From an uncultured candidate division Zixibacteria bacterium (GTDB taxonomy: Bacteria; Zixibacteria; MSB-5A5; UBA10806), in NCBI GenBank assembly GCA_963801605.1, contig CAWDFP010000005.1:1-64000 (forward strand): DNA of 64,000 nucleotides, given 5' to 3'. The position numbers and the translations under genes are program-made. Positions 1 to 64,000 of the stretch are shown here, piece by piece; the first letter of the stretch is position 1, and each line of letters opens with the position of its first letter. The notes beneath the pieces are model-generated. The model was not told the DNA's origin. It did no database searches and saw only the letters and a list, made by a program, of their open reading frames with translations.

Positions 1-223
1 GATTGCCGTCGCCAGGGCTAATCGGATGAAGATCATGATCGGCTGCATGGTGGAAACCTCAGTGGGGATAACCGCGGCGGCCCATTTGGCAATGTTAGTT
101 GATTATGCCGATCTTGACGGCAATGTGCTGATTTCCGATGATCCTTATAAAGGTGTAACGATTAAGGACGGATGCCTGAGATTGCCTTCTGGTCCGGGGT
201 TAGGGGTGGTAGCGATCAAATGA
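1..223 (+). CDS. Dipeptide (L-Ala-D/L-Glu) epimerase, enolase superfamily; 3' part only
   Basis: C-terminal motifs IMIGCMVETSVGITAAAHLA..DYADLDG..GPGLGV; open at window edge; next to a cell-wall amidase. Confidence 0.85.
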   Translation, partial: IAVARANRMKIMIGCMVETSVGITAAAHLAMLVDYADLDGNVLISDDPYKGVTIKDGCLRLPSGPGLGVVAIK

Positions 224-2004
224 AAAAAATAGCGTTAATCTGCCTGCTTCTATTTTCCAGCGCTTACGCCAAACTCGATATTAATGTTGTCTATCCCAGG
301 GCCAATCAGCTGGTGGCCTTGGTCGATTCCACATTTATTTTCGGAAATGTGCCGATTGGGGCAAAGGTTGTTATAAACGGGGTTTCAGTCCCGGTTTATA
401 AGGATGGCGCCTGGCTGGCGTTTCTGAAAGTTTCTCCGGGGCCGTTTGTGTTTCATATAGTCGCCAAAAAAGACAAGGATTCCACCGCGCTCGATTGGAA
501 AGTAAGCGTCGGCCCGCCCGAGGCCGCCATACCGATGGCCAAGTTCATCCCGAGGGCGCCATATCCAAGCACCAAAGCGATCTTCTTTGTGGGGGATACC
601 CTGGAGTTCTCTTTCGAGGCGCCGTCAGGAGGGACCGGGCAGTTCAATCTCGATAATAAAAAGCCGATTGCCATGTATCAGTCAATTTCGAGAGAATTGC
701 AGCCCGAAAGCGTCTTTGGATCGATCAGCGCGTTTCCCAAAGCGGAGTCTCTGGCCCAGAAATATATCGGGTATTACCGCCTAACGCAGGATGATACGGG
801 CCTTCACAGTATCTGCTATGAATATGCCAATCCCGAGGATTCGACTATCGGCGATGTGGCCTCCAAAAAATTCTGTTTGGATACGATAATTACCGTTATG
901 CCGGAATTCCCTCCAATGATGGGAGTTCTTTCAGGGCAGAGCCATATTATCCGAACCGCGCCGGGAAAGGGATACAAGCTTCTTTACCAGCCGCCGGGGA
1001 TTTATGTCCGGATAATCGGGATGCGCGACACGTTCTACAAAATTGCTCTCGCTCCCGGCGTTTCGGGATATGTCAATGCCGACAGTGTCCAGGTATTGCC
1101 GCCGGGAACCGCCATGCCCGAGGGAGCCATATCGTTTATTCAAGTCGATTCGGTGGCGGGCGGCGCAGAAATTTCAGCCGATCTCGGCGCCAAAGTTCCC
1201 TATGAGATCGAGGAGAACCTTGAACCTGCGGAGCTAAACATCGATTTTTTCGGTGTAACCGGCAGCGTCGATTGGATTCGATATATCAATAAAAGCTCCC
1301 TGATTAAAATCGTCAAATGGTCGCAGCCCCAGGATCGGGTTTTCCGGATGACTATAGAAATCGGAAAGGGTCGTCTCTGGGGATATAAAGCGTCATACGA
1401 CGGCAATAAGTTTATCCTTAAAATTAATACTGAGCCTAAGGCCAGCGCCAGTCTCAAAGGCATGAAAATAATGCTCGATCCCGGTCATTCTAAAGACCCG
1501 GGAGCTATCGGCCCCACCGGCCTGATGGAAAAAGACGCCAATCTCTGGATAGCCCAGAGGCTCAGGAAAATGCTGGAGGGCAAAGGGGCTAAGGTCATGA
1601 TGACCCGCACCGGTCCGGAGGACGTGACCTTGTATGACAGACCCCTTAAGGCCGAAAAATGGGGCGCCGACCTTTTAGTTTCGATTCACAATAATGCCCT
1701 CCCTGATGGCATTAATCCCTTTTATAATAATGGGACATCAGTTTATTATTATTTCCCCCATTCAATGCCATTAGCCGAGGCCGTTCATAAGGAATTGCTG
1801 GCTGCAACCGGGCTTCCCGACCATGGCCTGTATTACGGCAATCTGGTCCTGACGCGATACAGTTCGGTGCCGTCTATATTAGTGGAATGCACTTTCATAA
1901 TCTTACCGGATCAAGAAGCCAAATTAAAGACCGCCAAATTCCAGAAAACCCTCGCTTCTGCCATCATGGCCGGTATCAGAGATTTTGTTACAAACAAAGA
2001 ATGA
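220..2004 (+). CDS. N-acetylmuramoyl-L-alanine amidase (signal peptide, AMIN-like region, Amidase_3)
   Basis: ATG at 220 overlaps upstream stop (ATGA); signal MKKIALICLLL; motifs IMLDPGH, EKDANL, VSIHNNA, SILVE. Confidence 0.9.
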   Translation: MKKIALICLLLFSSAYAKLDINVVYPRANQLVALVDSTFIFGNVPIGAKVVINGVSVPVYKDGAWLAFLKVSPGPFVFHIVAKKDKDSTALDWKVSVGPPEAAIPMAKFIPRAPYPSTKAIFFVGDTLEFSFEAPSGGTGQFNLDNKKPIAMYQSISRELQPESVFGSISAFPKAESLAQKYIGYYRLTQDDTGLHSICYEYANPEDSTIGDVASKKFCLDTIITVMPEFPPMMGVLSGQSHIIRTAPGKGYKLLYQPPGIYVRIIGMRDTFYKIALAPGVSGYVNADSVQVLPPGTAMPEGAISFIQVDSVAGGAEISADLGAKVPYEIEENLEPAELNIDFFGVTGSVDWIRYINKSSLIKIVKWSQPQDRVFRMTIEIGKGRLWGYKASYDGNKFILKINTEPKASASLKGMKIMLDPGHSKDPGAIGPTGLMEKDANLWIAQRLRKMLEGKGAKVMMTRTGPEDVTLYDRPLKAEKWGADLLVSIHNNALPDGINPFYNNGTSVYYYFPHSMPLAEAVHKELLAATGLPDHGLYYGNLVLTRYSSVPSILVECTFIILPDQEAKLKTAKFQKTLASAIMAGIRDFVTNKE

Positions 2005-2281
2005 CCTGATTCTTAAATCCGGTGTTATTGAGTGGTTTTGAAACACAGGTCACCGGCCTGCGGTTCTAAATTCCAAAGACATAAGATATTGTCAGGTAAC
2101 AATTAGTATTTGGAGTGATATTTAAGATTTCCACATTGGTGGATAATTAATTGTAGTTTTCAGTTGCATAAACTCTTGACGACCTGTTTCTTTAATGCGG
2201 AAGATGATTTCTTCCGGGAGCAGGTTATATAAATATCTAATTATGTTTGTTACTTAACCACGCTTGACAAAGCAGGTGGCA

Positions 2282-3496
2282 ATGTCTGTCAAAGGGAAAA
2301 ATATTCTTCTTGGAGTCAGCGGCGGAATCGGCGCCTACAAGGCTTGCGAACTGCTGCGGCTTTTCGTTAAGGCCGAGGCCCGGGTGCGAGTGATAATGAC
2401 CGAGTCAGCCCAGGAGTTTGTAACGCCGCTTACATTTCAATCGCTCGGAGCGGAACAAGTCTCTACCAATGTGTTCGAACCCAAACTTTATTCACTTGAG
2501 CATGTCAACTGGGCCGATTGGGGCAATATTCTAATCATCGCGCCGGCCACCGCGAATATAATCGGCAAGATGGCGGGCGGTATCGCCGACGAGGTTCTCT
2601 CTACTCAGGCGATCGCTTACTCCGGCCCAATACTTCTGGCCCCGGCTATGAATGTTAAGATGTATAATAACAAGGCCGTTCAGAAAAATATTGGATATCT
2701 AAAATCGATTGGGGTCAATTTTATCGGTCCTGATGTCGGCCATCTGGCATCGCTGATTACCGCTACAGGACGGATGAGCGATCCGACTGTGATATTTTCC
2801 AGAGCACGCCAAATTCTGCTCGCCAGAAATGAACTGAAAGGCAAAAGGGTCGTAGTCAGCGCCGGGCCGACCCGCGAGCCGCTCGATCCGGTCAGATATA
2901 TCTCCAACTATTCATCGGGGAAGATGGGTTATGCTCTGGCCGACGCTGCCAGCGGCTTTGGCGCCGATGTCACACTCATTTCGGGTCCAACGAATCTTCC
3001 CGCGCCGCCCGGTGTCAATCTCATTATGGTTGAAACCGCGTCGCAAATGCAAAGCGAACTGGAACGATTTTGTATCGGAGCTGATCTGCTTTTCATGGCT
3101 GCGGCCGTAGCCGATTTCAGGCCGGCCAGCTATCAGAAACAGAAAATCAAAAGAACCCATGAATCTCTGAAACTGACTTTACAGCCGAACCCCGATATAT
3201 TAAAATCGCTGGGTAAAAATCGTCCCAAAATTGTAGTCGGTTTTGCCCTGGAGCTGGAAAATCTCGAGGCACGCGCCAGTGAGAAGCTTCGCGAAAAGGG
3301 TTTGGATATGATTATCGGCAATAATCCCTCGGAAGAAGGCGTTGGTTTCGGCTCGGATTATAACCGTGTTACTATAATCACGCGGCAGGGCAAGCCGCAG
3401 AGACTCGAAAAGCTTCCCAAATTCGATCTGGCGGTTAGAATTATCGAGGAGTCGCTGAATTTAAGAAAAAGGGAAGTTCAAAGAGGGAAGAGATAG
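2282..3496 (+). CDS. coaBC: Bifunctional phosphopantothenoylcysteine decarboxylase/ligase
   Basis: GVSGGIGAYK, APATAN, APAMN, SAGPTREPLDPVRYISNYSSGKMG, VGFALE. Confidence 0.96.
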   Translation: MSVKGKNILLGVSGGIGAYKACELLRLFVKAEARVRVIMTESAQEFVTPLTFQSLGAEQVSTNVFEPKLYSLEHVNWADWGNILIIAPATANIIGKMAGGIADEVLSTQAIAYSGPILLAPAMNVKMYNNKAVQKNIGYLKSIGVNFIGPDVGHLASLITATGRMSDPTVIFSRARQILLARNELKGKRVVVSAGPTREPLDPVRYISNYSSGKMGYALADAASGFGADVTLISGPTNLPAPPGVNLIMVETASQMQSELERFCIGADLLFMAAAVADFRPASYQKQKIKRTHESLKLTLQPNPDILKSLGKNRPKIVVGFALELENLEARASEKLREKGLDMIIGNNPSEEGVGFGSDYNRVTIITRQGKPQRLEKLPKFDLAVRIIEESLNLRKREVQRGKR

Positions 3497-3532
3497 GCGT
3501 CAGCTCGCCGGCGCCGGAATCGAAGAAAATGG

Positions 3533-4243
3533 ATGGGGAAACGTTTGAAAAATGATTTCGAAAAGTATATTCAACAGCAAATAGACCTTGGATATAAGGA
3601 GATTTATCTGCCGCTCAAATCCCGCGAAACAAAGCCGGCCAGCGCTAAAGCGCTTTCGATAGAACGGTTTTCAGAATCAAAAAGCCTGGAGCAACTTGAA
3701 AAGACTCTTACTAATTGTCAGCGCTGCTCGCTCTGGAAAGATGCCAACAAGCTTGTTTTCGGCGTCGGAAATCCTGACGCTGAAATTATGTTTGTGGGTG
3801 AGGGGCCGGGCGCTGACGAGGATATGCAGGGTAAGCCGTTTGTGGGACGGGCCGGCAAGTTGCTCGATAAAATGCTTATCGATGCCGGTATCAGTCGCGA
3901 TGAGGTTTATATAGCCAATGTCGTCAAGCATCGTCCGCCCGGAAACCGAGACCCGCTGCCCGATGAGGTTGAGGCTTGCGAACCTTATTTGCATCTCCAG
4001 ATAAAATTTATCAAACCCAAAATAATTTGCGCGTTAGGCCGAATCGCCGCGCAAACTCTTCTTCAAACCAAAATGAATTTGGGCGAGATGCGAAAACGTT
4101 GGTTCGATTACCAGGATACCAAGCTCATGGTCACCTATCATCCCGCGGCGATTTTGCGATCCATGAGCTATCTCGAACCGTCAATGGAGGACCTGCGCAA
4201 AATGCTCGCCGAACTTGAGAAAATGCAGGATCAAGGAAAATGA
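3533..4243 (+). CDS. Uracil-DNA glycosylase family 4
   Basis: CQRC cluster motif, [29 protein letters not shown]. Confidence 0.93.
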
Positions 4244-4246
4244 TCG

Positions 4247-5614
4247 ATGGCTGAGATAAGAGAACGAATTCCCCCTCAGGCGATTGAAGCCGAGCAATCG
4301 GTTCTGGGATCAATCCTACAGAATAGTGAGGCGCTGAATGTCGCCATAGAAATGATCAATGAAGAATATTTCTATCTTCCCAAACACCGCAGGATTTTTG
4401 CCGTCGTCAAAAAACTGTATGAATCGTCAAGCGCGGTTGATCTCATCACCGTTTCCGCAGAGATGTCGAATCAGGGTATCCTCGATGAAATCGGCGGACG
4501 CCGCTATCTCATGGATTTGACCGATTCGGTGGTGACATTCTCCAATATCGAGGATCACTGCCGATTGGTAATTGAGGCTGCTGTCAAAAATCAGCTAATC
4601 AATAACTGCAGCGAGATCATAAATAAAAGCTACGATACAACAATCGAGGCCGATAATCTTTTGGATTACGCCGAATCGCGAATATTCAATATCAAAGAGG
4701 GATCTCTTAAAGGCGAAATCTTTCATCTTAAGCCGATCCTCGAAACCGCCTTACGTCAGATTGAGGAATATTCCAACCGTTCGGGCTATCTCACCGGGGT
4801 GCCCAGCGGTTACCCCAATCTCGATGAGATGACATCGGGATTTCAGCCATCGGAGCTGATCATCATTGCGGCCCGGCCCTCAATGGGCAAAACCGCATTT
4901 GCATTGAATATCGCCGATTATGTGGCAATCGAAAAAGGAATTCCCGTTTGTATATTTTCTCTGGAAATGGCTAAGGAGGCCCTGGCGCAGAGGCTGTTAT
5001 GCAGCCGCGCCAGAATATCGGCACATCACATGAAAACTGGACGGCTTGCCGATCATCAATGGACCAATCTTTCGATCGCGGCTGGTCCTCTTTCCGAGGC
5101 CCCGATCTATCTGGATGACAGCGCCAGCCTGAGCGTCCTTGAAATTCGGGCCAAGGCGCGGCGAATGAAGCATCGTTACAACATCGGGCTGATAATTGTC
5201 GATTATCTCCAGCTCGTCAAAGGCCAGAAAAACATTGAAAGCAGGCAGCAGGAGATTTCCTACATCTCGCAATCGCTTAAATCGCTGGCCAGAGAATTAA
5301 AAATACCGGTTATCGCGCTTTCGCAGCTTTCGAGGCAGATCGAGATGCGCGGCCCAGACGCCCGTCCGAAACTTTCCGATCTTCGCGAGTCCGGCGCCAT
5401 CGAACAGGATGCCGATATGGTGATATTTATTCATCGGCCCCCTACCAAAAACGAGGAAGACAAGGAATTTACCCCGGATAACCTGCCGGGCAGCATCGCG
5501 GAAATCATAATCGGCAAACAAAGGAACGGCCCGACCGGAATGATCAGCCTGGCATTCGTTAAGGATTTCGCCCGTTTCGATTTGCTCGATCTCCACCACG
5601 GTTCGCCGTATTAA
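4247..5614 (+). CDS. dnaB: Replicative DNA helicase
   Basis: PPQAIEAEQSVLG, AARPSMGKT, DYLQL, LSQLSR, DLRESGAIEQDAD, KQRNGP; no intein. Confidence 0.97.
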   Translation: MAEIRERIPPQAIEAEQSVLGSILQNSEALNVAIEMINEEYFYLPKHRRIFAVVKKLYESSSAVDLITVSAEMSNQGILDEIGGRRYLMDLTDSVVTFSNIEDHCRLVIEAAVKNQLINNCSEIINKSYDTTIEADNLLDYAESRIFNIKEGSLKGEIFHLKPILETALRQIEEYSNRSGYLTGVPSGYPNLDEMTSGFQPSELIIIAARPSMGKTAFALNIADYVAIEKGIPVCIFSLEMAKEALAQRLLCSRARISAHHMKTGRLADHQWTNLSIAAGPLSEAPIYLDDSASLSVLEIRAKARRMKHRYNIGLIIVDYLQLVKGQKNIESRQQEISYISQSLKSLARELKIPVIALSQLSRQIEMRGPDARPKLSDLRESGAIEQDADMVIFIHRPPTKNEEDKEFTPDNLPGSIAEIIIGKQRNGPTGMISLAFVKDFARFDLLDLHHGSPY

Positions 5615-5846
5615 CTGCAAGACGGGAGACCGTCTCAAAATGACTGCGAACAACAATACACATAGTTCAATGCGTAAATACTTGTAATACAATCAAAATC
5701 AGCCTAAAAAAAGGTTGTTATTTTCATTGACTGATACTATCATTATAAAATGGAAATAAGTGGATTCATTAGTCTTGAATAATCGAGACTTATACGATAA
5801 AATTGTTTCGATAATTATTTGATAAGAAAGGTGAATATCAGATAAC

Positions 5847-6875
5847 ATGCCTTGGATGGGATTTCTCACCAATGATATTGCCATAGATTTAGGTACTGCA
5901 AATACATTGGTCTACGTTAAAGGACAAGGTATTGTTCTTAATGAGCCGTCAGTTGTTGCGGTTGATAAGCGTACCAACAAAGTTCTCGCCATCGGGATCG
6001 CCGCCAAGGAAATGCTTGGCCGAACCCCCTACGAAATATCAGCGATCCGTCCGCTCAAAGATGGCGTTATCGCTGATTTCGAGGTCAGCGAAAAGATGCT
6101 GGCCGATTTCATCAGGCGCGTTGTCAAACATCGCTACCTCATGAAACCGCGTATCATCATCTCGGTGCCGTCGGGAATTACCGAGGTTGAAAAGCGCGCC
6201 GTGCGCGACAGCGCCGAAAACGCCGGAGCCAGAGAGGTCTTTCTCCTGGCCGAACCGATGGCCGCCGCTATCGGCGTCGGTTTGCCGGTGGATCAGCCGT
6301 CCGGTTCGATGATTATCGATGTTGGCGGCGGTACCACTGAAATCGCGGTTATTGCTCTGAACGGCATCGTCAACAATACCTCGATCCGCATCGCAGGCGA
6401 CGAACTTGATGATTCCATCATTATTTATCTCAAGAAAAATTACAATCTTCTCATCGGCGAACGTACCGCTGAAGAGATCAAATGCAAGATCGGATCGGCT
6501 TATCCTCTCGAAAAAGAGGATACTATGGAAATCAAGGGACGCGACCTGATGGCCGGTGTTCCCAAGACGATGAAAATCTCGTCAGCCCAGATCCGTGAGG
6601 CCGTCTCCGAGCCCGTTACCAAGATCGTTGAGGCCGTCCGTCAGGCGCTGGAACAGACTCCGCCGGAACTGGCTTCCGATATCCTCGACCGCGGTATCAT
6701 CATGACCGGCGGCGGTGCTCTCTTACGCGGTCTGGATAAACGTCTCAGGCAGGAAACCAATCTACCGGTTATCGTTGCCGACGATCCCCTAACCTGCGTG
6801 GTCAGGGGCGCTGGCAGATGTCTGGAAAACCTGCCCCAGTATTCCAAAGTATTATCTAAGTCTCGGCGCGACTAA
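5847..6875 (+). CDS. mreB: Rod shape-determining actin-like ATPase
   Basis: [48 protein letters not shown]. Confidence 0.97.
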
Positions 6876-6903
6876 GGCTTAGCCGCTCTCCCGCGGAATC
6901 CGT

Positions 6904-6931
6904 TAAACCTATGTTTGGCATTGGGGTCAAA
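6904..6931 (+). promoter_or_regulatory. Putative ECF-sigma (autoregulatory) promoter
   Basis: TAAACC-N16-GTCAAA just upstream of the GGAGG RBS and ATG 6945 of the ECF sigma gene. Confidence 0.4.
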
Positions 6932-6944
6932 GGTAGTGGAGGCA

Positions 6945-7485
6945 ATGAATAACGAGATTTCGAAGGGGAGAGTCGACGATGTGATCGTTTAATCGGGCCA
7001 TCCTGGAATATAGAGAAAGGATTTTCCTGGTGATTCTCAGGTTTGTCAGAAACAGAGAGGATGCCAGGGACCTGACGCAGGAAGCCTTTATCAGGGCTTA
7101 TCGCTCTATAGATTCCTTTCGTGGCGAATCAGGCATTTATACCTGGCTCTATAAAATCGCGATAAATCTGGCTATAAATTTTAAGGCACGTAACCGTTTA
7201 TCGACCTTAACATCCATGGAAGATAATTTGGAAATTCCGGGAAACTATAACTCGTCCGATATGGTACTGAACGCTGAACTTGGACAAAAAATTGATTCGG
7301 CTATCGCCACTCTTCCAAAACGGCAAAAGGCTGTTTTTATTCTTCATTATTATGAGGAAAAACCGCACGCTGAGATCGCTGAGCTCCTCGGTATTACCGA
7401 GGGTGCAGTCAAGGCCCATTATCATCAGGCTATCATGAAATTGCGGGGCGAATTGATGGGTTATCTCAAGGCAGGTGTATCATGA
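6945..7485 (+). CDS. ECF (sigma-24 family) RNA polymerase sigma factor; apparent indel near 6982
   Basis: DARDLTQEAF, FRGESGIYTWLYKIAIN, region 4 HAEIAELLGITEGAVK; GGAGG + ATG at 6945 is out of frame with the 7030 ORF, whose frame is open back to 6985 (SFNRAILEYRERIFLV). Confidence 0.85.
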
Positions 7486-8060
7486 ATTGTAAAGAATTTC
7501 GCAAGCAGGCAGATATCCTTTTCGGACAAAAGGAAGACATTGGCTCTCCTCTAATGAAAGAGCACGCTGCTTCATGCCCGGATTGTGCGTCCTATTGGAA
7601 TGAGCTTTCGGCGTTGCGAGGGGCCTTAAACGAATTAAAGGCTGAGGTTCATCCGGGTGAACTCGATGATATTGCATTTGATCGCATAGCCAGGCTCTCA
7701 TCTGCTACAACCGGTAATTTTTCAGCCATAAAGGTCGTCTGGTCTTTCAAATGGATTTTGGCTCCCCTGACAGTAGCCGTCGCCGCGGTACTAATATTTA
7801 TGCTTGCAAAGCCGGTTAAGAAATCGGATAATTCTTTTACTGGTATTGTCCCTTATTCTACTCAGGAGGTTGAGAGCGCCATCCTCTCCTCGGATACTCT
7901 GGGGACCGAGCTTCTTTCTACGTTAGCGGGAAATGACGCCGAATTGGATCGCGCCGCCGATGAGCTTATCGGCGATTCCGATATTGACGATATATTGAGC
8001 AGTATGTCAGCCGATGAACTAAAGGCTGTTTATGATAAGATTGACAATCTTAAAGGATAA
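7482..8060 (+). CDS. Zinc-finger (ZAS) membrane anti-sigma factor
   Basis: MNC...HAASCPDC (HxxxCxxC), single TM helix; coupled to the ECF sigma gene. Confidence 0.8.
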   Translation: MNCKEFRKQADILFGQKEDIGSPLMKEHAASCPDCASYWNELSALRGALNELKAEVHPGELDDIAFDRIARLSSATTGNFSAIKVVWSFKWILAPLTVAVAAVLIFMLAKPVKKSDNSFTGIVPYSTQEVESAILSSDTLGTELLSTLAGNDAELDRAADELIGDSDIDDILSSMSADELKAVYDKIDNLKG

Positions 8061-8063
8061 AAA

Positions 8064-8594
8064 ATGAAAACGGTTAAATATCTGTTGGCAGTGCTTATTC
8101 TTCTAACGGCAATCCCTTCGCTGGCTCAGCCGCCGATGCCTCCTCCGATGGGAGGACCGGGTGGCAGTCCCATGCGCGAGAAAGTACGGGAACGGATTCG
8201 CACTATGAAGATCTGGAAATTGACCGAAGATGTGGGGCTAACCTCCCAGCAATCGGAGCAGTTTTTCCCGATCTATAATAAGTATCAAAAAGCTTTGGAT
8301 GATATTGAAACTAAACGCGCCGATCTTATCGATCGCCTGGAAACGCTTGCGAATAATCCCGGATCATCTGATAAGGAAATCAACGAGGCCATGGCCGCTC
8401 TTAATGATATTCCTCGTCAAATGATTGCTGAACGGGATAAATTTCTCAAGGATATTTCCGGTATTTTGCCTCTTCAGCAGCAGGCAAAGCTGGCGGTATT
8501 CGAAGAAAGATTCAAACAGCAACTCCAGGAGTTCATCCGCGATATCCGTCGCGGAAACGAAAGAGGCGCAGGAATGGGTAATCAACATGATTAA
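8064..8594 (+). CDS. Exported Spy/CpxP-like helical protein
   Basis: Signal peptide; VGLTSQQ and ILPLQQQ (LTxxQ-like) motifs. Confidence 0.65.
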   Translation: MKTVKYLLAVLILLTAIPSLAQPPMPPPMGGPGGSPMREKVRERIRTMKIWKLTEDVGLTSQQSEQFFPIYNKYQKALDDIETKRADLIDRLETLANNPGSSDKEINEAMAALNDIPRQMIAERDKFLKDISGILPLQQQAKLAVFEERFKQQLQEFIRDIRRGNERGAGMGNQHD

Positions 8595-8607
8595 CTGGAG
8601 GACCAAA

Positions 8608-9198
8608 TTGAATAGAATAGCATTATTCGCGGCTGTTTTGATGCTGCTCGCGGTTCCGGCATTGAATGCTCAGCCGATGGGCAAGGGCATGGGGCCCGAG
8701 ATGATGGGCCGAATGGCAGAACAACTCAAGCTGACTAATCAGCAGATCGAGCAGTTACAGAATCTACGGTTCCAATTGGAGAAGGATTTAATCAAGCCCG
8801 AGAGCGATCTCAAGCTTGCTAAACTCGAAATGAAACAGATTATGATGCAGCCTAAAATCGATGAGAATGCGGCTTTGAGCAAACAGGCTGACATCGCGGC
8901 CATCAAGGGTAACATCGGTAAGTTGAAACTGCAGCATATAATCGCGGCTGGCAAGATTTTGACTGCCGATCAGCTTGCGCAGCGGAAAAAGATGCATCGC
9001 GGAATGGGGCCGATGGGCCGCAAGGGCGAAGGCCGCGGAGGACCGTGCTGCGATAAGATGATGATGGGTGGCGGACCAGGCTGCAAAATGATGGGCGACA
9101 TGGGCGGCCCGATGGGACAGTGCGGCATGGGTCAGGGCATGATGGATAAACAGATGAAAATGGAACAAAAAGGCCAGGACCAAAAACACGACAAGTAA
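8608..9198 (+). CDS. Exported Spy/CpxP/ZraP-like protein with Met/Gly/Cys-rich tail
   Basis: GGAGGA RBS then TTG 8608; signal peptide; LKLTNQQ and ILTADQ motifs; M/G-rich C-terminus. Confidence 0.75.
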   Translation: MNRIALFAAVLMLLAVPALNAQPMGKGMGPEMMGRMAEQLKLTNQQIEQLQNLRFQLEKDLIKPESDLKLAKLEMKQIMMQPKIDENAALSKQADIAAIKGNIGKLKLQHIIAAGKILTADQLAQRKKMHRGMGPMGRKGEGRGGPCCDKMMMGGGPGCKMMGDMGGPMGQCGMGQGMMDKQMKMEQKGQDQKHDK

Positions 9199-9225
9199 CA
9201 GCCGGGCCATCCATCAAAATCCCTT

Positions 9226-9254
9226 AAGGCGACATCGTAAGATGCCGCCTTTTT
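9226..9254 (+). terminator. Intrinsic terminator of the ECF operon
   Basis: AAGGCGACATC-GTAA-GATGCCGCCTT followed by a T run. Confidence 0.8.
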
Positions 9255-9384
9255 GGTTAAAATAAAATCCCTGAATATTATCCTCGTTATTCCCATATTT
9301 CCCTGTGAGAAATGAATATTTTGACCTTTTCATTCGTAGAAGCTAAAGATGCGGTCCCGGCCAGGGCGTCAGGGGCAAATAAGC

Positions 9385-9413
9385 TTGACGCAACTTTGCC
9401 TTTTACTTACAAT
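9385..9413 (+). promoter_or_regulatory. Sigma70-type promoter of tolQRA
   Basis: TTGACG-17 nt-TACAAT. Confidence 0.7.
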
Positions 9414-9461
9414 AGTTTGCGAAATATCATCCCTGCGGATTCGAAGGATAAGGAGGAGCAT

Positions 9462-10175
9462 TTGCAGCCAATTAATAGAAGCTTGTGGAACGATATAGCG
9501 TCGATGACCTTGTTTTCCAAGGGCATCATGATAATCCTGCTTTTTATGTCGGTGGTTTCATGGGCTACCATGTTTTATAAATATTACCGAACCAAAAAGG
9601 TTTTTGCCGAAGCCGACCGATTCCTTAGGGAATTCCGACGCCGGAGAAGCCTTGATGATTCCTACGCCGAGGCCGCCAGATACAAAATGGCTCCTTTTGC
9701 GGGCATGTTGCATTCGGCTTACGATGAGATCAAATCTCTTACTGACAAGCTTCATTTTTCGTCTGGTAATCCCGGCAGACGGCCAATCATTGGTGATGGA
9801 CAGCTTGATTTGCTTTCCGATGCGATCGATCGCGCTGGCGCGGAGGAAGTTGCTCGCCTCGACACGGGTATCATCTTCCTGGCTACAACTGCCAACGCCT
9901 CACCATTTCTGGGTCTGCTGGGTACTGTGGTAGGCATTTACGTGGCATTCAAAGATATAGGCACCAAGGGGACGGCTACTTTGGGCGTGGTCGCTCCCGC
10001 CATTGCCGAGGCTCTCGTTGCCACCGCCGCCGGCCTGGCAGCCGCTATTCCCGCTCTGATCGGATATAACTATTTTGTGAGTCGAAACCGTCAAATGGCG
10101 GACCGCGTTGATAATTTCAAATCGGAGTTATTCTCTGCTTTTAAAAAGGAGATTATGACAAATGAGGAGATTTAA
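9462..10175 (+). CDS. tolQ: TolQ / MotA-ExbB family proton channel
   Basis: AGGAGG RBS + TTG 9462; LATTANASPFLGLLGTV, VAPAIAEALVATAAGL. Confidence 0.88.
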   Translation: MQPINRSLWNDIASMTLFSKGIMIILLFMSVVSWATMFYKYYRTKKVFAEADRFLREFRRRRSLDDSYAEAARYKMAPFAGMLHSAYDEIKSLTDKLHFSSGNPGRRPIIGDGQLDLLSDAIDRAGAEEVARLDTGIIFLATTANASPFLGLLGTVVGIYVAFKDIGTKGTATLGVVAPAIAEALVATAAGLAAAIPALIGYNYFVSRNRQMADRVDNFKSELFSAFKKEIMTNEEI

Positions 10176-10569
10176 GCGCGAATACAAGCCGATGGCTGAC
10201 ATCAATATCACTAATTTGGTTGATGTCATGCTGGTTCTTTTGATTGTATTTATGATCTCCGCTCCCATGATTCAGGCGGGGATCGATATCGCTTTGCCCA
10301 AGGCTTCGGAATCGCCTCAGGATGTCTCCGGCGGCATCATCGTTTCGATTGATAAAAAGCAAACGATTTATATCGATAACTACAAGGTTACCCAAAACGA
10401 TTTTGAATCGCGGCTGAAGACTATCCGCGAGGTGAAAAAATTCCGTCCTATCTACATCAGAGCCGATAAGAGCGTCCCCTATGGTATCGTAATTGAACTA
10501 ATGGGCCATATCAAAAAGATGGGAATCGAAAACGTCGGACTCATCACGGAGCCGGAAACCAGGCTATGA
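10162..10569 (+). CDS. tolR: TolR / ExbD family protein
   Basis: INITNLVDVMLVLLIVFMISAP, IRADKSVPYG. Confidence 0.88.
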   Translation: MRRFKREYKPMADINITNLVDVMLVLLIVFMISAPMIQAGIDIALPKASESPQDVSGGIIVSIDKKQTIYIDNYKVTQNDFESRLKTIREVKKFRPIYIRADKSVPYGIVIELMGHIKKMGIENVGLITEPETRL

Positions 10570-11246
10570 GACGGGCAATTGTAATTTCTATCATAATTCA
10601 TTGTCTGGCCCTGCTGCTGGTATTCAAAAACGGTCTCGAGAAAGAGAAAGGCTATCCTCCGGTCATGATGGTACATCTATCATCCCCGCCGCCGGCCTTG
10701 GGCATTCCCAATCCTCCGGCCGCCAAAGCCGAGACAGCCGTCACTCCGCCCAAGAAAGCTAAAACTCCCGAACCATTGCCCAAAGATGCCCGGACTGCGG
10801 AGATAAATGCCAAGAAAAAGCCCAAGCCTCAACAAAAACCGAAACAGAATACCAGCGATGAAATACCGGCCAAGCAGGATTTACCGGAATCCAAATCGAA
10901 AGGGCTTCCCGATGGAGTCCAGCTTGGTTCGGAGTTCGGGTCGGCGCGTCTCGATGCCACCGGGTTTGATTCCCCTTATTATCTCAACATCCTCTTTAAC
11001 AAAATTCGCAATCAGTGGGAAAACCCCTATGATGGCTCCAACGGAATTTCCTGCACTATCTATTTCGTAGTGGACCGTAATGGTGATATCACTGATTCCG
11101 CCATTGAGAAATCATCGGGCGTGCCGGTATACGATCAATCGGCACTAAGAGCTGTGCTGAACGCCAAAGCGCCTCCGCTCCCCAACCAATTTGGCGCCGA
11201 TCAACTTGGCATCCACCTCGAATTCCAATTTATTCCCAATCAGTAA
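10566..11246 (+). CDS. TolA/TonB-family energy transducer
   Basis: N-terminal TM with SxxxH, Pro/Lys-rich linker, C-terminal KSSG...DQSALRAV domain. Confidence 0.82.
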   Translation: MRRAIVISIIIHCLALLLVFKNGLEKEKGYPPVMMVHLSSPPPALGIPNPPAAKAETAVTPPKKAKTPEPLPKDARTAEINAKKKPKPQQKPKQNTSDEIPAKQDLPESKSKGLPDGVQLGSEFGSARLDATGFDSPYYLNILFNKIRNQWENPYDGSNGISCTIYFVVDRNGDITDSAIEKSSGVPVYDQSALRAVLNAKAPPLPNQFGADQLGIHLEFQFIPNQ

Positions 11247-11271
11247 TAATCACATGGTTTTCCGCTATAGA

Positions 11272-11300
11272 TTGACATCAATAAGCCTAAAGGATATATT
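11272..11300 (+). promoter_or_regulatory. Sigma70-type promoter of tolB
   Basis: TTGACA-17 nt-TATATT, ending 6 nt before the ATG. Confidence 0.75.
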
Positions 11301-11306
11301 CTCGTC

Positions 11307-12632
11307 ATGATTAAAAAACTGAATTTTCTATTGGTAATTTTTTCAATTTTGGCTCTGTCAAACACTGGATTTTCACAGCAGAGACCTGAGTTCCAGGGCA
11401 AAATTGTTGAGGGTCCCACTGTACAGCTTCTGACGGTGGCCGTGGAAAATTTCCGGATGCCTAACGGATTTGCCACAATCGAGGATAGCCTCCTGGCGGT
11501 TCAAATGCAGAAGGTCCTTAAGGACGATTTGGGATTTTCCCTTTATTTTAACGTCGTACAGCCGGATTCGGCATTTCTGGCTGATTTCGCCAAGGGGAAA
11601 ATGAACCTTGATGATTGGATCTACCTCGGCGCTCAAATGCTGATCTCTGGGCGAATCGAGCGCGAAGCGACCGGCATTCTCTTTACCGCCGACGTGACCG
11701 ACACTTATCGCAATAAAAATGTTTACAGCCATGATTTCGTTGGTGAACCGCAGAATGCCAGATATATAATGCATCGAGCCGCCAATGATATCCTCTACAA
11801 TCTCACCGGCGAAGAAGGGCCGTACTTTTCGAAAATTGCATTTTCCTGCGATGCCTCCGGCCACCAGGAAATTTGGACATGCGATTTTGACGGTTTTGCC
11901 CCAACTCAACTGACTCATGACAACAATATCGATATCATCCCCGACTGGTCGAACGATTGTCAGAAAATATTCTATACCAGTTATAAGAAAGACAACCCCG
12001 ATCTTTATTACTTAGACATAGCGCAGGGGAAAAGCACCTCATTTTCGGCGCGAACGGGTATCAATACCGGCGGGGTTCAAAGCCCCGATGGCCAGTATAT
12101 CGCCGCAACTCTTTCCGTGGGCGGGGATGCCGAAATCTATTTGCTCGATTCCCTGGGCCGCATTGTCAAACGTCTCACATTCTCCAAGATGATCGATACG
12201 GCGCCGTCCTGGTCGCCGACCTCGCACGAACTCGCCTTCACATCGGACCGCACCGGCCTGCCGCAGATCTACATCACCGATACCGACGGCCTTAATACCC
12301 GTCGTCTCACATTCCAGGGCGATTACAACGATCAGCCTGCCTGGTCGCCCAAGGGTGACTTGGTGGCCTATTCATCTCGTGAACGCGATGGTTTCCAGAT
12401 ATACACTGTTAATGTTGTAGATCAAACCACTCGCAAGCTGACCGATGTTGCCTCCAACGAGGGGCCGTCCTGGTCGCCGGATGGTTTGCATATTATTTAT
12501 GCCTCCGATGCCTCCGGTGATTATAAGCTCATGCAGATGGATTACAACGGCATGAATAAGCGGCAGCTCGATACACCCGGCAATTGTAAAACCCCGGAGT
12601 GGTCGAAAAATTTAAAGCCGAATCAAAATTAG
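11307..12632 (+). CDS. tolB: Tol-Pal beta-propeller protein TolB
   Basis: Signal peptide, TolB N-domain, repeated PxWSPxG (PD40) motifs, FTSDRTG.PQIY. Confidence 0.92.
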   Translation: MIKKLNFLLVIFSILALSNTGFSQQRPEFQGKIVEGPTVQLLTVAVENFRMPNGFATIEDSLLAVQMQKVLKDDLGFSLYFNVVQPDSAFLADFAKGKMNLDDWIYLGAQMLISGRIEREATGILFTADVTDTYRNKNVYSHDFVGEPQNARYIMHRAANDILYNLTGEEGPYFSKIAFSCDASGHQEIWTCDFDGFAPTQLTHDNNIDIIPDWSNDCQKIFYTSYKKDNPDLYYLDIAQGKSTSFSARTGINTGGVQSPDGQYIAATLSVGGDAEIYLLDSLGRIVKRLTFSKMIDTAPSWSPTSHELAFTSDRTGLPQIYITDTDGLNTRRLTFQGDYNDQPAWSPKGDLVAYSSRERDGFQIYTVNVVDQTTRKLTDVASNEGPSWSPDGLHIIYASDASGDYKLMQMDYNGMNKRQLDTPGNCKTPEWSKNLKPNQN

Positions 12633-12814
12633 TTTATATAGCGGATTCACTCTCTTGAACTAAATAATACTATTATTTTGGGGATGGTAATTAGCAGGGC
12701 AATAGCGAATTTCGGCTTGCCATCCACTTTATATACAATGAGTTGGCGCATTTGGCGGATTTGAATTTTAAGCTATTGATAATTTTATCCCCCAAAAAAA
12801 GTTCTGAATTGGGG

Positions 12815-12843
12815 TTGATTTTCGCAAAAGCAACTCCTATAAT
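12815..12843 (+). promoter_or_regulatory. Sigma70-type promoter of pal
   Basis: TTGATT-17 nt-TATAAT. Confidence 0.7.
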
Positions 12844-12987
12844 GGTAATAGCTGAAAGTAATTAATTGATGTTCATCGAGAGGGAGGGGGAACCCCTCAT
12901 GAGGGACACGCGGATAGTTATCTATGGTTTTAACATAAATAGATCCGAGAGATAATAAATTAAACTTAAAATCCCAAGGAGGTACCC

Positions 12988-13494
12988 GTGAAATTAAAAC
13001 ATTTAGTCCTGCTTATTATTCTAGCTTCATTTATTGCCGCCATCGGATGCGGTAAAAAGCCGCCGCCGCCGCCACCGGCCCCGCCGCCGGTAGTCGTTGC
13101 GCCCGACACTACAACTCCTCCACCTCCGCCGCCTCCACCTCCGCCGCCACCGCCGCCGTTGCAGCTGACAGCCATCTACTTCGATTATGATAAGGCTGAA
13201 ATTCGGGCTGACGCTCGCGATATTCTGTCCCAAAACGGTAAATCGCTCACCGATCATCCTGCGTCAACTATACGGATCGAAGGCAATTGCGATGAGAGAG
13301 GCACCGAACAGTACAACTTGGCCCTCGGCGAGAGAAGGGCTAACGCCGCCAGAGATTACCTGGTAAATTATGGTATCAGTGCTTCGCGGATAACCACAAT
13401 TTCCTATGGTAAGGAACGTCCGGTTGCCAAGGGACATAACGAGGAAGCCTGGTCAAAGAACAGGCGGGATGATTTCGCCATTCAATCTGAATAG
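12988..13494 (+). CDS. pal: Peptidoglycan-associated lipoprotein
   Basis: Lipobox AAIGC, poly-Pro linker, IYFDYD, EGNCDERGT.QYNLALGERRA, SYGKERP, NRR. Confidence 0.95.
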   Translation: MKLKHLVLLIILASFIAAIGCGKKPPPPPPAPPPVVVAPDTTTPPPPPPPPPPPPPPLQLTAIYFDYDKAEIRADARDILSQNGKSLTDHPASTIRIEGNCDERGTEQYNLALGERRANAARDYLVNYGISASRITTISYGKERPVAKGHNEEAWSKNRRDDFAIQSE

Positions 13495-13519
13495 CCGAAA
13501 TCGTAATTTTAGGTTTTAT

Positions 13520-13549
13520 CCGGGCTTCTATCGAGGCCCGGTTTTTTTT
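13520..13549 (+). terminator. Intrinsic terminator after pal
   Basis: CCGGGCTTC-TATC-GAGGCCCGG + T8. Confidence 0.88.
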
Positions 13550-13598
13550 ATGCTTAAATTTACCCCCTTACATGCTCCGAAAAAATCCGTATTTCGAG

Positions 13599-13625
13599 TA
13601 AATTCGCTTCCCATACTGCCGATTA
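13599..13625 (+). promoter_or_regulatory. Sigma28 (FliA)-type promoter upstream of the sigma54 activator
   Basis: TAAA-15 nt-GCCGATTA (consensus TAAA-N15-GCCGATAA), just after the pal terminator. Confidence 0.75.
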
Positions 13626-13707
13626 GAATTATGTAAGGCCGCCCGATCGGGCGCGATGTAAACTGGCTTCCAAGTCCGGATCGCTTGTATCCGAGTTTTT
13701 GAGGAAT

Positions 13708-15135
13708 ATGCAGAAAAAATCGGTACTGGTCGTTGACGATGATCCGCAGATCGTAAAAGCGTTAGGCGAATGCCTTAATAATTTCGATTATGGTATGAAA
13801 GTCGCCACTACCGGGGCAGAGGCTCTACTGAAGATGGCCGATCCGGAGTTATCGCTTGTTATCCTCGATGTTAACCTGCCAGATTATTCCGGACTTGATA
13901 TCCTCAATAAAATAAAAGAAACCAATTCCAATTTGCCCGTCATTATTATAACCGGATTTATTTCGACCGAGGCCGCAATCGACGCCATGAAAATGGGCGC
14001 TTATGAGTTTGTAACCAAGCCCTTCAATCTCGATCGAATCTCCACGCTCGTAAATCGCGTCATGAAAAAATCCAGCCACCTGCGCGGATTGGAAACATTT
14101 TCCCGCGAGCCAAACCTGATCCCCGGCGAGATAATCGGACGATCATCCGAATTGATGGAGATTGCCAAAATTATCGGTCAGGTTGCGGCTACTGACGCCT
14201 CAGTTCTTATTATGGGTGAATCGGGTACCGGCAAGGAATTGGTGGCCAAATCTATCTACCGCAATTCACTGCGCAAAGATAAACCGTTTCTCTCTGTCAA
14301 TTGCGCCGCCTTGCCCGAAACGCTATTGGAATCGGAATTATTCGGTCATGAAAAAGGCTCGTTTACGGGTGCTTATACCCGTAAGCTGGGCAAGTTCGAG
14401 GTCTGCAACGGCGGCACCCTGCTGCTCGATGAAATTGCCGATATGAGCGCCCTGACTCAATCTAAAGTCCTGCGCGTTTTGCAGGAGCAGGAATTTGAAC
14501 GGGTCGGCGGAACAGAAACCATCAAAGTCGATGTGCGCATCATTGCGGCCACCAATAAATCGCTGGTAAATCTCATTAAGGAAAATAAGTTCAGGGTCGA
14601 CCTATTCTATCGTCTCAAAGTAGTTTCGATATATCTGCCGCCGCTTCGCGAACGGCGTTCCGATATTCCGATCCTGTGCGATCATTTTATCAGTATTTAT
14701 TCGAGAGAAACCGGTAAGGAAGTTCGCGGTATCTCCAAAACCGCTATGGACGGTTTAATGCGCTACTCCTGGCCGGGCAACGTTCGTGAACTGGAAAACA
14801 ATATTCATACCGCAGTTGTAATGGCAAAGGGCGATATCCTGTTGCCCGAAGACTTCCCGATTCTATCGGAGCATCGCGAGACGATCAGGATCGACTTGGA
14901 GCAGATCGAGGCCGATTATGCCAAAATGTTTTCGGATATTCTGACTCCCAATTTCGAGAAAATAGTCAGCATCTCGGGCAATCATCTTTATCATCACCTG
15001 CAATCCGGATTCGAAAAAGCTTTGATGTCGGCGGTTTTGAAATTCACCGGATCAAATCAGGTAAAAGCATCCGAATTGTTAGGCATTTCGCGCAATACCC
15101 TCCGAGATCGTATCAGTAAATACGGATTGTATTAG
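13708..15135 (+). CDS. Sigma54-dependent response regulator (NtrC/AtoC family: receiver, AAA+, Fis HTH)
   Basis: VVDDD, ILDVNLP, GESGTGKE, ESELFGHEKGSFTGA, LDEI, WPGNVREL, LGISRNTL; TTG at 13699 is an alternative start. Confidence 0.94.
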   Translation: MQKKSVLVVDDDPQIVKALGECLNNFDYGMKVATTGAEALLKMADPELSLVILDVNLPDYSGLDILNKIKETNSNLPVIIITGFISTEAAIDAMKMGAYEFVTKPFNLDRISTLVNRVMKKSSHLRGLETFSREPNLIPGEIIGRSSELMEIAKIIGQVAATDASVLIMGESGTGKELVAKSIYRNSLRKDKPFLSVNCAALPETLLESELFGHEKGSFTGAYTRKLGKFEVCNGGTLLLDEIADMSALTQSKVLRVLQEQEFERVGGTETIKVDVRIIAATNKSLVNLIKENKFRVDLFYRLKVVSIYLPPLRERRSDIPILCDHFISIYSRETGKEVRGISKTAMDGLMRYSWPGNVRELENNIHTAVVMAKGDILLPEDFPILSEHRETIRIDLEQIEADYAKMFSDILTPNFEKIVSISGNHLYHHLQSGFEKALMSAVLKFTGSNQVKASELLGISRNTLRDRISKYGLY

Positions 15136-15265
15136 CGTAATTTTCAGTTTCCCTATTACCCTTCCCAAAATTAGAACCATACCATCCGTTGCTTATGCTT
15201 GCATTTCTGTTACCATTTTCTTTAAGTTAGTAAGCATCACAACTGCGTAACTCACAACTCACAAC

Positions 15266-15300
15266 AAAAAAAGAACCGGGGCTCAATGATGAACCCCGGT
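15266..15300 (-). terminator. Intrinsic terminator of the S8 protease gene (possibly bidirectional)
   Basis: ACCGGGGCTCA-ATGA-TGAACCCCGGT with an A7 run on its left (U tract on - strand). Confidence 0.8.
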
Positions 15301-15324
15301 AAAATTAGAAAGATATATTCTTGG

Positions 15325-18300
15325 CTATTCCGATGAGCCCAGTCCTTCCCGTTCAACCGAAATTGGCGTGGGATTAATACGAGGCATCGAAAGGATTCCG
15401 GTGCTGGGGCAATCGGCACAGGAGTTTGGCGTCGGGCCTCCCTTGAAATAGGATACCATAAACGTAATATCGAGGCCGTTGAAACTGCAGCTTGCGTTGA
15501 CATCGCCTGCCACATACCAGATTTGGCCCGTTGTGCATTCGCAGGAGTAGGGAGGAATTGCGCCGCCCTTGAAATAAGCCACACCGTAGGTCACATCCAA
15601 CCCGTTAAATACGCCTGATGCGTTGACGTCACCCATAGCGTACTGACAGCCCGGATTGACGGGATCTACCTGGATATTAACCGGAAGTGAAATCAATGGC
15701 TGATCGGTATCGTTGGAGTTGAGCGTTATTTGACCGGGATAAGTGCCTGGGGCTAGTGACGTGGCATCGAACAGCACTACTATCGTATCTCTTGCCGCCG
15801 CCGGAACGTTGCCGGTATCGGGCGTAACGCTAATCCAGGTCTGGTTGTCATGGAGGCCGTAGTATAGAAGCCCCGAGCCAACATTGGCAATGAAGAAGGT
15901 ATCGCGCATGCTGCCGCCGGTTAGGATTGTTTCGTTAAACGATGCTACCGAAACGTTTATATCGGGGGTAGGCGCCGCCGTCACTCGAAGCTGAATTGGA
16001 AGCGTGACCTGCGCATGCGCCGGATCATTGGAATTGGTCAGCACCGAGCTGTTATATGTCGATGGTGCCAATCCTGTAGCGTTGAGCGTAACCGCATGAA
16101 TGAGGCTATCGCCGGGGGCAATATTGTATGGCCCCAGCCCCGTTGAAATCCAGGCCGCCTGAGGAGCAAATGCCACCGTAAGTGTGGCGCTTCCGGTATT
16201 CTTCACTTTCATATTAAATGGCGCCGATTGACCGGCTTGCAACGTATCTGTGAAGTTCGCTGGCGTCTGCACGATATTGGGCGTGCCTGTGCTGCCGACC
16301 GTGAAACTTACCGGTATGACCACCGCGCCTTGATCAGGATCATTGGAAAGGAGATCGAGATGGCCCGTGTAGTTGCCGTCAATCAGATGGGTCGCGTCGA
16401 ATGTAACTATGGCCGCTGAGTCGAACCCGGCATTTACAGTACCGCTGTGCACATTAACCGATAACCAGTTCAAAGGCGGCGCAAACTTAATCGCCATATT
16501 GCTGTGCAGATAATCGGCGTTATAAACCACTTCCAATCCGTCTGAGCCGTCCTGGTTTTCCATTCCAACGGTCAGAGAGTTTAGGCCTCTGGTGCCTCCG
16601 TTCACTGTTCCGTATTGCAGAATTATCCTGCCGGTGGGATAGAGGATAAATTCAAAATAGAGATCCCCACCGCCGGAAAAGAACGGCACATTGCTAAAGC
16701 TCACAATAAAACGATTGTTAACCGTATCGTTATAGTAGTACACGGTGCCGCGGTTCTGAGGGCTTAAGTCATCCCAGAGTCCGGCAATAAAATTATTGGG
16801 TATGGCAGCCGTCGGAATCGTTCTATTACCGTACGCCGCAGTATCGGCGTCGAATGATAGAAAACCGTTGGAGCAAACATATATCGAGGTATGATTGTCT
16901 CCGTAGAATGGGAATGTAATCCCCATGGGGAATGGTCCCAGGAACTGGTCGTCTATGGTAAAGGTTACCGGAGTTCCAACCCCGCTGATATCAACCCAGC
17001 TAAAAGCTGGTCCGCCGGGATCGTCGGAATCGATCCAAGTATAACCATACGTATCGGGCCCGCCGTTACCGCTAATGACCGGTGGATAGATCGGCTGATG
17101 TTCGTCTCCCGTTTTGGCTCCCGAAATATCGGAATAACCGATTGGACTGGCCGCAGGTTTGTCGGCGATATTGCCGTTACCGCCGCCATTGCCCAGAATA
17201 AGCCCCGTGGTATCCATTGTTTCATTGAGAGTAAAATACAATGGACCACCGCTTAAATTTGAGATATTCAGCGTTTCGCGCACCGTGTTTCCCACGGGAG
17301 CCGATACGATGAACGTCGACGGATCATAGGCGAGATCGGGAGGAGGTGTGGGAGTCAGGAGAAAATCCTGTGATACGGTATCGTTGGCCACAACCGCTAC
17401 GGTGTGATCAAGAGTATAATATCCCAGATATGATGCTCTGAGAGTGTAAGAGGTATCGGCGCGCAGCGCTAAGAAGTAGTGTCCTTCGCTATTGGCTACT
17501 GTTGAGGCCGATCCGTTGATAACTGTGATAGTTGCCGGAACGGGAGCGTTCGTATTGGCGTTGCGAACATAGCCATCGATAAAGCCGAAGCCTGCCATCG
17601 CCAATTGCACTGCATTCCGCAGATCGAGATAACCGTGACCGTAGGTATTATCTTCGCCGGTTGGCCCCAGGTCAACGCAGGATTGTAATATGATATTCTT
17701 AATTGTATTGACGTCTAAGTTTGGATTTACCTGGCGCAATATTGCCACTGAGCCTGTAATGTGCGGCGAGGCCATTGACGTTCCGCTCCAGGTGCCGTCA
17801 TAACCGCCGCCCGGTATTGAGCTATAAACATTGTAACCGGGTGCGACGAGTTCGGGCTTGATAGCCATATCACCGGATGCGCAGGAGCAGGGACCAAGCG
17901 ATGAAAAGTAAGCTATCGGATATCCCGGAGTATGGCCGTCGATAGCTCCCACGGAAAATGCATTGAAATATGTGGTAGCGCGGTCAGCCGGAGTCCGCAG
18001 CGAATTAGCGCCGTAGGAACCCTCGTTACCCGCTGAAAATACAACTACCACGCCGGCGTTCTCGCAACCATCCATAACGGCCCAGAAGGTGTTATCGCAA
18101 TGGGGCACGCCGTGAAGCTGAGGAGACCATCCCCAGGAGTTGCCCACGCAATCGGGCACGTCGCTAATAGTACCGGGGTTGCCATCGGGATCAGTGATAA
18201 ACTGAAATGAGGCGATAATATCGGATGTTGTTCCGCCGTAATCCACTGAACCGGCGGCGATCCATTGAGCATTAATAGCGACACCAACTGTATCACCGGT

Positions 18301-19032
18301 GGTGGTGCTTCGACCGCAGATCGTACCCATGGTATGCGTGCCATGCTGGCCGTGATCGGTGGGTGTGGTTGTGCCCTCAACCGGATCGAACCAGCATTGG
18401 CTGGCCGGATGGCCATTGTTGCCTCTCCAGCGGGCTGTAAGAGCCGGATGAGTCCCGTCAACGCCGGTATCGATATTGGAAACTAAGCGGCCGGCTCCGG
18501 TAAAGCCCATCGCCCATACCTCGGGGACATGCATCACATCGAGACCATCGGGGTGGCTGGCGATAACGGGCGGCGGAGGTTCATCTGATTTTATAGGCTG
18601 GATTGATTCGACCGGATAGTCGAAAATAACTTTTTCAATGCTGCTTGATGCGGCAATTTCCTGAATAGCTTCTGATGTGCCCTTAAAACTCACCATATTG
18701 GCGATCCAGAAATTGCGCACTTTTTCGACCTGCCCCGCGGCTTCCATGCTGTTTAGCTGGGATAGTAATCCGCTTTGGGTTTGGGTCGCCTTGCTTTGCA
18801 AAGCGGTAACAACCTCGTAATGTCTCTCGGCCAGCGTAGCCTGCCTGGCGTGAAGGGCAATATCCATGCTGGCGTTATCAACTTTGTCTGCCATTATCGC
18901 AATTACTGCGATTTTTTCGCCCGGCTTGGCGTTGGCGATCATCTCATCGAGTGGAGCTTGAATTGTTCCCGCCTGCGCTACGGATGCGAGGAGGAAAGTC
19001 AAGGCTAACAAAACGAAAACGCAATACTTCAT
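15325..19032 (-). CDS. Secreted S8 (subtilisin/bacillopeptidase F-like) serine protease with propeptide, beta-sandwich repeats and C-terminal dockerin-like domain
   Basis: Signal peptide; triad IDTG, HGTH, GTSMASP; oxyanion SAGN; repeated SND.D..P beta-sandwich ends; duplicated GDVN..FNGLD C-terminus. Confidence 0.92.
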   Translation of the reverse strand: MKYCVFVLLALTFLLASVAQAGTIQAPLDEMIANAKPGEKIAVIAIMADKVDNASMDIALHARQATLAERHYEVVTALQSKATQTQSGLLSQLNSMEAAGQVEKVRNFWIANMVSFKGTSEAIQEIAASSSIEKVIFDYPVESIQPIKSDEPPPPVIASHPDGLDVMHVPEVWAMGFTGAGRLVSNIDTGVDGTHPALTARWRGNNGHPASQCWFDPVEGTTTPTDHGQHGTHTMGTICGRSTTTGDTVGVAINAQWIAAGSVDYGGTTSDIIASFQFITDPDGNPGTISDVPDCVGNSWGWSPQLHGVPHCDNTFWAVMDGCENAGVVVVFSAGNEGSYGANSLRTPADRATTYFNAFSVGAIDGHTPGYPIAYFSSLGPCSCASGDMAIKPELVAPGYNVYSSIPGGGYDGTWSGTSMASPHITGSVAILRQVNPNLDVNTIKNIILQSCVDLGPTGEDNTYGHGYLDLRNAVQLAMAGFGFIDGYVRNANTNAPVPATITVINGSASTVANSEGHYFLALRADTSYTLRASYLGYYTLDHTVAVVANDTVSQDFLLTPTPPPDLAYDPSTFIVSAPVGNTVRETLNISNLSGGPLYFTLNETMDTTGLILGNGGGNGNIADKPAASPIGYSDISGAKTGDEHQPIYPPVISGNGGPDTYGYTWIDSDDPGGPAFSWVDISGVGTPVTFTIDDQFLGPFPMGITFPFYGDNHTSIYVCSNGFLSFDADTAAYGNRTIPTAAIPNNFIAGLWDDLSPQNRGTVYYYNDTVNNRFIVSFSNVPFFSGGGDLYFEFILYPTGRIILQYGTVNGGTRGLNSLTVGMENQDGSDGLEVVYNADYLHSNMAIKFAPPLNWLSVNVHSGTVNAGFDSAAIVTFDATHLIDGNYTGHLDLLSNDPDQGAVVIPVSFTVGSTGTPNIVQTPANFTDTLQAGQSAPFNMKVKNTGSATLTVAFAPQAAWISTGLGPYNIAPGDSLIHAVTLNATGLAPSTYNSSVLTNSNDPAHAQVTLPIQLRVTAAPTPDINVSVASFNETILTGGSMRDTFFIANVGSGLLYYGLHDNQTWISVTPDTGNVPAAARDTIVVLFDATSLAPGTYPGQITLNSNDTDQPLISLPVNIQVDPVNPGCQYAMGDVNASGVFNGLDVTYGVAYFKGGAIPPYSCECTTGQIWYVAGDVNASCSFNGLDITFMVSYFKGGPTPNSCADCPSTGILSMPRINPTPISVEREGLGSSE

Positions 19033-19392
19033 AAGTTCTCCTTATAGGATTTAGTAGCGCCCGTTATGATACTTATTAAGTTTTTCCAAAGTACCCTCAG
19101 TTGTATTTTGCGCGCATAAAAAGAAGCGTCAAATCTAATTATATTACAAATCATCCAAAAATCAAGGGATAATGCCCCAATTTTGCAGATAAAATTGTTG
19201 GCTCCAATTACATTTTCTATCCCGAGAAGTTCATTTTTCGATCATTTTTGTTTAACTGGAGGAAAAAAATGAACAGCCCCTGGGAAGTTTCTTCCGCTCC
19301 TATTTTAAGATAGACCGCGCTCCGACCTTAGGTTCGTCTTCTAACGCCTTAAATACCAATAAGATATAGGATAGGTTTTACAACCTGAAACA

Positions 19393-19409
19393 ACGGCATA
19401 AACCTTGCT
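19393..19409 (+). promoter_or_regulatory. Sigma54 (-24/-12) promoter of the flhF'-flhG-fliA operon
   Basis: ACGGCATAAACCTTGCT = GG-N10-GC matching TGGCAC-N5-TTGC, 63 nt upstream of the first ORF. Confidence 0.8.
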
Positions 19410-19472
19410 TTAACACATTGCGAATGGGCAAGTTGGATCAAATACAAAACAGGATGAGCCGAGGAGGCCGAT

Positions 19473-19787
19473 GTGATAGTTAAAACTTACACAGCCCCTG
19501 ATCTCGAAAAGGCTCTCTGGCTTTTGAGTGAAGATTTGGGACCTGCCGCTACTATTCTTAGAACGCGTTTCGCTAACGCTGCATCGAATCCCAATCATCC
19601 AATCAAATTTGTCGAAATAATTGCCGCCCTCGAATCGTCGCTTCACGGCCGGCAAGACCTGCAATGTCAGCCCCAAAAATCGATCAAATCATCAAATAGG
19701 ATAAAGCGCGCCAAAAAAGCGGGCGTCTCCAAAAGAGAAACAAGCCCTGAAAATTATCCTGATTTCTTCGAGGTGGTGGGATGGTAA
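19473..19787 (+). CDS. FlhF N-terminal-domain-only protein (no SRP GTPase domain)
   Basis: GAGGAGG RBS; MIVKTYTAPDLEKAL...EDLGPAATILRTR...VEIIAALE matches the FlhF N-terminus; precedes flhG-fliA. Confidence 0.65.
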   Translation: MIVKTYTAPDLEKALWLLSEDLGPAATILRTRFANAASNPNHPIKFVEIIAALESSLHGRQDLQCQPQKSIKSSNRIKRAKKAGVSKRETSPENYPDFFEVVGW

Positions 19788-20566
19788 CTCCGATAAAGGC
19801 AATCGCGTTTGTAGCTGGTTCCGGCGGCACCGGACGAACTACAGTTGCTGCCAACCTGGCACATCTTCTTGCTCAGGACGGTCAAAAAGTGCTTCTGTCA
19901 GATCTCTGTTTTGGATGGGGCGGCCTCAATAGTTTCGCGTCCAGGCTGCCTTCATTCGAGAATCTCCTGGAATCTGACGGTAATCCTGAATCGATCATCT
20001 CACACTCCGATGACGGATTCGACTTAATGACCTGTGTCCCTCCTGAATTTGTTGATCTGGAAAATGATGATTTCAAAAAACTCGCCTGGGTATTGGATAG
20101 AGTTGGAACCGCCTATGATCTGGTCATCTATGATGCCCCCTCTGGTGGCCATCCGTTATCGCTTCTGGCAGCCGGGATGAGCAATCGAGTTTTCCTGTTT
20201 GCCCGCCCTGACGCCGCTTCGTTTGGCTCAGCCTTCACGCTTTTGAAATCACTTAATCAGGAAGGCATTAATTCCCGAATTAGATTTATATGCAATTTCG
20301 CGGAATCCGAGGATCACGCTGCTTCCATAAAAACCCGTTTCGATCTGGTCAGTGACCGCTACCTCGGTTTCAAGACCATCTCCGGCGGATATATTCTGCG
20401 TTGCCCCGAGCTTTTCGACGGCGATTTTCAGACCGGCGAGACCAATCGCGTTTCACAAACCCTGCTTGAGCATCTGGATTTAGCAGGCATTGTCTCGTTT
20501 CAAGATGAAACAACGGACAATTCAAGTTTGAACACCTTTCCAGACAGGATTTTTCAAAGACGATAA
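19781..20566 (+). CDS. FlhG/FleN-like MinD/ParA family protein with altered P-loop
   Basis: AGSGGTGRTTVAANLA, YDLVIYDAP, PDAAS...FTLLK, RYLG; between flhF' and fliA. Confidence 0.75.
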   Translation: MVTPIKAIAFVAGSGGTGRTTVAANLAHLLAQDGQKVLLSDLCFGWGGLNSFASRLPSFENLLESDGNPESIISHSDDGFDLMTCVPPEFVDLENDDFKKLAWVLDRVGTAYDLVIYDAPSGGHPLSLLAAGMSNRVFLFARPDAASFGSAFTLLKSLNQEGINSRIRFICNFAESEDHAASIKTRFDLVSDRYLGFKTISGGYILRCPELFDGDFQTGETNRVSQTLLEHLDLAGIVSFQDETTDNSSLNTFPDRIFQRR

Positions 20567-20601
20567 TAAAATGGATATCAATATTTAAGAAGGGCTGGAG
20601 T

Positions 20602-21360
20602 ATGGCAAATTTAGCAACATGGACACGTTTCAGGCAGACTAATGACGAACAGATGCGCACTAAGCTTCTGGCGGATTATCTGCCGCTGGTTAAAAATGTC
20701 GCCGGACGCCTGGCCGTGGGATTCCCCAAATCAGTCGAAATAAACGACCTTGTCAACACCGGCGTTATCGGTCTCATCGAGGCCTTCAATAATTTTGATC
20801 CCGAACGCGGCGTGAAATTTGAAACTTTCGCGGTTCCTCGTATCAGGGGCGCCATCCTTGACGAATTACGGGCCCTCGATTGGGTGCCGCGTTCCACCAG
20901 GGCCAAAGCCCGCAGTATGGATAAAGCCACCACTAAGCTCGAAAACGAACTCGGACGGGGGCCATCCGAAACGGAACTTGCCAGGGTGCTTAATGTCTCT
21001 ATGGAAGAATTGCATTACACCAAAAAGGACGTCAGCGTTACGTGCCTGCTCTCGCTCGATGAACTTATTTGCCGCGAAGATGATAACCGTCAGGTGCCGC
21101 GTATCGAGACCGTCGAAAACTCTACTACCGTCGATGTTCTCCAGGACATGGAAAAAACTGAACTTCGCGTCTTCCTGATTCATGCTATCAGCAATTTATC
21201 TGAACAGGAACGCTTGGTGGTCTCCCTTTATTATTACGAGGAGTTGACCCTAAAGGAAATCGGCGAAATTATGCTCATCTCCGAATCGAGAGTTTCCCAG
21301 ATTCACACTCGTGCGGTCAACCGTCTTAGAGCCATGATAAAAGACAAATTCGCAATTTAA
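20602..21360 (+). CDS. fliA: RNA polymerase sigma28 factor (FliA/WhiG family)
   Basis: YLPLVK.VA, FDPERGVKFETFA..RIRGAILDELR..DWVPRS, YYYEELTLKEIG....SESRVSQIH. Confidence 0.95.
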   Translation: MANLATWTRFRQTNDEQMRTKLLADYLPLVKNVAGRLAVGFPKSVEINDLVNTGVIGLIEAFNNFDPERGVKFETFAVPRIRGAILDELRALDWVPRSTRAKARSMDKATTKLENELGRGPSETELARVLNVSMEELHYTKKDVSVTCLLSLDELICREDDNRQVPRIETVENSTTVDVLQDMEKTELRVFLIHAISNLSEQERLVVSLYYYEELTLKEIGEIMLISESRVSQIHTRAVNRLRAMIKDKFAI

Positions 21361-21402
21361 AGGATAGCGCTTAATAAGCTTTGGAGAATTAAAGGGGATA
21401 TT

Positions 21403-21681
21403 ATGAATAACGGCTTGATCATCATCACAATGCTAACGCTCTGCAACTTCCTGATTTTTATAGCGCTTGTCGCCATCATTATCAAAGCCGGAGCCAGGGA
21501 ACGGAAATCCTCTTTTCGCCAGATTAATTCCACAACCAAAACGCCGGATTCATTACAAACTGCGGTAATAGACAAAATACAAATAAAGACTGCAATTGCA
21601 GGTGACAAAGTCTCATCTGATTACTTTGACGAATATGTGCCAAAATCCGCTAATAATCGGGAGGAGGCATTGGTTCGGTAA
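21403..21681 (+). CDS. Small hypothetical membrane-anchored protein
   Basis: AGGGGA RBS; N-terminal hydrophobic helix; no recognisable motif. Confidence 0.55.
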   Translation: MNNGLIIITMLTLCNFLIFIALVAIIIKAGARERKSSFRQINSTTKTPDSLQTAVIDKIQIKTAIAGDKVSSDYFDEYVPKSANNREEALVR

Positions 21682-21761
21682 CCGGATCGATGCAGAAAAA
21701 TCGCTTTCTGCCGATAGAGTGGACGATGATCGGAAAAGCTTTCGAGGAATAGATAAATTTA

Positions 21762-22505
21762 ATGAATAGAAAACGGATCACATCACAACAAATCCGGCTG
21801 GGATTATGGGAACGAGTCAGCCTGAATATCCAAAAGGATGGCAAATATTCCGAGTTTGCCTCACGTATCGAAGATATCAGACCGCAATCATATATCCTCG
21901 AAATGCCGATCAGGCAAAGCGGAGAATTAGCGCTTAGCAAGGGAGATAATGTGGAAGTTACATATAACAAAACCGATTCGATTTATTCTTTCAAAGCCAG
22001 CATCCTCGATTTTTTTGAGGAGGATGGGGCCGTTGAAATCCAGCAGAAATCAGAGCCTGCCCGTCTGCAGCGCCGCAAATTCATCAGAATAAATATCTCC
22101 GGCAAAATGAACCTGCGAACCCTCGATAATGATTCGGTTAAGGAAAAAGGACTGGGCCCGGATATACCGGGAACGTTACTCAATATCTCCGCCGGCGGGC
22201 TTCTCTTTGAGTGCGGGACAAAACTGACGGAAAATTCGCTGGTTCTGCTTAGCTTCTCTCTAAAGAGTCAGCATTCTCTTAAAAATATCCTGGCTATTAT
22301 CAAACGCTGCGAGGGCTCCAAAAACAAGGGTTATCTGATCGGAGCCGAATTTATCACCCGCGATAATTTTAAGGAACACGGGATGGAAAAACTCGATCAA
22401 TTCCTTCCTCCCGGATGCGGTACATTCGACGAAAATCTGCAGAAACTGGTTCTGCGCTTTATTTATGATCAGCAAATCAACGCTAAGGCTAAGGGCCAGG
22501 CATGA
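21762..22505 (+). CDS. YcgR-like c-di-GMP effector (PilZN + PilZ)
   Basis: QRRKFIR (RxxxR) and NISAGG (D/NxSxxG) motifs; N-terminal SRIEDI...Y.FKA. Confidence 0.85.
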   Translation: MNRKRITSQQIRLGLWERVSLNIQKDGKYSEFASRIEDIRPQSYILEMPIRQSGELALSKGDNVEVTYNKTDSIYSFKASILDFFEEDGAVEIQQKSEPARLQRRKFIRINISGKMNLRTLDNDSVKEKGLGPDIPGTLLNISAGGLLFECGTKLTENSLVLLSFSLKSQHSLKNILAIIKRCEGSKNKGYLIGAEFITRDNFKEHGMEKLDQFLPPGCGTFDENLQKLVLRFIYDQQINAKAKGQA

Positions 22506-22557
22506 AAATCCTTAATTTTTATTATTCAGATGGGTTGCGAAATATCGGGGATGGAAA

Positions 22558-23001
22558 ATGATTGAACAACCCCGCCAGGAAAGCCCGCCGAAAATGGATG
22601 ATTTTACGGGAAAGAAAATACTGGTGGTGGATGATAACGAATATGTTTGTGATATGATTTCGAAGACGCTGGAAAAATATTTGGGGCTGGAGGTTGTTAA
22701 GATCAACTGCGGAAGTCAGGCTATAGCGGCGGCTCTCACGGGCCGTTATGACGGTGCTATTATCGATCTGGCGTTGCAGGGGACTTCAGGCAGCAAGGTG
22801 GTCCGTACTATCAAGACCATGTTGCCGGCCTTGCCGATTTTATCAATATGCGCTCAGCCTACCGATGAGATGCTCTCATCTCTCAAGCGCTATGGTATCA
22901 ACCGCGTTCTGCGAAAGCCTTTTAAGATGACAATACTCATTGATGAGATAACAGAGATGCTGAGAGTCAACAAGACTGTGACTTCTCGGGAATTACGATA
23001 A
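22558..23001 (+). CDS. Single-domain response regulator
   Basis: ILVVDD, AIIDL (phospho-Asp), LRKPF. Confidence 0.85.
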   Translation: MIEQPRQESPPKMDDFTGKKILVVDDNEYVCDMISKTLEKYLGLEVVKINCGSQAIAAALTGRYDGAIIDLALQGTSGSKVVRTIKTMLPALPILSICAQPTDEMLSSLKRYGINRVLRKPFKMTILIDEITEMLRVNKTVTSRELR

Positions 23002-23004
23002 ACT

Positions 23005-23862
23005 ATGGAGGAGCGAGTGCCCGAAGCTATCAAAAAATCGGCTGCAATTAATGCGGAGCAGGAGATCAAGGTGTTGGGGGAAATTTCTGTAATGGTGCAG
23101 GGTTCGCCTGTTGAAAAAAGCTCATTTGAAGAAATACTCAATCATCTCGGAAAGATCGTAGATTTTCGCTCAGCATCATTATTTTTATCGCCTAAAAAGG
23201 GCGGTCAGGTGGAGGAAGTCTGTACCGTCGGACGGCGCGTGGACCTGATCGATTTCGTCAACTTCGATATGGGAAGCGGTATCTCGGCCTGGGTTGCCAA
23301 ACATGGCCGCGCGATTGTCCTTAACAATCTTAGAAAATCCAAAGGTGGTACGCATACCAAGTCATTTATCTCCGTTCCTATGGTTTTTGCCAAAGAGATT
23401 ATCGGAGTCATCAACCTCGCCCATGACGAGCCCGACTCCTTCAGCAAACGCGATATCGAAATCGTTTCCATCGCTGCTTCAATTATTGCTCTCCTGGCCG
23501 AGCGTCTCGCTCATGAGCGATTCCTGGCCGAAAAAGCCGCCGAGGTTGCCGCGCTTGAGCAGAAACTTGAGACTGCCAGGCAGACAAAAATCGAATCTGA
23601 GAAGGCGCCAATTATGGGAAATCCCGGAGCTTCCCTCTCTCAAAAGCTATCTAATCCGCTGGCTATCATTTCCGGTAACGCGCAATTCCTGATGATGACA
23701 CTCAAAACCGCCAATCCCTCAATCATCAAGCGGCTTAAGGCTATCGATAAGGAGGCCGGAAATATAGCAGATTTATCACGCAATAATCTAGATGCTCCAT
23801 CCGATTCCCGAATCGACCATCTTTTTAAGTCCCGGATGGAAGAAGCGCAAATCGGCTCGTAA
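23005..23862 (+). CDS. GAF-domain protein with degenerate HisKA helix and no ATPase domain
   Basis: GSGISAWVA, SFISVPM, IIGVINL, FSKRD; then SQKLSNPLAIISGNAQ. Confidence 0.75.
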   Translation: MEERVPEAIKKSAAINAEQEIKVLGEISVMVQGSPVEKSSFEEILNHLGKIVDFRSASLFLSPKKGGQVEEVCTVGRRVDLIDFVNFDMGSGISAWVAKHGRAIVLNNLRKSKGGTHTKSFISVPMVFAKEIIGVINLAHDEPDSFSKRDIEIVSIAASIIALLAERLAHERFLAEKAAEVAALEQKLETARQTKIESEKAPIMGNPGASLSQKLSNPLAIISGNAQFLMMTLKTANPSIIKRLKAIDKEAGNIADLSRNNLDAPSDSRIDHLFKSRMEEAQIGS

Positions 23863-23883
23863 TGAGCAAATTGCCTTGTCGAA

Positions 23884-25608
23884 ATGCCTGTTACTGTCGA
23901 AATAACGCCCGATAAAAAAGCCCTGGGAAGCCCCGCTCTCCTCTTCAGGCTTGATTCTAATCGTAAAGTTTCAGCCCGTCACGGAGACGAATTCGCCGGA
24001 ATCGCCATTTCTGATTCCAATTCATTTTTCTCCGATATCCTTCCTTTAAATAATGTCGAAATTGATAGGGCTATATCGAGCGCCTTTGATGGTTATCCGA
24101 GCACGGCCAATTATCAAGTCGAAACAGAGGGGCAGACGATTTTCTGCGAATTGCATTGTATTCCTCATAAAAGCGGCAATCAAACTAATATCGCCTGTGT
24201 GCTGATAAACAGAACTGATGACCAGGCCAGGGCCGCTCGCCTCGAATCGGACGTTTACCTTCTCGATATCATCGGTCAGGCCGTCCGGGCATTTGCCGAA
24301 ACCAGGAATCTTTCGGAAATCTTACGCATAATTCTTCTGGGAGTCACTGCCGGGCCGGGACTCGGTTTCAATAGAGGCTTTGTCCTGCTCTGTAACGAAG
24401 CCCGTACATATCTTTGGGGATGCTTAGCCACTGGACCTTCGACACCCGAAGAAGCCGGGGCCATCTGGCAGGAACTTACCAGCCGCTCGCTGACACTCGA
24501 GGAAATTCTCAGGCTGTATAAATCTTCAAACCAGAGCGCTGCCGATATTCATGTCAATAAGCTCGTAGCCACTTTGAAAATTCCGCTTTCTAACGAATCA
24601 AATTTTATTATCAGGGCGGTGAAATCGGGACGCTCCCTGATTACCGGCCCGGACTTAACTGATGACCGGGGAAACTTGCTGCTCAAGGAAGAGTTCGGGA
24701 CCGACCGCATGGCGATTGTGCCCCTGATCTCCCGCGAGGGCCTGCAGGGTGTTTTGTTGGCGGATAATCTCATCACCCAGAAGCCAATCACTGAGGCCGA
24801 ACTTAAGATTCTGGAGATTTTTGCGCGCTATGCTTCCGACGCCATTGAAAATTCCCGCCTGTATGGACGACTTGAGCAGCAGATTTGCCGCCTGAAAGAG
24901 GCTAATGCCAAAATTATCCAATCTCGAGAAAATTTAATCAGGGCCGAGAAGCTTTCGAGCGTTGCCAAAATTGCGCTCGATGTTGCACATGAAATCCGCA
25001 ATCCCTTGACCGTTATCGGTGGTTATGCCAATTCATGTTTACATAAGCTTTCTCCTGATGATCCCTCATACCGCTTTTTCGATATCATTTCGAGGCAGTC
25101 CACCCGTATAGAAAACGCTCTGGATCGCTTTTCCAGCGTGGTTACTCTAAGCGAAAAGCGTGAGGGACGATACCGTCTGGTAAACCTGGTACGCGAGTCC
25201 CTGGCCATTCTTTCGAATGATACCAATCCCGATTTACCGCTTCTGGTCGCTGACCAGGAGGCCGCAAATCTTGATGTATATTTGGATCAGGGGCTGTTTT
25301 ATCAAACAATGATGGTCATCCTGCGGAAATCATCCGAGATAGCCGGCGGCATGGCCAATATTTCGGTAAAAGTAACCCGCAAGGGCGAAACCGGAGTAAT
25401 CTATATTCTGGGCAGTGATAATTGTCCAGGATTTGCCGAAAATTTCTATAGAGGTCTTAGAGACAGCAGTGGTGAACTTAAAAATCAGGAAATGGCGGTG
25501 GCGCTTGAAATCCTGCAGCATTATGGCGGCGGGATTGGAATCGTATCCGAAAACAAAGGTCCCATGCGCTTATATGTGGAATTTCCCTTGTATAAGGAGG
25601 ACGTGTGA
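23884..25608 (+). CDS. GAF-containing sensor histidine kinase-like protein with degenerate HATPase domain
   Basis: GVTAGPGLGFNRGF GAF variant; EKLSSV...VAHEIRNPLTVIGG H-box; N and G2 boxes not recognisable. Confidence 0.82.
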   Translation: MPVTVEITPDKKALGSPALLFRLDSNRKVSARHGDEFAGIAISDSNSFFSDILPLNNVEIDRAISSAFDGYPSTANYQVETEGQTIFCELHCIPHKSGNQTNIACVLINRTDDQARAARLESDVYLLDIIGQAVRAFAETRNLSEILRIILLGVTAGPGLGFNRGFVLLCNEARTYLWGCLATGPSTPEEAGAIWQELTSRSLTLEEILRLYKSSNQSAADIHVNKLVATLKIPLSNESNFIIRAVKSGRSLITGPDLTDDRGNLLLKEEFGTDRMAIVPLISREGLQGVLLADNLITQKPITEAELKILEIFARYASDAIENSRLYGRLEQQICRLKEANAKIIQSRENLIRAEKLSSVAKIALDVAHEIRNPLTVIGGYANSCLHKLSPDDPSYRFFDIISRQSTRIENALDRFSSVVTLSEKREGRYRLVNLVRESLAILSNDTNPDLPLLVADQEAANLDVYLDQGLFYQTMMVILRKSSEIAGGMANISVKVTRKGETGVIYILGSDNCPGFAENFYRGLRDSSGELKNQEMAVALEILQHYGGGIGIVSENKGPMRLYVEFPLYKEDV

Positions 25609-25961
25609 AGAATATTTTGATTGTTGATGATGAAGATGATATCCGCGCTCTATATGAAATCGAATTGAGCGGCGAGGGATTCAAAACGCATTCCGTTTCC
25701 ACCGGTGAGGAAGCTTTACAGTATGTAGCGGCCAATCCCGATGTCGACCTGGTAATTCTCGATATCAAGCTCGGCCAAATGGATGGGCTTAAGGTTCTGG
25801 AGGAACTTCGTAATAAGAAAACTACCATGCCGGTAATCCTGAATTCGGCATATTCCACCTACAAAAGCAATTTCAACTCCTGGCTGGCTGACGCTTACCT
25901 GGTAAAATCGTCCAATCTTTCCGAACTTAAAAATCAGGTCAAGGAGCTGCTGGCGTTTTGA
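25605..25961 (+). CDS. Single-domain response regulator
   Basis: ILIVDDE, VILDIKL, PVILNSAY, YLVKS. Confidence 0.9.
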   Translation: MKNILIVDDEDDIRALYEIELSGEGFKTHSVSTGEEALQYVAANPDVDLVILDIKLGQMDGLKVLEELRNKKTTMPVILNSAYSTYKSNFNSWLADAYLVKSSNLSELKNQVKELLAF

Positions 25962-26326
25962 TCTCTTCGGGAGAAAATGGTACCGACAAAATCCTGACCC
26001 GTCTGGAAGGGGTTTCAGGCGAGATTCAGCTTCTGGCGCTTAATATCGCTGTGGCGGCGGCTAAGATCGCCCACAAGCAGGATTTGGGGCTGGAGGTAAA
26101 CCAGCGTCTTTCGCAATTGGTTAATCAAGCCACCCAGGCTGTCAAGCAGATGAATCAAATCCTGACTCTGGCAGGCTCCAATAGCAGTCAGTATGCCGGC
26201 GCTGATGATAAAAAGGGATTAGATCATGAGTCCATCGAAGGCATAGAAAATTCGATGGAATCTATTATCTCGGACTCGGAGAAGATCACTCGGATCCTCT
26301 CTAATATCAAAAAAAGAGAGCCTTAA
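25958..26326 (+). CDS. Small protein resembling an MCP signalling hairpin tip
   Basis: EIQLLALNIAVAAAK resembles QTNLLALNAAIEAAR; coiled coil; no TM or sensor domain. Confidence 0.55.
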   Translation: MISSGENGTDKILTRLEGVSGEIQLLALNIAVAAAKIAHKQDLGLEVNQRLSQLVNQATQAVKQMNQILTLAGSNSSQYAGADDKKGLDHESIEGIENSMESIISDSEKITRILSNIKKREP

Positions 26327-26327
26327 A

Positions 26328-26726
26328 ATGTCTAAAGGCACGATTCTCATCGTCGAAGATGAATTGGATATTGCTGATATCCTGGGGGAGATGCTCCAGC
26401 TTTTTGGCTATAATACCATCGCTGTCTCCGATGGTATTGACGCCTGGTGTCAGGTATCCGCCAAAGAGTTCGATTTGGTGCTCACCGATCTGCGCCTTCC
26501 GGGCATGGATGGCATTGAACTTCTGACCAAGATGCGCTTGCATGATATTAAAACGCCGGTTCTTTTGATTTCCGGCGTCGATCTGCAGGGACGTCTTTCC
26601 ATCTCGGGTAACATGGGATTGATCGATACTATTCAAAAGCCGTTTAAGATAGATGATCTTAAGGAAAAGATTATCGCTCTTCTCAAAAATTCCAAACCTC
26701 ATCAAAATAAAACTAAACACAAATAG
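26328..26726 (+). CDS. Single-domain response regulator
   Basis: ILIVEDE, VLTDLRLPGMDG, LLISG, IQKPF. Confidence 0.9.
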   Translation: MSKGTILIVEDELDIADILGEMLQLFGYNTIAVSDGIDAWCQVSAKEFDLVLTDLRLPGMDGIELLTKMRLHDIKTPVLLISGVDLQGRLSISGNMGLIDTIQKPFKIDDLKEKIIALLKNSKPHQNKTKHK

Positions 26727-26829
26727 CTGATTTTCCCGTCTCCTTTTGATTCCTATTAAAGCCCTTTCATAACGATATTTATGGTATCGAGGCGCCGTGG
26801 CTTACTGTTCACAAGTGAAAAACTATTGA

Positions 26830-26856
26830 TAATAATGCCCGATTTACAACCGATAA
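26830..26856 (+). promoter_or_regulatory. Putative sigma28 promoter of flgN-like-csrA-fliW
   Basis: TAAT-15 nt-ACCGATAA, 8 nt before ATG 26865. Confidence 0.5.
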
Positions 26857-26864
26857 ATATATTA

Positions 26865-27317
26865 ATGATAGACAAAATCCAGAACTTGATTTCCATTTTA
26901 GTCCGGGAGGAGGAGCTTTTCAGGGAATTCTCCCGCCTGCTTGCCTCCAATTGCGATGGCGCCGATAAGGCGGAAATCACAAGTGAGATGGCAGATCGTT
27001 TGGAGAACCTATCCATGTTTGCCCTGGGGCTTGAATCCTTAACCCAAAATCTGACTGACATTTGCCCAAACTCCGTCGGTCCGGCATCCCGGAAAAGTAT
27101 TGGACAGCTTATCGATAAGACTACCTCGCAGGCATTAAGCAACTTGGCTAACCTGGGCGAAATTATTAATAGATCAAATTACAAAGCGCAGGAACGCAGC
27201 AAACAGACTGAACAATTAATTGATAAATCCAGCCAAATACTATCAGAAACTTCAGTATCGATTGGTAATAATCTGATGAGCATTCGGCACATTCCAAAAG
27301 GGGAACTGGTGTGCTGA
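26865..27317 (+). CDS. FlgN-like helical protein (divergent)
   Basis: [26 protein letters not shown] pattern and L.EIIN.SN...LI recall FlgN; upstream of csrA-fliW; ATG 26781 is an alternative start. Confidence 0.5.
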
Positions 27318-27556
27318 TTCTAACGCGCAAAGCCGGCGAAGCCGTGACGATTGGCGATGATATTAAAATCACCGTTCTGAGCATTCAGGGCAAACAGGTG
27401 AAGCTTGGTATCGCGGCTCCGGAAAAAGTAAGCGTCTACCGCGATGAAATCTTTAAGCGGATACAACTCGAGAATGTCAAAGCCTCACTTTCGCTCAAAG
27501 AGGACCTTCAGGAACTGGCCCGTCTGATTAAGGCCAGGAAAAAAGATTCAAACTAA
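27311..27556 (+). CDS. csrA: Carbon storage regulator
   Basis: [34 protein letters not shown]-terminal extension typical of FliW-regulated CsrA. Confidence 0.95.
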
Positions 27557-27594
27557 ACAGATCGAGAATAATCTCGCTGTAACGGAGTGAATCG

Positions 27595-28050
27595 GTGATA
27601 CTGGAAACAAGCAGATTTGGAAAGTTAAATTATAAAAAAGGCGATATCGTCCTGATGGCCAAAGGGCTATTGGGTTTCGAGGAGCATAAGCAGTTCATCA
27701 TTGTCTCTCCCGAGGATCAGGATCCATTCAAGTGGCTTCAATCTGTTGATGACCCCTCGCTGGCCTTTCTGGTAATCGATCCATCCATCGTGAAAAGCGA
27801 TTATAAAATCGAAATCAGTCCAAAGGACATGGCTCTTTTAGAAGCTAAAAATGTCAAAGACTTGCACACCTATCTTCTGGTAGCTATCCCCAGCGGTCAA
27901 ATCAATAAGATCACAGCCAATTTGCAGGCTCCCATTATTATCAATCAATCCAATCTGAAGGCGCTTCAACTGATTATCAGTGAAAGCGGCTATTTCCCGC
28001 AATATCCCATATTCGACCTGCTTGGGAAAATACTTCCTGACAAAATTTAA
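27595..28050 (+). CDS. fliW: Flagellar assembly factor / CsrA antagonist
   Basis: ETSRFG, GLLGFE, PFKWLQS, LAFLVIDP, TANLQAPIIIN. Confidence 0.93.
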   Translation: MILETSRFGKLNYKKGDIVLMAKGLLGFEEHKQFIIVSPEDQDPFKWLQSVDDPSLAFLVIDPSIVKSDYKIEISPKDMALLEAKNVKDLHTYLLVAIPSGQINKITANLQAPIIINQSNLKALQLIISESGYFPQYPIFDLLGKILPDKI

Positions 28051-28093
28051 CCGTCTTTTCGTTCACTATTGACTCAACTTCCAAATTAGTATC

Positions 28094-28121
28094 TAAAGAA
28101 TTTTGCGCTTTTTGTCGATTA
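28094..28121 (+). promoter_or_regulatory. Putative sigma28 promoter
   Basis: TAAA-16 nt-GTCGATTA upstream of the FlgM-like ORF. Confidence 0.6.
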
Positions 28122-28178
28122 ATACTATAGAAGTCATGATTTTTACTTCTAAGTTTAATTTCTCTTTTAGGGGGATTT

Positions 28179-28484
28179 CTGAGCCAGCAGGAAAATAGAC
28201 AAGATAGCGATCGATTGGAGTTGGTGAGAACACATGTCGCCAGCGGCTTTTACAATCGACGGGATATAGTCGAGGCTACTGCCAGCGCCATAATCCGCAG
28301 CCAGGCCCTGCATATTATCCTGGATCGCTATGAGTTGGAGCATTCCCTGAAATTCGGACAAAAGTCGCCTGAAGACCCCAAAATTACTGAAATTCGACGA
28401 AAAATCGATGATGGCTTCTATGACGATCCCAACAATCTGGCTGAGTTGGTCGAAAAACTGATAAAAAAGTTCGGAATAGAATAA
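28179..28484 (+). CDS. FlgM-like anti-sigma28 protein with two copies of the C-terminal motif
   Basis: DRLELVRTHVASGFY and PKITEIRRKIDDGFY...LVEKLI both match FlgM KVxxIKxxIxxGxY; AGGGGG RBS before CTG 28179 (TTG 28215 alternative). Confidence 0.6.
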   Translation: MSQQENRQDSDRLELVRTHVASGFYNRRDIVEATASAIIRSQALHIILDRYELEHSLKFGQKSPEDPKITEIRRKIDDGFYDDPNNLAELVEKLIKKFGIE

Positions 28485-28661
28485 ATCCCCGACCCCTAAA
28501 TACTTCAATATTCTTATATTTCCTGCGCGCCGAATTGCTTATTAATACCGCACCTTTTATATTTATCGGGAAATAATTAGTACATTTTTTTGTTATTATC
28601 GTAGATGCAAATAGGCAAAACTATTTTGACAGGCTTCCGTAATTGAATAGAAAGGGAGACT

Positions 28662-29673
28662 ATGACAATATCTGACCTGGAGCATTTTAAGAGCCTGCTG
28701 GAAGAACGCGAGCATAACCTGCTCGAATGGCTACAGCTTCCCGATCCCGCTGCTTCCGATGATATATCCAAGACGCGCGCCCTTTTAGGCGAAATCAAAG
28801 AAGCCTTAAAACGGATCGAGGATCATTCTTATGGCGCCTGTAATGTTTGTAAAGGCAGTATCGAGTTGTACCGTCTCGAAATTCAGCCTGTTACCGAGGT
28901 TTGCCTGAGTTGTATCAGCGATCATGATCGCGTCCAGCTTGAGGAGGAACTCTTTCTGGCCAGCAAAATCCATCGGGCTTTGCTGCCGCAGGCAGTTGAG
29001 AAAATCGATGGTTTCGATATCGCTGTAAGATCGATGGCTTCGCGTATTGTGGGAGGCGATTATTATGATTTTCTGAGATCATCGAATTCAAATCTGATCA
29101 GAATAATTATCGCCGATACTATGGGCAAAGGCCTGCCCGCCGGCCTTCTGATGTCTAATGTTCAGGGAGCGCTTCGGGTACTCGCCGAGGAGTTGACATC
29201 GCCCAAAGATTTAATTTCCAGGCTCAACCAGTGGCTATGCCGCAACGTGCCTGTTACCAAATTTATATCCCTAATTTGCGTCGGGTTGGAAACGAACCAT
29301 GGATCGAGCCTGACTTATACCAATGCCGGTCATTGTCCCGCTATCCTTGTCAGACAAAATGGAAAAATCGAAAGGCTTAATCCTACCGGCGGAGTTATCG
29401 GTGTTCACCAGGGCTTTATCTATGAGGAAAAAAACCTGCCAATTTCATCCGGAGATTTGCTGCTTGCTCTATACGGACGGCATCGTTGAATCTCAATGCG
29501 TGGATGGTGAGATGTTCGGCGATGAGCGCTTGATCGAATATGTCTGCGATCATAAAAACGCCGATGTTAATGAGCTTATCGATGGCCTTATAGGCAATGT
29601 CAAAGTTTTTTCCGCCAATTCCACGTTTGAAGACGATTTAACGGTAATGGCTGTTCGTAAGACTACAATCTAA
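28662..29673 (+). CDS. PP2C/SpoIIE (RsbU-like) phosphatase with N-terminal DksA/TraR C4 zinc finger; indel near 29465
   Basis: YGACNVC...RLE..P....CLSC; VGGDYYD, ADTMGKG, NAGH; LLYTDG and EDDLT continue in the 29323 frame. Confidence 0.88.
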
Positions 29674-29755
29674 AGTAACTTTCGCTGTTGCTGCCTGTGG
29701 ATGATCGTCTGCTACAGGGATTCCCGGATATCCCCTTTCATGCTTGATTTTTCCC

Positions 29756-29784
29756 TTGCCAGCTAAATAGGGGAGGGGTATATT
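29756..29784 (+). promoter_or_regulatory. Sigma70-type promoter for tRNA-Val/thrS
   Basis: TTGCCA-17 nt-TATATT. Confidence 0.6.
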
Positions 29785-29921
29785 AGCACCGGCCAGAAAT
29801 GGCCGTTTAGTAGGCTTATAATTGATTGAAAATGGTGGAATTGGTATCCACGTCCAAGTGTCTTAAACGTAATTGATAGCACCTCATTTTCAAGAGATTA
29901 TAACCGACTAACGTAAGGTAA

Positions 29922-29998
29922 GGGCGATTAGCTCAGTTGGTTAGAGTGCTTGCTTGACATGCAAGAGGTCACTGGTTCAATTCCAGTATCGCCCACCA
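29922..29998 (+). tRNA. tRNA-Val (GAC)
   Basis: GGGCGAT/ATCGCCC acceptor stem, anticodon arm CTTGC-TTGACAT-GCAAG, GGTTCAATT T-loop, encoded CCA. Confidence 0.97.
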
Positions 29999-30042
29999 TT
30001 AATTTGGAAGGAGATAGATTTTTAATTTATTCTTTTAATTGT

Positions 30043-30075
30043 GCGGCTACTCCTTCCGGGTAGTCCGCTTTTTTT
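30043..30075 (+). terminator. Terminator-like hairpin between tRNA-Val and thrS
   Basis: GCGGCTACTC-CTTCC-GGGTAG(T)CCGC + T7. Confidence 0.7.
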
Positions 30076-30082
30076 ATTTATT

Positions 30083-32017
30083 ATGGCAACTGTGAAAATA
30101 AAATTTCCCGATGGCTCCGTAAAGGATTACGAGAGCCCGATAACTCCCGCCCAGATCGCGGCCTCTATATCTCGTTCGCTGGCTGCGAAAGCGTTGGCGG
30201 CCTCGGTCAACGGCAAGGTGGTCGACCTGTCATTTCCCATTACGAATGACGGCGAGATTCGCATTCTGACTTTTGATGATCCCGAAGGCCGTGAAGTATT
30301 CTGGCACTCGTCTGCTCACCTGATGGCCTCCGCTATCATGGAACTGATTCCGGAAACCAGGTTGGCCATTGGGCCATCCATACCCGACGATTTCTCGGCT
30401 CGATTCTATTATGATCTCGATATTCCCCGCAAGCTGACCGATGCCGATCTTGAGAAGATTGAAAAAAAGATGCTCGAGATTGCCGCCAAAGATTTTCCCT
30501 TTCAAAGGCGTGAGGCCAATCGGTTGGACGCTCTAAAAGAGTTCCGGAGCGAGGGCGATATCTATAAGGCCGAGATGGCCTCCGAAATGACCGATGACAC
30601 CGTCAGTTTCTATACTCACGGCAATTTTACCGATATGTGTCGCGGCCCGCACCTGCCATCGACTGCCCCAATTAAAGCCGTCAAGCTGCTCTCTGTGGCC
30701 GGCGCTTATTGGCGCGGTGACGAGCGCAATAAAATGCTTCAGCGTATCTACGGAATCACTTTCCCCGATAAAAAGATGCTGGACGAGCACCTGCATAAAA
30801 TCGAGGAAGCTAAGAAACGCGATCACCGCTTTTTGGGACGGGACCTCGATCTATTCTCTATCGTTGACGAAGTCGGCGCCGGACTGGTGCTCTGGCATCC
30901 GCGTGGCGCCTTAATAAGGCATCTCATCGAAAGGTTCTGGAAAGATGAGCACTTCAAAAACGGCTACGATCTCGTTTACTCACCTCACGTAGCCAAGCTC
31001 GATCTCTGGAATACCTCAGGCCATACCGGATTCTATTCGGAAAATATGTATCAACCGATGCCGGTAGAAAATGTTGAATACGAAATTAAGCCGATGAACT
31101 GCCCGTTCCATATTCAGATGTACAAAGCGCATACCAGAAGCTATCGCGATTTGCCGTTTCGCTGGGCCGAGCTTGGCACCGTCTACCGCTATGAGCGCTC
31201 AGGAGTTTTGCACGGCTTGATGAGAGTCCGTGGCTTTACTCAGGATGATGCTCATATCTTTTGCCGTCCGGATCAATTAACCGATGAGCTTGTCAGGACC
31301 ATCAATTTTAATCTCTTCTTCCTGAAAACTTTCGGTTTTAAGGATTACGACGTATTCCTTTCCACTCGGCCGGATAAATTCGTAGGTACTCCCGAGGGTT
31401 GGGAGATTGCCACCGCCGCTTTGAAAACTGCCCTTGAAACCGCCAAACTCGAATACCAGGTCGATCCCGGCGAAGGCGTTTTTTACGGACCTAAAATCGA
31501 TATTAAAATTAAGGATAATCTGGGACGTTCCTGGCAATGCACTACTATCCAGGTGGACTTCAATCTTCCGGAACGGTTCGACATGGAATACAGCGCCGAG
31601 GATGGTACCCGGCAGCAGCCGATTATGATTCATCGGGCCTTGCTTGGCTCTATGGAACGCTTTTTCGGAATCCTGATAGAACAATACGCCGGTAATTTCC
31701 CGGTTTGGCTGGCGCCGGAACAAATTCGTATTCTGCCGGTCACCGATGACTGGAATGCTTATGCCAAAGAGCTAAGTGCCAAATTTCTGGCCGCTGACCT
31801 GAGAGTTAGCGTGGATGAATCGAGCGAGAAAATCGGCAAAAAGATTCGCAACGCCGAAAATATGAAAGTTCCTTACATGGCTGTTGTCGGAAAGGCCGAG
31901 GCTGAAACCGGCGAACTCTCGCTTCGCAAGCACAAGATCGGTGATTTGGGCAAAATGCCGGCGGCGGCGGTAATCGAACGTCTTAAAGCCGAGGAAACTC
32001 AAAAGGCGCTTGATTGA
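30083..32017 (+). CDS. thrS: Threonine--tRNA ligase
   Basis: TGS domain, HSSAHL, DMCRGPH, RDHR, KPMNCP, RVRGFTQDDAHIF, FYGPKID, HRA. Confidence 0.97.
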   Translation: MATVKIKFPDGSVKDYESPITPAQIAASISRSLAAKALAASVNGKVVDLSFPITNDGEIRILTFDDPEGREVFWHSSAHLMASAIMELIPETRLAIGPSIPDDFSARFYYDLDIPRKLTDADLEKIEKKMLEIAAKDFPFQRREANRLDALKEFRSEGDIYKAEMASEMTDDTVSFYTHGNFTDMCRGPHLPSTAPIKAVKLLSVAGAYWRGDERNKMLQRIYGITFPDKKMLDEHLHKIEEAKKRDHRFLGRDLDLFSIVDEVGAGLVLWHPRGALIRHLIERFWKDEHFKNGYDLVYSPHVAKLDLWNTSGHTGFYSENMYQPMPVENVEYEIKPMNCPFHIQMYKAHTRSYRDLPFRWAELGTVYRYERSGVLHGLMRVRGFTQDDAHIFCRPDQLTDELVRTINFNLFFLKTFGFKDYDVFLSTRPDKFVGTPEGWEIATAALKTALETAKLEYQVDPGEGVFYGPKIDIKIKDNLGRSWQCTTIQVDFNLPERFDMEYSAEDGTRQQPIMIHRALLGSMERFFGILIEQYAGNFPVWLAPEQIRILPVTDDWNAYAKELSAKFLAADLRVSVDESSEKIGKKIRNAENMKVPYMAVVGKAEAETGELSLRKHKIGDLGKMPAAAVIERLKAEETQKALD

Positions 32018-32114
32018 GTTACTTTCAACGATTGCTTATGATCTTTTAAATAATATGATTTAGGATTACTCGATTATTTTGGAGTAATTAACTTTTTTTA
32101 ATGGAGGTATTCAC

Positions 32115-32633
32115 ATAGCTTACGAACCCAGCGTCAGAACAAATCGCGGGATCAGGGTACCTGAGGTCAGGCTGATCGACGAAACCGGCTCGCAGATTGG
32201 AGTTGTTCCAACCCAGCAAGCCCTTGAAATTGCCGCCAGCAGAGGTTTGGATCTCGTGGAAGTTGCTGCCAACGTCAGGCCGCCTGTCTGTCGCATCATG
32301 GATTACGGGAAATATCTGTACGAGCAGTCTAAGAAGGACAAAGCGGCCAAGAAAAAACAGCACACCGTGCAGTTGAAAGAAATCCGCTTCCGGCCCAAGA
32401 CCGAGGAACATGACTACCAGTTTAAGCTCAAGCATATCAGGGGCTTTCTGGGAGAGGGTTTCCGGGTAAAGACCTCGGTTGTTTTCCGCGGACGGGAACT
32501 GGTTCACAAGGAACTTGGCCACAAGATTATCGACCGCCTGGTAATCGACCTGGCCGATATGGCCGAACTGGAAAGCCCCTCCAAGCTCGAGGGACGCAAT
32601 CTGTCGGCCATGTTTCTCTTGAAAAAGAAATAG
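32115..32633 (+). CDS. infC: Translation initiation factor IF-3, non-AUG (ATA) start
   Basis: GGAGG RBS 7 nt before in-frame ATA 32115; RTNRGIRVPEVRLID..., DLVEVA..PPVCRIMDYGK, KEIRFRP. Confidence 0.93.
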   Translation: MAYEPSVRTNRGIRVPEVRLIDETGSQIGVVPTQQALEIAASRGLDLVEVAANVRPPVCRIMDYGKYLYEQSKKDKAAKKKQHTVQLKEIRFRPKTEEHDYQFKLKHIRGFLGEGFRVKTSVVFRGRELVHKELGHKIIDRLVIDLADMAELESPSKLEGRNLSAMFLLKKK

Positions 32634-32678
32634 CCCTTCCCGGACAGCCCGGTAACCGTTAAGAGAACGTTTAATGAA

Positions 32679-32707
32679 TTGACATAAATTTCTGTTGTCA
32701 TTATATT
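32679..32707 (+). promoter_or_regulatory. Sigma70-type promoter of rpmI-rplT
   Basis: TTGACA-17 nt-TATATT. Confidence 0.72.
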
Positions 32708-32743
32708 TATTTAGAATTATATTAGGCGACTAAAGGAGATTTA

Positions 32744-32938
32744 ATGCCTAAGATAAAAACAAATCGCTCAGCTGCCAAAAGGTTCAGGAAAACTGGCACC
32801 GGCAAAATCAAAAGAATGAAACCCAACGCCAGCCACATTCTGACCAAAAAGACGACCAAGCGAAAAAGACACCTTCGCAAGTCCATCCTGGTTAATCCCA
32901 GCGATGTGAAACGTGTGGAGAAGATGCTACCCTATTAG
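32744..32938 (+). CDS. rpmI: 50S ribosomal protein L35
   Basis: [25 protein letters not shown]. Confidence 0.97.
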
Positions 32939-32963
32939 CTTAATCGAATTGATGGAGTAAAAA

Positions 32964-33314
32964 ATGCCAAGGGCAACAAACAACGTAGCGGCGCATCGCA
33001 GACATAAAAAGGTACTCAAGGCTGCCGAGGGTAATTTCGGCGGACGAAGCAAACTGTACCGCACTGCCAAAGAGACGGTCCAGAAGGGCCTCATGTATTC
33101 CTGGATCGACCGTCGCCGCAAAAAAAGAGATTTCCGACGACTGTGGATTGCCCGCATCAACGCCGCCGCCCGTCTCAATGGCCTCAGCTATTCGAGATTT
33201 ATCGACGGTTTGAATAAAGCGGGAATTATCTTTAACAGGAAATATTTGGCTGATATAGCCGTCACTGATAGCGCCGCATTCACCAAACTGGCCGAGCTGG
33301 CCAGGAGCGGGTGA
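32964..33314 (+). CDS. rplT: 50S ribosomal protein L20
   Basis: [31 protein letters not shown]. Confidence 0.97.
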
Positions 33315-33354
33315 TTTCGCGTATTGTGCGGCGTGAAACACCTATAAAATACCT

Positions 33355-33385
33355 GGCGGGCTTTTGGTTCAAGAAGCCCGTCTTT
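33355..33385 (+). terminator. Hairpin between rplT and pheS
   Basis: GGCGGGCTT...AAGCCCGTC followed by TTT. Confidence 0.55.
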
Positions 33386-33390
33386 AAATT

Positions 33391-34417
33391 ATGAGCGAAT
33401 TTCTTAGATCAATCTTGATAATCTCTATGAATGAAGCCGCCTCGGCTGCTAACGAAGCGCTCCGGATAACGGCTACTCTTGAGGCTATCACTAATACCTA
33501 TTTGGGACGTAAGGGAAAATTGGCCGAGTTATCCCGTCAAATGGGCAGCCTCGATAACGATACCCGACCGAAGGCCGGGGCGCCGGCTGAATGAAATCAG
33601 AAAAAATCTGACTGAAATAATCGAAAGCAAAACCGCCTCTTTCGCCCAAAATTGTAAATGCGGCCCATTCGTTTGATTACACTCTGCCCGGCCGTCGTTC
33701 CTATGTGGGACGAAAACATCCGCTGCTGCAGACCGTCGATCTGATTGTCAGCATTTTCCGGGGGATGGGCTTTGCGGTGGCCAGCGGACCGGATATCGAA
33801 ACTGATTTTTATAATTTTGATGCCTTAAATACGCCCGATGATCATCCGGCGCGCGATCTTTCAGATACCTTCTATATCGACAAGGGAATTCTCCTTCGCA
33901 CCCACACTTCGCCGGTGCAGATTCGTACCATGCAATCCCAAAAGCCGCCGGTGCGGATTATCGCCCCCGGCCGATGCTACCGTTCCGATGCCCCTGATGC
34001 CTCGCATTCGCCGGTCTTCTACCAGTGCGAGGGGCTTTATGTCGATGAGACATGTCACCTTCGCCGATCTAAAAGGGGTCATTACTGCTTTTGCGCAGAG
34101 AGCTGTTCGGCTCCGATATCAAAGTTCGTTTCCGTCCGCATTTTTTTCCTTTCACTGAACCATCGGCGGAATATGATTTCTCCTGTGTTCTCTGCGGCGG
34201 AAAGGGATGTCGGGTCTGCAAATATTCCGGCTGGCTGGAAATCTCCGGGGCCGGTATGGTTGATCCCGAAGTTTTCAAAGCTGTCGGTTACGATTCCGAA
34301 AAATATACCGGCTACGCTTTCGGAATGGGTGTGGATAGAATCACTATGCTTCGTTATGGCATAAATGATATCAGACTTCTTTATGATAACGACGTTCGCT
34401 TCTTAAGGCAATTCTAA
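33391..34417 (+). CDS. pheS: Phenylalanine--tRNA ligase alpha subunit (several apparent indels)
   Basis: [50 protein letters not shown]-like motif, spread over several frames. Confidence 0.93.
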
Positions 34418-36811
34418 TGAAAATATCGCTTAACCTGCTGCGAACATTAATAGATTGCGATTGGTCGGCCGAAAAGATTGCCGAACGCTTGACATTATCC
34501 GGCAGCGAGGTCGAAGCGATTGAAGCAAAGGCGCCGAGATATTCGGGAGTCATATCGGCTAAGGTTCTTTCGGTCGATAGCGTTAAGGGCTCCGATAAGC
34601 TTTCAGTCTGCCAGATTGATACCGGTAGCGAGCATGCTTCAGGTAATCTGCGGCGCTCCCAATGTGGCGCCAGGGCAGGCAGTTCTATTTGCGCCAGTCG
34701 GCGCTAAACTTCCCGGTGGAGTGAAAATCGAGAAAGCTACAATTCACGGAGTGGAATCTTACGGCATGATTCTCTCCGAAGCCGAGCTTGAACTGACCCC
34801 GGAAGCCGATATCATTTCAGTCCTGTCGTCAGATATCAAGCCAGGCACTCCTCTTGAAAAAATTGTAAATTATAAAGATACAATCTTTGAACTTGAAATT
34901 ACTCCCAATCGTCCTGACTGTCTTTCGCATCTCGGAATTGCCCGCGAGTTACAGGCCCTGGGCGGCGGACGATACCATTCGCCTGATGTTAAGCTTTCTG
35001 AAATCTCTGAGTTGGCCTCTAATGCTGTTAAGATAGAGATCGCCGATCCTCAAGGTTGCCCGCGATATACCGGACGGGTATTGCATAATGTCAAAATCGG
35101 GCCATCACCGCTCTGGCTTAAGATGATGGTTTCATATCTCGGCATGCGGCCTATAAATAATGTAGTTGATATTACCAATTTTGTCATGATGGAACTTGGG
35201 CAGCCACTGCATGCTTTCGATTTCGATTTATTTCAAAAACCGGAGGTTCTGGTTCGTCGTGCCAGGAGGGCGAGAGCTTTACTACCCTCGATAATGCTAA
35301 GCGAACCCTTAACGATAAGCATCTGCTAATTACCGATGGCGTCGAACCGGTCGCTATCGCCGGTATTATGGGCGGACTCAAATCCGAGGTTTCTGAGAAA
35401 ACCTCAAAAGTGCTTTTGGAATCGGCTTATTTCGATCCCATCGCTATTCGCCGCGGCTCCAAAGCACTGGGACTTTCGACTGAATCATCGCGACGTTTTG
35501 AGCGTGGGGCCGACCCAAATATCGCCCCGGTCGCCAACGACCGCGCCTGCCAAGCTTATTTCCGAAATTGCAGGAGGCTCAATTCTTAAAGGAATGGTTG
35601 ATGCTCATCCCAAGCCCTTTGTGCCGGTGCAAAATCGAGCTTCGGCCTTCGCGGGTGGAGCATCTACTTGGCGCCAAAATTGATAAAAGCAAAATCTGTC
35701 AAATTTTGGGTGATTTGGAAATCTGGCATACAGCCGATGGTAATATTATCGCCGACCAGCCCAGTTTCCGCCCCGATCTGGTGCGCGAAGTCGATCTCAT
35801 AGAAGAAATCGCCCGCGTGTATGGATTTGATAATATCCCTCCGATTTTCCAGCCCGGAGGCACTCTGGCTACTCCCATGACCCGTCAGGAGAGGCTTACG
35901 CGACAAAATCCGCTCATTTTTGGTCGGTGCGGGCGCCAACGAGATATTCCCCTTAACTCTGGGAGACTTAAAGTTGGCCGAAAAGCTGGGTATCCTTGGA
36001 TGAATCCGTCAAACTCCTTAACCCCATTTCAGAGGAGATGGGGGTGGCCCGTCCCAATCTGATATTGACCTTGCTGTCCTGTTATTCGCCGCAATCTGGG
36101 ATTCAGGGAGACAAATCTTACTCTGTTTGAGATCGGAAATGTCTTTCATTCGACCGGTTAGGGGAAATTGCCGACCCAATCAACCCATCTGATTCTAGCT
36201 ATCACGGGCATGGAACTCCCTGTTTATTGGGGTGAGCGTTGGCGCAAAGCCAGGGACCTCTTTTCGCTAAAGGGGATGCTGGAGGACCTCGCCGATTACT
36301 TGCAGGTCAGGGCCCCTAACAATAAATCCTGCCCCACATTTCGCATTTGATAAAGAGTACTCTTTTGAAGTATATTTCGGTAAGACGAAGCTGGGATATA
36401 TGGGCAAGCTATCCGATCAAGCCTCGGACATTGCCGATATTAAGTTGCCCGTATTTATCGCCGAGCTAAATTTTGAGGAGTTGATGGTAAGCCGTGCCGA
36501 AGGCGATTGCCGCCAAAGAGCTGGCCAGATTTCCATCGGCTGACAGAGATATCGCGATTGTGGTTGATGATGCTGTCATGGCCCGCGATATCGAAGAGGA
36601 GATTAAAAAGGCAGGATCCGGATTGGTGGATGAGGTTTGGATTTTCGATCTCTTCCGCGGTAAAAATATACCATCCGGCAAGAAGAGCCTGGCTTTTGGT
36701 ATAAAGTACAGGCTTCCCGATCGGACTCTAACCGATGAGGAAGTCAATCAGGCCCAGGCCGGAATAATAACGGCCCTTGAAAATCGATTCGGGGCGCAGT
36801 TGAGAAAATAA
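34417..36811 (+). CDS. pheT: Phenylalanine--tRNA ligase beta subunit (many apparent indels)
   Basis: ICGAPNV, EITPNRPDCLS, INNVVDITN, LLESAYF, SRRFERG, RPDL..EVDLIEEIAR, FP...RDIA, spread over many frames. Confidence 0.93.
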
Positions 36812-37083
36812 TGGATTCCGAAATAATTAAAGACTTAGAGAAAAACATCAGGCACGCCGTTAAAGTAATTGCGAGCCTGAAAGATGAAAAGTTAAATATT
36901 GAAAGGGAGAACGAATCTTTGAGACACCAGGTCGAGTTGCTTCGGAAGCAGGTTGAGGAGCAGCAAAAAGCCCTCGCCAAAGCCGAAGCGTCCCATCATC
37001 GGAACATCGACAACCAGGAGATCAAGGTTCGCCTTGAAAAGCTGGTTGGAAAACTGGCCGCTCTCGAAGACAGTTGGAATTAA
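36811..37083 (+). CDS. ZapB-like coiled-coil cell division protein
   Basis: Coiled coil LEKNIRHAV..I..LK.E; position between pheT and zapA. Confidence 0.65.
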   Translation: MDSEIIKDLEKNIRHAVKVIASLKDEKLNIERENESLRHQVELLRKQVEEQQKALAKAEASHHRNIDNQEIKVRLEKLVGKLAALEDSWN

Positions 37084-37103
37084 ATATATAGCGGACGCTA
37101 AAG

Positions 37104-37384
37104 ATGGAGAAAAATCGAGTAATAGTAACGATTTTTGGCAAGGAATACAGCCTTGTTTCAGAAGTCGATCCTGAACTATATAATGAAGACCGCCAGTTAC
37201 CTGGACTCCAAGATGAGGGAGGTTTCCGAAAACTATCCCACATATCCCGGAGGCCCGAGTGGCTGTTTTGGCGGCTCTGAATATCGTTGATGAATTGTTT
37301 CACAACCGGGACTCCATGGCGAGTCTGCCCGAGCAGGAACAATGCCTCCGCGATCTTACTCGAATGCTCTCCGAAGTTCTGTAA
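37104..37384 (+). CDS. zapA: Cell division protein ZapA (apparent indels; missed by ORF track)
   Basis: Manual translation across frames: MEKNRVIVTIFGKEYSL...ASYLDSKMREV...RVAVLAALNIVDELF. Confidence 0.85.
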
Positions 37385-37420
37385 TTTTTAATAAAAGCGT
37401 CCGCCCCAATCGGAGGAACT

Positions 37421-38989
37421 ATGCAACCAACTCTGTACTATGTAATTGGGGCAGGCCTGATTCTTATCGCGCTGGCATTCGTGGTAGGCCTCCTCATTTC
37501 CCGAAAATCGGGAGAAGGTAGAATCGCCAAGGCCGAAGCGCTTTCTACAAAAATCATCGCCGAAGCCGAAAAATCAGCCGAAATCAAGAAAAAAGAAGCG
37601 CTCCTGGAGGCCAAAGACGAATGGTTCAAGGCCAAACAGAAGTTCGATCGGGAAGCGCAGCAAAAGAAAGCTGAGATTGCCAAGCTCGAACAGGCGCTGG
37701 CTGTAAAAGAAAGTAACTTAAATCGCAAAGTCGATGTCCTAAACAAAAAAGAAGCCGAGATTGGTCATCGCGAAAAGGGTCTGGCTGTCAAAGAGAAGGT
37801 CACCGAGACCAAGGAAAAGGATCTCGATCGCCTGATCGCCGAACACAATACCCAGCTTGAAAAAATCGCGGGCATGACATCCGATGAAGCCAAGAAGCTC
37901 CTGATGTCAAACCTCGAAGCCGAAGCCCGTCGCGATGCCGCCGCCATGATCAAGGAAATCAAAGAGGAAGCCGAACGGAACGCCGAGAAAGAAGCCAGGA
38001 ACGTCATTATCCAGGCTATCCAACGCTGTGCCGCCGACTACTCCGCCGAATCATGCGTTTCAGTGGTCAATCTGCCTTCCGACGAGATGAAGGGACGCAT
38101 CATTGGCCGTGAGGGGCGCAATATCCGCTCCTTTGAAACTGCCACAGGAATCGATGTCATCGTGGATGATACCCCCGAAGCAGTGATCCTCTCAGGCTAC
38201 GATCCCGTCCGCCGCGAGGTAGCCCGTATGGCTCTGGAAAAACTTATCGTCGATGGCCGTATTCACCCCTCGAGAATCGAAGAAGTTGTCACCAAGGCCG
38301 AAAAGGAGATGGAGGTCATCGTCAGGGAAACCGGCGAGCAGGCTTGTTTCGATGTCGGTGTCCACGGTGTCCACCCGGAAATAATCAAACTGCTGGGTAA
38401 ACTCAATTTCCGAACCAGCTACGGCCAGAATGTTTTACAGCACTCCAAAGAAGTTGCGATGATCTGCGGTATCATGGCAGCCGAACTTACTCTCGATGGT
38501 ACTCTCGCCAAGAGAGCCGGCTTATTGCATGATATCGGCAAGGCTATAGACCGCGAAACCGAGGGAACTCACACTCAGATCGGTCTTGAATTTGCAACCA
38601 AATTCAATGAAAATCAGATTATCTTAAACGCCATCGCCAGCCACCATGAAGACGTGGCTATGGAAAGCCCTTATTCTGTTTTGGTGCAGGCTGCTGACGC
38701 CATCTCAGGCGCCAGACCGGGTGCCAGAAGAGAATCGCTCGAGGGTTATATCAAGCGGCTTGAAAAACTTGAAGAGATGGCCGATGGCTTTAAGGGCGTA
38801 GCCAAAGCTTATGCCATCCAGGCCGGACGCGAAATTCGTGTTATCGTGGAAGCCGAGCAGATTGACGATATCGGGAGTTCCAACCTAGCCAGCGAAATCG
38901 CCCGCAAGATCGAATCCGAGATGGAATATCCCGGTCAGATCAAAGTCACCGTTATCCGCGAGGTAAGGACTGTAGATTATGCCAAGTGA
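37421..38989 (+). CDS. rny: Ribonuclease Y
   Basis: N-terminal TM, coiled coil, [13 protein letters not shown] (KH), LLHDIGK (HD), [10 protein letters not shown]. Confidence 0.97.
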
Positions 38990-39425
38990 GCGTGTCGGGC
39001 ACTTTTACGAGTGTGAAAGTTTCGCTATTATCGGGATGTCGAGGACCAAGAAGAATTTTGCCTGGACAATTTTCGAGCAATTATCGCAACTCGGCAAAAG
39101 GGTTTATCCCATTAATAGTAAAGGGGGAAGCAATCAGGGAATTCAATTTTTTAGCTCGCTTGCGGAGCTTCCCGAAACTCCCGAAGCCATTATTTTAAGC
39201 GTCGATCCGGCCGCCGCCAAGGGAATGCTTGAAGAGCTTAAGGATTCCGGGGCTAAATATATCTGGTTTCAACAGGGCTCATTTGATGATGAAGTCCTCT
39301 CCGAAGGAACCCGGATGGGTCTTGATCCCATCAAGGGTTGTGTCCTTATGAATATGCCCGAGGCGGCCTTTATTCATCGCTTTCATAGAACGATCAATGA
39401 GTTCTTTGGGAAGGGGTATAAGTGA
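38979..39425 (+). CDS. CoA-binding domain protein (YccU-like)
   Basis: AIIGMS, VYPIN, SLAELP, IWFQQG, GCVLM. Confidence 0.82.
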
Positions 39426-40246
39426 GATTTCTGTTCGTTGGCGATATCGTCGGGCGGCCGGGACGGATTTGTCTGGGTGCATATCTTTCCGACTGCCGCA
39501 AGAAAAATATCAACTTCGATTTTGTAATCGCCAATGTTGAGAACGCCGCCGGCGGATTTGGACTGACCAAGGAAATTTCCCAAAAAATATCATCTTACGG
39601 TGTTGATGTTCAAACCTCGGGAAATCATATCTGGGATCGCAAGGAAATTCATTCGTATTTCGAGGCCGAGCCTCGGCTGCTCCGGCCTGCCAATTACCCT
39701 GCCGGCGCGCCGGGATTGGGATACAATATTTTCGCCTCGAAAAATGGAGAGACTGTGGCAGTCATCAATCTCCAGGGACGAATCTTCATGCCCAGTATCG
39801 ATTGCCCCTTCCGCACCGCTGATAAAATTTTGGGTGAGATTTCCGATCAGGCCAAATTGATATTCGTTGATTTCCACGCCGAGGCCACCTCGGAAAAGCA
39901 GGCGCTGGGACGTTATCTCGATGGCCGCATATCAGGTTTGTTTGGAACGCATACCCATGTCCAGACCGCAGATGAGTGTATTCTGTCGGGCGGCACGGCC
40001 TATATCACCGACGCCGGTATGACAGGCCCTTATGCCTCCGTAATTGGCGTTGAGACCAAGGATGCCCTTTACCGGATTATTACCGGCCTTCCTAATAGAT
40101 TTAATATCGCCGAACGCGATATTCGCATGGCAGCGGTTGTTGTTGACGCTGATCCTGCAACCGGAAAAGCCAGCTCTATCGAAAGAGTAATGTATAATCT
40201 TTCACCTCAGGATGAGGCTACTGAAAACCAGCAGAAAAGATTCTAA
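39422..40246 (+). CDS. ymdB: YmdB-type (TIGR00282) metallophosphoesterase
   Basis: GDIVGRPG, NVENAAGG.G, SGNHIWD, DFHAEATSEK, GTHTHVQT. Confidence 0.93.
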   Translation: MRFLFVGDIVGRPGRICLGAYLSDCRKKNINFDFVIANVENAAGGFGLTKEISQKISSYGVDVQTSGNHIWDRKEIHSYFEAEPRLLRPANYPAGAPGLGYNIFASKNGETVAVINLQGRIFMPSIDCPFRTADKILGEISDQAKLIFVDFHAEATSEKQALGRYLDGRISGLFGTHTHVQTADECILSGGTAYITDAGMTGPYASVIGVETKDALYRIITGLPNRFNIAERDIRMAAVVVDADPATGKASSIERVMYNLSPQDEATENQQKRF

Positions 40247-41133
40247 TGCCTGCCAGGATAATCGACGGCAAAAAAATCTCTGATGAGATTAAAACCGAGG
40301 TTAAGCGTGAGGTTGAGGAGCTTCGCAAAAAAGGCGTAGTTCCCGGTTTGGCCGCGGTCATTGTGGGCGATAATCCGGCCTCGGCTCTCTACGTGAAGAT
40401 GAAAGCCGCCGCCTGCGAAAAGGTAGGCATCTACTCCGAGGTTATTACCAGGGATAAAACCAGCAGGCATCAGGATATTCTCGATCTGGTATTCGAGCTT
40501 AACAAGCGAGACGATATCGATGGTATCCTGATCCAATCGCCGCTTCCTGCACAGATTGATGAGCCTGCGATTACTCTGGCAATCGATCCATCCAAAGACG
40601 TTGACGGTTTCCATCCTTTAAATCAGGGTCTATTACTGGCAGGACGGCCAATCTTTGAACCTGCTACTCCGCTCGGTATTGTCGAACTGCTTAACCGTTC
40701 CGGAAATAATCCATCCGGAAAAGACGTTGTTATCCTTGGACGCGGTTTTCTGGTGGGGAAGCCATTGGCGGCCATGCTCTCGAATAAAGCGCCATACCTC
40801 AATGCCACCGTAACTGTCTGCCACACCGGCACGAGCAATATTTCGTCGCACACCAGACGAGCGGACATCATTATCGCCGCCATGGGGAAAGCGCGCTTTC
40901 TGACTGCCGAGATGGTCAAACCCGGCGCTGTGGTCATCGATGTCGGCACCAATGAAATTGACGACCCCACTCATCCCAAGGGAAAGCGTTTGGTTGGTGA
41001 CGTGGATTTCCAATCGGTCAGCGAAATAGCCGGGGCCATTACTCCGGTTCCCGGTGGAGTAGGCCCGATGACTATCGCTGCTCTACTCAAAAATACGCTC
41101 AAAGCCGCCCGGATGCGGCATAATATATCTTAG
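40246..41133 (+). CDS. folD: Methylenetetrahydrofolate dehydrogenase/cyclohydrolase
   Basis: PGLA..VGDNPAS..YV..K, KDVDGFHP, VGKP, VIDVG, ITPVPGGVGPMT. Confidence 0.96.
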   Translation: MPARIIDGKKISDEIKTEVKREVEELRKKGVVPGLAAVIVGDNPASALYVKMKAAACEKVGIYSEVITRDKTSRHQDILDLVFELNKRDDIDGILIQSPLPAQIDEPAITLAIDPSKDVDGFHPLNQGLLLAGRPIFEPATPLGIVELLNRSGNNPSGKDVVILGRGFLVGKPLAAMLSNKAPYLNATVTVCHTGTSNISSHTRRADIIIAAMGKARFLTAEMVKPGAVVIDVGTNEIDDPTHPKGKRLVGDVDFQSVSEIAGAITPVPGGVGPMTIAALLKNTLKAARMRHNIS

Positions 41134-41138
41134 TAATT

Positions 41139-42376
41139 ATGGCCGAAAAAATTTACACTATCACCCAACTTACCAAAGAGCTTAAGGATCTCCTGGAATC
41201 CTCATTTTCGAAAATCTGGGTCGAGGGTGAAATTTCAAATTATCTAAAACATTCATCGGGCCATAGATACTTTACGCTTAAAGATCAGGGCGCTCAAATC
41301 AAATGTGTTCTCTGGCGCTGGCAGGGTAATAATCTTTTATTCGAGCCTCAGGACGGTATGAAAGTAAAGGCTGCCGGCCAGATTACAATCTATGAAAAAT
41401 CAGGACAATATCAACTTGTCGTATCGTCGCTTCAACCTTCCGGGATCGGTGAGCTTGAACTGGCCTTTCAGCAGCTTAAGAAAAAACTCGCTGGTGAAGG
41501 CTTATTCGACCCTGCTCATAAAGTGGCAATCCCTCAATTTCCAGAGCGCATCGGAGTGGTTACGTCGCCGACCGGCGCCGCTATCCGGGATATTCTCAAT
41601 ATCACCAAGCGTCGCGCTCCTCATATCGAAATTATCCTCTGGCCGGTAGCTGTGCAAGGGGAGGGCGCCTCCGCTCAGATTGCTCATGCCATCAGAGGCT
41701 TCAATAAATTAAAATTGGTTGATGTCTTAATTGTTGGCCGTGGCGGCGGATCGCTCGAGGACCTCTGGGCTTTTAACGAGGAGGCAGTGGCTCGGGCGAT
41801 ATATGAATCAAAATTGCCGGTGATTTCGGCGGTCGGGCATGAGATTGATTTTTCAATCGCTGATTTTGTCGCCGACTTGCGCGCTCCAACGCCATCGGCG
41901 GCTGCTGAGATGGCGGTGCCCGACGCGATACAATTATCCGAGAGAATTGATGAGATTCAACAGGGCCTTGTCTACGAAATCAGCCAATCTGCTCAAGCGA
42001 GGCAACAGACGACTCCGGGAGCTTAATTCTCGATACGGTCTCAAAAGGCCAATGGAGATCATCACGCAACGCGCCCAACGACGTGATGAGTTGAACCGTC
42101 TCATCAGCCTTCATTTTGCTCATCGGATGGAATCTCTTTCAAATAAATCCCGCTCGATATTTGAAAAGCTTGAGATCGTCTCGCCCCGGGGAATTCTTGA
42201 AGAGGGGATATTCTTATGTCCGGGATGAGAAGGGACGAAGTGTTCGCAGTTTTAAGCAGGTTGCTATTGATGATAAACTTGAAATTATATTCTACGAAGG
42301 GGGAGCAGAGTCGCGGGTGACGCGTATTAAGCCCGACACTTTGAAAGGTATCCGCAATGACGAAAACCGCAGCTAA
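41139..42376 (+). CDS. xseA: Exodeoxyribonuclease VII large subunit (indels near 41985 and 42190)
   Basis: WVEGEISN, SGHRYFTLKD, RGGGSLEDLWAFN, VGHEID, APTPS; LKRGYS in a downstream frame. Confidence 0.92.
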
Positions 42377-42710
42377 GGGCCTTCAGGGCAAGATGTATTA
42401 TTCGATCTCCGAGGTAGCCGAGATGATCGATGTGGTGCCTTATGTTTTGCGTTTCTGGGAAAAGGAGTTTCCGCATCTCAAGCCGCGAAAAAACCGCGCC
42501 GGAAACCGGACCTATCAGGCCAAGGATATCCAGCGCATCATGCAGATCAAGCGGCTTCTCTATGATGAGGGTTACACAATTGATGGCGCCCGCAACTTTC
42601 TAAAAAAAGAAGGTAAACAGGCGGCCTCGGACCCGGCAGTCGAGAGAACCAGGGAACTTTTGCACGAGATTCGTCTCGATCTTGAAGATCTGCTCAAACT
42701 TTTCCCTTGA
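42357..42710 (+). CDS. MerR-family HTH transcriptional regulator
   Basis: YYSISEVA, VLRFWEKEF..LKP, LLYDEGYTIDGA; typical neighbour of tRNA-Pro(GGG). Confidence 0.9.
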   Translation: MTKTAAKGLQGKMYYSISEVAEMIDVVPYVLRFWEKEFPHLKPRKNRAGNRTYQAKDIQRIMQIKRLLYDEGYTIDGARNFLKKEGKQAASDPAVERTRELLHEIRLDLEDLLKLFP

Positions 42711-42744
42711 TTTAACGCTGATATAAATTATTATGGCTCTTGGA

Positions 42745-42822
<78 letters not shown>

Positions 42823-43036
42823 GTAATTTAAAATCACCGATTTAATTTCCGATATTTCGGAATTACCTTTTACATGAACTATACTATTCATAATCAAATA
42901 ACTTATTGCCGCTAACCAAAATTAAACTATATTTAGCTGGTTCTTGTCTAATCAAGGGCTTTAGTCTTTTGTACTACGCTTAATTTTGGTTCTTAAAAAA
43001 TAATTCTCAGTTAATGATTGATACCTGGAGTTTGCC

Positions 43037-44284
43037 ATGAAATCGCTCATTTTTTTCCTGTTCAAAGCTTCGTTGTTTTTGCTGCTTCTTTTTTCCGTGT
43101 CAACAGCTAACCCGATCGAAATTCATTGGGCTCTTATCGATTCCACCGTCCCCCCGAGGCAGGATTTTAAGGCTATTTATAATTCCGAACGCAACAGCAT
43201 CATGCTTTTCGGTGGCTCCGATACAAGCGGATCATTTCCTCGTGATACCTGGGAATGGAACGGCGAGTGGTGGCTGCAGGTCGATACCTCCGGGCCATCG
43301 GGACGGACTAATTTTGGCATGGTTTATGATGAAGCACTCAACAAAATTATCCTTTTCGGCGGTTGGAATCTCACCGATGGATTTCTCGGTGATACCTGGA
43401 TTTGGAGCGATTCGTTCTGGGTTAACCTGAACATCCCCGGTCCTCCGGCCAGAGCTAATTTTGCAATGTCCTACGATCAAACCAATCAAACCGTTCTGCT
43501 GTTCGGCGGTTCTGATGGTGATAGTATTTACGGTGATACCTGGCAGTGGGACGAAACCGGATGGAGCCTCATCGATAGCGTTGGTCCTGCCCCCAGAATC
43601 TTTTCCCAGATGGTAGGTGTTCCCGAGTACCAGGGTTGTGTTCTTTTTGGGGGACAGGCCGATTTTAGCGGGCAATCTTTCGACGATTCCTGGGTCTGGC
43701 TCGGCTCATACTGGTTCGATATCACCGGTGATAATCCGGCAGCGCGGGTGGGTCACATGATGGCCTATAACCCTACCTGGGGCGATCCCTGGTCGATTCT
43801 CATGTTCGGTGGTCAGGACGCTATGATTCCCAATGCTTATTTTGACGATACCTGGGAATTTGATGGCTGGGGATGGAATCTTATAGGTGCGGGCGAACCA
43901 TCGCCACGCTCATTTGGCCAAATGATCTACCATGCCGGATTGGATAAAGTTATTCTGATCGGTGGTCTTAATGGCTCTGAGGTTTACCCCGAAATGTGGG
44001 CTTTTCCAACATATAGCGGTTCCTGTACGTATGTTTTGGGGGATGTTAATAATAACGGCAGTTTTAACGGTCTCGATGTTACCTATGGCGTAGGTTATTT
44101 TAAGGGAGGCTATCCTCCTCCTTATGAATGCGAATGCCCCGCCGGCGGTGGTCAAGTCTGGTATGTAGCAGGCGATGTCAATGGCAGCTGTTCATTCAAC
44201 GGCCTTGATGTCACCTATATGGTTTCCTATTTCAAGGGCGGCCCTACGCCCTTTCCCTGTCCTTATTGCCCTCCGGGAAGATAA
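43037..44284 (+). CDS. Secreted Kelch-type beta-propeller protein with C-terminal dockerin-like domain
   Basis: Signal peptide; about six P..R...M.YD....LFGG....DTW.W.G..W repeats; duplicated GDVN..FNGLD tail. Confidence 0.88.
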   Translation: MKSLIFFLFKASLFLLLLFSVSTANPIEIHWALIDSTVPPRQDFKAIYNSERNSIMLFGGSDTSGSFPRDTWEWNGEWWLQVDTSGPSGRTNFGMVYDEALNKIILFGGWNLTDGFLGDTWIWSDSFWVNLNIPGPPARANFAMSYDQTNQTVLLFGGSDGDSIYGDTWQWDETGWSLIDSVGPAPRIFSQMVGVPEYQGCVLFGGQADFSGQSFDDSWVWLGSYWFDITGDNPAARVGHMMAYNPTWGDPWSILMFGGQDAMIPNAYFDDTWEFDGWGWNLIGAGEPSPRSFGQMIYHAGLDKVILIGGLNGSEVYPEMWAFPTYSGSCTYVLGDVNNNGSFNGLDVTYGVGYFKGGYPPPYECECPAGGGQVWYVAGDVNGSCSFNGLDVTYMVSYFKGGPTPFPCPYCPPGR

Positions 44285-44551
44285 GGATATGGTTGGCAGA
44301 TTTAAGGTTCTTGAATGTATCGCAACATAGATATATAGTATTTCTTCCGCAAATAAATCGAACTGCTTCCTAAATTATCGTTGTCTATTCCATGTTGCCA
44401 TTACATCGGATTTAATAAGCTTGATATCCGAAAAATTAAGTTGTTGATGATAATCCTTATGCTTATCATATCCTATCATAACCCAAAAATGGAACATAAA
44501 GGGGCTATGATTCTATAACAACTTGACGATATTAAATAAAGGATCGTTAAG

Positions 44552-45827
44552 ATGAGAACCTCAATTATTCTGATAACTATTTTGGTGATGGCTATACTGG
44601 CGCCCGCTGCTATGGCGTCCAAGATATTGATACCCATGGACATGTCGCAAACGGATCATCTCAAGGCTTATGGCGTGGCCTATTGGTGTCTTAAATATGG
44701 CACCAAGGTGGAATGGCTTTTAAATTACCGCGGCGGTTCATTTTTAACTGATGACTTGCCTCAAATTTCCGAGGTATGCCGCTTAAAGGGAGTATCGTAC
44801 GAGACAATCTCAGGCGCCGATGAAGCCGGCATTAAAAAGACCGTCGAAGATGGCAATATGGAATCGGTAATTCTGGAAAAAGCCCCAAAGATTGCCATTT
44901 ATGCTCCTCCTAATCGAAAAGAAGAGCCGTGGGATGATGCCGTTAATCTGGCTTTGACCTATGCTGAAATTCCATTCGATGTAGTCTGGGACCCCGATAT
45001 CCTTTCCGGGAAACTCGCCGAGTACGATTGGCTGCATCTGCACCATGAGGATTTTACCGGCCAATACGGGAAAGTTTTACGCCGCCTATCGCAATACAAT
45101 GTGGTACAAACAGGACAAAGCTTTCAACGAAAAAACCGCTCGCGATCTGGGCTTTGCCAAAGTATCAAAACTTAAATTAGCGGTTGCTGATGCCATTGAA
45201 AAATATGTCAGCGATGGCGGCTTTCTTTTTGCCATGTGCTCCGCTACCGATACTTACGATATCGCCCGGGCCGCCTGGAAAACCGATATCGTCCCGGCGG
45301 AATCCGACGGCGATGCCGCCGATCCCGACTGCAATAAGAATCTCGATTTCTCGCGCTGTTTTGCTTTTGAAAATTTCGAGGTTATCACCAACCCTTTGAT
45401 TTATGAGCATTCCAATATCGATACGTCACCGACTCGCGGCACTCCCGGCCTGACTCCCCAAACCGATTATTTCACGCTATTTGATTTTTCCGCCAAATGG
45501 GACCCTGTGCCAACCATGCTGATCCAGGATCATACTCAGATCGTCGATGGTTTCTGGGGACAAACCACCGGTTTCAACAAACAATACATTAAAAAGACTG
45601 TCACGATTTTAGCTGAGACCGAAGGCAAAAACGAGGCCAAATATATTCATGGCAATATTGGCAAGGGCTCATTTACTTTTCTCGGAGGACATGATCCGGA
45701 AGATTATCAGCACATGGTAGGGGACCCTCCAAGCGATCTGTCATTGCATAAGCATTCGCCCGGTTACAGGCTGATATTAAATAATGTTTTATTTCCCGCT
45801 GCTCAGAAAAAGGAGCGTAAAACCTGA
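44552..45827 (+). CDS. Exported conserved protein, class I glutamine amidotransferase-like (often labelled 'asparagine synthetase B'); indel near 45070
   Basis: QTDHLKAYG, WLLNYRGGSF, PWDDAV, HLHHEDFTGQYGK | FY..Y, FAMCSATD, GGHDPEDYQH, LILNNVLFP. Confidence 0.75.
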
Positions 45828-46666
45828 TCTCAAGTTATTCTGGCGCCGTTAAGGGACGGCTTGGATTCGCGGATTTGGGAGGCGGCTTTTCGAACCTCGC
45901 AATCTTTTCGCAGGAGTATGGGTTCGGGCTGATTCAAATCAGTCTCGATAATCCCCGCAATTTCCCCGAGCATCTTTCCAAAAGCGAACGGGCCGATATT
46001 CGGGCCCGTTATACTGAACTGGGTATCGGTCTCTGTTTTCACAGCCCGTCCGATATTCCGCTGATGAATCGTCATGAGAATGTCCGCCGGGCCGCGCTGG
46101 AACGCTCATTCGAAATGATCGATTTGGCAATTGATCTGGGAGGCGAATATTTCATCTTTCATCCCGGACGGTTAGCTTTCTACTCTCTTTCGACCAAAAA
46201 AATCTTCTTTATGGAGCAGAGATATCCCGATAGAATCAGCGAACTCTTTTCGGATTCTTTGAGCCGTCTTCTGGCGCATTGCGCCGGACGAATTGAATTA
46301 TGTATCGAAAATACTCATGCTATATCCGCTCCCTTTTTGAATATCATAGGCAATCTGGCTTCTCACGAGGGGCTGGGGCTGGTTTGGGATGCCGGTCATA
46401 CCGAACAGCTTGTTGGTCCCAAAAGGGCGCAGGTTATCAAATTTTTCCAGGATCATATCAAGCATGTCAGACTGGCGCATCTTCATGATATTGTCGATGG
46501 CGCCGATCACAAAGCGCTTGGCGCCGGGCAGCTCGATGTTGTCGGATATCTCGAAATTTTCAACGCCTTATCAATCGACGTTATCCTCGAAATCTTTCCC
46601 AAAGAGGCTCTGATTCAATCGGTCGAATACCTCAGTAAATTAACGGTTGCCGATAAATTAAAATAA
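45824..46666 (+). CDS. Sugar phosphate isomerase/epimerase (AP endonuclease 2 TIM barrel)
   Basis: FHSP, FHPG, CIEN, WDAGH, HLHD, H..LG.G..D, LEI; frame open to CTG 45824 with AGGAG RBS (TTG 45875 alternative). Confidence 0.8.
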   Translation: MISSYSGAVKGRLGFADLGGGFSNLAIFSQEYGFGLIQISLDNPRNFPEHLSKSERADIRARYTELGIGLCFHSPSDIPLMNRHENVRRAALERSFEMIDLAIDLGGEYFIFHPGRLAFYSLSTKKIFFMEQRYPDRISELFSDSLSRLLAHCAGRIELCIENTHAISAPFLNIIGNLASHEGLGLVWDAGHTEQLVGPKRAQVIKFFQDHIKHVRLAHLHDIVDGADHKALGAGQLDVVGYLEIFNALSIDVILEIFPKEALIQSVEYLSKLTVADKLK

Positions 46667-46679
46667 CCGGTTTAGAGTT

Positions 46680-47795
46680 TTGAAAAACAAACTTTCAGTA
46701 TTAATAATATTGTCGATCGTATTCATGTTGCTTGGCGGTATCGTATCGGCCGAGCTTCGTTGTAGTTTATGCGCTAAGAGCATTTCCGGCACTTATTATA
46801 AATCCAATGGAGCCGTTTATTGCGAATCGTGCTGGTCGTCGCATACCATTTGCTCCCAATGCGGTAAGCTGGTGCAGTCGGTAATCAATGTTGACGGCCT
46901 CAAACTCTGTAACGAGTGTTACGCTCGGCTCGATCGTTGCGGCATCTGCGGCCAGCCTCTAACGGGAAATTACACCCAATATCCCAAACTGGGGCTTAAG
47001 GTTTGCTCGCAATGCGAGCGCGACAAACCGCATTGCCAGAAATGCGGCGTGCCACTGGCTGAATCCAACAACGTTGGCGGCGTCAATCTTTGCCAGCGAT
47101 GTGCCGGCAAGACCGAACGCTGTCACTGCTGCGGTCAGGCGTTGCTGGAGAATTTTACTTTTTTCGACGGCAACTCGGACGCTAAATATTGCGATAAGTG
47201 TGTTGCGAAATATCCTCGCTGCGAGGATTGCGGAGCGCCGTCCGGCCCTGACGCTACCAAGCTAAACGATGGCCGCTTTCTCTGTCCCGACTGTCGCCGA
47301 GTGGCTTATTTCGATGTCGGTCTGGTATCATCGATAAAAACTAAAGTGCAGTCGTTTGTGTTTGGCAATATGGGCATGGCTGTAAAGCATCAGGTCAGCT
47401 TTGCTCTTGAGGGCCAGGATTTCATCAAGCGGAAGGCTAAGAATATTCACGGTGATATCAATGGCCTCTTCTATTGTAAAGGTGATGAGTACGATATTTA
47501 CGTGCTATATGGTTTACGCGAAAAGGATCTTATCAGCGTTATCACGCATGAGCTCAGCCATGCCTGGGAGGCCGAAAACTGCTCCGATGATCTGTCTCTC
47601 GAAGATCGCGAGGGCTTTGCTCAATGGGTGGCTTATAAGGCGCTCGTATTCTTCGGTCATAGCGATTTCGCCAAGTTAACAACCGAGGGAAATGATATGT
47701 ATGCCCATGGCCTGACGAGAATGTTGAAAATCGAATCACGCGGCGGTCAAAAAGCCGTTTTTGACGCCATCAAAGGTATCGTTCAACCGGATTGA
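46680..47795 (+). CDS. Exported protein with LIM-like CxxC repeats and a DA1-like zinc metallopeptidase domain
   Basis: Signal peptide; 12 CxxC motifs; VLYGL...ITHELSHAW...EGFAQW. Confidence 0.8.
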   Translation: MKNKLSVLIILSIVFMLLGGIVSAELRCSLCAKSISGTYYKSNGAVYCESCWSSHTICSQCGKLVQSVINVDGLKLCNECYARLDRCGICGQPLTGNYTQYPKLGLKVCSQCERDKPHCQKCGVPLAESNNVGGVNLCQRCAGKTERCHCCGQALLENFTFFDGNSDAKYCDKCVAKYPRCEDCGAPSGPDATKLNDGRFLCPDCRRVAYFDVGLVSSIKTKVQSFVFGNMGMAVKHQVSFALEGQDFIKRKAKNIHGDINGLFYCKGDEYDIYVLYGLREKDLISVITHELSHAWEAENCSDDLSLEDREGFAQWVAYKALVFFGHSDFAKLTTEGNDMYAHGLTRMLKIESRGGQKAVFDAIKGIVQPD

Positions 47796-47988
47796 CATGT
47801 GGATACGTAGCTCGGATTCCAGGTCCCCGGTACGAGAAACCCAACGCTGATTTGCCGTGGTGTCGCATTTTAACTCGCCCTTTACCTGTCAAAAACCCGC
47901 CAACCTTACTGCTTAATTCCCCAAGCCATATTAACTAATAGGGGTTGACTTTAGTCCCTTAAATTTATAAATTTGTAAAAAGGCGCCC

Positions 47989-48744
47989 ATGGGGTGCTTT
48001 TTTCAAATTATGAGCAACGATAGACTGCAAACCGAAATCGAGGCCTTTGACGATACCCAGGCTTACCTGGAGCTCATGGCCCGCCCCTATACCCGACGTC
48101 TCAAAGCCGAGGTTGACACTTATATGGCCTCCCAAAACATCAAGGGAGCCACCATCCTGGAGCTCGGATGCGGCATTTCCGAACACGCCCACCGCTTCAA
48201 CCACAATAATCTCATGGTTGTCACCGATATCACTAAATCCCTGGTTGAGAAAAACGATCCACCATCGGCCCGCGCCATTTGCGACGCCCAAATCTTGCCT
48301 TTCAAAGATAAAAGCATCGATTTCATAATATTCGTTGGCATCTTACATCATTTGCCCAGCCAGAAGCTTGCGCTTCTTGAAGCCGCCCGGGTTTGCCGGC
48401 CAAATGGACGGATTTTTATCTGCGAACCACATCGCAGAAGCATCAATTTTGTCTATTATAATCTGCGGCTTCTGGTCATGAGGATTTTAGGCGTAAAATT
48501 CGTTAAAAAGCTGATTGGCTGTTTCTCACCGGATGAATCCCAGCTCGACGTCAATGCCGTAGAAAGCATCTTCGACGGTGACTTTGATCGTAAAAAATGG
48601 ACCATACTTTCATTTCGGCTGCCTCCCCTGCGGCTTTTCAAGGATTCAAAGCTCGATGTTATTTTCTCTAACTTTTTCGATAAGCTCCCCATCTTTCGGC
48701 ATGTCGGAACGACAATCCTCTATGATATCAGGCGGCATAAGTAA
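47989..48744 (+). CDS. Class I SAM-dependent methyltransferase
   Basis: ILELGCG, DAQILPFKDKSID, LHH, RVCRPNG; ATG 48010 alternative. Confidence 0.88.
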   Translation: MGCFFQIMSNDRLQTEIEAFDDTQAYLELMARPYTRRLKAEVDTYMASQNIKGATILELGCGISEHAHRFNHNNLMVVTDITKSLVEKNDPPSARAICDAQILPFKDKSIDFIIFVGILHHLPSQKLALLEAARVCRPNGRIFICEPHRRSINFVYYNLRLLVMRILGVKFVKKLIGCFSPDESQLDVNAVESIFDGDFDRKKWTILSFRLPPLRLFKDSKLDVIFSNFFDKLPIFRHVGTTILYDIRRHK

Positions 48745-48838
48745 TATTGATGTGTGGGAATCAGATAATTATGAAAGGCGTTATTGGCTGCGAGCGGCTT
48801 ATTATTTTAGCTTTCCTTGCCAGATATGAACACGTCGG

Positions 48839-51463
48839 ATGAAGCTTTATAAAGATAAATTATATCTAAGGCTGTCGCTGTTATCATTTTTGGTTAGCCT
48901 GGTTATTTATTACATTACCAGCGCCCCCACTGTCTCATTCTGGGATTGCGGCGAGTTCATTGCCACCTCATATATCATGGGCATTCCCCACCCACCTGGA
49001 AATCCTTTGTTTATTATCATCGGCCGCTTCTTTTCGATGTTGCCTATCGCCGGCAATATCAGTGTTCGCATAAACTTGATTTCGGTTCTCAGCTCTGCCG
49101 CCTCGGTATTCGTCGCTTATTGGCTTATCCTGAGATTGACAATTGGCAATCGTGATGAGATGCCTGAGGGTAATGCCCGAATCGGTTTGGCGGTAGGCGC
49201 CTTGGCCGGCTCGCTTATCATGGGGTTCGCCTATACCTTCTGGAGCAACGCCATTGAGGCTGAAGTCTATGGCCTCGCCATGCTCTTGATGCTGATTATC
49301 ACCTATTTATCCCTTCTCTGGTCTCAAAACATCGGCAAGCCCGGAAATGATCGTCTCCTTATTCTTATTTCATACCTGCTTTGGATTTCGCTTGGGATTC
49401 ATTTGACAACTTTCCTGCTGACTATTCCCCTGGCCTTATATTTGGCTTATATCGATTATAAAAAAAGCAATTTTGAACATTGGCCGATATGGCTTGTATT
49501 AATTCTATTCGTGCTTTATGTCGTTCCTATCCAAACTCAAATTCTCTCGATAGTCGGTATTAATAATAGTCCTTTTGAACTGGAATCGTTCTTCATTATC
49601 ATGGGGGCCGCTTTTATTGCTTCCTTGGTGATGTTTATCCTGACCTGGCAAAAGGGTGCCCGGAGCGCTCGAATTTGGGGTCTGACACTCTTAATCCTGA
49701 TCTTTGGAGGATTGGGATATTCGAATCAGGCTTATATCCCGGTTAGGGCCGCCGAAAAACCGGCTATTAACGAAAATGATCCATCAAATTGGCCGCGATT
49801 TAAAGCCTTTCTCGAACGTAAGCAATATGGCCAGGAATCGATGATAACCCGCATGTTTCATCGCCGAGCCAGTTGGCAAAACCAATTCATTTCGGATCCG
49901 GATTTTGGGCTGTTTCGCCAGTTGACTGAGCAGTTCGCGTCACCCAATAGCAAACTTACCTTATACAGTAGACAGGGCGAGGGCGATTCTCAAGGCGTTG
50001 ATTTCGGTCTCAATTTATGGTTGATTTATGTTGTTCTGTTGGGAATTGGCGGCATGATGGAGGCCGTCAAGCGCTCCCGGCCCGATGGCTTATATATCAC
50101 CCTCACTATGCTCTTATGCACAGTTGGGCTGGTATTCTATCTTAATTTCTCTGATGGCAGCCGCGCCATCGCGCCTTTGGCCGAGGTTAGAGCCAGAGAT
50201 TATTTCTATACTCCCGGCTTTATGTATTTTGGGATTCTTGTCGGCGTTGGCCTTTCGGCATTCTTGGAGTGGCTGGGAAAGCGCTCTGCCCTGGCTTTTG
50301 GCATCGGACACCGTTGGCAAAAACTTCTTTTCCCGGTGGCCCTGGTTATGGCCATAGCTCTTCCCATTAATACGATCCGCGCCAATTTTGCGCATAACGA
50401 CCGCCGGGGTAATTATCTTCCCTGGGATTACGCCAACAACATTCTGCAGTCCTGCGATCAGAATGGCATCGTTTTCACCAACGGCGATAACGATACCTTT
50501 CCTCTTTGGTGTATTCAGCAGGTCGACAAAGTCAGGACCGATGTTCGAGTTGTCAACTTAAGTCTTTTGAATACGCCCTGGTATATTCATCAGCTTAAAG
50601 ATCAGATGCATGTCCCTATTAATTTAAGCTATGACGAGATCGAGAATCTTCATGCCGCGCGCATCGAGGGCACCAACGGCATCTGGCGCGTTCAGGATGA
50701 GATGGTTAAAGAGATAATCACTAATTCTCAGGCTAACGGATGGAACCCGCCTGTCTATTTCGCCATGACGGTTTCTAATGATAACAGGCTGGGACTTAAT
50801 GATCATTTTATCTCTGAGGGTATGGTTTACCGAGTGGTAGAAACTGCCGGGCCTGATCGCATGAATACTGCCGTGGGCCAGCGGATATTCGGCAACCCCG
50901 CCCATTTCCGAGGCCTTGGTGATCCCAAAGTCAAAAAGGATGATAATGACATCAGGCTCACCTCCAACTATATTTCCGGAATGTTTCAATTGGTTGAAGC
51001 CTATCAGAAACAGGGAAAAATTGATTCCGCTCTGGCTATGGCTGAGGCGGCGGTCAGGCTTCGTCCTCCGGAGACATTATGGCAAGCCGAGGGTTATCTC
51101 GCTAAGATGTATGCCAGTGCCGGCAAATATCAAAAAGTCGATTCTCTTTTGGGCGCGACTGATAAAGAAACTGGCGAAAAGATCGGTCTGGCTGTAGCCC
51201 AGGATTTTCTTGCAAATAAAAATTACGATCCAGCCGAACAGACCTTAAAAATCACTTTGTCGCGATACCCCTGGTCTTTTACCGCATTGAACAATCTGGT
51301 CATGGTCTATTATCAAAAGGGAGATACATTAGAGGCCAATGCTTTGATTTCCAATTTTCGAAATGCCTACTCTAATGATAAAGCGCTAATGGCCGCCGTT
51401 GATGATATGGTCCAACGTATAAAACATGCCCCAATTCCGCAGTCGACAATGGAGTCCAAATGA
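48839..51463 (+). CDS. DUF2723 / TMEM260-like GT-C glycosyltransferase with C-terminal TPR-like region
   Basis: APTVSFWDCGEF, GIPHPPG.P, EAEVY, RDYFY, FTNGDNDTFPLW, RTDVRVVNLSLLNTPWY; multiple TMs. Confidence 0.9.
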   Translation: MKLYKDKLYLRLSLLSFLVSLVIYYITSAPTVSFWDCGEFIATSYIMGIPHPPGNPLFIIIGRFFSMLPIAGNISVRINLISVLSSAASVFVAYWLILRLTIGNRDEMPEGNARIGLAVGALAGSLIMGFAYTFWSNAIEAEVYGLAMLLMLIITYLSLLWSQNIGKPGNDRLLILISYLLWISLGIHLTTFLLTIPLALYLAYIDYKKSNFEHWPIWLVLILFVLYVVPIQTQILSIVGINNSPFELESFFIIMGAAFIASLVMFILTWQKGARSARIWGLTLLILIFGGLGYSNQAYIPVRAAEKPAINENDPSNWPRFKAFLERKQYGQESMITRMFHRRASWQNQFISDPDFGLFRQLTEQFASPNSKLTLYSRQGEGDSQGVDFGLNLWLIYVVLLGIGGMMEAVKRSRPDGLYITLTMLLCTVGLVFYLNFSDGSRAIAPLAEVRARDYFYTPGFMYFGILVGVGLSAFLEWLGKRSALAFGIGHRWQKLLFPVALVMAIALPINTIRANFAHNDRRGNYLPWDYANNILQSCDQNGIVFTNGDNDTFPLWCIQQVDKVRTDVRVVNLSLLNTPWYIHQLKDQMHVPINLSYDEIENLHAARIEGTNGIWRVQDEMVKEIITNSQANGWNPPVYFAMTVSNDNRLGLNDHFISEGMVYRVVETAGPDRMNTAVGQRIFGNPAHFRGLGDPKVKKDDNDIRLTSNYISGMFQLVEAYQKQGKIDSALAMAEAAVRLRPPETLWQAEGYLAKMYASAGKYQKVDSLLGATDKETGEKIGLAVAQDFLANKNYDPAEQTLKITLSRYPWSFTALNNLVMVYYQKGDTLEANALISNFRNAYSNDKALMAAVDDMVQRIKHAPIPQSTMESK

Positions 51464-52572
51464 GAATTCTGGCGCTAAATTGGCAGGATCTTAAGAATCC
51501 TCAGGCGGGCGGCGCCGAGGTTCATCTCGAGGAGATTCTCAAACGTTTGGTACAATATGGACATCAGGTCGATCTGCTTTGCTCCAATTTCCCCGGCGGC
51601 GGCAAAACTGATATAACGGACGGTATAAATATTATCAGAAGCGGCTCGCGGTTGAATTTTAACTGGGTGGCTCCTTTTGCGCTGCGCAAACTGATCAGCG
51701 CCAATCGCTATGATGTTGTCATCGAGGATATTAATAAAATCCCCTTTTATAGTTCCTTATATCATAAACTGCCGACCTTGATTGTCATTCCTCATCTTTT
51801 CGCCGATACCATTTTCCAGGAGATCAACTTCATACTGGGATCATACATTTTCCTCTTCGAAAAACCGGTTCCGCTGATGTATAAAACTCGGCAATTCATG
51901 GTTATTTCCAAATCTACTGCCGACGAAGTTGAAAAACGAGGTATCCCCAGAGAGAATATTCACGTGGTCGAATGCGGAATCGACAAGGAAATTTACAGAT
52001 TCGATCCCTCCATTCCTAAATTTGATATTCCTACTTTGATCTATATCGGGCGCCTTAAAAAATATAAAAATGTTGAGACCGCAATCACGGCCTTACCTCT
52101 CATCCGTAAAACTGTGCCAAACGCCAGATTGGTTATTATCGGCTCCGGAGATCATCAGCCGGATCTTCAAAGGCTTACCGAAGCTATGGGTCTCACCGAC
52201 GCTGTGGAGTTTAAGGGTTTTATCCCCCAAGCCGAAAAAATTACTTATCTCCGACGGGCCCATATTTCGGTCTATCCGTCGCTCAAAGAGGGCTGGGGAT
52301 TAACCAACATCGAGGCTAATGCTTGTGGTACTGCGGTCCTGGCTGCCCGTGTGGCTGGCTTACAGGATTCCGTTGACGAGGGAAACTCAGGATTGCTCTT
52401 TGAGTTTGGCAATATCGAGGCTTTTGCCTCCCTGGCTGTTAAAATGATTTGCGATGATTCATTCAGAAAAGGTCTTGAAATGGGAGGCTTGCGTTGGGCT
52501 GCCAATTTCTCCTGGGATAAAGCCGCCAAAGCCACCGAGGACATTATTAAAAGGATCGTTGCACCCCAGTGA
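51460..52572 (+). CDS. Glycosyltransferase family 4
   Basis: NWQD..NPQAGGAEVH, GRLKKYK, EGWGLTNIEANACG. Confidence 0.92.
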   Translation: MRILALNWQDLKNPQAGGAEVHLEEILKRLVQYGHQVDLLCSNFPGGGKTDITDGINIIRSGSRLNFNWVAPFALRKLISANRYDVVIEDINKIPFYSSLYHKLPTLIVIPHLFADTIFQEINFILGSYIFLFEKPVPLMYKTRQFMVISKSTADEVEKRGIPRENIHVVECGIDKEIYRFDPSIPKFDIPTLIYIGRLKKYKNVETAITALPLIRKTVPNARLVIIGSGDHQPDLQRLTEAMGLTDAVEFKGFIPQAEKITYLRRAHISVYPSLKEGWGLTNIEANACGTAVLAARVAGLQDSVDEGNSGLLFEFGNIEAFASLAVKMICDDSFRKGLEMGGLRWAANFSWDKAAKATEDIIKRIVAPQ

Positions 52573-53666
52573 AAAAAAAGCTTAATTTGATCCTTGGACT
52601 GATAATTAGCGCCATATTTATTTATCTTGCCTTTCGACGGGTGCGGTTGGGGGAGATCTATTTTTCGCTGAAACACGCCGATTATCTTCTCATTCTTCCC
52701 AATATGGCGATTGTAATTGTATGCATGGTTATCAGGGCGGAACGTTGGAAATATCTTTTGAAACCTATCGGGGATTTTAAGCAGAAGCAGCTTTTCCCAT
52801 CGGTAATGATCGGTTTTATGGCAAATAATATTCTGCCTGCTCGTCTCGGTGAGGTGGTAAGAGCTTACTCCCTTGGCGCCAAAACCGGGCAATCGCGCGC
52901 TTCCATTTTCGCATCGGTGGTTTTGGAACGGCTTTGTGACAGCCTGTCCCTTTTAGCTATGTTTTGGCTGGTCATTCTTTTTATCCCTTTTCCCGCATAT
53001 ATTAAAAAATTCGGGATTATAACTTTAATTATAAACATTGGACTTATACTGGCGCTATTGCTTCTCAAACGTCATACTGCGCCCCTTGTTAAAATCGTAC
53101 TAAAAACCCTCTTTTTTCTGCCCAGAAGTTTATCAGAGAAGCTGGAATATATCATGCATAGGTTCGCCGAGGGGCTTAATGTATTCAAGCATGCCAAACC
53201 TTTGTTTATGGTGGCTTTTTGGTCGATTATCCTTTGGATAATAACCGCGTTATCGAATTATTTTGTTTTCATGGCCTTTGGACTATACCCGAATCCGGCG
53301 GCCTCGTTTATCCTGCTATTGTTCGTGGCGGCCGGCGTCATGCTGCCGTCAGCGCCCGGATTCGTGGGCGTATTTCAGGCGGCGACTATTGGTGCTTTCG
53401 CTCTCTTGAATGAATTAAATTTGCTGGGAAACCACATGACCTGGCTTAAGGCCAAGACAGTGGCCCTTATATCTCCGGCGTTCACCGGAGTCTCGGCCGC
53501 CGCCATCGCGCCCCTTTGCGATTCTCTGGGGCTATTCGGGATATCTAAAGGGGAGGCTTTGTCTTTTTCTATTGTGCTTTGGCTTTGTCAATATTTGCCT
53601 GTTACGCTTTTGGGATTATATTACCTGAAACGCGAGCATTTTTCGCTTAAGACCGTTGAGGCTTGA
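52569..53666 (+). CDS. Lysylphosphatidylglycerol synthase TM-domain (UPF0104) flippase-like protein
   Basis: RAERWK.LL, GFMANNILPARLGEVVR, VLERLCD, PSAPGFVG. Confidence 0.88.
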   Translation: MKKKLNLILGLIISAIFIYLAFRRVRLGEIYFSLKHADYLLILPNMAIVIVCMVIRAERWKYLLKPIGDFKQKQLFPSVMIGFMANNILPARLGEVVRAYSLGAKTGQSRASIFASVVLERLCDSLSLLAMFWLVILFIPFPAYIKKFGIITLIINIGLILALLLLKRHTAPLVKIVLKTLFFLPRSLSEKLEYIMHRFAEGLNVFKHAKPLFMVAFWSIILWIITALSNYFVFMAFGLYPNPAASFILLLFVAAGVMLPSAPGFVGVFQAATIGAFALLNELNLLGNHMTWLKAKTVALISPAFTGVSAAAIAPLCDSLGLFGISKGEALSFSIVLWLCQYLPVTLLGLYYLKREHFSLKTVEA

Positions 53667-54337
53667 TGAAGTTATCTATTATTATTCCTGTCTACAACGA
53701 GGAACGTACCATTGCCGAACTGCTCTCACGCGTCAGGGCGGTTGAGCTTGAAAAGGAAATCATTGTCGTTAACGATGGTTCAACCGATGGCACCAAAGGC
53801 ATACTTGACACAATTGATGGTATTGTTGTAGTAAATAAGAAAAACGGCGGAAAGGGCAGCGCTATTAGGGAGGGTCTTAAGGTCGCAACAGGCGATGTGA
53901 TTGTCATCCAGGATGCTGATCTCGAATACGATCCTAATGATTTTGTTAAGATGCTCGATGTTATGAAAAGGGAGGGAGCGGACGTTGTATATGGTTCGCG
54001 GATATTGCATTCTGATTATCGTATATCCTACAGACGATATTTTTGGGGTGGAAAGCTCGTGACTATAGTCGCCAATATGCTCTATGGGTTATCGATTACT
54101 GATGAACCGACCTGTTATAAGATGATCAAGACGGATTTGTTGAAATCGCTTGACTTACAGTGCTCTAGATTTGAATTTTGTCCTGAGGTAACCGCCAAGC
54201 TGGCCAGGCGTAGAATTAGGATAGTGGAGGTACCGATAAGTTACTTTCCTCGAAGCATCGAGGAGGGCAAAAAGATCAACGCAATTGATGGCCTCGAAGC
54301 CATCTGGACACTTTTAAGGTATATATTCGTGAAATGA
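53666..54337 (+). CDS. GT2 polyprenol-phosphate glycosyltransferase (DPM1-like)
   Basis: LSIIIPVYNE, NDGSTDGT, GKGSA, IQDADLEYDP, VYGSR, EGKKI. Confidence 0.92.
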   Translation: MKLSIIIPVYNEERTIAELLSRVRAVELEKEIIVVNDGSTDGTKGILDTIDGIVVVNKKNGGKGSAIREGLKVATGDVIVIQDADLEYDPNDFVKMLDVMKREGADVVYGSRILHSDYRISYRRYFWGGKLVTIVANMLYGLSITDEPTCYKMIKTDLLKSLDLQCSRFEFCPEVTAKLARRRIRIVEVPISYFPRSIEEGKKINAIDGLEAIWTLLRYIFVK

Positions 54338-55230
54338 AATCAGAACTCGAAAATATTGCTTGTAACATTTGTGGTAAAGACATTCCTCGCCATTTATATA
54401 TTAAAAACAATTTCCATATTGTCCAATGCCAAAACTGCGGGCTTGTTTATACTAACCCTCGAGTGAAATCCGATTATGCCAAAAGCATTTATAGTTCAGC
54501 TTATTTTAAATCTCAGAACTCAGTTACCACCGGTTATGAGGATTATCTTAAGGAGCGGTTGACCATTGAAGCTACTTTCAAGCGCAGGATTAATTTTATA
54601 GTTCGCAATGCGCGCTTTCTTGAGAATGCTAAGAATCCACGCATTCTCGATATTGGATGCGCAATGGGTTTCTTACTCAATTTGTTTAGGGAGTTGGGAT
54701 GGCAAACTGAAGGCGTCGAACTGTCGGATTTTGCTTCATCGTATGCTAGGGATGAAATGAAATTGGCGGTAAGGCAAGGAACTTTGAATAACCTCGAATT
54801 TTCAGCCGACTATTATGATCTTCTAACCTCTTGGGACGTAATTGAGCATTCATATAATCCTAAAGAAGATTTAATAATGATGCACCGGCTTATCAAAAAG
54901 GGTGGCTACGTCGCTATCATAACTCCCAATAGGGCAAGCCTTCATGCCCGTGTAGTCGGCCAAAAGTGGGTGGAATATGAAAAGCCTGAGGAGCATCTCT
55001 ATTTCTTTGAAAAAAATATCTTAATAAAAATTTTAAACGATATTGGTTTTGAAACTGTAGCTGCGACAACAGCCGGAAAATATGTTTCCTTAGAGTTTGC
55101 ATTGAATCGCTTAAAATCCTATTCGGTTGTCTTTGGTGGCTTGGCGAAAATTATAGGAAAGAATTTGTCTGGTCGTTATATTTATATTAACCCGTTTGAT
55201 AAAATGTTTATACTTGCTAGAAAAAAATGA
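54334..55230 (+). CDS. Class I SAM-dependent methyltransferase with N-terminal Zn-binding motif
   Basis: CNIC...CQNCGL, ILDIGCAMG, WDVIEH, EHLYFF. Confidence 0.88.
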   Translation: MKSELENIACNICGKDIPRHLYIKNNFHIVQCQNCGLVYTNPRVKSDYAKSIYSSAYFKSQNSVTTGYEDYLKERLTIEATFKRRINFIVRNARFLENAKNPRILDIGCAMGFLLNLFRELGWQTEGVELSDFASSYARDEMKLAVRQGTLNNLEFSADYYDLLTSWDVIEHSYNPKEDLIMMHRLIKKGGYVAIITPNRASLHARVVGQKWVEYEKPEEHLYFFEKNILIKILNDIGFETVAATTAGKYVSLEFALNRLKSYSVVFGGLAKIIGKNLSGRYIYINPFDKMFILARKK

Positions 55231-57307
55231 ATAGGAAGATTTCCGGGTCAAAACTCTTTATTGAACAGTTTACATCATTATGGGTGTTTTATGCCATAAT
55301 GGCCGTTTGCGCATTCCTCCGCTTGGTGGCGCTTCGCTCTGACCCCCCTTTGGATTTGGCAAAAGGGCAGTCGCTATGGACCGATCCTTCACAATATGTA
55401 TTTTTTGCCCGAAACTTGGTTGAATTCGGCAAAATGGAATGTTTTGATCCTTCAGGATTAATATTTTTAAATATTCCTTTATATCATTTCTAAGCATCCC
55501 CCTATTCTATATTTTAAGTCCCGGTTTCTGGCAATCTAACCTTGTTTCCTCCATAATATCAATTGTGACAGTTGTCGTATTTGGGTTAGTAGTTAAAAGG
55601 AGTATGGGGGATTTTGCCGGTTGCGTCGCATTCTTATTTTCCTCTGTTTCATATATTTTTGTCATGCACAACAGAGTGCCTTATCTGGAAAATGCGTCGT
55701 TAATGTTTCTTTCTTTTTCATCATATTTTTTCATTTTAAAATATGAAGACAAATACGGACTTTATTTAAGCGGATTTTTCCTGGCCTGTTCATTATTAAT
55801 CGGAAAGACTTTAGCGGTATTGACGATCCCCGCATTTGTACTTAGCATTGTATTATTGGAACGCGGAGTAAAGACCTCCATTAAAAATTATTTAAAAAGG
55901 ATTGTTAAATTTTCAACAGGATTTGCAGTTTTTTCTTCTTTTGCATTGATTCTGTTTATTATACCCAATTATTTGGCATCCCGCGATTATTTGGCGGAAA
56001 ATGTGATAAATTACTATGGTTTTCCAGATGGATTAAGAAGCTTTGGTGGATTAATACAATCCTTATATACCTTCGATCTTGTTAATTTCGAAAATGCTTT
56101 CTTCGATCGGCTTCCGGTTATTGCCGTTTGCGTCGCATTATTTCTTCCGGTCATACGGTTAACGAAACGTCGAATCGAGGAACGCAGAGCCCTCCTGCTT
56201 TTTGCCCTTTGGTTTGGCATCGGGTATTTGTTTCTTTCACCTTGGAACTATCGCCCCATAAGATATGAAATGTACCTTGTCTTGCCTATGATGGCCTTAG
56301 CGGCTTTGTTTCTGCGAGACATAGCTTATGGCGAGATTGAAATGTCATCTAATAGAATCCTTTTTGCTGTTATCCCGATGAGCTTAATTGGCTTTCATGT
56401 TCTATTTAACGTTACCCATGCCGGCCAAAATCGGGTATTACCATTTTGGCAATTATTCATATATGCTTTTGTAATAGGAGTGCTTATTAGTGCAGCCTTT
56501 TTTTATATTTTAAAGGTTATAAAAAAACTAGATTCAAAGATAAGAATAATTGGAGTATTAATAATAATAGCGTTATCCTTAAGCTTTGATGTCAGCTATT
56601 TTGTAAACTGGGCGCAAAAACTAACTTATGCGATCGATTATACAAATAGAAATATCGATGATCAATTGGGAGACCAAGCAGTTCTTATGGGGCCTTACGC
56701 GCAAACCCTGACTCTGAATACGTCGAAAAAAGCCGAAATATTTTACTTCGGGGCTTATCCCAAAAACGATTCTTTATTCGCTCGTATTCCCGCAACGCAT
56801 GTTTTGTATGAAGTAGGTGCTGGTGGAAACAAAAGCGGTAACGAAGCCAAATTTGCGGAATATTATTCAAAGGTTAACGCCGGTTCGATCCAGATTGATT
56901 CTTATCTCATAGGCCGCTATTATGTTAGCCTATTTAATGTATCTGGCGGCACCGATAATCCAACCGCCCAAAATTATAAAATGACCGATTTCGAAAGAGG
57001 AATGTATTATTATGGCAAAAATGATTTTGATTCAGCACTGATATATCTTAATCTGGCCGAGACTAGGGGCAATTTGAAAAGAGCCTCCCTTTATAAGGGT
57101 AATGTTTATTATAGGCAGGGGCAATACGCATTTGCAAAAACCGAATATGCAAAGGGCCTTACTGATGATTGCTACGATCCAAAGTTTTGGGCGCTTTATA
57201 GTATTTCAGCAAAACAAATGGGTGAAAACGAAATTGCCGAAATGGCTAAGAATAAGGCAATAAGGTATGCGCCTTTTCCAGGATTTTTTCAAAACCTAAT
57301 TTTATAA
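55227..57307 (+). CDS. ArnT/PMT-like GT-C membrane glycosyltransferase with C-terminal TPR; indel in T run near 55466
   Basis: LRL..L..DPP...WTD...ARN N-terminus; one added T joins it to the 55565 ORF; many TMs; HNRVPYLE; TPR-like tail. Confidence 0.7.
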
Positions 57308-57321
57308 GGATTAACTTGCCC

Positions 57322-58751
57322 ATGAACACTCCCGATAACCAGTACGGTCGCAAAAGAGTTAAAAAAACAAAGATCCTGATTACGCCTCCGCAAGCAGAAT
57401 CCGTTCCCGTTCCCAATGAGAAGCCGGTGCTAAATGTGCCTGCTAAAGAAGAGGCCCAGCTTCCGATGGAACTTCCGGTGCCGGAAATTAAGCCCGTCGC
57501 TCCAATTGAGGAGTACGTAGCACCGCAGCCGGTCGAACCAAAGCCTGAAATTGAATTAGCGCCGGAATCCAAATCAAATCCTGAACCCAAATTCGAACCC
57601 AAAGCGGAATCGAAACCTGAAACAAAACCCGAGATGAGAAGAGAAGTTTCGCCTGATAGACCCCGACGAGACAACCGAAAACCCGACCACGGCTCCCGAC
57701 CTGATCGTTCCGAAAGATTTCGGCCTCAGCAACAGCAACAGCACAAGTTCCTCAGGAAAAGAGACGGGAGCTCCAGCCGCTGCAATCATCTCAACAGGCA
57801 AAATCAAAAGAACGTCCGCAATCCCGACGGTTTGGTTTCGAGCGAGGTAAGGTACGGGTGAGCATTATTATTCCCGCTTATAATGAAGAGGGTAATATCA
57901 AGCCTCTGATGGATCAATTCCATGAGGTTATTGTGCGAGCCGGACACGATTGGGAAGTTATTTTAGTTGATGATGGCTCGACCGATAAGACCGCTGAACG
58001 TGCCCGGGATGCTTCAATCCATTATCATTGGCTTCGTGTTGTAAGCTATCCTCACAACCGCGGCTTGACCGCTGCCCTTGATACCGGCTTTCAAAATGCT
58101 CGCGGTGCGATTTATGTATTTTATCCGGCTGACATGCAGTATCACCCTCAGGATATTCCCAAAATGATTGCCCGCATCGATCGCGGAGCAGATATCGTCA
58201 CCGGATGGAAACAAGGCAAATACAACAAGCGCTTCGTATCCACTATTTATAATTTCCTGTGCCGCGCCTTATTTCATATAAAAGTGCATGATCTTAATTC
58301 GGTTAAAGCTTTCAAAAAAGAGGTCCTTGAAAAGATCATGCTTCGCCAGGATTGGCACCGCTACATGGTAGTGTTGGCTGCCGAGGAGGGCTATTCTGTC
58401 GATGAGGTCAAGGTCAATGTCTTTCCCCGCTATTCCGGCAAAAGCAAATTTGGCACCGGTCGAATCCTTGGTGGAGTACTGGATTTGCTTTCGGTTAAAT
58501 TCCAAATCTCATTCACAAAAAAACCGTTGCGCTTCTTCGGCACCTGGGGGCTGGTTTCTATACTGCTGGGAATTCTAACCGGTTTGATTGCGATTTATCT
58601 GAGAATTTTTACTATCCACGGTTCCAGAACCTGGCTTTACCTTGTTATACTATTCATACTTTCGGGTTTAATGCTGTTTTCGCTTGGGTTTTTGGCCGAG
58701 GTTATCGTTTCAATTCGGGAAGAAATCGAATCGCTTAAAGGTAAAAAATAG
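57322..58751 (+). CDS. GT2 (ArnC/DPM-like) glycosyltransferase with long Pro/Glu/Arg-rich N-terminal extension; indel near 57742
   Basis: VSIIIPAYNE, DDGSTD, ADMQY.P, HDLNS..K, KKPLRFFG, two C-terminal TMs; GT2 frame open upstream to the CAG/CAA run. Confidence 0.8.
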
Positions 58752-58901
58752 GTGATATTAAATTGCCTTTGGTTTTTTGCCATTGAGCATTCCGGGACGC
58801 AGGGGAGTGATGTCGCATTTTTTCCGCTCATCATCGTATTCGATCATAAATCGACAATGCTTTTTCGGTATAAACTGCCTTCGGGCTGAACGGGTGATTT
58901 A

Positions 58902-61301
58902 ATGGATATTAAAAAATTACTTAAAGAACATTGGCCTTATATTTATTTTCTAGCCTTGACCATCGTGGTTTTCGCCGGATTTATTTTCTCAAGCAAAATG
59001 CTTTTTGGGTCGGATACCATGGAAGCCGGTATTTTCTTCCGTGGCTTTTACGCCGATTTTGTAAAAACATATCATCGCATACCGCTTTGGAATCCCTATA
59101 TCTATGGCGGCCTGCCTTTTGTCGATGCTATGCATGGCGATACCTTTTATCCATTAGCAGCTCTTCAATTCATAATGCCGATTTTCAAAGCTCTTGGTTA
59201 CAAATTGATTGTCACCGTATTTTTGGCGGGAGTATTCGCATATCTATATCTGAAAAAAATGGGGATGACTCGCTGGGCATCGGTATTCGGAGGGACCGTT
59301 TACATGCTCTCCGGTTTTCTGGTCTCTCTGGTTTACGCCGGCCAGGACGGTCGAATGTATGTCACCAGCCTCTTGCCTCTTCTGTTTTATACTATGGAGA
59401 TAGGTTTCGAGCGGCGAAACTTGCTTTGGTGGTGGCCTTTTGCCGTAACATTCGGATTACTCGTAATGGCTAATCATCCTCAGTTCGCATACTTTGCTAT
59501 GTGGTGCACCGGGGCATATTTCATTTTCCGCATGATTTTTAATCTAAGAGAAAATAAACTCGGCTCGGTCCGCTGGCTCCCGATTCCCGGATTTATCATA
59601 GCTATGATAGTGGGGCTTTGTCTTTCTCTTGTCGCGATCTGGCCAAATCAGGATTATGTCAGGAAATACTCTCCGCGTGCCGAGGGTGGCAAGGGATACG
59701 AATATGCCGCCTCCTGGTCACTACACGCCGAGGAGGCCCTCAGCCAGATCATTCCCGGGTTTTCGGGTTATAGCTCTATGCAAGGCCATCCCGGTCTCAA
59801 CACCGAACCTACTTATTGGGGCAAAAATTATTTCAAGATCAATACCGAAACTGCCGGGCTTATGGCGCTTATCCTGGCGATCCTGAGTTTCTTTATTTAT
59901 CGGGATAGATATTCCTGGTTTTTCCTGGGGACAGCTCTTTTTGCGCTTCTCTATGCGCTTGGTGATTCGGGGCTGATCTTTAAACTTGTCTATTACACTG
60001 TGCCGTTTGTCAGCAAATTCAGAGCGCCCTCTACAATCATGTTTCTATTCTGTTTTGCGATAACATTTTTGGCGGCGCGGACTATCGACCAATTGGAAAA
60101 AGCCAAAAAGATTATCAACAGCAAAAAACTTATAACCGGCCTTCTGATTGCGGCCGGCGCCTATCTGCTCGGAGCCATCCTCGTTGCTGTCGGCGGTTTG
60201 AGTGTCATGAAAATTTACACCTCCATATTTTTTTCGAATATCGAACCCGGTCAAACCTCCATGCTCGAATCTAACCTGCCTCATATTGCCGGCGGGCTTT
60301 TCGAGGGTGCTCTTTATCTTTGTGTCAGCGCGCTCCTCTTATGGGCTATAGTCCAGCATAAAATCTCATTTAAGGGAGCCGCCATTGCATTTTTAACTTT
60401 AGCTATTTTCGATTCCTGGATTCTTACCGATATGAGATTTATTCAACCTGTCGATCCCGCCCCTTATTTCGCCAAACCGCCGATTGTTAGTATTCTTAAC
60501 AAAGACACCCAACCCTACCGCGTTTTCGCTATGCCTCAAACGCTAAGTAATCAGAATCTTCTCGCCCAATTTGGTATTGACGAGGTCACCGGCTACCACG
60601 GCAACCAGCTTCGCTGGTATGATAATTTTATCGGTGGCAATGAGATGTCGAGTTTATTTACGTATCGCAATGGAAGGGCAGAGGGCTTCTCGCCAAATCT
60701 TATGAAAGTCATGGGGCTTACAAACGCCAAGTATTTCCTTTGGAGTCAAAAATTCACTCCTCCGGGCTTCGAGGTCCTGGGCGCTTCTCCCGATGGTATC
60801 AATATTTATCATAACACCGCCAATCTCAGCAGAGTCAGGGTCGTTTATAATTATGATGTTATCTCAAATCCCGATTCCGCTCTCGCAGCCCTGATGGTGC
60901 CGTCCTACGATTACATGAATCGAATTATCGTTGATCACGCTCCTAAATCCCAGATTATTCCTCCGGCTGCTCTCAGCGGAGATACCGCCATCATCCTGGA
61001 TTCTCCCGCGGATAGAATTAGATTCAAGGCTTTTCTCTCCGCTCCTGGCTTCGTGGCGCTGCAGGAAAATTGGTATCCTTATTGGAAAGCTTATGAGGGC
61101 AAAACTGAAATTCCAGTCTTTCGCACCGATTACACCTTTATGGCGCTCGAACTTCCTCCGGGAACCCATGAAATTGAACTCCGAGTGGAAAACCCTAAAT
61201 ATATCCTTGGCAAAAATGTGTCTCTGGCATCCTGGCTGCTTCTATTCGTGGGATTGGGAACGGGGGCGGTTATCTCAAAGCGAAGGAAAAAACCGGCTTG
61301 A
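58902..61301 (+). CDS. YfhO-family GT-C membrane protein
   Basis: IPLWNPY.YGG.PF, HPQ, KFRAP, GYHG, ENWYP.WKA, LPPGTHEI; many TMs. Confidence 0.85.
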   Translation: MDIKKLLKEHWPYIYFLALTIVVFAGFIFSSKMLFGSDTMEAGIFFRGFYADFVKTYHRIPLWNPYIYGGLPFVDAMHGDTFYPLAALQFIMPIFKALGYKLIVTVFLAGVFAYLYLKKMGMTRWASVFGGTVYMLSGFLVSLVYAGQDGRMYVTSLLPLLFYTMEIGFERRNLLWWWPFAVTFGLLVMANHPQFAYFAMWCTGAYFIFRMIFNLRENKLGSVRWLPIPGFIIAMIVGLCLSLVAIWPNQDYVRKYSPRAEGGKGYEYAASWSLHAEEALSQIIPGFSGYSSMQGHPGLNTEPTYWGKNYFKINTETAGLMALILAILSFFIYRDRYSWFFLGTALFALLYALGDSGLIFKLVYYTVPFVSKFRAPSTIMFLFCFAITFLAARTIDQLEKAKKIINSKKLITGLLIAAGAYLLGAILVAVGGLSVMKIYTSIFFSNIEPGQTSMLESNLPHIAGGLFEGALYLCVSALLLWAIVQHKISFKGAAIAFLTLAIFDSWILTDMRFIQPVDPAPYFAKPPIVSILNKDTQPYRVFAMPQTLSNQNLLAQFGIDEVTGYHGNQLRWYDNFIGGNEMSSLFTYRNGRAEGFSPNLMKVMGLTNAKYFLWSQKFTPPGFEVLGASPDGINIYHNTANLSRVRVVYNYDVISNPDSALAALMVPSYDYMNRIIVDHAPKSQIIPPAALSGDTAIILDSPADRIRFKAFLSAPGFVALQENWYPYWKAYEGKTEIPVFRTDYTFMALELPPGTHEIELRVENPKYILGKNVSLASWLLLFVGLGTGAVISKRRKKPA

Positions 61302-61440
61302 TAAAACAAGCTCTTCCCAGCTATATTTTTCGATAAAGGCATTTTGTCGGATGGTTTAAAATTCGAGGTATAGGGCATTTTGACTACGTTAATTAAAGGA
61401 ATTGTGAATTATTTTTTAAGAAACTCTATTAATTTAGTGT

Positions 61441-61464
61441 GTAGGGGCACAATTCATTGTGCGC
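61441..61464 (+). repeat. GTAG-type REP-like palindrome
   Basis: GTAG-GGGCACAAT-TC-ATTGTGCGC, intergenic. Confidence 0.45.
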
Positions 61465-61517
61465 AGCTTTGTAAAAAATAAAATGTGCATTTTGCAATAA
61501 AGACCAAAGCTAAAAAA

Positions 61518-62375
61518 ATGCCTCTCACTTGCGATATCTCAATTATTATTGTTAGCTATAATTGTCTCGATTCGCTTAAAGCATGCCTTAAATCTATCGA
61601 GGAACAGGCAGGCGCAACTACTGAAACTATCGTTATCGATAACAATTCCAAAGATAAAACCCCCGAGTTTATAACAAGTCAGAAAATCCAATCCATCCTG
61701 CTTGCTCACAATATCGGTTTTGGAGCTGCCGCCAATCTTGCTGCCGAAAAAGCAACCGGCAAACATCTTCTTATCCTAAACCCCGATACCGTCCTTACAC
61801 CTGATTGCCTTAAATCATTTTTGGAGTTTGCCTCCGCCAGGCCGGATTTTGGACTGGCCTCAGCCCACCTGGTTTATCCCGACGGCCAAACCCAAATCTC
61901 CGCCCGACGATTTCCCCGGCGACGAGATATCCTTTTCGGACGAGGCTCTCCGCTTTATAAGTTGGGATTAGTTAAAGAAGTAAATGCCGGCTATTTCCTG
62001 GATTTAGGGGAGAGGCCGCTCGAGGTCCCGGCAGTTTCTGCCACCGCCCTATTTATTCGAACAGAACTATTCCGCGAGCTTGGAGGCTTCGATCCGCGCT
62101 TCTTTATGTATCTCGAAGACCTTGATCTTTGCAAGCGCGTTCAGGAACGTTCCCTTTCGGTATGGATATTACCCCATGCAAAAATAATCCACGCCTGGCG
62201 GCAATCCTCCGCGACCAGGCCCTATTTTGCCGCCTGGTGCCATTATCTTTCGGTTTACAAATACTTCCAAAAGCATTACTCTTCCCAGTGGTATAAAAAT
62301 TTAGTCCTGGCCGTGGCGCTTGCGGCAGGTTTTGCGCTTACCTCCGGCCTGATCGCATTGCACAAAAAGGATTAA
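61518..62375 (+). CDS. GT2 glycosyltransferase (rhamnosyltransferase-like)
   Basis: ISIIIVSYN, IDNNSKD, NIGFGAA.N, LNPDT, GGFDPRFFMYLEDLDLC. Confidence 0.9.
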   Translation: MPLTCDISIIIVSYNCLDSLKACLKSIEEQAGATTETIVIDNNSKDKTPEFITSQKIQSILLAHNIGFGAAANLAAEKATGKHLLILNPDTVLTPDCLKSFLEFASARPDFGLASAHLVYPDGQTQISARRFPRRRDILFGRGSPLYKLGLVKEVNAGYFLDLGERPLEVPAVSATALFIRTELFRELGGFDPRFFMYLEDLDLCKRVQERSLSVWILPHAKIIHAWRQSSATRPYFAAWCHYLSVYKYFQKHYSSQWYKNLVLAVALAAGFALTSGLIALHKKD

Positions 62376-62378
62376 GAG

Positions 62379-63431
62379 TTGAATCTGAAAATTCCCGGAT
62401 ATATCCTGGTCGTGCTGGTCGCGGGTTATTTGACTTTTATCCTCATTCCCATAATAAAAAACTATTGCCTGAAACGAGGCCTCCTGGATCAACCGAGTCC
62501 TCGAAAGATTCATCAAAAACCAACTCCTCGTATGGGGGGAGTAGCGTTCGTTATTTCATATTCGCTTGCCATTTGGCTCGGTTTCGTGGGCAATCCCGAA
62601 CTCTGGCGTAACAACTGGCTGGGCATCGTTGGTGTGGTTGCCGGGGGTGTCATTATCTTCTTGCTCGGCCTCTACGATGATTTGAAGGGGATAGGTCCCA
62701 TTCCCAAATTCCTCTGGCAGATGCTGGCGGCCTTGCTTCCTGTTATCTGCGGTGTTAGAGCTGATGTTATCAACGTGCCCTTCTACAAATTGGTGGTGTT
62801 GGGTTACTGGGCTATACCGCTGAGTATCCTCTGGATTGTCACCATCACCAATACCTTCAATCTTCTCGATGGCCTCGATGGTCTGGCCGCTGGCATCGCC
62901 GCTATTTCAGCCTCGACATTTTTGGTTCTGAGTTTGGTTCTTAATCTGCCCTTGGCCACGCTCTTAATAGCCGGCATATTGGGCATCTCAATTTCCTTCT
63001 TGAGATACAACTATCATCCTGCGCAAATCTTTATGGGTGATTCCGGATCGCTTTTTATCGGTTATGTTTTCGGGGTAACATCCCTCTATTGGCCCAAAAG
63101 CTATGCCTCAATTGTTATGCTGGTGCCGATGTTGGCCCTGGGGGTACCTGTGCTGGAGGTCCTGACAACCACTATCCGCCGCACCCTCACCGGTCAAAAG
63201 ATTTATCTGGCGGATAGACGCCATCTTTTTCACTACCTCCTGGAAATGGGTTTTTCTCAGCAGGGCGTGGTCTGGTTTTTCTATCTTTTAAGCATCCAGT
63301 TTTCCGTGATGGCCGTGGGTTTCGTAGTTGGTAAAGTCAATATAGTCCTTGTCCTCGAGGCTGTTTTTGTTATATTTATCGGAATAATTCTGTCCCGAAA
63401 GTTAAAATCGGGAGGTGGAAATGGACGATAA
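62379..63431 (+). CDS. Undecaprenyl-phosphate GlcNAc-1-phosphate transferase (WecA/TagO, MraY family)
   Basis: [44 protein letters not shown]. Confidence 0.92.
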
Positions 63432-64000
63432 ATATTATCTTGAATTTGAAAAACCGATTGTTGAGTTGGATCGCAAGATCCGCGAAATAAGAGAACTATC
63501 GCCTGCGGATAATAACTGGCTGGATGATGAAATCAACCAGTTGGAAAATAAACGCGACCAGCTTCAATCCGAGGTTTATTCTAAGCTGACCCGTTGGCAA
63601 AAAGTCCAGTTGGCTCGCCATCCGCTCCGGCCTTATACGCTCGATTATATCCCGCTTGTTTTTACCGATTTTATCGAGATTCATGGCGACCGCTACTTCG
63701 CCGAGGATAGGGCTCTGGTGGGCGGGTTTGCCAGGCTTGACGGCCAGGCGGTCATGGTGGTTGGCCAGCAGAAGGGCCGTGATGTCAAACAACGGCAATA
63801 CCGCAATTTCGGTATGTGCCACCCTGAGGGTTATCGCAAGGCCCTCCGATTATTCAGAATCGCCGAAAAGTTCAATCTACCGATTATCATCTTTATTGAT
63901 ACCCCCGGCGCTTATCCCGGAGTTGGCGCCGAGGAGCGCGGACAGGCTGAGGCTATCGCCCGAAATATCCGCGAAATGTCTGCTATCGAGGTCCCCATTC
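63421..64000 (+). CDS. accA: Acetyl-CoA carboxylase carboxyltransferase alpha subunit; 5' part, runs off the window
   Basis: [21 protein letters not shown]..., [47 protein letters not shown]. Confidence 0.95.

Follow-up and report, generated by a model that had tools for sequence, protein, structure and literature searches.

Flagellar regulatory genes retained after repeated loss of the flagellum in Zixibacteria, with a probable link to type IV pili

A 9 kb cluster of flagellar regulators in the genome of an uncultured Zixibacteria bacterium (G000) is, judging from its sequence and gene order, the Zixibacteria flagellar super-operon with the structural genes deleted in place. The flagellum appears to have been lost at least five separate times in uncultured Zixibacteria, the regulatory genes being retained under selection, and predicted promoter sites suggest a probable reason for keeping the sigma factor FliA (sigma28): it was already transcribing type IV pilus and cell-polarity genes while the flagellum was still present. 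As far as these sites indicate, an existing pleiotropy was retained and not created by rewiring once the flagellum had been lost, because the sites are also present in flagellated sister genomes.

The stretch analysed (hereafter, the window) comprises 64,000 nucleotides of one contig. All open reading frames listed for the cluster in the initial annotation were confirmed at 19393–28484, with the position, strand (+) and order given there, and the family matches agree with the gene content it described.

13596–13699, + strand: region with a 19.9-bit sigma28-type site, preceding a sigma54-dependent response regulator (13699–15132); candidate target within the window
19393–19411, + strand: sigma54-type promoter (GG-N10-GC), closest to the site before fliR-flhB-flhA-flhF-flhG-fliA of flagellated relatives
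19473–19787, + strand: FlhF N-terminal remnant, 104 aa, without the GTPase domain (TIGR03499 positions 1–80 only)
19781–20566, + strand: FlhG/MinD-type ATPase, P-loop GSGGTGRTT, a variant common to flagellated family members
20602–21360, + strand: FliA (sigma28), 84% identical to the flagellar-cluster FliA of G188
21403–21681, + strand: small ORF with an N-terminal hydrophobic segment; a positional homologue is present in flagellated clusters
21762–22505, + strand: PilZNR-PilZ (YcgR-like) protein, RxxxR and NxSxxG motifs intact
22558–23001, + strand: single-domain response regulator (receiver domain match)
23005–23862, + strand: GAF protein with a weak HisKA tail (domain matches)
23884–25608, + strand: GAF-HisKA kinase-like protein, H-box HEIRNP intact, ATP-binding domain degenerate, likewise in flagellated f1/f2 relatives
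25605–25961, + strand: single-domain response regulator (receiver domain match)
25958–26326, + strand: mini MCP-signal-like protein (weak MCPsignal match)
26328–26726, + strand: single-domain response regulator (receiver domain match)
26781–27317, + strand: FlgN orthologue, strongly diverged (23% identity to G106)
27311–27556, + strand: CsrA with C-terminal helix and the FliW-contact residue N55 (TIGR00202 above cut-off)
27595–28050, + strand: FliW, above the family cut-off; N108 and Q124 equivalents kept, K123 replaced as in flagellated f1/f2
28092–28123, + strand: predicted sigma28-type promoter TAAA-N16-GTCGATTA, 18.8 bits with a matrix trained on 14 fliC/motA promoters
28179–28484, + strand: FlgM-like anti-sigma, without the N-terminal ~50 aa of flagellated orthologues
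30041–32017, + strand: thrS, conserved in relatives as the gene to the right of the flagellar cluster; synteny anchor outside the circuit

The sigma54-type site at 19393–19411 also resembles sites before flgB, motE, fliR and flgF of flagellated relatives. FliA matches the FliA/WhiG family model TIGR02479 at 268.7 bits (cut-off 189.6), with sigma regions r2, r3 and r4 all found, and is the orthologue of flagellar-cluster FliA, occupying the same position and falling inside family f1 in a FliA tree that recovers most family groups. The remaining domain matches are PilZNR plus PilZ, three receiver domains, GAF, HisKA and a weak MCPsignal. FliA, CsrA, FliW and the PilZ motifs had been described as intact; the first three match their profiles above cut-off, and with RxxxR and (D/N)xSxxG preserved, the PilZ protein is predicted to bind c-di-GMP, and three GGDEF matches above cut-off are found in the genome.

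Cluster order and flanks (S8 peptidase, thrS) correspond to those of the complete G188 cluster minus the structural genes. The initial annotation had seen no flagellar structural gene in the window, and the genome-wide searches extend this: 34 of 38 flagellar structural queries had no match, the other four giving weak partial matches at 26–37% identity, and neither the flagellin (Flagellin_N) and FlhA (FHIPEP) families nor CheW was matched anywhere in the genome, which is 86.9% complete. The set of export gate, ring, rod, hook, filament and stator genes that makes up a flagellar system was not found. The assembly contains indel-type breaks in rpoB, pilB and pilT, the frames of the latter two being split, and small lesions unique to this genome call for caution.

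Across the phylum, flagellin is absent in 45 of 251 genomes (G000 and 44 others). Among the 44, fliA is kept in 41, csrA in 38 and FliW in 32; in 33 of the 36 with both fliA and csrA, the two lie 2.5–7.1 kb apart on one strand. The sampled genomes do not constitute independent samples. In five whole families, flagellin and FlhA are both absent in all 27 sampled members. The RpoB tree implies seven changes of flagellar state, at least five of them forced, with a single origin in 0% of bootstraps, and decay intermediates of the cluster are seen in G083, G217, G106 and G149. No well-assembled flagellum-less lineage without fliA exists among the sampled genomes to serve as a counter-test.

The retained regulators evolve under purifying selection, with dN/dS of 0.03–0.17 for fliA (11 measurable of 15 pairs) and 0.02–0.31 for csrA (13 of 14 pairs). 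These statements rest on pairs within wholly flagellum-less groups because dN/dS is saturated for most pairs involving G000 and the sisterhood of G000 and G106 is uncertain, being supported by the FliA tree (96/85) but not by the half-length RpoB row. The survey counts, the RpoB tree and dN/dS thus uphold the earlier idea of a regulatory skeleton kept without a flagellum, and extend it to repeated cases. It is most improbable that flagellar genes simply went unassembled or that the regulators are the last to go in a decay under way. G000 is incomplete, two of the 44 other negatives (G209 and G248, each 81% complete) are likely merely incomplete, G248 having FlhA, and FlhF and FlgN do decay. 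Against this, the deletion lies inside an unbroken contig and has conserved flanks on both sides; five single-contig or near-complete genomes (G037, G089, G020, G038 and G007) also lack flagellin and FlhA, with no match to the rod and FliG families in any of the five; and dN/dS is far below 1, where measured, in the 27 members of the five flagellum-less families. Such a reading is already largely refuted.

Parts that contact the flagellum had been proposed to be eroded, which holds for some of them. FlhF is truncated (371–471 aa in relatives with the full-length protein), the tail of the remnant being shared with L031 but not with G106, and FlgN is diverged, the ORF being the sole match in the genome to a Zixibacteria FlgN profile (E 6.6e-7). 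Post-loss erosion was rejected for FlhG and the kinase because the P-loop (GSGG[ST]GRT) of the one and the degenerate ATP-binding domain of the other also occur in family members that are fully flagellated. The FlgM-like ORF occupies the flgM position of relatives. On PF04316 it reaches 16.4 bits, short of the cut-off (25). Matches to this family at E≤1 were obtained for 13 of 14 orthologues in the alignment, and FlgM takes the first two places among the PDB matches of their profile (E 0.012 and 0.056). Its first standard start is TTG 28215, CTG 28179 being a possible start, and the N-terminal ~50 aa are gone in both G000 and G106. Flagellar loss is tracked by three changes only: truncation of FlhF, shortening of FlgM at its N-terminus and rapid divergence of FlgN in G000.

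Predicted sigma28-type sites (TAAA-N15/16-GCCGATAA) are found in G000 and across genomes, the G000 scan yielding 36 predicted intergenic sites of at least 14 bits compared to 8.4 in shuffles. Searching for the published flagellar consensus (at most 2 mismatches, within 200 bp) gave sense-strand sites before pilM in 26/30 genomes, pilT in 19/28 and the TPR-mgl(-pilB) operon in 13/29, against 2/30 for the rpoB control; the antisense counts were 0, 0, 0 and 2, respectively. With the matrix at 10 bits or more, the figures were 24/30, 23/28 and 19/29 against 5/30 for rpoB, a control that is partly coding sequence and not a matched intergenic one. The top strand-biased 6-mers in the 87 pilM, pilT and mgl leaders are GTCGAT, TCGATA and CGATAA. 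G000 encodes a type IVa machine by Pfam and NCBIfam matches (PilM, PilN, PilO, secretin, PilB, PilT, PilC, pilin and prepilin peptidase; PilP was not identified among these matches), and pilM, pilT and pilin are present in 30/30, 29/30 and 30/30 genomes. Promoter prediction can over-call such regulons: in Chlamydia, 10 sigma28 targets were predicted and 2 confirmed in vivo, according to the available part of PMC10597470.

Another sigma factor might read the TAA-N15/16-G(T/C)CGATAA motif before the pil genes, FliA being kept for other targets. There are 14 sigma70-family region-2 matches in G000, and the pil sites often have TTAA or TCAA and GTCGAT or GACGAT instead of the canonical boxes; nevertheless, in family f1 the GTCGA variant is also found before fliC, and 26 of the 30 pilM sites differ from the published flagellar consensus at two positions at most, which makes this explanation very improbable.

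The initial annotation had proposed that the regulators were rewired to another programme. The non-flagellar output is indicated, namely pili and polarity, but the rewiring after loss, that is, flagellum-specific regulators gaining new targets once the flagellum was gone, is quite unlikely: the pilM, pilT and mgl sites occur at matching positions in the flagellated sisters G188, G085, G028, G030 and G070, and inheritance explains the shared promoters more parsimoniously than independent convergence on them in five or more losses. In favour of it, and against retained pleiotropy, sites of 10 bits or more are less regular in flagellated genomes (pilM 8/13, pilT 8/13, mgl 5/13) than in flagellum-less ones (pilT 15/15, mgl 14/16), where they are also often stronger; a 358-aa receiver has sites at this threshold in 3/4 flagellum-less and 0/3 flagellated genomes, and the FlgM N-terminus is lost in both G000 and G106.

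It is rather unlikely that the main reason for keeping FliA is a different or broader programme (signalling, stress, an essential gene) of which pili are one part or incidental. Many other top-scoring G000 sites precede genes unrelated to pili, which counts against the pilus reading, among them many response regulators, hybrid kinases, a GGDEF protein, a nuclease/ATPase pair and FHA or Ser/Thr kinase genes, and N-terminal receiver genes are enriched for sites of at least 12 bits (3/9 vs 62/1953). However, among the targets compared across genomes, those conserved phylum-wide are the three pilus/polarity operons, and the 358-aa receiver, which has no NCBIfam match as RomR, was rejected as a phylum-wide target, being found in only 7/30 genomes. 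A universal sigma28 promoter at pilA was likewise rejected (6/30 genomes); pilA leaders carry a sigma54-type site in 21/30.

Under retained pleiotropy, the sigma54 promoter would transcribe fliA, its activator likely being the retained kinase/regulator pair on contig C2, and FliA would, from the sites described, likely transcribe pilMNO-Q, pilT-pilC-kinase and the TPR-roadblock-GTPase-mglB-pilB operon as well as response regulators and a diguanylate cyclase. With the major pilin mostly sigma54-driven, sigma28 would serve to assemble the machine, with no more than an indirect effect on pilin. Selection also maintains CsrA-FliW, PilZ, the GAF, kinase-like and receiver genes and FlgM (the last in many lineages), all of which probably tune the pilus programme; FlhF and most FlgN and FlhG copies would be dispensable passengers. 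The pilus link accounts for fliA and not for csrA/fliW, for which the target search gave none: ANGGA counts in G000 leaders were uninformative, and the pilA leader has no GGA array. N55 is found in 35/36 CsrAs of reduced clusters, the exception (H) being in G007, which has no FliW match.

Profile and query searches of G000 found no flagellar export gate for FlgM release, and flagellin, the alternative FliW partner, is absent in G000 and the 44 other sampled genomes. Retention raises two tractable questions: how FliA is released from FlgM when there is no export, and what takes the place of flagellin in freeing CsrA from FliW. Speculatively, the sigma54-to-sigma28 cascade of Zixibacteria could be the master circuit of motility, controlling a Myxococcus-like pilus together with Mgl polarity, in which both mechanical checkpoints vanished with each of at least five losses and new non-flagellar signals free FlgM and FliW, possibly via the co-retained PilZ and kinase-like phosphorelay genes; in that case, parallel evolution would have produced a sigma28/FlgM switch that works without export and a FliW/CsrA switch that works without flagellin. 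The losses constitute a natural replicated experiment on which network parts outlive a complex organelle and why, the likely cause being pre-existing pleiotropy. This explanation comes with a named sigma28 target set testable in a laboratory host and predicts that members of this widespread uncultured phylum move on surfaces by means of pili, under sigma28 control.

There are precedents in Rubrobacter WhiG, Clostridioides difficile clade 5 and Chlamydia. FliA and FlgM of the non-flagellated species Legionella oakridgensis have reportedly been studied, going by a title. The available parts of three flagellar-loss papers (PMC10746217, PMC13063649, PMC12199754) contain no case of a retained regulatory core, and titles and abstract beginnings outside subscription journals yielded no literature on flagellar or type IV pilus regulation in Zixibacteria. 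FliW-CsrA in Geobacter biofilms is treated in the accessible text of PMC13407953. Compared to the Bacillus subtilis Hag-FliW-CsrA switch, as described in the available portion of bioRxiv 10.1101/2020.07.02.184341, CsrA N55 and the FliW N108/Q124 equivalents are kept, but the source genome has no flagellin to titrate FliW, and family f1 lacks the K123-D41 pair in flagellated and non-flagellated members alike. Non-motile lineages of C. difficile clade 5 similarly keep fliW and csrA after loss of flagellar assembly genes, but, by the available text of PMC11898703, they keep and express flagellin, leaving the partner switch whole, whereas flagellin-negative Zixibacteria have FliA and PilZ as the constant partners. 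Chlamydia trachomatis likewise has FliA without a flagellum, downstream of sigma54 and driving non-flagellar genes, with a two-gene developmental regulon, no known anti-sigma and one ancient loss (PMC10597470, in the part available); Zixibacteria differ in that their predicted regulon of pilus genes is larger, FlgM is present and the losses are many and recent. A further parallel is in Rubrobacter and Actinoplanes, where a flagellar-clade sigma directs pilus genes (PMC8325347): WhiG of Rubrobacter radiotolerans and FliA/WhiG of Actinoplanes, like FliA of Zixibacteria, have predicted sigma28 promoters in type IV pilus operons and before c-di-GMP enzymes, and the Actinoplanes sigma28 serves both flagella and pili. 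There, going by the accessible portions of PMC8325347 and PMC12871210, the anti-sigma is the c-di-GMP-armed RsiG, which is limited to Actinomycetota (PMC12871210), and WhiG2 forms a clade separate from the cluster-linked WhiG1. In contrast, the cluster-linked FliA of the Gram-negative Zixibacteria remains part of the flagellar locus, together with FlgM, CsrA, FliW and PilZ, alongside a type IVa/Mgl system, and is retained through repeated losses.

An ORF check of the window recovered the gene content, order and strand that the initial annotation gave for the flagellar regulatory cluster (19393..28484, + strand). FliA scores above the cut-off for TIGR02479 (NCBIfam), its closest named relatives (17 loci, 71-90%) are from unclassified MAGs or Ca. 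Zixibacteria, with three carrying an Ignavibacteria label, and, judged by sequence, it is a true FliA orthologue. Pfam and NCBIfam further call a PilZNR-PilZ protein, three receivers, a GAF protein, a GAF-HisKA protein, CsrA and FliW. The first ORF (104 aa) matches only positions 1-80 of FlhF, which bears out the claim that FlhF lacks its GTPase. The FlgN-like ORF is the sole match in the genome to a Zixibacteria FlgN profile (E 6.6e-7). Taken alone, the FlgM-like ORF scores under the Pfam cut-off (PF04316); among 14 aligned orthologues, 13 hit PF04316 at E<=1, and both of the best PDB matches of their profile are FlgM.

A segment with a 'GFY' motif occurs twice in the FlgM-like protein (window:28179-28484), as well as in genomes G106, G188, G119 and G028, which suggests that the sigma-binding region is repeated within the protein. 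At window:28662-29676, a fusion of a DksA-type zinc finger with a SpoIIE phosphatase runs over two reading frames, an assembly indel being the probable cause. FliA homologues of about 41% identity are present in Gemmatimonadaceae (L048-L061); no flagellar or cluster genes were found near them in the 7 loci checked of 14, and these are possibly stand-alone sigma28s.

In G188, a flagellated genome of the same family, f1, the whole flagellar cluster forms one continuous run (the labels fliT, motE and HDOD are assigned from gene position):
Left part: motAB, flgBC, fliEFGHIJ, then two reverse-strand genes
Middle: motE to flhA, flhF, flhG, fliA, TM, PilZ, RR, GAF, HK, RR, mini-MCP, RR, RR
Next: flgFGAHIJ, flgN, flgK, csrA, flgL, fliW, TPR and sugar-modification-type genes
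Right end: fliC, fliD, fliS, fliT, flgM, HD-domain gene, thrS

The larger of the two reverse-strand genes resembles the window's S8 peptidase. By gene order, the window cluster is a G188-type cluster minus the structural genes, flanked likewise by the S8 peptidase and thrS, which shows deletion in place. The absence of structural genes, initially noted for the window, extends to the whole genome: when the G188 proteins for structure, export and motor were used as tblastn queries, 34 of the 38 had no match there, the remaining four had partial matches at 26-37% identity, which we read as paralogues, and a whole-genome family search found no Flagellin_N, FHIPEP or CheW. A sigma54 kinase/regulator pair, located 5' of motA in G188, persists on contig C2 of the window's genome (regulator 74% identical).

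Two supposed signs of erosion have to be withdrawn. The altered FlhG P-loop (GSGG[ST]GRT) and the kinase's degenerate ATP-binding domain both occur in fully flagellated relatives and are therefore older than the flagellar loss. The FlhF remnant is common to the window and locus L031 and is not present in G106, a flagellum-less relative; outside family f1, no FlhG was detected in the reduced (flagellum-less) clusters. Since rpoB, pilB and pilT are interrupted by indel-type breaks in the window's assembly, lesions private to it are uncertain; the FlgM truncation is also found in G106.

Across 251 genomes of the phylum, Flagellin_N was found in 206, FlhA in 205 and FliW in 230. The 45 flagellin-negative genomes comprise 20 identified from the listing and 25 inferred from family tallies; the 44 other than the window's encode fliA (41), csrA (38) and FliW (32), and two, G209 and G248, are probably merely incomplete. 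Rod and FliG families were not found in five near-complete negatives. In 33 of the 36 negatives that have both genes, fliA and csrA lie 2.5-7.1 kb apart on the same strand, compared with 11-15 kb in the flagellated G030 and G188. Maps of the reduced loci include csrA in all cases, and fliA and pilZ wherever the contig reaches, with GAF, kinase, receiver, FlgN and FliW variable. Among 35 reduced loci, FlgM was detected in 24, of which 8 belonged to the training set, and FlgN in 16, many of them likewise training loci; none of the reduced loci in f6, f13 and f17 had a detectable FlgM. An RpoB tree built for 31 selected genomes requires 7 state changes, at least 5 of them forced by supported branches, and a single origin of the flagellum-less state was recovered in 0 of 200 bootstraps. 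We infer loss rather than gain because gene order is conserved and leftover fragments persist in G083, G217, G106 and G149. The phylum's first described genome was termed non-flagellated (excerpt of PMC3903129).

The fliA-pilZ interval of many reduced clusters (f7, f10, f13, some f16) retains an unannotated cysteine-motif protein of ~390 aa (L123:16846-18027 and homologues), lost in the window's genome and G106 and unmatched in an NCBIfam search. The flagellated, single-contig genome G085 gave no match in a CheW search and apparently has flagella without chemotaxis. In part of family f12, fliF-fliH-fliI-fliJ-fliM-fliN-fliO-fliP-fliQ-fliR-flhB-flhA lies directly 5' of fliA:
L285:383-15364 (G165), candidate export locus
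L287:23-13201 (G124), candidate export locus
G177 and G093, further candidate export loci

There, flhB is short (~260 aa) and FlhA shares just 40% identity with its flagellar counterpart. The stretch retrieved around the locus shows no fliG and no gene for rod, hook or stator, and the genome as a whole no flagellin. The locus looks like a flagellum-derived export apparatus, possibly a young non-flagellar type III secretion system.

The regulators are repeatedly retained and are under purifying selection. Checks of dN/dS (between pairs of flagellum-less genomes) and synteny both supported retention of the regulatory genes, with low ratios for fliA (0.03-0.17; 11 of 15 pairs measurable, the others saturated), csrA (0.02-0.31; 13/14), fliW (0.05-0.27; 7/10) and flgN (0.11-0.25; 3/4), and recurrence of the reduced cluster in the 33 of 36 genomes. 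Constraint looks weakest for pilZ (0.48) and for one of the receivers (0.68), each value coming from a very close pair. In B. subtilis, FliW binding requires CsrA N55 (bioRxiv 2020.07.02.184341, in part). This residue is retained in 35 of 36 sequences, including three genomes without FliW; the exception, L081 of G007, combines N55H with FliW absence and may be a natural case of contact-residue decay following partner loss. A CsrA target search in the window's genome gave no target.

With a sigma28 matrix trained on fliC/motA promoters (14, all from flagellated genomes), we found 36 intergenic sites that score 14 bits or more and are aimed at gene starts in the window's genome, compared with 8.4 in shuffles (9.9 per 100 kb toward gene starts vs 4.1 in the other orientation). 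The predicted targets include pilM, pilT, a second PilT-family gene, a GspH-type pilin, pilA, a prepilin peptidase, a GGDEF protein, many response regulators and the TPR-roadblock-GTPase-mglB-pilB (TPR-mgl) operon, part of a Myxococcus-like polarity and pilus operon:
L139:2003-12866 (contig C6:1027003-1037866): DUF4388, TPR, two roadblock, Ras/Arf-type GTPase, MglB-like, pilB with MshEN, pilT, pilC, PAS kinase

The genome's top sigma28-type site (22.1 bits) belongs to a metallophosphoesterase/AAA-ATPase gene pair resembling SbcD/SbcC (L141:3678-6390, C6), where it sits a mere 4-7 bp 5' of the earliest start codon.

In 13 flagellated and 17 flagellum-less genomes, selected from 18 families, upstream sites reaching 10 bits were found for pilM in 24/30, for pilT in 23/28 (pilT had no match in one genome, and in another its leader was too short) and for the TPR-mgl operon in 19/29, vs 0, 1 and 1 on the opposite strand; the rpoB control, in a largely overlapping genome set, had such sites in 5/30. 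The TPR gene is present in 29 of the 30. With the published consensus TAAA / GCCGATAA at up to 2 mismatches (a criterion from PMC8325347), matches numbered 26/30, 19/28, 13/29 and, for rpoB, 2/30, with antisense counts of 0, 0, 0 and 2. Promoter prediction can over-call, as in a Chlamydia example (excerpt of PMC10597470). The conserved promoter-like sites are observed; that FliA drives transcription from them, we infer. The predicted pilus and polarity sites point to a non-flagellar programme, as initially proposed, but flagellated sisters already have them, which favours inherited pleiotropy over rewiring; site regularity is greater in flagellum-less genomes. Against the simple picture, the pilA leader has a sigma28-type site in only 6/30 and a sigma54-type site in 21/30. 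Of the 17 reduced loci scanned for sigma54-type sites, 9 have one no more than 400 bp 5' of fliA, flhG or the leading gene that was kept; in 3 others the site is a little farther upstream.

Under the mechanism that we propose, sigma54 would drive fliA, and FliA would transcribe both the polarity operons and the genes of the pilus machine; the kinase 3' of pilC would relay to the pilin, itself presumably sigma54-driven, and c-di-GMP would enter via PilZ and the MshEN domain detected in PilB.

The cluster is real, conserved and mechanistically testable. It falls outside the definitions of a flagellar system, a three-part flagellin switch and export-coupled FlgM. Its FliA is likened to the Rubrobacter and Actinoplanes WhiG/FliA, which act on pili (parts of PMC8325347 and PMC12871210), and further to Chlamydia sigma28; as here, C. 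difficile clade 5 keeps FliW-CsrA, although clade 5 also keeps its flagellin (PMC11898703, in part).
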